Origin: a bacterium
GTDB lineage: Bacteria; UBP6; UBA1177; JAKLFG01
Reading direction: 5' to 3'
NCBI GenBank assembly: GCA_029573155.1
Contig: JAKQHE010000171.1
Coordinates: 1-42,440 of the forward strand
DNA length: 42,440 bases
The notes under the pieces are model-generated. The model saw nothing but the letters and a program-made list of their open reading frames with translations. It did no database searches and was not told the origin of the DNA. Position numbers and translations under genes: made by a program. Shown in pieces: positions 1-42,440 of the stretch (position 1 is the stretch's first letter; each line of letters starts with the position of its first letter).

Positions 1-2
1 CG

Positions 3-1946
3 GTCGGTGACAGCGACACCCCGGTCGGCGACAACGACACTCCGATACTCCCCGATGAAGACTCTCCTGTCAGCGACGACCTGCTCTCCGACAGCGACGA
101 TATCATCATCCCCGATATCGACACCTACTGTGATCCGGTGACGACCTGCAACGATAACGGGACCTGCCAGCCCGATGGCTCCTGCCTCTGCGACGAGGGC
201 TACCAAGGGACCTTCTGCGACGCCTGCGACGACGGCTATGTCGGCTACCCCGACTGTTTCGCGTGCGATCCGGCGGTCGTCTGCACCGGCCACGGCACCT
301 GCAAGAACGACGGTTCCTGCGCCTGCTTCGTCGGCTACGACGGGACCGCCTGTGACGACTGTTCCGACGGCTATGTCGGCTATCCCGACTGCTACTATCA
401 GGCATGCATACCGGGGACCCGCAAGTGCAATGGCCTCGGCACGGTCCAGCAGTGCAACACGCTCGGCACGGCGTGGGAGGATGTAGAGAACTGCGGTAGC
501 GGCTCCGAATGTTTCGAGGGCAACTGCCTCAACGAATGTCAACTGGCCGAGGCGAAGGAGAGTTATGTCGGATGCGAATACTGGGGCGCCTTTCTGCAGA
601 ATGTCTCGCCCGACACCTATGCGGTGGTCGTCGCCAATCCGAACGACACCGCGGTAACGGTGACGGTGTACGGCAACGGTGACCTGCAACTCGCCCAGTT
701 CACCGTCAACGCGGGCGCGCTGAACTCCCAGACCTTCGACACATCGCGGCATCTCACTGGTGTCGGCATATTCAACCATGCCTTCAAGATCGTCGCCTCG
801 CGGCCGGTCACCGTGACCCAGATGAACCCCTTCGGCAATGTGCTGACCTATACGAATGACGCGACCCTGCTTCTTCCCAAAGGGGCGCTCGGTCTCCAGT
901 ACTATGCGATGAGTTGGCCCGATTGGAAATATTACGAAGAGGATGGCTGCGACGAGACCGAATACAACTATCCCGGCTATGTGACCGTGATAGCGACCGA
1001 ACCGGGGACCACTTCGGTGACGGTCAAATACAGTGCGGCATCACGAGCCGGCACCGGCGTCGCGGCGCAGGCGGCCGGAAGCACCGCCACCTATTCGCTC
1101 AACCAATATCAGGTGCTCAACCTCAACTCGGCGGGCCCCGGTTGCGGCGACAGCACCTGCTATGGCGCCGACCTCACCGGCAGTTTCATCGAGGCCGACA
1201 AGAGGGTCGCCGTCTTCGGCGGCCACATGTGCACCTATGTGCCGGCCGGGTCTCCCGCCTGCGACCACCTCGAACACCAGATATTCCCGCTCCGCTCGTG
1301 GGGTATGAACTACGCCGCGGTCCGCACCAAACCACGCGGTTCCGAGGCCGATTACTGGAAGATACTCGCCGCGCAGGACGGCACAAGCGTATCGTGGAGC
1401 GGTGGCGTGACCGGTTCGGTAACCCTCAATGCCGGACAGGCCCACCAACTCTCGACGACCGCCGATTTCGTCGTGACCGCCGACAAACCGATATTGCTCG
1501 CCCAGATACTCGCCTCGCAGGATGCCGGCGCGGGCACCGGGGACCCGGCGCTGATGCTCACCGCGCCGAACGAGCAGTTCCGCAAGGACTACATATTCCT
1601 CGTCGCCCCCAACTACGATTACGACCGGCTCACCATCGTCGCGCAGGCCGATACCAACATCACGCTCGACAGCACCTCGATGAGTTCGAACACCTTCACC
1701 GCGATAGCCGGCACCTCGTGGCTGCGCCAGTATGTCGATACGGCCGACGGCGCCCACAAACTGACCGCCGACAAGCCGGTCGGCCTCTATGTGTACGGCT
1801 TCTCGCAGTATGTCTCCTACGCCTACACCGCCGGACTCGACCTCGTCGAGATATACAGTTGCTGGGATCTCAACAGCAACGGCACCTGCGACATCGCGAC
1901 CGAGGACCTGTCGGGCGACGGCGTCTGCAACGAACGCGACTGCTGA
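3..1946 (+). CDS. 5'-truncated surface protein: acidic linker, two laminin-type EGF repeats, IgGFc-binding (FcGBP N-terminal-like) domain, shared C-terminal CWDLN tail
   Basis: The frame is open from base 3 (VGDSDTPVGDNDTP...), so the true start lies upstream of the window. CxCxxGYxGxxCDxCxxGYVGYPDC occurs twice. IgGFc-type motifs: SYVGCEYW, YTNDATLLLP, DLTGSFIEADKRVAVFGGH, CDHLEHQIFP, GDPAL, VGLYVYG, SYAY. Confidence 0.85.
   Translation, partial: VGDSDTPVGDNDTPILPDEDSPVSDDLLSDSDDIIIPDIDTYCDPVTTCNDNGTCQPDGSCLCDEGYQGTFCDACDDGYVGYPDCFACDPAVVCTGHGTCKNDGSCACFVGYDGTACDDCSDGYVGYPDCYYQACIPGTRKCNGLGTVQQCNTLGTAWEDVENCGSGSECFEGNCLNECQLAEAKESYVGCEYWGAFLQNVSPDTYAVVVANPNDTAVTVTVYGNGDLQLAQFTVNAGALNSQTFDTSRHLTGVGIFNHAFKIVASRPVTVTQMNPFGNVLTYTNDATLLLPKGALGLQYYAMSWPDWKYYEEDGCDETEYNYPGYVTVIATEPGTTSVTVKYSAASRAGTGVAAQAAGSTATYSLNQYQVLNLNSAGPGCGDSTCYGADLTGSFIEADKRVAVFGGHMCTYVPAGSPACDHLEHQIFPLRSWGMNYAAVRTKPRGSEADYWKILAAQDGTSVSWSGGVTGSVTLNAGQAHQLSTTADFVVTADKPILLAQILASQDAGAGTGDPALMLTAPNEQFRKDYIFLVAPNYDYDRLTIVAQADTNITLDSTSMSSNTFTAIAGTSWLRQYVDTADGAHKLTADKPVGLYVYGFSQYVSYAYTAGLDLVEIYSCWDLNSNGTCDIATEDLSGDGVCNERDC
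1860..1943 (+). repeat. Shared 28-codon C-terminal module, copy 1 (CWDLNSNGTCDIATEDLSGDGVCNERDC)
   Basis: Near-identical to 4011-4094 and 5989-6072; each copy is followed directly by the stop codon. Confidence 0.95.
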
Positions 1947-1981
1947 TCCCCCCACTTATTGTTGTCCCCCCATATTTTCGT

Positions 1982-2010
1982 TTGACTTTCCCCTTTTCTT
2001 CACCTATAAT
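1982..2010 (+). promoter_or_regulatory. sigma70-type promoter
   Basis: TTGACT-N17-TATAAT upstream of ATG 2055. Confidence 0.8.
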
Positions 2011-2054
2011 CGCCGCGTCGGTTCGATTTAACCATGTGTAAGGGGGCAAAACCC

Positions 2055-4097
2055 ATGAAAACGATCATCTTTCCGGTCGCGGCGCTGAGTCTGTTCTTTT
2101 TCGCCTGTTCTTCCGATGTGGCGAAGATACTGAACGACGACCTTCTCATAGGCGACGGCGTGAATATCCCCGATGATAACGGGAACGACGGGATCACCAA
2201 AGATGATGGCCCGCTGGTCAACGATGACGGCCAGTTGATAAACGACGACGGTCAGGTCATCAATGACGACGGTCAGGTCATCAATGACGACGGTCAGGTC
2301 ATCAACGATGACGGCCAGATCATCAACGACGACGGCCAGATCATCAACGATGACGGCGAGGTCGTCACGGATGACGGTGGTGAAATATCCGACGAGGAAC
2401 TGAATGACGGGTTCTGGCCCGACGAAGAGAACCCCGATAACACCACCCCCGATGACACCACCCCCGACAACGAGACACCCGACGAAGACCTCCCTCAGAT
2501 ATGCACCCCGCTGGAGACAGTTGACTGTCCCTATTCCGGCGATACGAACAAGATCGGCGTGGGTCCTTGCAAGGTCGGGACGAAGCAGTGCAATCTTGAC
2601 GGCACCGACTGGAGCGACTGTTCCGGCGAGGTTCTCCCGGAAGCGACCGACCCCTGCACCGACAGCGTGGATAACGACTGCAACGGCACGGTCAACGATG
2701 GCTACGATGACGGCGCCACCGGCTGCGCCTGTTTGCCGGGCACCCCCACCTCGTGCTACACCGGACCGGTCGGCACGCTCGATGTGGGCATCTGTCATGC
2801 GGGCACCATGACCTGCAATGTCTTGGGGACCGGTTACGGCACCTGCATCAACGAACAGACCCCCCTTGCTACCGACATCTGCGGGAACGGGCTCAACGAC
2901 GACTGCGACGCCGAGACCGACGAAAGTATAGACGCCGACGGCGACGGCTACGGCACCTGCGGCGGCGACTGCTGCGACAACACCAACCGATGCGCCGACC
3001 CGGCGAAGGTCAATCCCGGCGCGGTAGAGGTCGTGGACGACACCGTGGACAACAACTGCAACAACCAACTCAACGAAGACCCGCAACCCGCATGCTCGAG
3101 CGCCGCGAAGTTCAGCGGCACCACCGCGACCGACCTCGTGAACGCCATGGACATCTGTCAGGTCGCCGCGAACGGCTCGTGGGGCATCGTCGGCACACCG
3201 ACCATAACCCGCGCCAGCGGCTCGGGGGCCATCGACAACCTGCAGGTCGCGGTGATGACCCAGTTCGGTACCCACGCGTCAAACCTCGCCATCGCGAACG
3301 CCACGATGGCCTCGCTCTCCTCGGGCCGCGCTCGCGACTCGAACGACCCCAACGCCCCCGATTCCGACACTTACCAATATTACACCGGCAATCCGCCCGC
3401 CGATTTCAGCGCCCCCTACGGCGGCGGGGCCAACCTGCCCCAGAGCAATCCCAACTGCGACAACGGCTCAGGCGCCAACGACGCGACGATGCTGACCGTG
3501 CAGGTCAAGGTGCCGACCAACGCCCTTTCCTTGTCCTTCAACTTCCGGTTCTTCTCGCATGAATACTGGGAATACCAGTGCACCACATACAACGATTTCT
3601 TCATCGCGATGCTCTACACCGGCGCGACGGGCATCCCGGCCGACAAGAATATATCGTTCGATTCGAACGGCAGATACATCAGCGTCAACTCCGAGCAGTT
3701 CTTCACGGTCTGCACGAGCAAGGAGGACGGGAGCGGGTGCGGCGGCACCGACTACATCTGTTCAGACGGCCCCGCCGCGCTTGCCGGCACCGGATTCGAC
3801 ATATGGGAAGAGGGCGGCTGCGATGAGGACGACCATTACAGAGGCGGCGGCACGAAATGGCTTTCGACCGTCGCGCCGGTCGTCCCGGGCGAAACGATAA
3901 CGCTCAAGTTCGTGATATGGGACACCTCCGATCAGGCACTCGACTCGACCGTCATCATCGACAACTTTAAGTGGAGCGCGCAGGGCACGAGCGGTCCTTC
4001 GACCTTCGAGTGCTGGGATCTCAATAAGAACGGCACCTGCGATATCGCCACCGAGGACCAGTCGGGCGATAATGTCTGCAACGAACGCGACTGCTAA
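2055..4097 (+). CDS. Cys/Asp-rich lipoprotein with putative metal-binding (MopE-like) repeats and choice-of-anchor-L-like domain; shared CWDLN tail
   Basis: RBS AAGGGGG before ATG 2055. Lipobox FFFAC. NDDGQxI repeats. NPGAVEV..D.VDNNCN motif. C-domain motifs SLSSG, FNFRFFSHEY.EY.C..YNDFF, NISFD, GGTKWL...APVVPGETITLKFVIWD..D..LDS.V.IDNF.W. Confidence 0.85.
   Translation: MKTIIFPVAALSLFFFACSSDVAKILNDDLLIGDGVNIPDDNGNDGITKDDGPLVNDDGQLINDDGQVINDDGQVINDDGQVINDDGQIINDDGQIINDDGEVVTDDGGEISDEELNDGFWPDEENPDNTTPDDTTPDNETPDEDLPQICTPLETVDCPYSGDTNKIGVGPCKVGTKQCNLDGTDWSDCSGEVLPEATDPCTDSVDNDCNGTVNDGYDDGATGCACLPGTPTSCYTGPVGTLDVGICHAGTMTCNVLGTGYGTCINEQTPLATDICGNGLNDDCDAETDESIDADGDGYGTCGGDCCDNTNRCADPAKVNPGAVEVVDDTVDNNCNNQLNEDPQPACSSAAKFSGTTATDLVNAMDICQVAANGSWGIVGTPTITRASGSGAIDNLQVAVMTQFGTHASNLAIANATMASLSSGRARDSNDPNAPDSDTYQYYTGNPPADFSAPYGGGANLPQSNPNCDNGSGANDATMLTVQVKVPTNALSLSFNFRFFSHEYWEYQCTTYNDFFIAMLYTGATGIPADKNISFDSNGRYISVNSEQFFTVCTSKEDGSGCGGTDYICSDGPAALAGTGFDIWEEGGCDEDDHYRGGGTKWLSTVAPVVPGETITLKFVIWDTSDQALDSTVIIDNFKWSAQGTSGPSTFECWDLNKNGTCDIATEDQSGDNVCNERDC
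2199..2387 (+). repeat. Coding 21-bp tandem repeat (7 core NDDG[QE]xx units plus 2 degenerate flanking units)
   Basis: Units of the form aa[ct]ga[ct]gacgg[ct]cag... start at 2220, 2241, 2262, 2283, 2304, 2325 and 2346. Variation is mostly synonymous. Confidence 0.95.
4011..4094 (+). repeat. Shared C-terminal module, copy 2 (CWDLNKNGTCDIATEDQSGDNVCNERDC)
   Basis: Direct alignment with copies 1 and 3. Confidence 0.95.
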
Positions 4098-4128
4098 GAA
4101 AGATATCTCAACAGAAAGGGGGTGATGC

Positions 4129-6075
4129 ATGACCCGCATCCTGTACCTGCTTGCGGCAGGAGTGATCCTTTTCGTACTCGCCTGCTCCGAGGTGAAAAGC
4201 ACGCCGAACGACGAGGAGGGCGATGACGGCGACGGCATCGTAACGGTCGATACCGACCAAAAGGCCCTTCCCGACACCGTGACCGACACGAAACCCGACG
4301 GCGACACGATCCCGATCGACGGCGACGCTCCGGTCGTCGACGATAACACCCCTATCACCGACGGCGACACCCCGCCCGTCGAGAACGACACCCCGGTCGA
4401 CGACGGCGACGGCATACTCAACGACGAGGATCCCGACGAGATCGATGTCGAGTGGCCCGATACCGATTCCGACACCGTGATATGCACCGCCAACGAGGAG
4501 GTCGCCTGCCCCTATTCCGGCGACCCGCTGACCGAGAATGTCGGCCTCTGCAAGGCGGGCAAAAAGAAATGCTCGCCCGACGGCACCGCATGGAGCACCT
4601 GTTCCGGCGAGGTGCTTCCCGCGGAGAACGACCCCTGCAACGACCTCGACGACAACGACTGTAACGGCACGGTCAACGACGGCTACGCGGACGGCGCCAC
4701 CGGCTGTATCTGTACGCCGAAGGAAGAGACGGCCTGCTACACCGGCCCCACGGGGACCGAAGGCGTCGGCATCTGCCACGCCGGGATCAGCACCTGCAAC
4801 GACTACGGGAACGCGTGGAGTTCCTGTACCGACGAACAGACCCCCGTCACCGAGATATGCGGCAACACCCTCAATGACGACTGCGTCGGCGACGCCGATG
4901 ACGGGCTCGACGAAGATCTCGACGGCTGGACCGTTTGCGAGAACGACTGTTGCGATAGGACCACCCAGTGCGAGAACCCGGCGGTCGTCAATCCCGGCGC
5001 GGTCGAGGTCACGGGCGATACCATCGACAACGACTGTAACGACCAGACCGACGAGGTTCCGACCGGCTGCAGCACGGTGGCGAAGTTCAGCGGCACAACG
5101 GCCCTTGACCTCGTGAACGCGATGGACATCTGCACCACGGCGCTGAACGGCTCGTGGGGCATCGTCGGGACCCCGACGCTGACCCGCGCCAACGGGGCCG
5201 GCTCAATAGACAATCTCCAGATAGCGGTATCACAGCAATTCGGCACCGACGAATCGAACATCGCCATCTTCCCGCCCCCGCCATCAGCCGGAGTACCCGG
5301 CGGCACCATGGCGGTCCTCTCTTCGGGCCGGGCCCGCGACATGAACGACCCCGATGCCACCGCATTGAAGACCTATCGTTACGAGACCTCAAACCTTAAC
5401 TCGGCCCCTGCCGATTTCACCACGCCGCACGGCGGCCTGCCACAGACGAGCGCCACCTGCCCCGCCGGGACCTACGCGAACGATTCGGTGATGCTCACCC
5501 TGCAACTCAAGGTGCCGACCAACGCCCTCTCCTTCTCGTTCAACTTCCGCTTCTTCTCGCAGGAATACTGGAAATGGACCTGCGACACCGATGGCTACAA
5601 CGACTTCTTCATCGCGATGCTTTACACCGGCGCGGCGGGCATTCCGGCCGACAAGAACATATCGTTCGACCAGAACAGCAGTTACATCAGCGTCAACTCG
5701 AGTGCCTTCTTCACCGTCTGCGAGGCGAAGAGCGGCTATACCTGTCCCGATGGTGCCTCCGCTCTTGCAGGAACAGGCTATGGAGAAAAGTATTATTATG
5801 ATGCTACGAACTACGACATGGGCGGAGGCACCAAGTGGCTCACGACCGCCGCGCCGGTCGTGCCGGGAGAGACGATAACGCTCAAGTTCGTGATATGGGA
5901 CACCAACGACCGCGATCGCGATTCGTTGGTCATCATCGACAACTTCAAATGGAGCGCGCAGGGAACGAGCGGTCCCTCCACCTTCGAGTGCTGGGACCTC
6001 AACCAGAACGGCAATTGCGATATCGCGACCGAGGACAAGTCGGGCGACGAGACCTGCAACGAGCGCGACTGCTGA
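4129..6075 (+). CDS. Paralog of 2055-4097: Cys/Asp-rich lipoprotein with choice-of-anchor-L-like domain; shared CWDLN tail
   Basis: RBS AAGGGGG. Lipobox VLAC. Colinear with the upstream paralog from CPYSGD to the C-terminus. Confidence 0.85.
   Translation: MTRILYLLAAGVILFVLACSEVKSTPNDEEGDDGDGIVTVDTDQKALPDTVTDTKPDGDTIPIDGDAPVVDDNTPITDGDTPPVENDTPVDDGDGILNDEDPDEIDVEWPDTDSDTVICTANEEVACPYSGDPLTENVGLCKAGKKKCSPDGTAWSTCSGEVLPAENDPCNDLDDNDCNGTVNDGYADGATGCICTPKEETACYTGPTGTEGVGICHAGISTCNDYGNAWSSCTDEQTPVTEICGNTLNDDCVGDADDGLDEDLDGWTVCENDCCDRTTQCENPAVVNPGAVEVTGDTIDNDCNDQTDEVPTGCSTVAKFSGTTALDLVNAMDICTTALNGSWGIVGTPTLTRANGAGSIDNLQIAVSQQFGTDESNIAIFPPPPSAGVPGGTMAVLSSGRARDMNDPDATALKTYRYETSNLNSAPADFTTPHGGLPQTSATCPAGTYANDSVMLTLQLKVPTNALSFSFNFRFFSQEYWKWTCDTDGYNDFFIAMLYTGAAGIPADKNISFDQNSSYISVNSSAFFTVCEAKSGYTCPDGASALAGTGYGEKYYYDATNYDMGGGTKWLTTAAPVVPGETITLKFVIWDTNDRDRDSLVIIDNFKWSAQGTSGPSTFECWDLNQNGNCDIATEDKSGDETCNERDC
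5989..6072 (+). repeat. Shared C-terminal module, copy 3 (CWDLNQNGNCDIATEDKSGDETCNERDC)
   Basis: Direct alignment with copies 1 and 2. Confidence 0.95.
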
Positions 6076-6095
6076 CCTCTTCTGACATCTTCCTC

Positions 6096-6124
6096 TTGAC
6101 ACCGACACCCGTTCCGGCGACAAT
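6096..6124 (+). promoter_or_regulatory. sigma70-type promoter for the GH13 gene
   Basis: TTGACA-N17-GACAAT; RBS GGAGG before ATG 6152. Confidence 0.65.
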
Positions 6125-6151
6125 AGGCCGTCACCGCAACGGAGGCCCCTC

Positions 6152-9100
6152 ATGCGCGTCCCTATCGTCACCGTTATCGCGCTTTTTTTCCTTCTGCTCG
6201 TCGTCGCCTGCGACAAGAGCGCCACGCAAGGTCCCTGCGACGGGATAGACTGCTCCGGCCACGGCACCTGCGATGCGACGAGCGGACGCGCCGTCTGCAT
6301 CTGCGACGAGAACTATCACCCGAACGGTCTCCTTGAGTGCATCGCCGACACCGATCCGTGCGAGGGGGTCGATTGCGACGAGTGGGAGAGCTGCGTGAAC
6401 GGCTCCTGCGACCCGCTCCCGGGGAAATGCAACGACAAGGACGACTGTGGGCCGAACGAGGCGTGCGAGGACCATACCTGCGTCTACCACGATCCCTGCG
6501 AGGGGATCGACTGTTCGGGCCACGGCGAGTGCACAAGCGGCTACGGCTACGGTGACGAGGTGTTCTGCGACTGCGATGAGAACTATCACGCGGTCGGGCT
6601 GGAATGTCTGCCCGGCGAGACGCCTGACGATGATCAACTGATCCCCGACGGCGACACGGTGACCGACCCCTGCGCAACGGTCACCTGCGATGAATGGAAG
6701 GAATGTTCCGGCGGTGACTGCATCCTGAAAGAGGGTCGCTGTGAAAAGAGCGATGACTGCGGCGAGGACGAGATATGCGACACGGCTGCCCACGACTGCA
6801 TCGCCGACCCCTGTCTGGCGGTGACCTGCGGTAACGGCGGCGTCTGTTCGACGAGCGGTGTGACGCCGCTGTGCAACTGCCCCGACGGCTTCATGGCGAC
6901 CGGGCTTACCTGCATCGCCGACACCGGGACGAAGATCGACTGGTGCAATGTGCAGTGGCCCCCCGCCATCGAGGCGACGGTGGGCGACGCGCCGACCCGT
7001 ACCTACAGTCAACTCTACATCGGCGGCATCACCGACGGCGGCAAGCCGCAGAACGCCGGCGTGAGCGCGCAACTGGGCTACGGCGTAAAGACGCTCACCT
7101 ACCCCATCATCCAGACCGACCTCGTATGGGTCGATGCCGATTTCAATATCACCGGCGCGGGCGATTTCGGGAACAATCACGAATACATGACCGACTTCCC
7201 GACCGCGAAGACCGGGCTGTTCAACTATATCTATCGCTACTCTCTGAATGAGGGGGCGAGTTGGTACTATTGCGACCTGAACGGCAGGATAACCTCCGGT
7301 GCGATAACGCCCGGCATCGCGACGATATCGGGCGGCGGCGATGACTGCGGCGGCGTCTCGTGCGCCGAGTGGGAATCGTGCGCCATCGATCTCTGCGAAC
7401 CGCTTCCGGGCCGCTGTAACATGAAGGCCGATTGCGAGAGCGACGAAGAGTGCGACCTCGGCACCCACTACTGCGTCAATGCGGCGGGAGTGCTCCTCCT
7501 CGACGGCGCGGTCGTGCAGGGAAGCGACGCCTACACCTTCACCGTCCGCTATGTCGGCACCGACGAACTCGATCTCGCGCAGAGCGTCGTGACGCTGAAC
7601 GGCGTCGATATCACCGCGACGCTCACCTACGATCCGACCGCGAACACCGTCACGATATCGGAAAGCGGTATCGCGCAGAAGGGGAAATACACCTATCTAT
7701 TCCGCGCCAAAAACAGCAAGGGGGCGCCGATAGAGCCGCTCTATGTGCCGCTCTGGGTCGAGACGACGCCGTTCGACTGGCGCGACGCCTTTCTCTACCA
7801 GATCATGAACGACCGGTTCCTGAACGGTGACGCGCTGAACGATCAGCCGATCGCCGGGGTCGACGCGATCCGCAACTGGATGGGCGGTGATTGGGCCGGC
7901 ATCATCGAGAAACTGGATGGCGACTACTTCACCGACCTCGGGGTGAACGCGCTCTGGATATCCTCGCCGGTCAAGAACACCGCGAAGTCGGGTAAAGGGA
8001 TGAACGACAACTATCAGTACGCGGCCTACCATTCCTACTGGCCGATCGCGACCGGTTGGACCGACACCGACCCGCTGTCGGGTCTTTCCTCGCCGCTGGA
8101 GGACCATTTCGGGACCGATGCCGAACTGCGCGAACTGGTGCAGAAGGCGCACGCCAAGGGCATCCGCGTTCTCATCGATCTCGTCGCCAACCATGTCCAC
8201 ACCGACAGCCCGCTGTGGATAGAGCATAAGAACGACGGCTGGTTCAACATGGCGCCCGACGGGAAGACGCCCAATGTGAACGGCGGCTACAACTGCGGCT
8301 GGGACGCCCCGATCGAATGTTGGTTCACCGACTATCTGCCCGACTTCGATTACCGCGACAAGGAACTGCTCGATCTGGTACTCGACCACGCGGTATGGCT
8401 GGTCCACGAATACGACTTCGACGGTTTCCGGATGGACGCGGTCAAACACATGGTGATGGGCTTCACGACCGGCACGCGGAGTCGCATCGAACAGGATATC
8501 GTGACCACCGGCATCCCGTTCTACACCGTCGGCGAGACCTTCGACGGCGACAAGATGAAGATAGCCGAATATGTCGGCGCCGACAAACTCGACGGGCAGT
8601 TCGATTTCCCGCTCTACTTTCAGGTGCGCGACATCCTGCTCCAGCATTCGCGAGGGATGAACGAACTGGCCTCTTTCGTCGCCGCGAACGACACCTACTA
8701 CACCGACCGCTGGAACGGCGCGATCATGTCGAACTTCATGGGCAACCACGATGTGACCCGTGCCCTCACCTTCGCCGGCGGCGACCACGCCCGACTGCGG
8801 ATGGCGCAGACCTTCCTCCTCACCTCGCCCGCCATCCCGCTCATCTATCAGGGCGACGACATCGGCATGGAGGGGGGCGAAGATCCCGACAACCGGCGCA
8901 TGATGGTGTTCGAGCCATCGCTTTCGACCGATCAGCGGGCGACGCTCGCTCACCTGAAGAAACTCGGCATGGCCCGCAAGGCGCATCCGGCGCTCCGCAC
9001 CGGGATCCGCACGACGCTCATCAGTGAAACGAACCTCTGGGCCTACCGGATGAAAAGCGGCGCCGACGAGGCCATCGTGATACTCAACCGCGGGGCACAG

Positions 9101-9232
9101 ACCCAGCGGCAACTCTCCACAACGCTCACCGGCACGCTCACCGACGAGATATCGGGCAACACCGCCGCCGTGTCGGGAGGCAAGATAACGGTCACCGTTC
9201 CGGCGATGACGAGCGCGGTCTATACGAAATGA
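6152..9232 (+). CDS. Lipoprotein alpha-amylase family (GH13) glycosidase with an N-terminal EGF-like/Cys-rich stalk
   Basis: Lipobox LVVAC. GH13 motifs YQIMNDRF.NGD, GGDWAG, LGVNALWISS, YHSYW, DLVANH, DGFRMDAVKH (nucleophile), VGETFDG (acid/base), FMGNHD, IPLIYQGD, DPDNRR. Confidence 0.92.
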   Translation: MRVPIVTVIALFFLLLVVACDKSATQGPCDGIDCSGHGTCDATSGRAVCICDENYHPNGLLECIADTDPCEGVDCDEWESCVNGSCDPLPGKCNDKDDCGPNEACEDHTCVYHDPCEGIDCSGHGECTSGYGYGDEVFCDCDENYHAVGLECLPGETPDDDQLIPDGDTVTDPCATVTCDEWKECSGGDCILKEGRCEKSDDCGEDEICDTAAHDCIADPCLAVTCGNGGVCSTSGVTPLCNCPDGFMATGLTCIADTGTKIDWCNVQWPPAIEATVGDAPTRTYSQLYIGGITDGGKPQNAGVSAQLGYGVKTLTYPIIQTDLVWVDADFNITGAGDFGNNHEYMTDFPTAKTGLFNYIYRYSLNEGASWYYCDLNGRITSGAITPGIATISGGGDDCGGVSCAEWESCAIDLCEPLPGRCNMKADCESDEECDLGTHYCVNAAGVLLLDGAVVQGSDAYTFTVRYVGTDELDLAQSVVTLNGVDITATLTYDPTANTVTISESGIAQKGKYTYLFRAKNSKGAPIEPLYVPLWVETTPFDWRDAFLYQIMNDRFLNGDALNDQPIAGVDAIRNWMGGDWAGIIEKLDGDYFTDLGVNALWISSPVKNTAKSGKGMNDNYQYAAYHSYWPIATGWTDTDPLSGLSSPLEDHFGTDAELRELVQKAHAKGIRVLIDLVANHVHTDSPLWIEHKNDGWFNMAPDGKTPNVNGGYNCGWDAPIECWFTDYLPDFDYRDKELLDLVLDHAVWLVHEYDFDGFRMDAVKHMVMGFTTGTRSRIEQDIVTTGIPFYTVGETFDGDKMKIAEYVGADKLDGQFDFPLYFQVRDILLQHSRGMNELASFVAANDTYYTDRWNGAIMSNFMGNHDVTRALTFAGGDHARLRMAQTFLLTSPAIPLIYQGDDIGMEGGEDPDNRRMMVFEPSLSTDQRATLAHLKKLGMARKAHPALRTGIRTTLISETNLWAYRMKSGADEAIVILNRGAQTQRQLSTTLTGTLTDEISGNTAAVSGGKITVTVPAMTSAVYTK

Positions 9233-10390
9233 TCACGTCGGAGATCGCGGGTCCGTCTGTATCTGGATGATGCGCAGGCCGAAGATCGGCGCCAGCGCCA
9301 TAAGATGTTCGATCAGTTCCCCCTGTATCGCCTCGTAGTCCTCCCACACGGTGGTCGCCGCGAAGCAGTATATCTGGAGCGGCGCGCCGGTGTGTGACGG
9401 ATCGAGCGTCCGCACCATGAGCGTGAGGTCCTGTCGCAGTCCCGCACGGGAGCGCAGATAGTTCAGGAACATGCGGCGCAGGAGCGTCAGATTGGTCACC
9501 GGGCCGGGGGCGGGCTCGTCGGGCAGGAACGGCCGGACCAGTTCATTGGCCCGTATCGCCGCGATCTCCGCCTCGCTCAGGAAGCGCACCGAGTTCATGT
9601 CCAGCGGTATGGAGCGGCTGATGCGGCGCGCACCGCTCTCCTTCATACCGCGCCAGTTGGTGAAGGAGTCTTCAAGGAACTTCTGTGTCGGTATCGAGGT
9701 GATGGTATTGTCCCAGTTGCGGACCCGAAGCGCGTAGAGCGACACATCGGCGACCTCGCCGTCGGCGCCATACTGGGGCACCGATATCCAGTCGCCGACA
9801 CGTATGGAGTGGCTCACACTCATCTGCAGACTCGCGACGAACCCGAGTATGGCGTCCTTGAACACCAGCATCAGGACGGCGGTCATCGCGCCGAGCCCCG
9901 ACAGGATGAGCACCGGCGACTTCCCCATCAGCACCGCCGCCATGAGTATCAGCGCGACGATGTAGATCGCGATGGAAAGTATCTGGAACAGCCCCTTTAT
10001 CGGCCGCTCCTGCGCCCCGTCGGTCCTGTTGTAGAGCGCCTGCAGGACCGCGACGAGCCGCGAGAAAAATAGCGCCATGACCAGCACGATGGCGGCCGAG
10101 GTAAGGCGGCGAACCGCCGCTTCGAGCCCGCCGAAGGCGTAGGCGGCGTTATGGACGACCAGTATCGGTATGAGATGGATGAGCGCGTGGAACACCTTTT
10201 TTTCGAACAGCAGGTCGTCCCAATCGATAGAACTGCGGCGCACCATGTAACCGATCGCCTTGAGAATGTAGTGGCGACCGATGAAGAAAAGCAGGTAGGC
10301 GACGATGATAACCGCCAGCATACGCGCCGGGAAGGCCAGGAAGGAATACCGGGCGAAGAAGAACTGGACGAGCGAAAGGTACCCGTCCAT
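9233..10390 (-). CDS. MscS-family mechanosensitive channel (YbdG/MscM-like)
   Basis: N-terminal TM helices; GLGAMTAVLMLVFKD, IRVGDWI, ADGEV, NWDNTITSIP, FTNWRGMKESGARRISRS. Confidence 0.9.
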   Translation of the reverse strand: MDGYLSLVQFFFARYSFLAFPARMLAVIIVAYLLFFIGRHYILKAIGYMVRRSSIDWDDLLFEKKVFHALIHLIPILVVHNAAYAFGGLEAAVRRLTSAAIVLVMALFFSRLVAVLQALYNRTDGAQERPIKGLFQILSIAIYIVALILMAAVLMGKSPVLILSGLGAMTAVLMLVFKDAILGFVASLQMSVSHSIRVGDWISVPQYGADGEVADVSLYALRVRNWDNTITSIPTQKFLEDSFTNWRGMKESGARRISRSIPLDMNSVRFLSEAEIAAIRANELVRPFLPDEPAPGPVTNLTLLRRMFLNYLRSRAGLRQDLTLMVRTLDPSHTGAPLQIYCFAATTVWEDYEAIQGELIEHLMALAPIFGLRIIQIQTDPRSPT

Positions 10391-10393
10391 CCC

Positions 10394-12775
10394 CTACTCC
10401 TCGACCAATATGCAGGGGGCATCTATCTTCAGCGAGACATCGAAGCCGTCGTCAACGGTGATCTGCGGGGTCGGCGTGTTGTAGGTCTGCGGTGCGAGGA
10501 AGAACCGCGTCGCCTGCGTACCGATCGGCGGGAAGAAGGCCTTGGCGCGGCTCCCGGTCCCCGAAAGTTCGATGAAGCCGCGCGACGAGGCGGCCCCGGT
10601 GACCGCGGCACCGTTCGCCGTGAGGTTGCCGGTAAAGGCGACCGCCTTAAGATCGCCCTGCACGACCGTGTCGGCCGACACATCGACCAGTTGCGCTATC
10701 GGGAAACGGAATATCGAATCGTCGCTCCCCTCCTTCACATGCAGGTTGAGGTAGAGGTCCCAACTGGGGCTTCTCAGCACGAGAAAGAAGGGATGCGGCT
10801 CGGCCTGCGTCGCGGTGATGACGGACGAGCCGAGCGTGTTCTTGTCGTTCGCCGCCGAGAAGTCGTAACGGTCTATCGCCGGGTAGGCGGTCAGGAGTTC
10901 CGCGAGCGACAGGCCGTTCACGGTGAGGTCGAGTCCCATCTTCGCCGTCCCTATGTCTACTATCTTGGCTGTGATGTCGGTGTCGCCGACGGTGAGATCG
11001 GTGTTGACCACCCCTTTCTGTTCGTAGCCGAGGAGCGACGCACCTTTATAGACGACATGATACGAGGCGGCGGGTGCAAAGAACGAATAGGCGCCCCCCG
11101 TCAGGTCCTTGAGGCGCGCCACCGGCGTTTCGGTCTGGGTATCGACATCGCGCAGGAAAAGCAGGTCGTCGTCGGTCTCCGGAAGCGCCGCGCCGTTGTA
11201 GGTGACGGTGCCCGACACCTGCGTCGGGACGACCACCAGATCAAGCGTCATGTCGGTGGTAAAGCCACCGGAGCCGTCGGTGAACTGGAAATTCTCGGTC
11301 CCGTTGTTATTCAGCCGGACGCTGAACGGCAGGTAATTGGTCATGCCGGCGACATCGTTGAAATAGCCGTCGAATATGAGCGAGAAGGAGAGCGGCGCGT
11401 AGTCGTAGGTCGTGCAGTCGATATCGGCGCAGACCCTCTGGCGCCGGAGAACGAGCGCCTCGTAGGCGTAATCGTCGCCCGATATGCCGAGGTCCTTGAT
11501 CGTCGTGGTGCCGGCGGCGATGCTCATCACTTTTAACTTGCCGCGCGTGCAAAGCGGTTCGTCCACGGTGCAGGAGGTCAGCGCCGGGAAGGGGCCGCCC
11601 GCCGTCCGAAGCGAGATGGTGCCGTGGATACGCCCCATGTCGAGCGCGACCGAACCGCTGTCGGCGGCGAGATCCTTCCATTCGGCTATCTTCTGGAAAC
11701 TGTAGGGATAGTCGGCAATGTCGCTTAGATAGGTGACCACATAGGTGATCCCCTCGTTGGCGATGACCTCGGCGCTGTAGTTCTGGTCGGCGCCCAGATC
11801 GGATATCAGGGCGAGCGATATCGACTCAAAGGGGGGATTGCGCACGATGGCGAGTACGCCGCTGTCCACCGTCGCGCCATCCATCACGACCGGGCCGGCC
11901 ACCGTGGTGGTCACGATATCTATCGGTTCGCTCAACGCCTCCGTGAGTTTCAGCGCCGTGTCACCGAGGTAGACGCGGCCGGTGAAGAGCGGGGCGCCGC
12001 CCGCCAGATGGCCGGTAAAACTCACCGTGTAGGTCCCGGCGGGCATGACCCGGGTGAAGGCGCCGAACTCGGCATACGGCACGGTGAAGGAGTAACTGCC
12101 GGAGGTGAAGGTTATCGAGGTCGCCGTGTCCTCCCCCGCCGCAAGCGCGGGAAAGGCCGCCCCGTTCTTGGTGACGCTCCCCTGCAGGACATAGAGCGGA
12201 AGATCGATGTTGAGCGTCGCGGCGGCCGTGACGGTCAGTTTCTTGTCCATGTCGACCATGGTGTTGTCGGGATCGGTCGGCGCGCTCTTGGGTCCGCGGT
12301 AGAACAGTTTATAGGTCCCCGCGGGAAATTCGATGACCGTGCCGGAAAGCGACGGGACGAGAGTCGCTATCTTGAAATCGCTGCCGGTCGCCTCGTTCTT
12401 TCCCCACAGTTCACCCGCAACATGGGCGTCGTCATCGACGCCGCCGACCGTTATGGTGCCGATGGTCACCGCGTGTAGTTTCACATCGAACGCCACCGCG
12501 TCGCCTTCCCGCGCGAGGATGCAGGGGCCGGTGTAGACATCGTCATCCGGCACGAGCGTGTCGGCGAGTTCGTCGACCGCATCGTCCGGCAGGGAGTCGT
12601 CGGTCGCCGTGTCGATATCCTGTTCGTTATCGGGCTCGCTCGTGTCGGGTTCGCACTGGTGGGTCGCATCGTCCCAGTGGTAACCGGCGGGACACGACTC
12701 GCTACCGCCCGAGGAGCAGGAAACGCCGAGCAGCAGCAGCGCCGCGCCCGTGATAACGGCAAAAAGATGACGCAT
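10394..12775 (-). CDS. Large hypothetical lipoprotein of repeated beta-sandwich (carboxypeptidase-regulatory-like) modules
   Basis: RBS GGAGG before ATG 12775. Lipobox LGVSC. CPAGYHWD...C motif, acidic linker, and recurring [VL]xG[ST]VT.NG motifs about every 100 aa. Confidence 0.7.
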   Translation of the reverse strand: MRHLFAVITGAALLLLGVSCSSGGSESCPAGYHWDDATHQCEPDTSEPDNEQDIDTATDDSLPDDAVDELADTLVPDDDVYTGPCILAREGDAVAFDVKLHAVTIGTITVGGVDDDAHVAGELWGKNEATGSDFKIATLVPSLSGTVIEFPAGTYKLFYRGPKSAPTDPDNTMVDMDKKLTVTAAATLNIDLPLYVLQGSVTKNGAAFPALAAGEDTATSITFTSGSYSFTVPYAEFGAFTRVMPAGTYTVSFTGHLAGGAPLFTGRVYLGDTALKLTEALSEPIDIVTTTVAGPVVMDGATVDSGVLAIVRNPPFESISLALISDLGADQNYSAEVIANEGITYVVTYLSDIADYPYSFQKIAEWKDLAADSGSVALDMGRIHGTISLRTAGGPFPALTSCTVDEPLCTRGKLKVMSIAAGTTTIKDLGISGDDYAYEALVLRRQRVCADIDCTTYDYAPLSFSLIFDGYFNDVAGMTNYLPFSVRLNNNGTENFQFTDGSGGFTTDMTLDLVVVPTQVSGTVTYNGAALPETDDDLLFLRDVDTQTETPVARLKDLTGGAYSFFAPAASYHVVYKGASLLGYEQKGVVNTDLTVGDTDITAKIVDIGTAKMGLDLTVNGLSLAELLTAYPAIDRYDFSAANDKNTLGSSVITATQAEPHPFFLVLRSPSWDLYLNLHVKEGSDDSIFRFPIAQLVDVSADTVVQGDLKAVAFTGNLTANGAAVTGAASSRGFIELSGTGSRAKAFFPPIGTQATRFFLAPQTYNTPTPQITVDDGFDVSLKIDAPCILVEE

Positions 12776-12808
12776 GCGGACCTCCATCGTTCCGTTCAAG
12801 GATGGGCC

Positions 12809-12837
12809 ATTCTAGAACCTTCGGGGACGGAAGTCAA
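12809..12837 (-). promoter_or_regulatory. sigma70-type promoter for the 12775 lipoprotein-mscS unit
   Basis: Minus strand TTGACT-N17-TAGAAT. Confidence 0.8.
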
Positions 12838-12854
12838 TGAGGGAACGGGAGAAC

Positions 12855-14585
12855 CTATTCGTGTTTTTTCAACAGGTCGTTCTTGAGGTCGGATATCTTC
12901 TCGCCGTAGGTGCGGTGAGCAAGATCGCACTGATGGATGAGATGGTCGATGCGCGCCTCCGACTCGTTACGGAAGAACTTGAAGAGGTCGCGTTTTTCCG
13001 GATGCCGCTCGGCGACCGGCAGGAACAGGTACTGACGGTAAATGATCGATGCCAACTCGACGAGATAGCCGGCGACATAATCGAGAAAGTCCTTATTCTC
13101 GACCTTCTTCATCCGCTCGGTCACCTCGGCGAAGCGTGCGATGTGACGAATGAGTTCCTTTTTCGCGTCGGACAGTTCGTCGGCCTTGATCTCTTTCGCC
13201 GCCTCCATCCACTTGAAGAAAAGCCCGGAGGTGATCGTCCCTATCGCCGCCACGACCTGCAACTGCGTGGTACCCTCGTAGATGTTGGTGATGCGGGCAT
13301 CGCGGTAAAGCCGTTCGACCGGGAAGTCCTTCATGTAACCGGTGCCGCCATGTATCTGTATCGCATCGTAGGAGGCCTTGTTGGCCAGTTCGGTGATGGT
13401 GAACTTGGAAAGCGGCGTAAGGAAGTCGGCGAGCGCCTTGGCCTCTTTGAATGGCGCCTTGACATCCTCTCCCTTGTGCTCCTTCCGCTCATACATATCG
13501 TAGTAGTCGACCGCTAGACTGGTACGGTAGAGTAGCAACCGCGAGGTCTCTATCTCGGCCTGCATCTTTTTGAGCATCTGGAAGACCGCAGGGAAGTGGA
13601 TGATCTTCTTGCCGAATTGTTCCCGTTCGTTGGCGTATCTGACCGCTTCGTCGAAGGATGCCTGCGCGATGCCGAGCGCCTGCGCCGACACGGTGAGTCG
13701 CGCCCCGTTCATAAGACTCATGACATACTTGATGAGCCCCATCTTGCGCTGGCCGACGAGTTCAGCCTTCGCCATGTTGAACTGCAATTCGCAGGTGGGC
13801 GATCCGTGGATGCCGAGTTTATGCTCGATACGCCGCACGATCATGTTGTTGTCGCGGTAACGCTCGTAGAGGAACATCGACAGTCCACGACCGCCCTTCG
13901 ACCCCTCTTCGGATCGGGCAAGCACCAGCGACACATCGCCCGAACCGTTGGTGATGAAGCGTTTGACACCGTCGAGATACCACTGACCGTCCTTCTCTAT
14001 CGCCTTGAGCGTGACCGCCTGCAGGTCGCTCCCCGCCTCCGGCTCGGTCAGCGCCATCGAACCGGACACTTCGCCCGAACAGAATCTGGGCAGGACACGG
14101 TCCTTCTGCTCCTCGCTGCCGAATCTATAGACGGTGACGGCGATGTCCTGCAGACCGAAGAGATTCATCAGGCTCGCGTCGCCCTGCGACACCATCTCGA
14201 CGATAGCGACATTGACGGTGACCGGCATGTTGAGCCCGCCGTATTTTCGCGGCAGGGTGCCCCCCATGTAGCCGGCGGCGCCGAGCACCTTCATGTTCTC
14301 CTTGGTCTCGGGGGCCCATTCGACCACGCCGTCCTTGAACGAGGCGCCTTTCTCGTCGACCGCCTCGGCGCGCGGCCAGATGAAGTTGGCGCAGATGTCA
14401 CCGACATTGCGAAGCGCCATGTCGTACCACCGTTGCGCCTCCTCGTAGGAACGCAGTGCGGTGGGGCCGCTGTCCGTATAGCCGTTCTCAAGGTCCCTGA
14501 CGATATCGGTGAGATCTATCTGCGAAAGATAGAACTTCCGGTCCGCGGTATAGAAGTTGTTCTTGTTCGTGCTTGCTCCAGACAT
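12855..14585 (-). CDS. Acyl-CoA dehydrogenase (long form with C-terminal extension)
   Basis: SMALTEPEAGSD, LDGVKRFITNG, KLGIHGSPTCEL, MNGARL, REQFGKKI, AIQIHGGTGY, LYRDARITNIYEGT (catalytic Glu). Confidence 0.93.
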   Translation of the reverse strand: MSGASTNKNNFYTADRKFYLSQIDLTDIVRDLENGYTDSGPTALRSYEEAQRWYDMALRNVGDICANFIWPRAEAVDEKGASFKDGVVEWAPETKENMKVLGAAGYMGGTLPRKYGGLNMPVTVNVAIVEMVSQGDASLMNLFGLQDIAVTVYRFGSEEQKDRVLPRFCSGEVSGSMALTEPEAGSDLQAVTLKAIEKDGQWYLDGVKRFITNGSGDVSLVLARSEEGSKGGRGLSMFLYERYRDNNMIVRRIEHKLGIHGSPTCELQFNMAKAELVGQRKMGLIKYVMSLMNGARLTVSAQALGIAQASFDEAVRYANEREQFGKKIIHFPAVFQMLKKMQAEIETSRLLLYRTSLAVDYYDMYERKEHKGEDVKAPFKEAKALADFLTPLSKFTITELANKASYDAIQIHGGTGYMKDFPVERLYRDARITNIYEGTTQLQVVAAIGTITSGLFFKWMEAAKEIKADELSDAKKELIRHIARFAEVTERMKKVENKDFLDYVAGYLVELASIIYRQYLFLPVAERHPEKRDLFKFFRNESEARIDHLIHQCDLAHRTYGEKISDLKNDLLKKHE

Positions 14586-15580
14586 TAGCCTTCCTCCCTC
14601 AGGTATCTGATCATGAGCGGGATTATCTCCCGCAGGTCACCGACGACCCCCATGTGGGCGATGCCGAATATCGGCGCGTCGGGATCCTTGTTGATGGCCA
14701 GTATCTTCTTCGATTCCTCCATGCCGGCGCGGTGCTGTATCGAACCGCTGATGCCGCAGGCGATGTAGAGTTTCGGGCGGACCACCGACCCGGTCTGGCC
14801 GACCTGATGGTCCTTCTCGATGAAGCCGAAATCGACCGCCGCACGGCTTGCGCCGACCTCGGCGCCCAACGCCTCGGCGAGTTGGAAGATGAGTTTGAAA
14901 CTCTCCTTGTTGCCCACTCCGGCACCGCCCGAAACGATGACATTCGCGGCGCCGAGATCGACCTTCGACCGCTTCGGGATGATGTTCAGGAACTCATGGC
15001 GCACCCATTCGTCGCGGAAGTCGGGCGTGAACTCCTCGAACTTCACCGGGTTCATCGTCTTGTGCTCCGGCAACGGCATGACCCCCTCGCGGACCGTCGC
15101 CATCATCGGGCGATGGTCGGGGGTCACGATGGTGGCCAGTATGTTGCCGCCGAACGCCGGGCGGATCTGGTAGAGTATCTTGCCCTTGTCACGGTAGTCG
15201 TCTATCACCAGTTGGGTGCAGTCGGCGGTGAGTCCGGTATGTATCTGCGCGGCCACGAGCGGCGCGATGTCGCGGCCGGTGTGGGTGGCGCCGAAGAGGA
15301 CGATGTCGGGTTTCTCGCGCTTCACGAACTGCGCGACGACCTGTTTTATCGCTATCGAATGGAGATGCTTCAGTTTCGCGTTGTTGTAGAAGACCACGCG
15401 GTGCATGCCGTACTTGAACAACTCGTCGGTGTCCTCGGGAAGCCGATCGCCAACGAAGATGCCGACCACCTCGCCGTGGAACGGTTTCATGAGCGCCGCC
15501 GCCTTGCCGGTGAGTTCCAGCGTCACATTGCGGAGCCGTTCGGTGCCGGCCCGCTTTTCTATGAATACCGCCGTTTTCAT
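14585..15580 (-). CDS. etfA: Electron transfer flavoprotein alpha subunit
   Basis: GLTADCT, RPAFGGN, VSGGAG, GASRAAVD, QVGQTG, YIACGISGSIQH, AINKDPDAPIF. Confidence 0.95.
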   Translation of the reverse strand: MKTAVFIEKRAGTERLRNVTLELTGKAAALMKPFHGEVVGIFVGDRLPEDTDELFKYGMHRVVFYNNAKLKHLHSIAIKQVVAQFVKREKPDIVLFGATHTGRDIAPLVAAQIHTGLTADCTQLVIDDYRDKGKILYQIRPAFGGNILATIVTPDHRPMMATVREGVMPLPEHKTMNPVKFEEFTPDFRDEWVRHEFLNIIPKRSKVDLGAANVIVSGGAGVGNKESFKLIFQLAEALGAEVGASRAAVDFGFIEKDHQVGQTGSVVRPKLYIACGISGSIQHRAGMEESKKILAINKDPDAPIFGIAHMGVVGDLREIIPLMIRYLREEG

Positions 15581-16440
15581 GACTGCACCTCGACATACTG
15601 CTTCATCAGATCGCGGACGAGCGCCTTGACGCCGTCCAATCGCGGGTCGTACATCTTGAGATCTCCCCCCTGCACCGCGATATCGCGTATCGCGTTCACC
15701 TTGGTCGGACTTCCCTTGAGGCCGATATGCGCCTCATTGATGCCGGGGATGTCGGCAAAGGTGAGCGTCGGGATGATCCAGCCGTTCCGTTCGTATTCGG
15801 CCTGTTCTTCAGCCGGGATGTTCTCTTTGATGTCGGCCTTGAAGTAGCGGAGCATCTGGCGCGCCGAAGGGTAGCGCGGGGTATTGGCGGCCGAAGTGAC
15901 GGTGAGGAGGAGCGGGGATCGCGCCCTGATGACCTCGGTCTGGAATTCGCCGTCCCGTTCGACGGTGACGGTCGTGTCGGTCACCTCGTTCAGCGCGGTC
16001 ACATAGGTCACCTGATCGAAGCCGAGTTTCTCGGCCACCTGCGGCCCCACCTGCGCCGTGTCGCCGTCTATCGCCTGCCGGCCAGCGACGACCAGATCGA
16101 CGCCCCCGATCTTCTTTATCGCCTCGGCGAGGATATAACTCGTCGCCCAGGTATCGGACCCGGCGAATTTCTTGTCGGTCAGCAGATACCCGGCGTCGGC
16201 ACCCATGTAGAGCGCCTGCTTGATGATCTCGACCGCCTTGAGGGGCCCCATCGTGAGGAGCACGACCTCGCGACCGGTCCTATCCTTGATCTGGAGCGCC
16301 GTTTCGAGCGCGTTCAGGTCCTCGGGATTGAAGACGGTGGGCAGGGCGGCCCGGTTGACGGTGCCGTCCTCCTTCATCGCGTTGCCCCGGATATTCGAGG
16401 TGTCCGGGACCTGCTTCGCCAAGACTACGATTTTACTCAT
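15577..16440 (-). CDS. etfB: Electron transfer flavoprotein beta subunit
   Basis: KQVPDT, NPED, TMGP, FAGSDTWATS, GRQAIDGDTAQVGP. RBS GGAGG before ATG 16440. ATGA overlap with etfA. Confidence 0.95.
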   Translation of the reverse strand: MSKIVVLAKQVPDTSNIRGNAMKEDGTVNRAALPTVFNPEDLNALETALQIKDRTGREVVLLTMGPLKAVEIIKQALYMGADAGYLLTDKKFAGSDTWATSYILAEAIKKIGGVDLVVAGRQAIDGDTAQVGPQVAEKLGFDQVTYVTALNEVTDTTVTVERDGEFQTEVIRARSPLLLTVTSAANTPRYPSARQMLRYFKADIKENIPAEEQAEYERNGWIIPTLTFADIPGINEAHIGLKGSPTKVNAIRDIAVQGGDLKMYDPRLDGVKALVRDLMKQYVEVQS

Positions 16441-16454
16441 AATTCCTCCATGAC

Positions 16455-16472
16455 TGTCATAAAAAAATGACA
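16455..16472. promoter_or_regulatory. Candidate operator (inverted repeat TGTCAT-N6-ATGACA) upstream of etfB
   Basis: Perfect 6-bp arms lying between a minus-strand TTGACA (16507-16512) and the etfB RBS. Confidence 0.4.
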
Positions 16473-16583
16473 CTTCGGTCTAGTTCCTAACAAATACCAC
16501 CGCCGATGTCAACCATTTTTTCTGTGACCCCCGGCAGGCGGCGCCTGTCATAAGGGCGAGAGGATGTTACGGAGGGACCGCCC

Positions 16584-16685
16584 GTGAAGGACATCGTTCG
16601 TGTAGTGCCCGCGATGGTACTCTTCATGATCTTCATCGCCGTTTATCTGGTGGCCGAACACTTCCTCGGCGCACCACTCCCCTAG
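16584..16685 (+). CDS. Putative 33-aa single-TM small protein (MKDIVRVVPAMVLFMIFIAVYLVAEHFLGAPLP)
   Basis: GGAGGG at 16571-16576, 7 nt before the GTG start. About 18 consecutive hydrophobic residues. Below the ORF-track size cutoff. Confidence 0.55.
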   Translation: MKDIVRVVPAMVLFMIFIAVYLVAEHFLGAPLP

Positions 16686-16744
16686 CCCCCGCTCCACCGT
16701 GACGGGATATTTTTCACCGAAAGTTGCAGTGTCCTTTCTTTTTC

Positions 16745-16773
16745 GTAACATCGGAACAGCGGCAACTGTCAAA
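16745..16773 (+). promoter_or_regulatory. Possible ECF-type autoregulatory promoter
   Basis: GTAAC-N17-TGTCAAA matches the generic ECF AAC...GTC pattern, just upstream of the ECF sigma gene. Confidence 0.3.
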
Positions 16774-16795
16774 ACCGATAGAGGATATGCATGCG

Positions 16796-17380
16796 ATGAC
16801 GGGGCGCGAGACCCGGAACAGCGAAGAGAAGGGACTGGCCGCACGGGCGGCCGGCGGCGATATTCGGGCTTTCGAGGAACTTATCATGGCTGAACGGCCG
16901 CGCCTTTATTCGTTCGCACTCGCCATGAGCGGCGGCAACCACGCCGATGCCGCCGATGTCCTGCAGGAGGCCTTCATCAAGGCCTTCGTGAACATCCGCC
17001 GGTTCCGCGGCGACAGTTCGTTCGGCACCTGGCTGTGGCGCATCGTCCACAACGAATTCCTGAATTACCGCGTCGCGCTCCGATCGCGACCGATCCGGCA
17101 GGAAGGCGACGACGAGACGGTCTCCCGCCTGCCGAGCGACCATCCCGGCCCGGCCGAATCGCTCATAGCCGCCGAACGGCGCGCCAAGGTGCTCGAACTG
17201 GTCGCGCTCCTGCCTCCCAAATACCGCGAGGCGATCGTCATGATAGACATCCGGGAACAGCCGTACGATGAGACGGCGGAACTGCTCGGCATATCGATGA
17301 GCGCCCTCAAGACCCGGCTGATGCGGGCCCGCGAGAAGTTCTCGGAACTGGTGCGAAAAAGAAAAGAACACTTTATATGA
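16796..17380 (+). CDS. ECF RNA polymerase sigma factor
   Basis: GDIRAFEELI, DAADVLQEAFIKAF, FRGDSSFGTWLWRIVHN, LPPKYREAIV, region 4 YDETAELLGISMSALKTRLMRAR. Start may be 16787 or 16796. Confidence 0.93.
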   Translation: MTGRETRNSEEKGLAARAAGGDIRAFEELIMAERPRLYSFALAMSGGNHADAADVLQEAFIKAFVNIRRFRGDSSFGTWLWRIVHNEFLNYRVALRSRPIRQEGDDETVSRLPSDHPGPAESLIAAERRAKVLELVALLPPKYREAIVMIDIREQPYDETAELLGISMSALKTRLMRAREKFSELVRKRKEHFI

Positions 17381-17392
17381 TGCGAGGTCGCC

Positions 17393-18115
17393 ATGAAGCC
17401 ATGTGAAAGGACCATTCAACTCGTCGCCGCGTCCATGGGGCGCGATCTGGAGCGTGACGAGGCGCTCTTTCTCAAGGAGCACGCCGCTGTCTGTCCCGAA
17501 TGCCGCGCACATCTCGCGGCATCGGACACCGCGATCGGCATCCTGAAGGGCGGACTGGTCCCGCAGGAGATCGACACACCGCCGCTTTTCAATGAACGGC
17601 TCCGCGAACGGCTCCGCGAGCGGGCGGGGCACCCCTCGTGGTACCGCTACCTGCCGCAGATACGGTTCCGCCGTCTCGAACTGGGCTTTCTCGCGGCGCT
17701 TCTCCTGCTCGCGGTCGGCGCGGTGACCTTTTTCTATTTCCACGAGGACGCGCCGCAGCCGCAACTGGTGACCCAGAAAGAGGTCTCGACCGACACGCCG
17801 CTTTCAATAGACCTTGAATACCTTGCCGTCCACCCCATCGCGGAGGTCACGGTGACCATTGAACTCGACGAGGGGGTGGTCTTTCACAGCGACTACCGCG
17901 AGATAGCCGACGCCCGTTCCCATACATGGAAAGGTCGTTTCAACGAGGGAATCAATTCCATACCCTTTATGGTGACGGTCGAGAAGCCGGGGATCCGCGA
18001 GATACGGACCCGCGCCGATATCGGGGACTGGCGTCACGAGCACCGCATCACCCTCACCTCGAACGGGAAGATGCTCACCATGGCCATGTACCGGCTTCCC
18101 AAGCGGAGGATCTGA
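17393..18115 (+). CDS. ZAS (zinc-finger) transmembrane anti-sigma factor
   Basis: HAAVCPEC (HxxxCxxC), a single TM segment, a beta-rich extracytoplasmic domain, and position directly after the ECF sigma. Confidence 0.85.
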   Translation: MKPCERTIQLVAASMGRDLERDEALFLKEHAAVCPECRAHLAASDTAIGILKGGLVPQEIDTPPLFNERLRERLRERAGHPSWYRYLPQIRFRRLELGFLAALLLLAVGAVTFFYFHEDAPQPQLVTQKEVSTDTPLSIDLEYLAVHPIAEVTVTIELDEGVVFHSDYREIADARSHTWKGRFNEGINSIPFMVTVEKPGIREIRTRADIGDWRHEHRITLTSNGKMLTMAMYRLPKRRI

Positions 18116-18119
18116 CCCG

Positions 18120-18485
18120 ATGCGCTCCGTTCTTCTTCTTCTCACCCTGCTTCCGGCCACCGCCCTCCTGTGGGCTGACGGATCGGGAGTGACCAGCCGC
18201 GTCCGCATTTCCAGCAACGAAACGAACAGGGGCTGGGAACAGACCTTTTTCGACGCCGTCGCCCTCGCCGGCATGACCAGACTTTCGGATGAGCCGGCCG
18301 ACGCGCTCCCGATGCCCGATTTCGATACGCCCGATACCGCCGGACAAGACCGGGCGAAAAAGGTGTCCGCGCCGCCGCCCCGCCGGACGGTCGAATACCA
18401 CATCATTCAGGAAGAATCTGAGCAGGGCGACCGGTCACGCAAGGTGAAGAAACGGGTCGTCATCGAGCCGCCCACAAAACCGTGA
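18120..18485 (+). CDS. Hypothetical secreted protein
   Basis: Signal-peptide-like N-terminus (MRSVLLLLTLLPATALLWA); tightly packed in the operon. Confidence 0.6.
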   Translation: MRSVLLLLTLLPATALLWADGSGVTSRVRISSNETNRGWEQTFFDAVALAGMTRLSDEPADALPMPDFDTPDTAGQDRAKKVSAPPPRRTVEYHIIQEESEQGDRSRKVKKRVVIEPPTKP

Positions 18486-18500
18486 GACCAGCGTAACCCC

Positions 18501-19286
18501 ATGAACACCCCCGCCGCAACAGGTTTTGACATCGGTTCGCGCACCGGCAAAGCGGTGGTGATAGACAGCGCCGGTGCCCTGCTTCACACTGCGACGGTCG
18601 AAACGGTCGGTAACGCGATCCGGACCTTCGATGATCTACGCGCCCTCCTACCGCCCGACCTGCCCGACGATCTTCCCTCCGCGGCGACCGGCTACGGACG
18701 GGCCGCGATCGAAGGGCGGGTGCGTCGTACCGCGACCGAGATATCCTGCCACGCGATCGGCGCCCTGCGTCGACTCCCCGGCGCCGCCACCGTCATAGAC
18801 ATCGGCGGACAGGACGCCAAGGTCATCATCCTTGAGGAAGGCCGGATCCGCGATTTCGCGATGAACGACAAATGCGCCGCCGGCGCGGGAAGATTCCTCG
18901 AAGTGATGGTGCCCCGTCTCGGACTCACACTGGAGAGTTTTTCCCGACTCGATGTCGCGCATATCGAGCCGCTTCCCCTCTCGGCGACCTGCACGGTATT
19001 CGCCGAATCGGAGATCGTGTCGCTCATGGCGTCGGGCGCCGATCCCGTCGTGCTTGCATCATCGGTCGCCGCTATGGCGGCACGCATGGCGGCCCTGCTC
19101 GCCGCCCCTCTGCACGCCCGCCCGCCCTTCTTCATGACCGGCGGCGTCTCCCGCATCGTTCCGGTCCGCCACCACCTGTCGCTTATACTGGGTCATCCGG
19201 TCGAGACCTCCGACGACGCATCGCTTTCGGGGGCGCACGGCGCGGCGATCATGGCGCTTCGTGATGGCGCTCTCCCTTTTAGGTAG
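18501..19286 (+). CDS. 2-hydroxyacyl-CoA dehydratase activase (HgdC/BadF-G/BcrA-D ASKHA ATPase)
   Basis: GFDIGSRTGK, ATGYGR, EISCH, VIDIGGQDAK, MNDKCAAGAGRFLE, CTVFAESE (two Fe-S Cys), TGGV. Confidence 0.9.
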   Translation: MNTPAATGFDIGSRTGKAVVIDSAGALLHTATVETVGNAIRTFDDLRALLPPDLPDDLPSAATGYGRAAIEGRVRRTATEISCHAIGALRRLPGAATVIDIGGQDAKVIILEEGRIRDFAMNDKCAAGAGRFLEVMVPRLGLTLESFSRLDVAHIEPLPLSATCTVFAESEIVSLMASGADPVVLASSVAAMAARMAALLAAPLHARPPFFMTGGVSRIVPVRHHLSLILGHPVETSDDASLSGAHGAAIMALRDGALPFR

Positions 19287-19312
19287 ACTTCTTCCCGTCA
19301 GTGTGCTAGTAT
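19284..19312 (+). promoter_or_regulatory. sigma70-type promoter (extended -10)
   Basis: TAGACT-N17-TAGTAT with a TG motif before the -10. Confidence 0.55.
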
Positions 19313-19350
19313 CTCTCCGTTCCGGATCATTCTTGCTCAGGAGGGGTCCC

Positions 19351-21015
19351 ATGAAGAAAGTATCGCTTCTTATCATCTGTTCGGTTCTTCTGTGTTTTTC
19401 CTGCGAAGAGAACAAAAAACTACCGCTGAACGACGATATCGCGGTGGACGACGGCGACACCATCGTCTACGACAACGACCAAAAGGAGAGTGAACTCCCC
19501 GATGTCACCGATAACGCTCCCGTTGACGACGCGGTCTCCCCGACCGATGAGGACGGCCTGCTCTCCGATGAGGACCTCATCACCAAGACCACCTGTCTCG
19601 AAACGGGTGAAGGATGCGCCGGGAACGAGATATGCCTTTACGACTGGCAATTGGCAGGATACTACTGCGAGGACGCCTGCGATCCTCTAGTGACCGACGA
19701 TTGCCCCGAAGGACTGTGGTGCGAACCGGTCGCGGGCGACACGAAGAGCGGCTGTTTCCTTCCCGTCATCATCGCGGGGCGGGTGTTCGACCTCGATGAG
19801 ATCGGTTACCCGGCCATCGAGGGAGCGCGCGTCAGCGCGATGGACCAGAAGGACGGCTCGGCGACCGATGTGTCGGTGACCGATAGCACCGGCCACTACG
19901 CGATACCGCTCTCGCTCATTCGGCAACGCAACGGGATGCCGCTAGCGGACGAGGTCTATATCATGCGGGCCGCCGCCAAGGACCACGCCCCCTATCCCGG
20001 ACCGGGGCAGGTCGCCCTGCCGATACTCATGGAGAACTGCACGCTCATGGGCGACGGTTACTATGTATCGAGCGGTTTCCTCGACATCGGGCTCGCCGCT
20101 CTCGCCGAGGAGGCGCAAGGCGGGTTCATCGTGTCGGGATCTCTTTCCGAGACGACGAGTGGTGTGCTGGTCATCGCCCGTTGCGCGACCGCACCGTGCC
20201 CTTACACCTACACCGGCGCCGAGGGCGATTTCACTATCTACAATGTCCTGCCGGGCGACTACGAGATAGCGGCTCTGAAAAGCGGCATCAGTTTCACGCC
20301 GGTCGCGGTCACGGTGGTCGATGCCGACATCACCGATCTTCTGCTGGAACTCGTCACCGAACCGGAACTCGGCTCGATAACCGGGCAGGTCAACATCGTC
20401 GACGGCGGCGGCGGGCTCACGACAAGCGTCGTGATGATGGCCGAGGAGACCTTTATCCCCGGCTTCGACAAGGGAGAGATCATCCCCGGCCTGCGCGCCC
20501 CCGAACCGCCCGAAGCGCCGATCATCAGCGGTGCCTACACGATAACCGGCATCCCGGCGGGGAAGTATGTGGTGCTCGCCGCGTTCGAGAATGACTGGCT
20601 GGTGCGCGACCCGGATCCGAACATCGCGGGAACGCAGGTGCTTCATCTCGAGATGCCGGCGGTCGGTGACATCTGGGACCTCTCTCTAGACAATTTCAAG
20701 GTGACCCGTGCGATAGACATCGTTTTCCCGGGCGCGCTCGGTCCCGAACAGGTTGACGCGGTGAACCTCGTCTTCATCTGGAAGGACGATTCGAGCGAGA
20801 CCCACTATAACCTCAAACTCTTCAACGCCTACGGGAAGATAGTCTGGGAAAAGACGGTACCGCGCGCGACCGGCGTGACGCAACTGGAAGAGCCGTACGA
20901 CGGCGATCCGCTCGCGGGCTATTACCAGTGGCGCGTCACTTCGCTCAAGTCGGGGGCCCCCATCTCGACATCGGAGGACCTCAAAGGGATATTTTACGTC
21001 GGTATGCCATGGTGA
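19351..21015 (+). CDS. Lipoprotein with Cys-rich region and carboxypeptidase-regulatory-like domains (myxobacterial-type)
   Basis: RBS AGGAGGGG. Lipobox CFSC. Motifs GRVFDL, PGLRAP, GKYVVLAAFEND.LVRDPDPNIAGTQ, WKDDSSE, YYQW, ISTSEDL.G.FY. Confidence 0.8.
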   Translation: MKKVSLLIICSVLLCFSCEENKKLPLNDDIAVDDGDTIVYDNDQKESELPDVTDNAPVDDAVSPTDEDGLLSDEDLITKTTCLETGEGCAGNEICLYDWQLAGYYCEDACDPLVTDDCPEGLWCEPVAGDTKSGCFLPVIIAGRVFDLDEIGYPAIEGARVSAMDQKDGSATDVSVTDSTGHYAIPLSLIRQRNGMPLADEVYIMRAAAKDHAPYPGPGQVALPILMENCTLMGDGYYVSSGFLDIGLAALAEEAQGGFIVSGSLSETTSGVLVIARCATAPCPYTYTGAEGDFTIYNVLPGDYEIAALKSGISFTPVAVTVVDADITDLLLELVTEPELGSITGQVNIVDGGGGLTTSVVMMAEETFIPGFDKGEIIPGLRAPEPPEAPIISGAYTITGIPAGKYVVLAAFENDWLVRDPDPNIAGTQVLHLEMPAVGDIWDLSLDNFKVTRAIDIVFPGALGPEQVDAVNLVFIWKDDSSETHYNLKLFNAYGKIVWEKTVPRATGVTQLEEPYDGDPLAGYYQWRVTSLKSGAPISTSEDLKGIFYVGMPW

Positions 21016-21029
21016 AAAAGGAGGAGGCC

Positions 21030-22529
21030 ATGAATCGCGTACTCTTTTTCGCGCTCATTGCGCTGTCTTTTGTCGCCTGCGAGAAAAAGGATGAGAACAC
21101 GGCGGGGACATGCGACCCGACGAAGATCGAATGCGCCGACGACGGCGTGTGCCTCTTCGATCGGGTGAAGGGCGACTATTACTGCACCGATGCCTGCGAC
21201 CCGCTCGCCGCCGACGCCTGCGATGACGGCTATGTCTGCGAAGGGATAACCGATCAGGAAAATCGCACCGCCTGCGTGACAAAGGTCTATCTGAAGGGGA
21301 AGGTGTTCGACCTCGAGACCGATGCGGCCATCAAGGATGCGCTCGTGATGGCGCAGAACACCAAGGACGGCATTGCGACCGATGTGGTAAAGACGGCGGC
21401 CGACGGCTCGTGGACCATCGAGATAGCGGTGCCGCGCAACAGCCACGGCGACCCGGCGACCGGTGACATCTACACGCTCTACGCATCGGCCGACGACCAC
21501 ATTCCCTACCCCTCGCTCATGCGTCCCGCCCTGCCAGTGACACTCACGCAGTTCGACCCCGAAACGGCCGACCTGCCATCGAGCGCGTGGGAATATTCCT
21601 CCGAACTGACCGATATCGGCCTCCTGCCGGTCAAGGATGAGGAAAAAGGACGTGCCTCGATCAACGGCAAACTCGCGAACCCCTTCGGCGGCGTACTTAT
21701 CGTGGCCGAATGCGCCGCACCGCCGTGTCCCTACAACTACGCCGACAAAAAAGGGAACTTCACCATCTTCAACGTGGCGCCGGGGAACTACGAACTGGCC
21801 GCATACAAACGAGGCGTCTACTGCGAGAAGAAGACGGTGACGGTCGCCGCGACCGACATCACCGGCCTCACGCTCGCCGCCAAAGAGTTCGCCGGCGGCT
21901 CCGTGAGCGGATCGGTCAACATCGTCAACGCCCCGGGCGGCTCGAAGACCTCGGTGGTCCTCATCCCCGAATCGACCTTTCACGAAACGCTCGTGACCGG
22001 CGTGGTCGCCCCCGGTCTGCGCGCCCCCCAACCGCCCGCCGCGCCGAACATCAACGGCGCCTTCGAGATAACCGACGTACCGGAAGGAAAGTATGTGGTG
22101 CTGGCCGCCTACGAGAACGACGGCCTCGTGCGCGACCCCGACCCGAACATCGCCGGGACGCAGATCGTCCACTTCGAGATAACAATCACCGCCACGACAA
22201 AGACGCTCGACAGTTTCAAGATAACCGAGGCGCTTGCGATGGTATCGCCCGGCGGCTCCACCCCGGAGGCGGTCAGCGGCACCCCGACCTTCAAGTGGGC
22301 CGACGATTCGAGCGAGGACGCCTACAATCTCAAGGTCTACAACATCTACGGCGATCTGGTCTGGGAAAAGGATATCGACGGGGTCAGTGGATCAGAAACG
22401 GTCGAGGTCCCCTACGAAGGACCGGCGCTTGAAGCGGGCATGTACTACCAGTGGAAAGCGGTCTCCTACCGCAAAGACGGCCCCATATCGACCACCGAGG
22501 ACCTCCGCGGCGTCTTCTACGCTGAGTGA
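21030..22529 (+). CDS. Paralog of the 19351-21015 lipoprotein
   Basis: RBS AGGAGG. Lipobox SFVAC. Same motif series as the upstream paralog. Confidence 0.8.
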   Translation: MNRVLFFALIALSFVACEKKDENTAGTCDPTKIECADDGVCLFDRVKGDYYCTDACDPLAADACDDGYVCEGITDQENRTACVTKVYLKGKVFDLETDAAIKDALVMAQNTKDGIATDVVKTAADGSWTIEIAVPRNSHGDPATGDIYTLYASADDHIPYPSLMRPALPVTLTQFDPETADLPSSAWEYSSELTDIGLLPVKDEEKGRASINGKLANPFGGVLIVAECAAPPCPYNYADKKGNFTIFNVAPGNYELAAYKRGVYCEKKTVTVAATDITGLTLAAKEFAGGSVSGSVNIVNAPGGSKTSVVLIPESTFHETLVTGVVAPGLRAPQPPAAPNINGAFEITDVPEGKYVVLAAYENDGLVRDPDPNIAGTQIVHFEITITATTKTLDSFKITEALAMVSPGGSTPEAVSGTPTFKWADDSSEDAYNLKVYNIYGDLVWEKDIDGVSGSETVEVPYEGPALEAGMYYQWKAVSYRKDGPISTTEDLRGVFYAE

Positions 22530-22531
22530 TC

Positions 22532-23761
22532 CTATAGCCCGAACTCTATTCTCATGTCATCGCAGTTCATCAGGGTCGTCCCGTCCTGTTCCCAGCACTG
22601 ACAGACATCGGCACGGTAGTCAGGATCGTTCTCGGCAAGTCCCTCGTTGAGGACAGCGAGGATATCGGCATCCTGATCGAGCATCTGCGCGTAGTCCATC
22701 ATCTTCATTGTCTCGCCGATCGCCCATTCGGTGTTGTTGTCGACGCAAACGAACCGCGAGCCTTCATAGGCCGTCCCGTCGCCGTTCATCGCCGAAATGC
22801 CGCGCACACATTCCATGCGGGTCACCTGAGAGGAGCCGATGATCTCTATCCATATTTCAAATACGGTCATCTTGAAGGAACCTTCGACCGTGACGCCGCC
22901 GACCCCCTCGTTCGCCGCCTGCGACTTGTAGTCCATGAGGTCGTCCACGGCGGCGTACAACTGGCCGACCCACAACGAGGCCAACTGGCCGGAAACGGGC
23001 CAAGTCAGGTTGCCGAGCCCCGTTGCGATGACCGTTTGAACGGACGAGCCGCCGTTCGTTTCCACCGCATCACGCAGATAGTACCCCTGCGTATCGCCCA
23101 GATCGTAGGTCGCCCCCTTGAGCGTCGCGCCGAGATCGACAAGGAAGGCCGCGTCGAGACTCATCGTGTTCGGGTCGTTGATGAGACCGATCATGCGCAG
23201 GTTGAAGAAGGCATCCCACTCTGACGGCATCGCGTCAAGAAAGGTCGCGTCAAGGCTGCAGGGAGGTATGGCCATCTGGCAGTCACTGGTGTCGTACCCG
23301 GTACAGTCCTCCAGACAGTCGGCCATGCCGCCGCTATAGGTGACGCTGTCGATAGTCGTACAAGCGACCCCACTGCTGTCGCATTCCTCCCATGTGTCGA
23401 TGATGGCGTTGCCGCAGGCGGGCACATATTCATCAATATCCCCGTCGAGCTCGGGCCATTCATCGGCGTCACCGTCGGGAACATTGTTGGTGCATACCGC
23501 CTCATCGCCGTACTCATAACATTCCATGCCGTAATCGGCACAATCACCGATAACGACCCATATCTCGCCGTCACATTGCATCACCTCGTTCCCATGACAA
23601 CGCATGGCATTCTCTTCCGCGCAGACACTCCCCTCTTCCGGGCCACCGTTATCCTGGTCGGGCACCGCATCACCGTCCGAGCCCAGAACACGACTACCAG
23701 CGCAGGAGGAAAAGATGCTCGCGACAAAGAAAAGAAGAAGGAATACTGACGCGTTCTTCAT
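22532..23761 (-). CDS. Hypothetical Cys-rich lipoprotein
   Basis: Lipobox FSSC. CGNAIIDTWEECD resembles the myxococcal Cys-rich repeat. Acidic linkers. Confidence 0.7.
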   Translation of the reverse strand: MKNASVFLLLFFVASIFSSCAGSRVLGSDGDAVPDQDNGGPEEGSVCAEENAMRCHGNEVMQCDGEIWVVIGDCADYGMECYEYGDEAVCTNNVPDGDADEWPELDGDIDEYVPACGNAIIDTWEECDSSGVACTTIDSVTYSGGMADCLEDCTGYDTSDCQMAIPPCSLDATFLDAMPSEWDAFFNLRMIGLINDPNTMSLDAAFLVDLGATLKGATYDLGDTQGYYLRDAVETNGGSSVQTVIATGLGNLTWPVSGQLASLWVGQLYAAVDDLMDYKSQAANEGVGGVTVEGSFKMTVFEIWIEIIGSSQVTRMECVRGISAMNGDGTAYEGSRFVCVDNNTEWAIGETMKMMDYAQMLDQDADILAVLNEGLAENDPDYRADVCQCWEQDGTTLMNCDDMRIEFGL

Positions 23762-23790
23762 TATCCTATCCTCCATGCTCCGGTCATCGC

Positions 23791-23818
23791 ATTGTAACGC
23801 GCGACCTTTCGATTGCAA
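23791..23818 (-). promoter_or_regulatory. sigma70-type promoter (leftward)
   Basis: Minus strand TTGCAA-N16-TACAAT. Confidence 0.55.
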
Positions 23819-23860
23819 GAAAGAAAAACGACCAACGATGCGCTTTCAGATCGAGTAAAT

Positions 23861-23889
23861 TTGCAATAACATCTACTCTACGGTATCAT
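23861..23889 (+). promoter_or_regulatory. sigma70-type promoter (rightward)
   Basis: TTGCAA-N17-TATCAT. Confidence 0.6.
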
Positions 23890-23916
23890 CGATCGGACCA
23901 TGGAAGGAGTGAACCG

Positions 23917-24384
23917 ATGGCTATATCTAAACAGGCGGCGCTCATCAAGATAATCGATGTGCTCGGCGCCCAGAGATTCACGACGCTTGCTACCGACACC
24001 GGGGACGAACTCCACACGAGTCTTGTCTGCTACACCTTTTCGAAGGATCTTCACTGCCTCTTTTTCGGGACGCCGCGAACCACCCGCAAATACAAGAATC
24101 TCAAGAAGAACGGCAAGAACGCCTTCAATGTATCGGACCACCGGAACGAAGAGGACGACACGCACCGTGCATTTTCGGTGACGGCCCACGGCACCGCCTA
24201 TGAACTGGTGGATGACCGCGAAAAGTATGCGGCGCTCCTCATCAAACGCTTTCCCCGTCTCGAACGGTTCTACCGCGATCCGGCCGTGGCGATATTCCGC
24301 GTGAAGATCGACGAGTACAGCATCACCGGCGATTTTCAGGATGTCGTGACCATCGGCACCAGCAGGGATTTCTGCAAGGAATAA
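23917..24384 (+). CDS. Pyridoxamine 5'-phosphate oxidase-like FMN-binding split-barrel protein
   Basis: TLAT, LFFGTPRTTRKYKNL, VTAHGTA. RBS AAGGAG. Confidence 0.8.
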   Translation: MAISKQAALIKIIDVLGAQRFTTLATDTGDELHTSLVCYTFSKDLHCLFFGTPRTTRKYKNLKKNGKNAFNVSDHRNEEDDTHRAFSVTAHGTAYELVDDREKYAALLIKRFPRLERFYRDPAVAIFRVKIDEYSITGDFQDVVTIGTSRDFCKE

Positions 24385-24426
24385 AGAAAAAGTCTATCCG
24401 GTGAGGACGCGAGCCTGATCGACCGA

Positions 24427-25185
24427 TCAGCGCGGGAAGCGGAGGATGTCCTCGCTTTCGATATTGTGGCGGGTCAGTTCGCGTTTCAGGAGTTCCTGAT
24501 CGTTCTTGTCCCACACATCGAGTTCGACACTGATGAGATTTTTGTACATATTGAAGATGTGGTTCTCTTTGACATGACCCTGAATGACAAAGAAATCACC
24601 GTTCGGTCCCCTGATGGGCAGTTTGATGGAGACATAATCGTTATCGAGGAAGAGATATTCGTACTCGGCGTCCACGAGGAACTTGAGCATGTGGTTCTCG
24701 GTCGCGATGACCCCTTCGAAGGTCGGATAACCGCGGAGCCGCGGATCGCGCGCCTGCTCTTCGACCTGGAACCCGAATTCTATATAGGATTTCGGGAAGT
24801 CGTTGAGTTTCTTTATTATCTCGCGCGCCTTTTTGACCTTTTCCTTGGCCTCTTTCGCCTCGTCGGCTATATAGTCCATCTTGAGACCGACCAGTTTAAG
24901 TTTATCATTGACCGGCAGGATGCGCCTGACGATACCGGTGCCGGCGACGCCTTCCTTCTTTATGAGGTAATTGACCTTCGTGTCGAAACTACCGTACTTC
25001 TCGTCGATGATGTCATAGCGGATCTCGAACTGGTCGCCCTCTTTGACCGGCAACTGGACCGGGACATGGATACCGATGCCCTCTTCGTTGATGTCCACGA
25101 GCGGGAAGGTGTTGTAGATGCCGTCTATCTTGACATTGGCCAAGAACCCGGTCATCTCGAGACGGTCTTTTCTTTCGATGTTCAT
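24427..25185 (-). CDS. Hypothetical protein with a degenerate PilZ-like N-terminal domain
   Basis: ERKDR...DINEEGIGI...GIVRRI...GLK pattern. RBS AGGAGG. Confidence 0.55.
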   Translation of the reverse strand: MNIERKDRLEMTGFLANVKIDGIYNTFPLVDINEEGIGIHVPVQLPVKEGDQFEIRYDIIDEKYGSFDTKVNYLIKKEGVAGTGIVRRILPVNDKLKLVGLKMDYIADEAKEAKEKVKKAREIIKKLNDFPKSYIEFGFQVEEQARDPRLRGYPTFEGVIATENHMLKFLVDAEYEYLFLDNDYVSIKLPIRGPNGDFFVIQGHVKENHIFNMYKNLISVELDVWDKNDQELLKRELTRHNIESEDILRFPR

Positions 25186-25228
25186 CGTTCCCTCCTATAG
25201 GTTGAAAAAACAATATCCTACGCCGGAG

Positions 25229-25257
25229 AGGATACCCGCAAGCGGCGAAAATGTCAA
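25229..25257 (-). promoter_or_regulatory. sigma70-type promoter (leftward)
   Basis: Minus strand TTGACA-N17-TATCCT. Confidence 0.7.
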
Positions 25258-25284
25258 AAAAAGAGCCGCCAGCGATGAAATATG

Positions 25285-25314
25285 TTGCTTCGGCGCCTTT
25301 TCCCCGTATATACT
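25285..25314 (+). promoter_or_regulatory. sigma70-type promoter (rightward)
   Basis: TTGCTT-N18-TATACT. Confidence 0.45.
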
Positions 25315-25341
25315 TCTCCGTTCTTTTCGAGAGGTGATCCC

Positions 25342-26064
25342 ATGTCCCACAAGATCGCGGTATGCATCCCGACCTACAACGAGAAGGAGAACATCCTCGC
25401 CATCGCGCAGGCGGTGCGGGGCGCCCTGCCGACGGCCGACATACTCGTGGTGGACGACAGTTCGCCCGACGGCACGGCCGATATCGTGCGCGGCTTCCAA
25501 CAGGAAAATCCGTGGATGAAACTCCATGTCCGCAAGGAGAAAAAGGGGCTCGGCGCCGCCTACATTGACGGGTTCCAGCGGCTCATCGAAGGCGGGTACG
25601 ACATCATCGTCCAGATGGATGCCGATTTCTCGCACCAGCCCAAATACCTCCCTCATTTCATCGAGGAGATAGACAACGGGGCCGATGTGGTCATCGGGTC
25701 GCGCTATGTGAAGGGCGGCGGCACCGAGAACTGGGATCTCTCGCGCCGTATCATCTCGCGCGGCGGCAGTCTCTATGCCCGCACCATCCTCTGTCTCAAG
25801 CAGAACGATGTCACCGCCGGCTATAAATGCTGGCGCGCCGACATGCTGAAAAAGGTCATCACCGGCGACCTCAAACTCTCCGGTTTCGGGTTTCAGATAG
25901 AGATGTCGTTCCGCACCAAACTGGTCGGCGCGAACATCAAGGAATACCCTATCGTATTCCCCGACCGCGAACTGGGTGTTTCGAAGATGAGCGGCAAGAT
26001 ATTCAAAGAGGCGCTCTTCGGCGTCTGGCGGCTCCGCTTCATGGGCCGCAAGGTGTTCGCGTAG
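25342..26064 (+). CDS. Polyprenol monophosphomannose synthase (GT2, DPM1/Ppm1-like)
   Basis: IPTYNEKENI, VVDDSSPDGT, GLGAAYIDGF, QMDADFSHQP, VIGSRYVKGG, DVTAGYKCWR, FQIEM, FPDRELGVSKMS. Confidence 0.9.
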   Translation: MSHKIAVCIPTYNEKENILAIAQAVRGALPTADILVVDDSSPDGTADIVRGFQQENPWMKLHVRKEKKGLGAAYIDGFQRLIEGGYDIIVQMDADFSHQPKYLPHFIEEIDNGADVVIGSRYVKGGGTENWDLSRRIISRGGSLYARTILCLKQNDVTAGYKCWRADMLKKVITGDLKLSGFGFQIEMSFRTKLVGANIKEYPIVFPDRELGVSKMSGKIFKEALFGVWRLRFMGRKVFA

Positions 26065-26068
26065 GCGG

Positions 26069-27244
26069 TCAGTCGGTCGGCCTGACGAGGATATCGCTCC
26101 CTTTCTGAAAGATGAAGGATCGTTCCGCTCCGCGCGCGATGACCGCTATGGCCCGGTACGTCGCGTTCTCGGTGTCTCGATCCTCCCAGAGTTTCCCGTA
26201 CTGCGGATCGTACTTTTCCAACACCAGTTCCATTTCGTGCAACTGGGTCGATGCGCCGTACGCGCACCCCTCGACATTCGAAACGCGGTCGTTGGTGCCG
26301 TACACATAGAGCGTCGATCCGATGACGCCGAAATCGCGCTGCCCCGACAGGAGACCGGTATCGAGCATAGAGACCGTTTCCAAGGCGGGAAGGGGCGTAC
26401 CGACGAACCGGTAGATCCCGCCGTCATCGCCGAGCCAGTGAAGATAGACATCGACGATGCGCGCCGGTATACCGCGATCGCCGGTCAGCGGATCAGCGGC
26501 GAGCGACTCGCCGTTCACCGTCAGCGCGTCGCGGACCGTGCCGTCGCCGTTCACCGCGAGATACCGGAACCCGGCGCCGGGGAACCAGCGGACCAGATGG
26601 ATCGTCCCCGCGGCACCGGCGAGGAACACGACGCGACCGCCCGTTCCTCCGGAAAAGGAGAACTCCTCCCCGTCCGGATCATTCACCGATAAGTGACGCC
26701 GAAGGAATAACGCCCCGTCGCGCAGACCGGCGACCCACAACTCACCAGACGGCAGGGCGATCCCGGCATGAAGTTCGTCGGCGCCGCTCGAAATGACATC
26801 CAGTTCCTTGCCTTTTTCAAGTCCCGCCGACAACTCCGTGAAAAACATGTCGAACAGAGGCCGCAGGTCCTCTTCCTCCTCACCGTGCAGCCAGCGCTTC
26901 CGCGTCGTCGCAAGCAGATACCCCCCTGCCGTGCGGGCGGTCAGGGTCGCGGCGATATCGGTCACGGGATGTTCCTGAAAGAAAAAGGCGGTCCGTTCGA
27001 AATTCTTCTTGAATCGGGCCACGAAGATACGACGGCAGGTCATTCCCCCTCCGGCGCATTCGAACCCCTTGCCGTCGATATCCCTTCGCTCGTGATCAGC
27101 ACCCCAAAGTACGAGATCGGCCCCCTCGGAGAAGGCGTCGAACCCCTCGCCGACCGCCAGCGTATCTTCTTTCGGCTCACAGGCGACGAGCGCGATGAGG
27201 AGCAGGGTCGCCCCGAGAAGATGTCGGCGGCGGAACGGCGCCAT
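26069..27244 (-). CDS. Hypothetical lipoprotein (possible beta-propeller)
   Basis: ATG 27244 lies immediately after the upstream stop. Lipobox ALVAC. Beta-rich motifs such as IFVARF, LYVYGT, LVLEKYDP..G..LW. Confidence 0.6.
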   Translation of the reverse strand: MAPFRRRHLLGATLLLIALVACEPKEDTLAVGEGFDAFSEGADLVLWGADHERRDIDGKGFECAGGGMTCRRIFVARFKKNFERTAFFFQEHPVTDIAATLTARTAGGYLLATTRKRWLHGEEEEDLRPLFDMFFTELSAGLEKGKELDVISSGADELHAGIALPSGELWVAGLRDGALFLRRHLSVNDPDGEEFSFSGGTGGRVVFLAGAAGTIHLVRWFPGAGFRYLAVNGDGTVRDALTVNGESLAADPLTGDRGIPARIVDVYLHWLGDDGGIYRFVGTPLPALETVSMLDTGLLSGQRDFGVIGSTLYVYGTNDRVSNVEGCAYGASTQLHEMELVLEKYDPQYGKLWEDRDTENATYRAIAVIARGAERSFIFQKGSDILVRPTD

Positions 27245-27245
27245 C

Positions 27246-28952
27246 TCACTGTGCTCCGGCGTAGAGCGACGGCCAATGATCACCGCGATAGATACGCCAG
27301 CCCTGCAGGCCCTCATCCGTATCCTTGATCCCCATGTCGAACACCTTTTCCGATGCCCCCTCTCCAGGGGTGACCTCGATGACGCGCGCCGACACCTTGC
27401 AATCGAGCAGGTCGTCGGTCGGTTGACCGTCGGGTCCGTGGGTGATACCGCCGAACACGACGAGCACATTGCCGGTCGCCGGGAGTTCCGCGGCATTCCC
27501 GAGGTAGGGTGCATATATCTTCTCGCCGATGTCGCTCCCCCACTCCCAGACCTGCGTCACGGTGCGCGCCGTCTCATCGACCGAGAATATCACGGCGCGG
27601 CTCCAGTTATCCTCCGCCGGGAACATCGGTTCGTAGGGGAAGGCACGGTAGGCGCCGTTGTCGAACACCAGTACCGACCCGTCGGCGCGAAGCATCGGCC
27701 CGTGCTGGTAATAGTTCCACACGAACGGTTCACCGACCGGCGCGAGCAGAAGATCGCTCCACGGCTCCTTCCAGTTATCGTGCGGCCCGAGCAGCCATTT
27801 CAACTGACCGTCGGCACGGCCCAGTTTCAGGAGCACCGACTGGTTGCGGCTAGACACGATGAAGGAATCGTCGCTCTCGTCGTACAGCAGACCGTTGGCA
27901 TGACTCCACTGCTTGAACATCCGGATGGAGGTGTATCCGAGACGGTACGGATCGAGGATATCGAAGAGTTTCCATCTCCCGACCTCGGTCCCCTCCTTGG
28001 TCAACTCGACGATCTCGTCGGCCCGTATGCCGGTATCGGCGAGCGGTGCATCGGGATCGGTCTCGCTCGTGGGCCAGTCGGCGATATCCCGCCTTTCGTT
28101 CGCGAGTATCGCGATGTTCCCCGAAGGCAGTTCGGTCACCACATGATGAAAATCGTCCACCGCTATCGGCACGCTGAAGGTGTAGGGCGCGGCCTCGCCG
28201 ACCGGGTGCCACGCGGCGCTCACCGTGCCGAGCATGTCGAGCGCGATGATCCGCTTGGTGAACTGGACGAACATGCGACCATCGCTGAACCGGCCGAAAT
28301 CGTAACAATCACCGCCGTCACGAAAGTACCAGCCGACCCGCCCCTCCCTATCAAGAGCGACGATGAGGCATCCGTAGGTGAAATCGACCAGCGCGGTGCC
28401 TGTCGAGTGAGAGATGTTGAGAAGCGTCCATCCCTGCTCGCGACGATCCGGCGTGTTCACGGTGATATCGATCGGCGGAAGATCATCGGGAAGCGCCGGA
28501 GCATCGAGCGTGACCGGGTCTCCGACGGTGGCCCACGGCCCGTCAGGGGCGCGTACCGCGACGGCGATGCTGTTCTTGACGCCCGGGAAGAGCCCCAGTA
28601 CGGGGAACCGGTGCTCGACCGCCGGTTCGCCCAGCACCTCGGCAACGCGGCTCTCGTCGCCCGCCGTTATCGTGACGCGGACCACGGCCGGAATATCGGT
28701 CGTGAGTGTGCCGACCGCCGCGAGAGGCGCCTTATCATTGTCGTTCAGTGTTATCACCGGACCTTCGAGCGCCTGCGGTACCGGCCCATCGTCATCGGGG
28801 AGCAGGTCGTCCTCCACCTCGACGATATCTTGATCAAAGGTCCCGTCCTCTATGTCGGTTACGTCCTTGTCGTCCTTTTCCCCGTTGACAGCGCCGCCGT
28901 CGCAGGCACCGATGAAACCGACGACAAGGATCATGAGATAAAAAAAGCGCAT
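27246..28952 (-). CDS. Aryl-sulfate sulfotransferase (ASST family) lipoprotein
   Basis: Lipobox FIGAC. N-terminal APL...H..PVLGL.PG..N domain, FHH, WSHANG, SSRNQS, YQH, FDNG, and terminal YR. Confidence 0.88.
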   Translation of the reverse strand: MRFFYLMILVVGFIGACDGGAVNGEKDDKDVTDIEDGTFDQDIVEVEDDLLPDDDGPVPQALEGPVITLNDNDKAPLAAVGTLTTDIPAVVRVTITAGDESRVAEVLGEPAVEHRFPVLGLFPGVKNSIAVAVRAPDGPWATVGDPVTLDAPALPDDLPPIDITVNTPDRREQGWTLLNISHSTGTALVDFTYGCLIVALDREGRVGWYFRDGGDCYDFGRFSDGRMFVQFTKRIIALDMLGTVSAAWHPVGEAAPYTFSVPIAVDDFHHVVTELPSGNIAILANERRDIADWPTSETDPDAPLADTGIRADEIVELTKEGTEVGRWKLFDILDPYRLGYTSIRMFKQWSHANGLLYDESDDSFIVSSRNQSVLLKLGRADGQLKWLLGPHDNWKEPWSDLLLAPVGEPFVWNYYQHGPMLRADGSVLVFDNGAYRAFPYEPMFPAEDNWSRAVIFSVDETARTVTQVWEWGSDIGEKIYAPYLGNAAELPATGNVLVVFGGITHGPDGQPTDDLLDCKVSARVIEVTPGEGASEKVFDMGIKDTDEGLQGWRIYRGDHWPSLYAGAQ

Positions 28953-28980
28953 CTGGCTCTCCGCTCATCAGAACAGAGGC

Positions 28981-29009
28981 AGGATAAGACCGAACGATGT
29001 TTTTGTCAA
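28981..29009 (-). promoter_or_regulatory. sigma70-type promoter for the ASST operon
   Basis: Minus strand TTGACA-N17-TATCCT. Confidence 0.7.
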
Positions 29010-29029
29010 TCACCCGGGCTCTTCTTTTC

Positions 29030-29057
29030 TTGCCTCCCGCAACAGAGCCGCTATAAT
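29030..29057 (+). promoter_or_regulatory. sigma70-type promoter
   Basis: TTGCCT-N16-TATAAT. Confidence 0.6.
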
Positions 29058-29085
29058 CGCGACGGTTTTTTTGCGGAGTGTCCTT

Positions 29086-29787
29086 TTGCGCGTCCTGCTC
29101 GTCATCGTCGTCCTCACCTGCCTCGCCCTGCCGCTCTGCGCACAGGTCCCCGAAGAACTGCCCGACACCCCAACGCTCGTCTCGAAACTGCGGGCGAAAT
29201 ACGCCCCCATTTACAAAAAATACACTGGGTTCGAGACCACCCGCGATTTCACGACCAAGACCTACGATCCCGAGACGGGCGAACTCCTCTCGACCGCCCG
29301 CACCGTCGTGCGGAAAAAGGAATATTTCTACAAAGAACCCGACAGCACCGTCATCAGTCACGAGGAGAACGGCAAGAAACTTGATCCGGGCGACTACGAC
29401 ACCACTGAGATAGAGCCGTTCTGGCCGCTTTTCGACGACAAGAGCGCGGAGCACTACGACTTCCGCGTCTCGGGGACCGCCACCATCGAGGGGCGCCCCT
29501 GCATCATGCTCGAAGTGACCCCGAAAGGGAACGACTACCGCCACTTCAAGGGTAACGCCTACATCACGACCGACACCGTCGAACTCCTGATGATAGAGGG
29601 AAGACCGACCAAAACGCACTGGGCGATGAAGGAGTTCTCGGTGAAATACCTCTACGAGCCGGTTTCCGGTGGCTACTGCATGAAGAAGGGCTGGTTCACC
29701 GCCCGCGTCTATGTGTTCCTCGTCCGCCCCGACCGCCGTCATGTCTACGAGGTGACCGGTCGCGAGACAAAACCCCTAGTCAAGTGA
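29086..29787 (+). CDS. Hypothetical exported protein (possible LolA/MucB-like fold)
   Basis: GGAG 7 nt before TTG 29086. Signal peptide. IEGRPCIMLEVTPK...FKGNAYI motif is typical of LolA-like proteins (inference). Confidence 0.55.
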   Translation: MRVLLVIVVLTCLALPLCAQVPEELPDTPTLVSKLRAKYAPIYKKYTGFETTRDFTTKTYDPETGELLSTARTVVRKKEYFYKEPDSTVISHEENGKKLDPGDYDTTEIEPFWPLFDDKSAEHYDFRVSGTATIEGRPCIMLEVTPKGNDYRHFKGNAYITTDTVELLMIEGRPTKTHWAMKEFSVKYLYEPVSGGYCMKKGWFTARVYVFLVRPDRRHVYEVTGRETKPLVK

Positions 29788-29834
29788 TATCAGGCACCTA
29801 AGATTTTTCTCCCCTTTCCGAGCCGCTTTTATTG

Positions 29835-29883
29835 CTAATCGTTTCTTAACCGGGTATTAACGGAAAACAAACTTGCTCTTCAC
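29835..29883 (+). promoter_or_regulatory. Pho-box-like array (5 pentamers at 11-bp period)
   Basis: CTAAT 29835, TTAAC 29846, TTAAC 29857, CAAAC 29868, TTCAC 29879, upstream of a Na/Pi transporter. Confidence 0.65.
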
Positions 29884-29897
29884 AAAAGAGGCGGGGT

Positions 29898-31628
29898 ATG
29901 GACTGGAAAACGGTAGCGTTCGAGGTCTGCGGCGGTCTCGGCCTGTTCCTCATGGGCATGCATATCCTGTCGGAGGGCATGCAGAAGGTCTCGGGCGACC
30001 GTCTCCGCAGGATACTCGGCTTCCTCACACAAAATCGCTTTATGGCGATCTTCGTCGGGCTTTCCATCACTTCGGTCATCCAGTCGAGTTCGGCCACCAC
30101 CGTCATGGCGGTCGGCTTCGTCAACGCGAGCCTGCTGTCGCTCGAACAGGCGATCGGCGTCATCCTCGGCGCCAACATCGGCACCACCATCACCGGCTGG
30201 CTCGTGTCGCTGTCGATAGTACAGTACGCGATGGTCATCATCGCCGCCGGCGTCCTTCTGAAGTTCATCGGGCGAAACGAAACGGTGCGCTACAGCGGCG
30301 AGGCGATATTCGGACTCGGCATCCTGTTCCTCGGGATGAACCTCATGAGCGACGGTCTGGCCCCTCTGCGCGATGACAAGGAGTTCGTTTCCTTCTTCAC
30401 CAAGGTCGACGGCCGCACCTACTCCAGCGTATTCATCGGGGTTCTCATCGGCACGGTGGCGACGGCCCTTGTCCAGTCGAGTTCGGCAACGCTCGGCATC
30501 ATCATCGCGCTGGCCTCACAGGGGCTGCTTTCCTTCCCGGCAGCCATCGCGCTGGTGCTCGGCACCAATATCGGCACCACCGTCACGGCACTGTTAGCGA
30601 GCATCGGGACCAATTACCACGCTAAACGGGCCGCCGCCGCGCATATCTTGTTCAATTTCTTCGGGGTCATCATCGTCCTCATCGTCTTCTACCCCTTCCT
30701 TCGCATGGTCGACCTCTTCCTGCCGGGCGACCCCGACATGGTGATACGGACCGCTGAAGAGGCGGCGAAGTACGGTTTCGGCATCGGCGCCAAGCCACTG
30801 GCCGGCGTCCATATCGCGCTCGCCCATTCGCTGTTCAACATCACCAATGTCGTCATCTTCACCCCGCTCATCGCCTTCCTCGCCTTCGTCGTGAAGAAGA
30901 TAGTTCCTGAACCGAAGGCGAAACTGCCCAAGACGCCGCATCAGTTCGCCCACATCCACTACGGTCTCATCGCGACCCCCGCGCTGGGTATCATAGAGTC
31001 GGAAAAGGAACTCTATGCCATGGCCGAACGGGTCAAGAAGAACTCGAAGCGCATCCGCGATATCCTCGGCGGAAAACGGGAAGCGGGCACAGCGGCCGAG
31101 AAGATAGAGAAGAACGAAGAACTCATCGACGAATACCGCATGGCGATCACCGAGTTCCTCCTGTCGCTGGCGCAACGTTCGCTGTCCCGCGAAGACGCGG
31201 CGAAGGTCGGCAATTACATCACCTGCGCTCACAACCTCGAAAAATACGCCGACTATGTCACCAACATGACCCGCGTTTACCTGAAGATGAAGAGTGACAA
31301 CCTCGTCCTCTCCGATGCAGCGCGCACCTCTCTGCAAGATATCGTAAATGATATCGAGGAGTTCTACGAATCGACCATAGTCCCGTTGAGCGGGGTCGAG
31401 GTTGACGCAAAAAATTTCCTCGCTACGGCAACGATGCGTAAAAAGGAGATAAAGGATCGTATCCGCGCCGCGAAGATGGGCCATTTCCAGCGGCTTCAGG
31501 AAGGAACCTGTAGAGGAGAGGCTTCTATGTCCTATATCGATATCCTCGTCAATGTCGACGGCATGGTCTCGCAGGTCCACAATATCGCCGAAACGCTCAC
31601 GCTCTCCAAATTCTCGGGTATCGCCTGA
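29898..31628 (+). CDS. Na+/phosphate cotransporter (NptA/YjbB, SLC34-like) with PhoU-like C-terminal domain, copy 1
   Basis: GGLGLFL.GM, two QSSS motifs, GANIGTT and GTNIGTT, LEKYADY. Confidence 0.92.
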   Translation: MDWKTVAFEVCGGLGLFLMGMHILSEGMQKVSGDRLRRILGFLTQNRFMAIFVGLSITSVIQSSSATTVMAVGFVNASLLSLEQAIGVILGANIGTTITGWLVSLSIVQYAMVIIAAGVLLKFIGRNETVRYSGEAIFGLGILFLGMNLMSDGLAPLRDDKEFVSFFTKVDGRTYSSVFIGVLIGTVATALVQSSSATLGIIIALASQGLLSFPAAIALVLGTNIGTTVTALLASIGTNYHAKRAAAAHILFNFFGVIIVLIVFYPFLRMVDLFLPGDPDMVIRTAEEAAKYGFGIGAKPLAGVHIALAHSLFNITNVVIFTPLIAFLAFVVKKIVPEPKAKLPKTPHQFAHIHYGLIATPALGIIESEKELYAMAERVKKNSKRIRDILGGKREAGTAAEKIEKNEELIDEYRMAITEFLLSLAQRSLSREDAAKVGNYITCAHNLEKYADYVTNMTRVYLKMKSDNLVLSDAARTSLQDIVNDIEEFYESTIVPLSGVEVDAKNFLATATMRKKEIKDRIRAAKMGHFQRLQEGTCRGEASMSYIDILVNVDGMVSQVHNIAETLTLSKFSGIA

Positions 31629-31644
31629 ATACCGGAGCGAGAAA

Positions 31645-31732
31645 TTAACCGTTTTTTAACAATCCCCTCCCTCCATTTAGTTGCTAATCCTTCCTTAAAC
31701 ATGTATCAACGGAACGCTGACCCTTATCTGAC
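31645..31732 (+). promoter_or_regulatory. Pho-box-like array upstream of the second Na/Pi transporter
   Basis: TTAAC 31645 and 31656; then CTAAT 31684, TTAAA 31695, TCAAC 31706, CTGAC 31717, CTGAC 31728 (11-bp period). Confidence 0.65.
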
Positions 31733-31750
31733 AGAAGAGTGGAGAGACAT

Positions 31751-33484
31751 GTGGACTGGAAAACGATAGCGTTCGAGGTCTTCGGCGGACTTGGTCTGTT
31801 CCTTCTTGGCATGAAGATCATGTCGGAAGGCATGCAGAAGGTCGCGGGCGACCGGCTCCGCAAGGTACTTGGCTTCCTGACACAGAATCGCTTCATGGCG
31901 ATATTGGTCGGCATGACGGTCACGGCGGTCATCCAGTCGAGTTCGGCCACCACCGTCATGACCGTCGGGTTCGTCAACGCGCAACTCATGACCCTCACGC
32001 AGGCGATCGGCGTCATACTCGGCGCCAACATCGGCACCACGGTCACCGGCTGGCTCGTGTCGCTCGCGGTGGTCAAATACGCGATGGTCATCATCGGTAT
32101 CGGCGTCCTGTTGCGCTTCGCCGGTCACAACGAGACTGTTCGCTACAGTGGCGAAGCGATATCGGGACTCGGCCTGCTCTTTCTCGGCATGACCACGATG
32201 AGCGACGGACTCGCCCCTTTGCGCGACAGCCCCGGGTTCGTCCATTTCTTCACCATGGTCGACGGGGTGACCTACCCCAGTATCCTTCTCGGTGTCTTCA
32301 TCGGCACGGTGACCACCGTAGCGGTCCAGTCGAGTTCGGCCACCATCGGTATCGCCATCGCGCTCGCCACGCAGGGCCTGCTCACTTTTCCCGGCGCGGT
32401 CTCACTGATATTGGGCGACAACATCGGCACCACCATCACGGCGCTGTTGGCGAGCATCGGGACCAATCACCACGCCAAACGGGCCGCCTTCGCCCATACG
32501 ATGTTCAATGTGTTCGGCGTTGTCATCATCCTGATCATTTTCTTTCCCTTCGTCGCGCTCGTGAACACCTTCATCCCGCAGGACGCCGATCTGACGATAC
32601 GGACCGCCGAGGAGGCGGCGCGCTACGGCATGGCGATCGGCGCGAAGCCCTTCATCGGGCCCCATGTAGCCATGGCCCACACCATGTTCAATGTCACCAA
32701 CGTCATCTTCTTCACGCCGCTTATCGGCTTCCTCGCCTTTATGGTCAGGAAGATAGTGCCCGAGCCGAAGGCGAAACCGTCAAAGGGGGTCCGCCAGTTC
32801 GTTCATATCCATTACGGGCTGGTCGAAACACCTGCTTTGGGCATCCTTGAGTCGGAAAAGGAACTCTATGCCATGGCCGAACGGGTCAAGAAGAACTCGA
32901 AGCGCATCCGCGACATCCTCGGCGACAAACGCGACGCAGGCGTGGCAGCCGAAAAGATAGAGAAGAACGAGGAACTCATCGACGAATACCGCAAGGCGAT
33001 AACAGAATTCCTGCTCTCGCTCTCCCAACGGTCATTGTCGCGCGAGGATGCCGGGAAGGTCGGCAACTACATCACCTGCGCTCACAACCTCGAAAAATAC
33101 GCCGACTATGTCACCAACATGACCCGCGCCTACCTCAAGATGAAGAGTGACAACCTTATCCTTTCCGACGCGGCGCGCACCTCTCTGTACGATATCGTGA
33201 GCGACATCGAGGAGTTCTACGAAGCGACCATCGTCCCGCTCAGCGGCGTCGAGGTCGACGCGAAGAATTTCCTCGCCACCGCCACGACGCGCAAGAGGGA
33301 GATAAAGGAACGGGTGCGTGCCGCCAAGATGGGACATTTCGAGCGGCTGCAGGCAGGCACCTGCAAGGGAGAGGCCTCGATGGCCTATGTCGATATCCTC
33401 GTCAACATCGACGGCATGGTCTCACAGGTCCACAACATCGCCGAGACGCTCACGCTTTCGAAGTTCTCGGGAACCTCCGCGTAA
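31751..33484 (+). CDS. Na+/phosphate cotransporter, copy 2
   Basis: GTG start after GGAGAG. Colinear, highly similar paralog of 29898-31628. Confidence 0.92.
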   Translation: MDWKTIAFEVFGGLGLFLLGMKIMSEGMQKVAGDRLRKVLGFLTQNRFMAILVGMTVTAVIQSSSATTVMTVGFVNAQLMTLTQAIGVILGANIGTTVTGWLVSLAVVKYAMVIIGIGVLLRFAGHNETVRYSGEAISGLGLLFLGMTTMSDGLAPLRDSPGFVHFFTMVDGVTYPSILLGVFIGTVTTVAVQSSSATIGIAIALATQGLLTFPGAVSLILGDNIGTTITALLASIGTNHHAKRAAFAHTMFNVFGVVIILIIFFPFVALVNTFIPQDADLTIRTAEEAARYGMAIGAKPFIGPHVAMAHTMFNVTNVIFFTPLIGFLAFMVRKIVPEPKAKPSKGVRQFVHIHYGLVETPALGILESEKELYAMAERVKKNSKRIRDILGDKRDAGVAAEKIEKNEELIDEYRKAITEFLLSLSQRSLSREDAGKVGNYITCAHNLEKYADYVTNMTRAYLKMKSDNLILSDAARTSLYDIVSDIEEFYEATIVPLSGVEVDAKNFLATATTRKREIKERVRAAKMGHFERLQAGTCKGEASMAYVDILVNIDGMVSQVHNIAETLTLSKFSGTSA

Positions 33485-33492
33485 ACGGGCCC

Positions 33493-34476
33493 CTATTCTC
33501 CGTTGAACAGCGGCCAGAGGTAGTAGAAGCCGGCCGGTATCGAGTCGCGCCCCGCAAGCGAGATGTTGACGAGGTGCGGCACCTTCATCCCCTCGGGGCG
33601 GACATTGTTGTTGTAGTAACTGTCGTTCGGGTAGTAGGTGCGACGATAAACGACCACCTGCGCGTCGACGCCGACCCCCGCGGCCTTTTTCGCCGCGACG
33701 GTCGCCTCGTCGAGATACCCGATATCGTCGATAAGCCCAAGTTCTTTCGCTTTTCTCGGCAGGAAGACCGCCGCCGTCCTGACCTCGTTCATGGCCGCCT
33801 CGCTCACCTTCCGATGCTTGATCACCTTGGCGTAGAAATCGGCCGCCAGTTCATCCACGATGTTCTGGAAGAACGCCTTCTCCTCCGGCGTCGTAGGGAC
33901 GAAGGGAGACCCGGTATCCTTCGCGTCACCCGATTTGTCGACCTCGACCGACACCCCGATCTTATCCATGAGTCCATGCAGTTTAGGTCGCATGAACACG
34001 ACGCCGACCGAGCCGGTGACGGTCGAAGGATGCGCGACGATACGATCGGCCGGTAACGAGATAAAGTAGCCGCCGGATGTCGCCATGTTCATCATAGCCA
34101 CGACCACCTTCTTGCCCGACCGCTCCTTGAAACGGAGTATCTCGTGGTAGAGCATGTCGCTCGCCGTCACGGTGCCGCCCGGCGTGTCCACGACGAGCAG
34201 TACACATCTCACCGCATCATCGGACTCGGCGAGTGCCAGTTGGGCGACGGTATCCTGCACGACGCTCGGGAGCGAACGCAGAAGCCCCTGTTCCGGCTGG
34301 TCGGTGATCATCCCCTGCACACGGATGAGCGCTATCTTCTGCTTGCCGGCACCTTCAAGAACGAATTCACGGAACGGGTCGCTTCCGTCGCTGAAGAACT
34401 TCACCTGTGTCTGGAAACAGCCCGTCAAGATCAGTGTCAGGAAAAAGGTAACGACCGACCATCGAAGATAACGCAT
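33493..34476 (-). CDS. sppA: Signal peptide peptidase SppA (S49), lipoprotein form
   Basis: Lipobox LTGC. VDTPGGTVTASD, ATSGGYFI, TGSVGV, KSG..KD.GSP, A.ELGLIDDIGY. Confidence 0.9.
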   Translation of the reverse strand: MRYLRWSVVTFFLTLILTGCFQTQVKFFSDGSDPFREFVLEGAGKQKIALIRVQGMITDQPEQGLLRSLPSVVQDTVAQLALAESDDAVRCVLLVVDTPGGTVTASDMLYHEILRFKERSGKKVVVAMMNMATSGGYFISLPADRIVAHPSTVTGSVGVVFMRPKLHGLMDKIGVSVEVDKSGDAKDTGSPFVPTTPEEKAFFQNIVDELAADFYAKVIKHRKVSEAAMNEVRTAAVFLPRKAKELGLIDDIGYLDEATVAAKKAAGVGVDAQVVVYRRTYYPNDSYYNNNVRPEGMKVPHLVNISLAGRDSIPAGFYYLWPLFNGE

Positions 34477-34519
34477 GAACAGCCTCCGTGGGATGGGTCC
34501 GCCGGATCGCGACGACCGG

Positions 34520-34966
34520 TCAGACCTCGTTGTCACTCTTGTTCTTGACCAATTGTTTCGTCAGGTTGCGGATGCGCCGGTTGAGCACCTTGATGATGCC
34601 GATGGCCACCTCGTCGCGCTGTTTCATGATCTCGTAGAAATCGTCGCGATCTATCTTGAGCAGCGTCACATCGCTCAGCGACACGACATCGGCCGAACGG
34701 GGTTGCGAGTCCAGTATCGCCATCTCACCGAAATAGCCGCCCTGCCGGATGGTATCTATCTTGCGGTCGCCCGATACGACATCCACCTCTCCCTTCACGA
34801 TGATGAACAATTCCCTTCCCAACTCGCCCTCGTGGACGATATAGGTACCACGGTCCATCGTCACCTCCTCGATGACGAACGCGATGTCGGCCAGCACCTC
34901 GCCCGGAATGTCGCTGAACAGCTCGACATTCTTGAGCGCGAGTACCTTTTCAACCGTCGTAAGCAT
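34520..34966 (-). CDS. Stand-alone cyclic-nucleotide-binding domain protein
   Basis: EKVLALKNVELFS, IVHEGELG, IIVKGEV, YFGEMAILDSQPRSA. Own RBS (GGGAGG). Confidence 0.88.
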   Translation of the reverse strand: MLTTVEKVLALKNVELFSDIPGEVLADIAFVIEEVTMDRGTYIVHEGELGRELFIIVKGEVDVVSGDRKIDTIRQGGYFGEMAILDSQPRSADVVSLSDVTLLKIDRDDFYEIMKQRDEVAIGIIKVLNRRIRNLTKQLVKNKSDNEV

Positions 34967-37808
34967 GGGATCGCCCTCCCGTTCCATCAAAGGTGATCTG
35001 ACAGCCGGCGGCCTTGTACCACGCCGCGTAGCTCGAAACATTCTTGGCGCCGTCGCTGAGCAGGAAATTCACATCGTCGTCGGAGACCGACGTACCGAGC
35101 CGCATCGCGGCGAACAGGGCCGATTCACGGACGAGCGGCGACGGATCGTACAGGAACAGCATGACCTTGTCACCCATCTCGACGACCTCTTCCACCGCGA
35201 TGAGGTGCAGGGTCACCGCGCGCACCCAATCGTTGTCGTCGGTCAGGAATATCTCAAGGATGTGCTGGTACTCTGGGGTCTTTATCTTGAACGCGGCGAA
35301 GCCCTGCGCGAGTTTCTCCTGCTCGTCTATCGCTTCGATGAGCGGCACGAGCACGCGCCGGATATCCTTGTCGACGATGTTGTCGACCAGTTCGACCGCT
35401 GTCGAGCGCTGTTCTTTCGAAACATAGCGCTGAGAGATGTTGAAATAGATGGAATCGAAGAGTTTCTGGCCGTACATGATGGAAAGGAGCGAGAATATCC
35501 GCTGGAGGCACGAGAGCAGTTTGGTGTCTATCACATCGGAAAGATAGGACAGATCGGTCTTTGCCCGCATGGATGACTTATAGTAAAGCTGCTGGAAATA
35601 CAAGTAGAATTCGCGGAACAGGTGCCGCCTGAGGGTCTCCTGACTGATGAGGACATGGTAATCGGTGCGCATCATGATACGCTTGAGACTTTCGAGCAGG
35701 ACATTGCGTAGTTCGTCAGATTTATCGCCCAGATTGTCCATGAGTACCGGAATGACCTCGCGCGAGGATATCTCGCCAAGCATCTTGGCGACCGCCATTT
35801 TGAGTTCGAAATTCTCGAGCGCGTTATCCAGAACGCTCTTCGCCGGCTCGATGATGCGCTCGCCGAAACCGGCCAACGCCTTGGACACCTCGAGACTCAC
35901 CGGTTTATCGAGCAACATGAAGAACAGTTTCGGTATGAAGACCTCTGACCGCATCTTGGTCGTCGCCTTGACCGCCTCGCGGCGTACCTGCGGGTCACGA
36001 TCGCTTAAGAACTCGAACACCTGTTGCTGCATGTTCTGCTGACCGATCTCGCCGAGGATATAGGCCGCCGCGACGCGCCGTTCGGGATCGGGCGATTCGG
36101 CCAACTGCTTGAGGTACGGGGCCGCCGTCATAATGCCCGATATGCCGCAGTATTTGATGAGCGCGATGACCGCCGCCGAGAGTATCTGCAGGTTCGGGTT
36201 CTCGAGGAAGGTCGCTATGTACCGGTGCGACTTCTCCATCTGCATGTAGCCGTAGGTCAGTATTGCATCCTTGAGCACCTCGTCGCTCCCGCTCTTCATG
36301 AGTTTGAGTATCTCGAAAGTGTAGAAACGGGACTCCATGGTCCGCAGGATGCGCAGTATCTTGGTCTTTATCTTGGGAGAGACATCTTCGGACAGGAGCG
36401 GCAGGAAATAGCGACCGAGATAGAAATAACGCCCTTTTTCTATCATGTCGAGCGCCATGAGCACTTCGTCGTCGTTCTCTGAGGTCATCGCCTCGACGAT
36501 GATGGATTCTATCATGTTCTGCCGAACGGTCACATCTTCGTTACCGAGCCGTTTCTTTTTGATGTTATCCTGCAGGACGAGAAGGTATTCTTTCCGAAGC
36601 AGGAGTATCGTGGTTATCCACGCCGCACCAAATATGACGACGACGATGCTGATGAAACGGTGATCGACCCCAAGGTAGGTCATCCCGTAGATGGCGAGGC
36701 CGGCGACGCCGGCGATGAGTGGCTTGAGGATGCCGTCTATCACCGCCTTGGCACGGCTCCGCAACTTGGGGTCGACCGGGATGTAGAGCAGTTGCACCGC
36801 CGCGTCGTTCACGGTGTAGCGGAAGGCGAAATCAGAGGCGCGCGCCATCGTGATGAACCAGATACCCGGTATCAGGAAGAACATCGCCGAGAACCCGGTG
36901 ATCATCGCGGGCAGGATGAGCAGACTCAGGAATATGCTCCAGCGCAGGAGCCACGAGGTGGCGATGAGTTGGAAGAACAGCGAGAAGAAGCCGCTCGCGA
37001 AGGCGTAGACCATGCCGAAGAACCCCGCCAGTTCCTTTTCCGAGAAATGCTCCCTCGCCTCCATCTTGAACTGGTAGTCCACGAAGTTCACGATGATAAA
37101 GGTGACGACGGTCACCAGAGCGATATAGCGGAAATAGGGCTGGGTGAAAAGACTTACCGGCGCGTGTCTGGCGGTCTTCTGGACCGACCGTATCACGACG
37201 CTCCGCTGGAGTTTTGACTTGTAGGTCTCCCCCATCCGGCGCACGAGGTAGAGGCACAACACCATGAAGAGCGCGTTGATGAACAGCAAGTTCTCGACCT
37301 TGACCAGATGGACGAGCCACTTGACCGAATAGCCGGCCACGAGGCTCGCGATGATGCCGCCGATGCCTATGAAACTGAGTATCCGTTTCGCCTCGCGTGA
37401 GTCGAGCAGTTCGTTGGTGAACGACCAGAATTGGAAGGTCATGAAAGCGCCGATGACCTCGACGAGGATGTAAAGTCCCGGATAACTGAACTGGAATCCG
37501 ACATGGATGAGCCCGATGAACACGACGGTGAGCGAGATGCTCAGGAACAGGATGGTGCTGATGAGGGTATCGAGCCGGTATAGCGAACTGCGCCGCGTGT
37601 AGAGCCAGGTGAGCATCGAAACGCTTGCGGCGACAAAGATGTACATGAGCGGCAGTTGCGAGACATCGTACCGTTTCAGGAACAGCGTATCGCGGACGAT
37701 GCGGCCCTGCACATAGGTAGCGACGACGAGGAAATTGTACAGGAACAGGAGCCCGGCGCGGGTCTGCTCCTCCTCGCGGATGTTGAACAACCGGTAGATG
37801 AGCTTCAT
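34950..37808 (-). CDS. NTT/TLC (Npt1/Npt2-like ATP/ADP translocase family) MFS domain fused to HEAT repeats
   Basis: RDTLFL, LPLMYI, QFWSF.NE..D.REAKR, VDYQFK, RYTVND...QLLYIPV....R.RAKA.IDG. The C-terminal half has HEAT repeats (RVAAAYILGEIG, VRREAVKA, LVRESALFA). Confidence 0.85.
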   Translation of the reverse strand: MKLIYRLFNIREEEQTRAGLLFLYNFLVVATYVQGRIVRDTLFLKRYDVSQLPLMYIFVAASVSMLTWLYTRRSSLYRLDTLISTILFLSISLTVVFIGLIHVGFQFSYPGLYILVEVIGAFMTFQFWSFTNELLDSREAKRILSFIGIGGIIASLVAGYSVKWLVHLVKVENLLFINALFMVLCLYLVRRMGETYKSKLQRSVVIRSVQKTARHAPVSLFTQPYFRYIALVTVVTFIIVNFVDYQFKMEAREHFSEKELAGFFGMVYAFASGFFSLFFQLIATSWLLRWSIFLSLLILPAMITGFSAMFFLIPGIWFITMARASDFAFRYTVNDAAVQLLYIPVDPKLRSRAKAVIDGILKPLIAGVAGLAIYGMTYLGVDHRFISIVVVIFGAAWITTILLLRKEYLLVLQDNIKKKRLGNEDVTVRQNMIESIIVEAMTSENDDEVLMALDMIEKGRYFYLGRYFLPLLSEDVSPKIKTKILRILRTMESRFYTFEILKLMKSGSDEVLKDAILTYGYMQMEKSHRYIATFLENPNLQILSAAVIALIKYCGISGIMTAAPYLKQLAESPDPERRVAAAYILGEIGQQNMQQQVFEFLSDRDPQVRREAVKATTKMRSEVFIPKLFFMLLDKPVSLEVSKALAGFGERIIEPAKSVLDNALENFELKMAVAKMLGEISSREVIPVLMDNLGDKSDELRNVLLESLKRIMMRTDYHVLISQETLRRHLFREFYLYFQQLYYKSSMRAKTDLSYLSDVIDTKLLSCLQRIFSLLSIMYGQKLFDSIYFNISQRYVSKEQRSTAVELVDNIVDKDIRRVLVPLIEAIDEQEKLAQGFAAFKIKTPEYQHILEIFLTDDNDWVRAVTLHLIAVEEVVEMGDKVMLFLYDPSPLVRESALFAAMRLGTSVSDDDVNFLLSDGAKNVSSYAAWYKAAGCQITFDGTGGRSHAYDG

Positions 37809-38281
37809 GCCGCCCCTCCCGGCGCACCGAAGCCGTTCTGGCGAAGCGCCTCGAACAGCACCACCGCAGCGGAACTCGACAGGTTGAGACTCCGCACCGC
37901 AAGATTGCTCATCGGGATGTGGAAGGTGCGGTCGGCGTGGAGCGCGAGCACCGCAGGATCTATCCCGCGAGACTCGTTGCCGAAAAGGAACCAGTCGCCC
38001 GACCGATACTGATGCCGGTCATACCGGTGTTTGCCCCGCGTCGAGAAGAAATGGAGTTTTTCGGCCGGGACCTGCGCCACGATATCGTCAAGACCCTCCC
38101 ACACCGTCAGGTCGATATCCTCCCAGTAATCAAGGCCGGCACGACGGAGGTGATAGTCGTCAAGTTTGAAGCCCAGCGGCTTCACGAGGTGCAGTTTTCC
38201 CCCGGTGGCGAGTATGCTTCGCCCCACATTGCCGGTGTTCGGCGGTATCTCGGGGCTGATGAGTACCAGATTGAACATCAT
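37805..38281 (-). CDS. trmL: tRNA (cytidine/uridine-34 2'-O)-methyltransferase
   Basis: PEIPPNTGNVGR, LHLVKPLGF, RRAGLDYW, FLFGNESRG, IPM...RSLNLS, EALRQ. Confidence 0.93.
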   Translation of the reverse strand: MMFNLVLISPEIPPNTGNVGRSILATGGKLHLVKPLGFKLDDYHLRRAGLDYWEDIDLTVWEGLDDIVAQVPAEKLHFFSTRGKHRYDRHQYRSGDWFLFGNESRGIDPAVLALHADRTFHIPMSNLAVRSLNLSSSAAVVLFEALRQNGFGAPGGAA

Positions 38282-40098
38282 TCCACCGTCACACTCTTGG
38301 CGAGGTTGCGGGGCTGATCGACATCGGTCCCCTTGTTGACCGCGACATGGTAACTGAGCAGTTGCAGAGGCACGATGTAGGCGATCGGTTCCTGCCACTC
38401 CGACATCGGCGGCATCGGGATGACCGCCTCGGCGATGTCTCCCGCCTCGTCGGAACCTTCGGTCGTCAGGAGCACGATGCGACCGTCGCGCGCCGCGACC
38501 TCCTTGAGGTTGCTGAACATCTTCCCCGCCATCGGGTTGGCGGGCATCACCGCGACGACCGGCAGGTTACGGTCGACAAGCGCGAGCGGCCCGTGCTTGA
38601 GTTCGCCTGCCGGGTACCCCTCGGCGTGGATGTAGGATATCTCCTTGAGTTTCAGAGCCCCTTCGAGCGCTATCGGGTAATTCATGCCACGCCCGAGGAA
38701 CAGGAAGTCGCTCGACCGGTAGAGGTCGTGCGCTATCTTTTCGATGCGGCCGCTCTCCTTCAGCACCGACTCGATGATCTCGGGCAATTCGGCGAGCCCG
38801 CGGATATGGACATGGACCGCGCTTTTGGCAAGTTGCCCCTTGGCGATGCCGACCTTGAGCGCGATGAGGTAGAGCATCACGAGTTGCGTCGTGAATGCCT
38901 TGGTCGATGCGACACCTATCTCGGGCCCGGCATAGGTAAAAAGCGTCGTGTCGGCCTCGCGCGCGATGATCGACCCGACCACATTGCAGACCGCCAGCAC
39001 CGGCACCTTGCGCTCTTTCGCGGCGCGCAGGGCCGCCAGCGTGTCGGCCGTCTCGCCGCTCTGGCTTATCACGATGACCAGATCATCGGGGGTGACGATC
39101 GGGTCGCGGTACCGGAACTCGCTCGCGAGGTCCACCTCGACCGGGACCCGGGCAAGTCCCTCGATATAATACTTGCCGACGAGCGCCGCGTGCCACGAGG
39201 TGCCGCAGGCGACAAGAAATATCTTTTTGCGCCCTTTGAAGAACCGGGTATCGCCATCGAACAGCATGATGTCGGCCTGCGCCCGGTTGAGCCGCCCGCG
39301 CAGGGTATCCATCACGGCGCGGTCCTGCTCGTTGATCTCCTTGAGCATGAAGTGGCGGTATCCCCCCTTTTCCGCCGCCCCGGCGCTCCAGTCGATGTGG
39401 TGTACCTTTCGCTCGACCTTTTTAAGTGACCGGTCCATGACCGTGACGCCTGCGCTCGTTAGCACCGCAATGTCGTCGTCCTCGAGGAACACGAAATCGC
39501 GGGTGTGCTTGAGCACCGCCGGAATGTCTGAGGCGGCGAAGCCTCCTTCGGACGACACGGCGGCGACGAGCGGCGAAGAGCGGCGCGCGAGGTATATCTC
39601 GCCGGGATGGTCCTCGTGAAGGATGGCGAGCGCGTAACTCCCCTCTATCATCGCGACCGCTTCGGCGAGCGCCTCGGGAACGCTCCCCTTGTAGAAATGG
39701 TTGATGAGGTGGGCGATGACCTCACTGTCGGTGTCGGAATAGAAGCCGTTCATCCCCTTCCCGGTGAGGTATTCGCGCAGTTCGAGGTAGTTCTCGATGA
39801 TGCCGTTGTGGACGAGCGCCGTTTTGCCCGACACATGGGGGTGTGCGTTTATCTCGGTCGGGCGGCCGTGGGTCGCCCAGCGGGTGTGGCCGATGACGGC
39901 GTGAGACGAGGGCTGGTCGGCGCCGACCTTCGCCTTAAGTTTATCAAGTTTACCAGCGGCCCGCTCGATAACGATGCGACCCTCATGGAAAAAGGCGAGG
40001 CCGGCCGAGTCGTAGCCGCGGTACTCAAGCCGTGAGAGTCCTTCGATGACCAGCGGTATCCCCTCGCCGGGTCCGGTGTAGGCCACGATGCCGCACAT
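38278..40098 (-). CDS. glmS: Glutamine--fructose-6-phosphate aminotransferase
   Basis: MCGIV, LEYRGYDSAG, GHTRWATHG, HNGIIEN, SQSGETADT, VASTKAF, C-terminal PRNLAKSVTVE. Confidence 0.98.
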   Translation of the reverse strand: MCGIVAYTGPGEGIPLVIEGLSRLEYRGYDSAGLAFFHEGRIVIERAAGKLDKLKAKVGADQPSSHAVIGHTRWATHGRPTEINAHPHVSGKTALVHNGIIENYLELREYLTGKGMNGFYSDTDSEVIAHLINHFYKGSVPEALAEAVAMIEGSYALAILHEDHPGEIYLARRSSPLVAAVSSEGGFAASDIPAVLKHTRDFVFLEDDDIAVLTSAGVTVMDRSLKKVERKVHHIDWSAGAAEKGGYRHFMLKEINEQDRAVMDTLRGRLNRAQADIMLFDGDTRFFKGRKKIFLVACGTSWHAALVGKYYIEGLARVPVEVDLASEFRYRDPIVTPDDLVIVISQSGETADTLAALRAAKERKVPVLAVCNVVGSIIAREADTTLFTYAGPEIGVASTKAFTTQLVMLYLIALKVGIAKGQLAKSAVHVHIRGLAELPEIIESVLKESGRIEKIAHDLYRSSDFLFLGRGMNYPIALEGALKLKEISYIHAEGYPAGELKHGPLALVDRNLPVVAVMPANPMAGKMFSNLKEVAARDGRIVLLTTEGSDEAGDIAEAVIPMPPMSEWQEPIAYIVPLQLLSYHVAVNKGTDVDQPRNLAKSVTVE

Positions 40099-40132
40099 GG
40101 AGAGCCACCCTCATTTGCAAAAATAGCAGTGG

Positions 40133-40160
40133 ATTATACCTAAAGCGCGCCCGCAAGCAA
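40133..40160 (-). promoter_or_regulatory. sigma70-type promoter for glmS
   Basis: Minus strand TTGCTT-N16-TATAAT. Confidence 0.6.
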
Positions 40161-40182
40161 AAATAAATTTCAGCGGAAAAAG

Positions 40183-40806
40183 TCACCCGATCCGGTCGGC
40201 CAGTTTCTGGTAGTAGAGATGGGCCTTTTCGAGTTCCTCTGCGCGGAATGGGTCGAAGAGTTTCGACGAGGCGAACCGGTCCTTTTTGAGCAGGAGGACC
40301 GATATGAGGAACAGCAGATAGACATGGTTCTGGAAGGCGGGGGTCGCCGCTATGAGTTTGCCCAGTTTCTTAAAAAAGCCTTTGTGCCGGAGTTCGATGA
40401 CGAACGACGCCTTCTCGTGGACGAAACGGATGCGCTCCCCCTCGAAGGCGAAGACCGACAGTATCATCTCGCGCTCCCTGAACCAACTCAGGTCGCGCGC
40501 CTCGTTCTGGTCGAACACGAGTTTCTGCGCCGAGAAAAGATCGGTACCCTTGAAGCGGTCGAAGAGCGACGGCATATAGAGCATGAGGCGCGCCGGCTCC
40601 ATCGAACGGCGCTGAGCTACCGTCGTCTCCCCGTCACCCGACCGGACATGGTAAAGGAAAAAGAGATTGTAGAACTCCTGCCACCGCTTGAAGTTCGCGA
40701 AGTCCTCGCCGGTGAAATAAAAGGCCTCTTTCTGGAATTCGAGCAGTTGCCGCTCTTCCTCCGCCGAAAGGGAGGAAAAGACCATCGTGTTCTGCGAAGA
40801 GGCCAT
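40183..40806 (-). CDS. Hypothetical protein
   Basis: RBS AGGAG overlapping the pyrC stop, ATG 40806. Phe/Lys-rich globular sequence with no recognisable motif. Confidence 0.6.
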   Translation of the reverse strand: MASSQNTMVFSSLSAEEERQLLEFQKEAFYFTGEDFANFKRWQEFYNLFFLYHVRSGDGETTVAQRRSMEPARLMLYMPSLFDRFKGTDLFSAQKLVFDQNEARDLSWFREREMILSVFAFEGERIRFVHEKASFVIELRHKGFFKKLGKLIAATPAFQNHVYLLFLISVLLLKKDRFASSKLFDPFRAEELEKAHLYYQKLADRIG

Positions 40807-40814
40807 GCGAACTC

Positions 40815-42095
40815 CTAGTAGGTGCGGGAGAACACCGTCTTCCCGCCGACGATGGTGCGGAACACCGCGCCGGTCACATGGAAGCCGTGGAACGGGGTAT
40901 TGCGGGAACGGGAGCGGAACATGTTCTTGTCTATCGTCCACTGGTAATCGGGCGCGATGAGCGTGAGGTCGGCCCGCTTCCCTTCGGCGATGACGCCACC
41001 TTCGATACCCAGTATGCCGTACCCGGCGGTGAACAGTTCGACGAACCGGTCGAAGGATATATGGCCCTCCTGTACCGTCTTGAGCAGGAGCGGCACCGCG
41101 GTCTCGAGCCCGACCATCCCCGACGGCGCGGTATTGAATTCGACATTCTTATCGCGCTCGTGGTGCGGCGCGTGGTCGGTCGCTATCGCGTCGATGGTGC
41201 CGTCCTTGAGCGCCGCGAGGAGTGCCTTGCGGTCACTCTCCGAGCGGAGCGGCGGGTTGACCTTGGTGTTGGTGTCGTACGAGCCGACCGCCTCGTCGGT
41301 GAGCGTCAAGTAATGCGGCGCCGTTTCGGCGGTCACCTTGACGCCGAGTTTCTTGAAGTGGGCGATCGTCTCGACCGCCGCCTTGGTGGAGACATGGCAG
41401 ATGTGGACCGGCAGGCCGAGATACTGGGCCATCAGGCATTCACGCGCCACAACGATGGATTCGGCGACCGACGGTATCGGCGGCAGACCGTAGAGCGTCG
41501 AGAAATAACTTTCGTTCATCTGGCCGCCTTTCGCAAGCGAGAGGTCCTCGGCGTGCGAGAGATAGGTCAGCCCGAAAGTGGCGGCGTACTGCATGACGCG
41601 GAGCAGGAGCGAACTGTCGCTTATCGGCTTGCCGTCGTCCGATATCGCCACCGCGCCCGCCTCTTTGAGTTCCCCGATGGGGGCCATGGTCTCGCCCTTG
41701 AGCCCTTTTGAGGCCGCCGCGACAGGGAACAGCCGCACGCCGTTACCTTCGGTACGCGCCTTTTTCAACTGGTATTCTATGGTGCCGATGTTGTCGCACG
41801 CGGGACTCGTGTTGGGCATCGTACAGACCGCCGTGAAGCCGCCGGCCGCCGCCGCTTCGAGTCCCGACACAAGGTCTTCCTTGTACTCGAAGCCCGGATC
41901 GCGGAAATGGACATGCATATCGATGAGCCCGGGTATGACCGACAGCCCGGTCGCGTCTATCGCCTCGGCGCCGGCGGCATTCATGTCGCCAGCCGCTATC
42001 TTCGTCACCACGCCATCCTCGATGAGTATCGAGCCGACGAAGCTCTTTCCGGCCCGCGGGTTGACTATCTTGCCGTTCCTGATGAGCGTTCTCAT
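40815..42095 (-). CDS. pyrC: Dihydroorotase (multifunctional-complex type)
   Basis: [64 protein letters not shown]. Confidence 0.96.
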
Positions 42096-42440
42096 GAGTT
42101 CGATCCTCCCAGCAGAAGATACAATACCGCCATGCGCACCGCCACGCCGTTGGCCACCTGTTCGAGTATCACCGAACGGTCGCCGTCCATGATGTGATCC
42201 TCTATCTCGACGCCACGGTTGGCCGGCCCCGGGTGCATCACGATGGCGTCGGGCCTCGCATGCGCAAGCAGTTTGTCGTCAAGGCAGAAGAACTTCGCGT
42301 ATTCCCGGCGGTCGGGATACATGAGCCCGCTCTCTCGCTCTTCCTGTATGCGGAGCATCATGACGACATCGGCATCCTTGATCGCCTCTTTCGGGTCGCC
42401 CGTCACTGTGACGGGCGACCCGAAAGAGGCGATCAAGGAT
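42092..42440 (-). CDS. pyrB: Aspartate carbamoyltransferase catalytic subunit (C-terminal part; truncated by the window edge)
   Basis: [41 protein letters not shown]. Confidence 0.95.

Follow-up and report, generated by a model that had tools for sequence, protein, structure and literature searches.

A 28-residue C-terminal module with paired EF-hand-like loops in adjacent surface-protein genes and its relation to a family of modules in collagen-like proteins

Known calcium-loop modules and the module of this locus

The closest described systems are the dockerins, the EF-hand pair, the TSP3 and LNR units, and the non-collagenous interruptions and cystine knots of collagens. Type I dockerins (PF00404) are small C-terminal modules of secreted proteins with two D-x-N-x-D-G-x-x-x-x-x-D Ca2+ loops, and the GC-type dockerin (NF041540) combines two Ca2+ loops with bracketing cysteines; dockerins are about 60-70 residues long, and PF00404 represents a duplicated segment of ~22 residues, in which a loop is followed by a helix. 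The EF-hand pair (PF00036, PF13499) consists of paired 12-residue loops, which are in contact at position 8. TSP3 (PF02412) and LNR (PF00066) are small extracellular units with little secondary structure, in which Asp/Asn-rich Ca2+ sites are accompanied by disulfides; TSP3 units come in tandem strings. In collagens, non-collagenous interruptions and cystine knots lie in phase between Gly-X-Y runs, with cysteines at both junctions.

The module found at this locus resembles all of these systems and differs from each. It measures 27-28 residues from first to last cysteine, its two loops abut with no helix after either, and most members of its family, unlike dockerins, are internal repeats in collagen-like proteins, often arranged in tandem, as TSP3 units are. 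Compared with 28 members of the family, PF00404 matched two (best E 0.039, below cut-off), EF-hand_1 three (best E 0.0016, all below cut-off) and LNR nine (best E 0.027, below cut-off, over only ~12 residues), while no match at E<=10 was obtained with PF02412 and none with NF041540. The module lacks the E and F helices, is extracellular and is predicted to be disulfide-locked, and the position-8 contact of the EF-hand pair would here be covalent, via a putative disulfide. LNR has six cysteines (three disulfides), whereas the module has four or two. In contrast to the cystine knots of collagen, its junction cysteines most likely pair within one chain, forming a Ca2+-binding knob, and not across three chains.

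Three adjacent genes and their tails

In the window (the whole stretch of 42,440 nucleotides that was analysed), three consecutive genes of the forward strand end in a copy of the module. Gene 1 (3..1946), the 5' end of which is cut by the window start, encodes a Cys-rich EGF-like region, an IgGFc_binding domain (PF17517, E 1.1e-79, open-frame residues 286-599, about 858-1799) and the tail (1860-1943). Gene 2 (2034..4097) encodes a lipobox-like N-terminus, a linker of Asp-rich 7-residue repeats (21-nt tandem repeats, 2218..2378), MopE-type Cys motifs, a choice-of-anchor-L domain (NF038133, E about 2.2e-14, residues 427-643, about 3312-3962), a Gly/Ser/Pro linker and the tail (4011-4094). Gene 3 (4129..6075) is a paralogue of gene 2 (62% identity), with an N-terminal linker that contains Asp/Pro-rich 21-nt tandem repeats (4316..4410), MopE-type Cys motifs, a choice-of-anchor-L domain (E 2e-13, residues 396-604, about 5314-5940), a linker and the tail (5989-6072). 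The N-termini of genes 2 and 3, lipobox-like as read from sequence, are putative lipid anchors. In sister-family orthologues, a collagen Gly-X-Y stalk is found at the place of the Asp-rich repeats of gene 2.

The three tails are of the four-Cys form with two Ca-type loops, and 23 of their 28 residues are invariant; the stop codons (1944-1946, 4095-4097 and 6073-6075) follow directly, leaving Cys as the last residue. All of this bears out the preliminary description, which had reported three adjacent genes ending in one 28-residue module. It had also described the head of gene 1 as unrelated to those of genes 2 and 3, and all-against-all BLASTP placed them in separate clusters. The model of the gene 3 head (pLDDT 73.6) gave only weak matches of the jelly-roll type, with domains of MAM, gingipain 'cleaved adhesin', CBM27 and Epa adhesin (E 5e-3 to 3e-2), and the choice-of-anchor-L head may be described as a beta-sandwich, nothing more specific.

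Pairwise comparison of the window tails gave pS of 0.31-0.40, pN of 0.07-0.13 and pN/pS of 0.24-0.44, in agreement with the earlier interpretation of their many synonymous differences as a mark of selection at the protein level. Identity was 62-83% in the tails versus 59-72% in the preceding 220 residues, and conservation of the tail is not clearly above that of the head. The tails of genes 1 and 2 are identical in 25 of 28 residues (pS 0.31), while the tail of gene 1 and that of its paralogue on contig C21 share 62% identity (pS 0.49); tails of adjoining genes are thus somewhat closer than tails of same-head paralogues. Concerted evolution of adjoining tails is weakly suggested by this genome and the related genome G003, but not by G002.

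Loops, cysteines and distribution of the module family

Column statistics were obtained by hmmalign from 637 modules of the 150 best representative proteins. The first and last cysteines are present in 100% of modules, the Trp in 98% and the Asp in 99%. The profile reads D-x-N-x-N-G-x-[C]-D-x-x-E in loop 1 and D-x-N-x-D-G-x-[C/hydrophobic]-[DNT]-x-x-D in loop 2, and columns 5-17 and 18-29 agree with the EF-hand loop pattern (ligands 1, 3, 5, 9 and 12; Gly 6); loop 1 of the window copies has 13 residues, one more than the usual 12. The inner cysteines, at position 8 of each loop, are both present in 332 modules, both absent in 305 and never found singly. This perfect covariation of the inner pair implies nested disulfides, probably C1-C4 and C2-C3, and the loop pattern suggests Ca2+ binding by both loops. 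The window tails share all the features that define the module, namely a C-W-D start, a D-C end, two D/N-rich loops, a length of 27-28 residues and inner cysteines that are both present or both absent; all three match the 28-sequence module profile (E 1e-13 to 8e-12).

For a 30-residue tail with 28 aligned modules, AlphaFold2 gave a mean pLDDT of 93.7 and a fold dominated by loop, in which two short turns of helix occur. No PDB match at E<=0.001 was obtained by Foldseek with this model (the top one, at E 2.3, was a dockerin chain), and VIA-align in wide mode gave no Z>=2; with so small a model, neither result carries weight. The best score of the tail in the ESM Atlas, 0.79, is below the level at which that tool reports more than a lead. 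The preliminary description had assigned both halves of the tail to the EF-hand/dockerin Ca2+-loop pattern and had regarded the tail as a Ca2+- and disulfide-stabilised unit. The fit of both halves is confirmed by the profile of 637 modules, in which the four cysteines behave as two disulfides, and the loops, the Cys covariation and the AlphaFold2 fold are what point to a stabilised unit of this kind.

The search of 1.84 billion representatives assigned 1195 clusters to the family at E<=1e-3. Pfam and NCBIfam contain no model for it, the six tails of this genome had no NCBIfam match at E<=10, and the module profile found no PDB chain similar in sequence (0 hits at E<=10). No description of such a unit was found in searches of the literature on the motif, DUF7151, choice-of-anchor domains (among the papers listed) and collagen/EF-hand proteins, or in passages of PMC11923368. 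Judged by record titles, its members come from Gammaproteobacteria, Bacteroidota, Polyangiaceae, Planctomycetota, Thermoplasmata, Halobacteria and further taxa.

In many phyla, and in viral contigs with the same arrangement, the module is mostly internal, often tandem, and lies in phase within Gly-X-Y collagen-like repeats. At least three consecutive Gly-X-Y triplets occur in 137 of the 150 top proteins, and a run of at least three triplets lies within 15 residues of 519 of 645 modules. The frequency of Gly is 64% at position -9, 72% at -6 and 89% at -3 upstream of the module, and 81% at +2, 72% at +5 and 62% at +8 downstream. Internal copies reach 17 in one protein; in sister genomes, arrays of 8-9 detected modules were found in beta-helix/collagen/DUF7151 proteins, and 2-3 copies in a 5'-nucleotidase and a Kelch protein. 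Peptidase_S74 and DUF7151 are found on module carriers; those examined consist for the most part of collagen-like fibres and of surface proteins rich in Cys, with some extracellular multihaem cytochromes. The statement in the preliminary description that CWDLN.NG-type motifs occur inside other bacterial proteins is right. The tail is neither limited to the three window genes nor a known domain integral to the heads, since the module also occurs apart from them.

Carriers of the terminal form

The tail HMM, run against all six-frame open reading frames of the genome, gave six hits (E 1.3e-18 to 9.8e-9; next E 9.9), among them the window tails of genes 1, 2 and 3 (E 5.7e-18, 1.6e-18 and 8.8e-18, respectively). 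Four carriers have choice-of-anchor-L heads and two have IgGFc_binding heads; the three outside the window, on contigs C13, C242 and C21, have one extra residue after the last Cys. Two collagen-like proteins of the same genome (contigs C146 and C40) carry internal modules, set among Gly-X-Y repeats as elsewhere in the family.

Among 87 module-bearing open reading frames (79 loci), 29 end in the module, all in the four-Cys form; their record titles are only 'bacterium', 'uncultured bacterium', 'uncultured Spirochaetales' and 'Candidatus Sumerlaeota'. Copies at the very C-terminus were observed in relatives of this genome alone, and on no more than two head types. Choice-of-anchor-L heads account for 14 of 16 carriers from relatives and for 18 of 23 database proteins, and IgGFc_binding heads for the other 2 and 5, respectively; all 23 database proteins keep the ...NERDC end. 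A database search with a query that included head residues matched choice-of-anchor-L orthologues only. In this genome, as in the related genomes G001, G003 and G004, genes for the two head types, both with this tail, lie next to each other, and the terminal form is kept across several families of the order. Across sister families the carrier locus is syntenic with acyl-CoA dehydrogenase and ETF genes, which suggests its vertical descent; no conserved non-carrier gene was found beside the carriers.

Possible roles of the terminal copy

The tail is a member of the module family and is probably, though far from certainly, an autonomous Ca-loop micro-domain that acts here as a distal cap and is inherited vertically, and not a docking or sorting signal. 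The micro-domain of 27-28 residues would consist of two contiguous 12-residue Ca2+ loops of the EF-hand/dockerin type without flanking helices, its ends tied where the first and last cysteines pair in one disulfide, and position 8 of loop 1 joined to position 8 of loop 2 by a second one. Members of the family usually sit, in phase, within triple-helical fibres of the collagen-like type, in phages and archaea as well as in bacteria. Fixed in the lineage of this genome is the four-Cys form, as the last domain of surface proteins with putative N-terminal lipid anchors, behind choice-of-anchor-L and IgGFc_binding-type heads, where it is most likely a Ca2+- and disulfide-stabilised distal cap; it would have descended vertically together with the choice-of-anchor-L architecture, with a single transfer to the neighbouring IgGFc_binding head family.

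The preliminary description had proposed a docking or assembly system, in which the heads plug together or onto a common scaffold; such a scaffold could be the module-bearing collagen-like fibres of the cell, reached via Ca2+-dependent contacts between modules. The dockerin-like loop chemistry, the two collagen-like proteins with internal modules and the strictly terminal position are consistent with this proposal; that position and the conservation of ...NERDC seem to go beyond what a generic cap would require, and the same tail on two unrelated heads encoded side by side fits a shared partner or a hetero-complex. However, the tail is found on only two head types, most copies of the module are internal repeats, and the carriers have no conserved partner gene beside them. 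The cohesin model PF00963 had 0 matches at E<=0.01 in this genome, which is 92.9% complete and in which a divergent cohesin fold could escape detection. The best scores in genome scans with dockerin models, 13.4 bits for PF00404 (cut-off 22.9) and 14.6 bits for NF041540 (cut-off 29; contig C167), were not at a tail. No Pfam family matches the candidate cohesin-like partner named earlier (10394-12799), and sister genomes lack it at their syntenic loci. A docking role is on this evidence unlikely. A trimer clasp, in which three terminal copies come together and fasten the far end of an adhesin trimer, is suggested by the presence of the module inside obligate trimers (collagen helices and S74-chaperoned fibres), by Peptidase_S74 and DUF7151 on carriers, and by the N-terminal collagen stalk of choice-of-anchor-L carriers in sister families; it is a little less likely still, as this genome's family has 7-residue Asp-rich repeats in place of the stalk and a module tied by the predicted C1-C4 disulfide could equally be a side knob without interchain contacts. 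Slightly less probable than the clasp is the idea that the helix-less, disulfide-locked pair of EF loops is a general Ca2+-dependent 'knuckle' of collagen-like fibres in prokaryotes and phages, its four-Cys form being co-opted in this lineage as a terminal plug; it would form a minimal, cohesin-free, 28-residue docking system that hangs, via contacts between modules, the two kinds of lipoprotein heads on each other or on the module-bearing collagen fibres of the cell.

Choice-of-anchor domains, as NCBIfam names them, by definition precede C-terminal anchoring signals in other lineages, and this use elsewhere speaks against a cap. A conserved motif that ends the protein behind a choice-of-anchor-L domain could be a signal for export or sorting that a dedicated machine recognises and perhaps removes, in the place held elsewhere by PEP-CTERM, LPXTG or T9SS domains. 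This role, also raised in the preliminary description, is highly improbable: read from its residues, the tail is acidic, without any hydrophobic segment or helix and without a basic tail, its 28 residues fall far short of the 80-100 or so of the T9SS beta-sandwich domain, lipoprotein-type N-termini are already present, and the module is also internal. Among the known C-terminal sorting signals, PEP-CTERM, LPXTG, MYXO-CTERM and the T9SS CTD were considered and rejected; no NCBIfam sorting-signal model matched at E<=10. Equally improbable, and already disfavoured, is a product of local recombination or gene conversion without a role of its own. The slightly greater likeness of adjoining tails than of tails of head paralogues accords with it and speaks against the cap (as does, for the cap alone, the pLDDT of only 59-76 of the tail within a 324-residue model), but pS of 0.31-0.80 and pN/pS of 0.24-0.59 indicate long-standing purifying selection, and the terminal form has persisted in several families of the order.

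The interpretation of the window as a new docking system is accordingly replaced by a more modest one. A very small and very common extracellular domain, missed by current libraries, now has defined boundaries, two loops and a putative disulfide map. If its Ca2+ binding is true, the module would be about the smallest self-contained pair of EF loops known, and would offer a useful model and a building block for designed collagen-like materials.

Genes carrying the C-terminal module

Three consecutive genes on the forward strand of the window end in the same 28-residue module. Gene 1 (3–1946), the 5′ end of which is cut by the window, encodes EGF-like cysteine motifs, an IgGFc_binding domain (PF17517, E 1.1e-79) and the tail (1860–1943). 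Genes 2 (2034–4097) and 3 (4129–6075) each encode a lipobox-like N-terminus, MopE-type cysteine motifs, a choice-of-anchor-L domain (NF038133, E 2e-14 and 2e-13, respectively) and the tail (4011–4094 and 5989–6072). The tail has the pattern C-W-D-L-N-x-N-G-x-C-D-I-A-T-E-D-x-S-G-D-x-x-C-N-E-R-D-C. As stated in the preliminary description, 23 of its 28 residues are identical in the three copies and cysteine is the last residue, with the stop codon directly after it in all three genes; the likeness of gene 1 to genes 2 and 3, described as beginning abruptly at CWD, does start at the first cysteine of the tail. Protein-level selection had been deduced from synonymous differences, and the values for the three tails (pS 0.31–0.40, pN 0.07–0.13) show such selection, not recent copying.

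The C-terminal 324 residues of gene 3 were modelled with pLDDT 73.6 and pTM 0.78 as a beta-sandwich that a coil linker of about 11 residues connects to the tail, which has pLDDT 59–76; the head gave only weak matches of the jelly-roll type in the PDB. Tandem repeats of 21 nt, located at 2218–2378 and 4316–4410 and also at 1–44, encode Asp-rich units of seven residues in the N-terminal linkers of the carriers. At this site, orthologues from sister families contain a collagen Gly-X-Y stalk instead of the Asp-rich repeats, which suggests two interchangeable kinds of stalk.

A search of all six-frame ORFs of the window's genome (2.69 Mb, 288 contigs, 92.9% complete) with a tail HMM, a check proposed earlier, revealed six carriers, three of them outside the window, and no other match below E 9.9. 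The additional carriers are choice-of-anchor-L paralogues on contigs C13 and C242 and an IgGFc_binding paralogue on contig C21, the tails of which each have one residue beyond the last cysteine. Identity between paralogues of this genome is 62–83% in the tail versus 59–72% in the preceding 220 residues; thus, conservation of the tail does not markedly exceed that of the head. The two-cysteine form of the module was found between Gly-X-Y runs in two collagen-like proteins of the same genome, one of 416 aa with two modules, encoded on contig C146, and one of 341 aa with a single module, encoded on contig C40, and both frames also contain DUF7151-like motifs. Orthologous 5′-nucleotidases (Metallophos and 5_nucleotid_C), encoded on contig C273 of this genome and at locus L022 of the related genome G012, contain two to three partly degenerate modules in the N-terminal region.

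Among other genes of the window, an alpha-amylase of 1026 aa (PF00128; 6152–9232, forward strand) is located directly after the three carriers; its N-terminus is lipobox-like, and repeated Cys-rich EGF-like units fill about 500 residues before the catalytic domain. Tandem paralogous genes at 29898–31628 and 31739–33484 (forward strand) encode Na/Pi cotransporters with a PhoU domain. The 952-aa frame at 34950–37808 (reverse strand) matches the TLC-type ATP/ADP transporter (PF03219, E 4e-13) and contains HEAT repeats, an unusual fusion.

Structure of the module

The structure of the module was deduced from 637 full modules of the best 150 of 1195 proteins, aligned to the profile. In this set the first and last cysteines are conserved in 100% of modules, tryptophan in 98% and the following aspartate in 99%. 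Columns 5–17 read D-x-N-x-N-G-x-[C]-D-x-x-E and columns 18–29 read D-x-N-x-D-G-x-[C or V/F/Y/W]-[D/N/T]-x-x-D, in line with the earlier observation that both halves of the tail resemble Ca2+ loops; the module consists of two canonical EF-hand/dockerin loops of 12 residues, joined directly to each other, and it is predicted to bind Ca2+. Loop 1 is longer by one residue in about half of the modules of the best 150 proteins and in the window tails. Among 628 modules measured in the same proteins, the span from the first (C1) to the last (C4) cysteine is most often 27 residues (305 modules) or 28 residues (280 modules). Both inner cysteines, C2 and C3, are present in 332 modules of this set and neither in 305, while a single one was never found; such covariation suggests a C2–C3 disulfide, leaving C1–C4 as the second putative bond. 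C2 and C3 occupy position 8 of their respective loops. In EF-hand pairs, the two loops touch through the position-8 residue. The AlphaFold2 model of a 30-aa tail, built with an alignment of 28 rows, has a mean pLDDT of 93.7; apart from two short helical turns, it consists mainly of loop.

Distribution of the module and its collagen context

When the profile built from 28 modules was run over 1.84 billion cluster representatives, 1195 proteins matched at E ≤ 1e-3, of which 325 passed E ≤ 1e-10 and 54 passed E ≤ 1e-30; a single protein contained as many as 17 matched stretches. In a species-level scan (one genome each), 129 of 177 candidate stretches were confirmed and 79 loci were retained, the record titles of which include Woeseiaceae, other Gammaproteobacteria, Bacteroidota, Polyangiaceae, Planctomycetota, Trueperaceae, Peribacteria, Thermoplasmata and Halobacteria. 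The module is also present on three viral contigs; on one of them, L116, the frame 656–4687 encodes a collagen-like protein of 1344 aa, probably a phage fibre, with four four-cysteine modules about 80 residues apart between Gly-X-Y runs. Matches were found in 32 of 41 related genomes. In the window's own family they lie at the ends of frames of 480–810 aa; in sister families of the same order the four-cysteine unit also forms arrays of 8–9 detected modules in proteins of about 850–970 aa, beside beta-helix, collagen-like triplets and DUF7151, and two or three copies are present in a 5′-nucleotidase and a Kelch protein.

Uninterrupted runs of three or more Gly-X-Y triplets occur in 137 of the best 150 of 1195 proteins, and such a run lies no more than 15 residues away from 519 of 645 modules. 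Glycine is found at −9, −6 and −3 before C1 in 64, 72 and 89% of modules of these proteins, and at +2, +5 and +8 after C4 in 81, 72 and 62%; this periodicity shows that the module is set in phase into the triple-helix repeat. Pfam domains of carriers are Collagen, DUF7151, Peptidase_S74 (tail-fibre chaperone) and beta-helix, with multihaem cytochrome domains in carriers of the Woeseiaceae type, and no Pfam model was ever placed over the module itself. Multihaem c-type cytochromes (Cytochrome_cB, MtrC/MtrF-like, c7) are encoded at L047, L049, L053, L077 and similar loci with gammaproteobacterial (including Woeseiaceae) and deltaproteobacterial titles; they have a short N-terminal collagen-like run followed by one module, and so resemble cytochromes held outside the cell by a collagen-type tether.

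Neither Pfam nor NCBIfam yielded a model that matches the module, nor did the PDB yield a matching chain, and the part of the literature accessible to the search contained nothing on such a unit. The tail belongs to a family, so far uncatalogued, of EF-loop pairs that lack helices and are probably locked by disulfides; this family acts mainly inside collagen-like fibres.

Terminal position and possible role of the tail

The 79 loci contain 87 module-bearing frames, including two that run past the locus edge, so that their ends cannot be judged. The module ends 29 frames, 0–2 residues before the stop codon and always in the four-cysteine form. In 56 frames it is internal or near the N-terminus (91 two-cysteine, 12 four-cysteine and one three-cysteine modules), and a Bacteroidetes-titled frame with SprB and DUF7619 ends six residues past it. 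Record titles of terminal carriers are all generic ('bacterium', 'uncultured bacterium', 'uncultured Spirochaetales', 'Candidatus Sumerlaeota'). The heads of 16 terminal carriers from relatives are choice-of-anchor-L in 14 and IgGFc_binding in two. Among 5.8 billion proteins, a word-based search picked out 23, in each of which the last cysteine is the final residue; PF26766, from a newer Pfam release and confined among them to choice-of-anchor-L-type proteins, is assigned to 18 and PF17517 to five. No accession is common to the two groups (n = 23), so the newer release does not cover the tail either. The module is a repeat unit of arrays and collagen-like proteins and not only a terminal tag; its use at the extreme C-terminus was seen only in relatives of this genome, on these two head types.

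Docking of different heads onto a common partner, or a clasp locking the distal end of a trimer, would agree with the strict terminal position, the conserved tail end, the adjacency of two head types and the slightly greater likeness between tails of neighbouring genes. The proposed comparison with dockerin and EF-hand profiles gave no score above cut-off: Pfam matches to 28 modules were sub-threshold (LNR in 9, best E 0.027; EF-hand_1 in 3, 0.0016; Dockerin_1 in 2, 0.039), the six tails had no NCBIfam match at E ≤ 10, and the cut-off of the GC-type dockerin NF041540 was not reached. No Cohesin match was found in the window's genome (92.9% complete), and its Dockerin_1 and dockerin_GC matches are below cut-off and away from the tails. 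In this genome and in the related genomes G001, G003 and G004, genes with IgGFc_binding and choice-of-anchor-L heads are direct neighbours, and synteny across sister families extends to acyl-CoA dehydrogenase and ETF genes. Comparison of 14 stretches, which include 24 terminal carriers, revealed no conserved non-carrier neighbour as a candidate partner. The protein at 10394–12799 (reverse strand), an 801-aa lipoprotein-like frame without a Pfam family at E ≤ 1e-5, had been put forward as such a partner; it lies outside this synteny and has no conserved place next to the carriers of sister genomes. A docking tag is consequently considered unlikely, and a clasp is given a still smaller probability. 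With regard to sorting, no hydrophobic stretch was found in the tail.

In this lineage, two families of putatively lipid-anchored surface proteins have the four-cysteine form as their fixed final domain. We lean, with a modest degree of confidence, towards the tail as a distal cap, stabilised by Ca2+ and disulfides, which arrived together with the choice-of-anchor-L architecture and was transferred a single time to the head family next to it.
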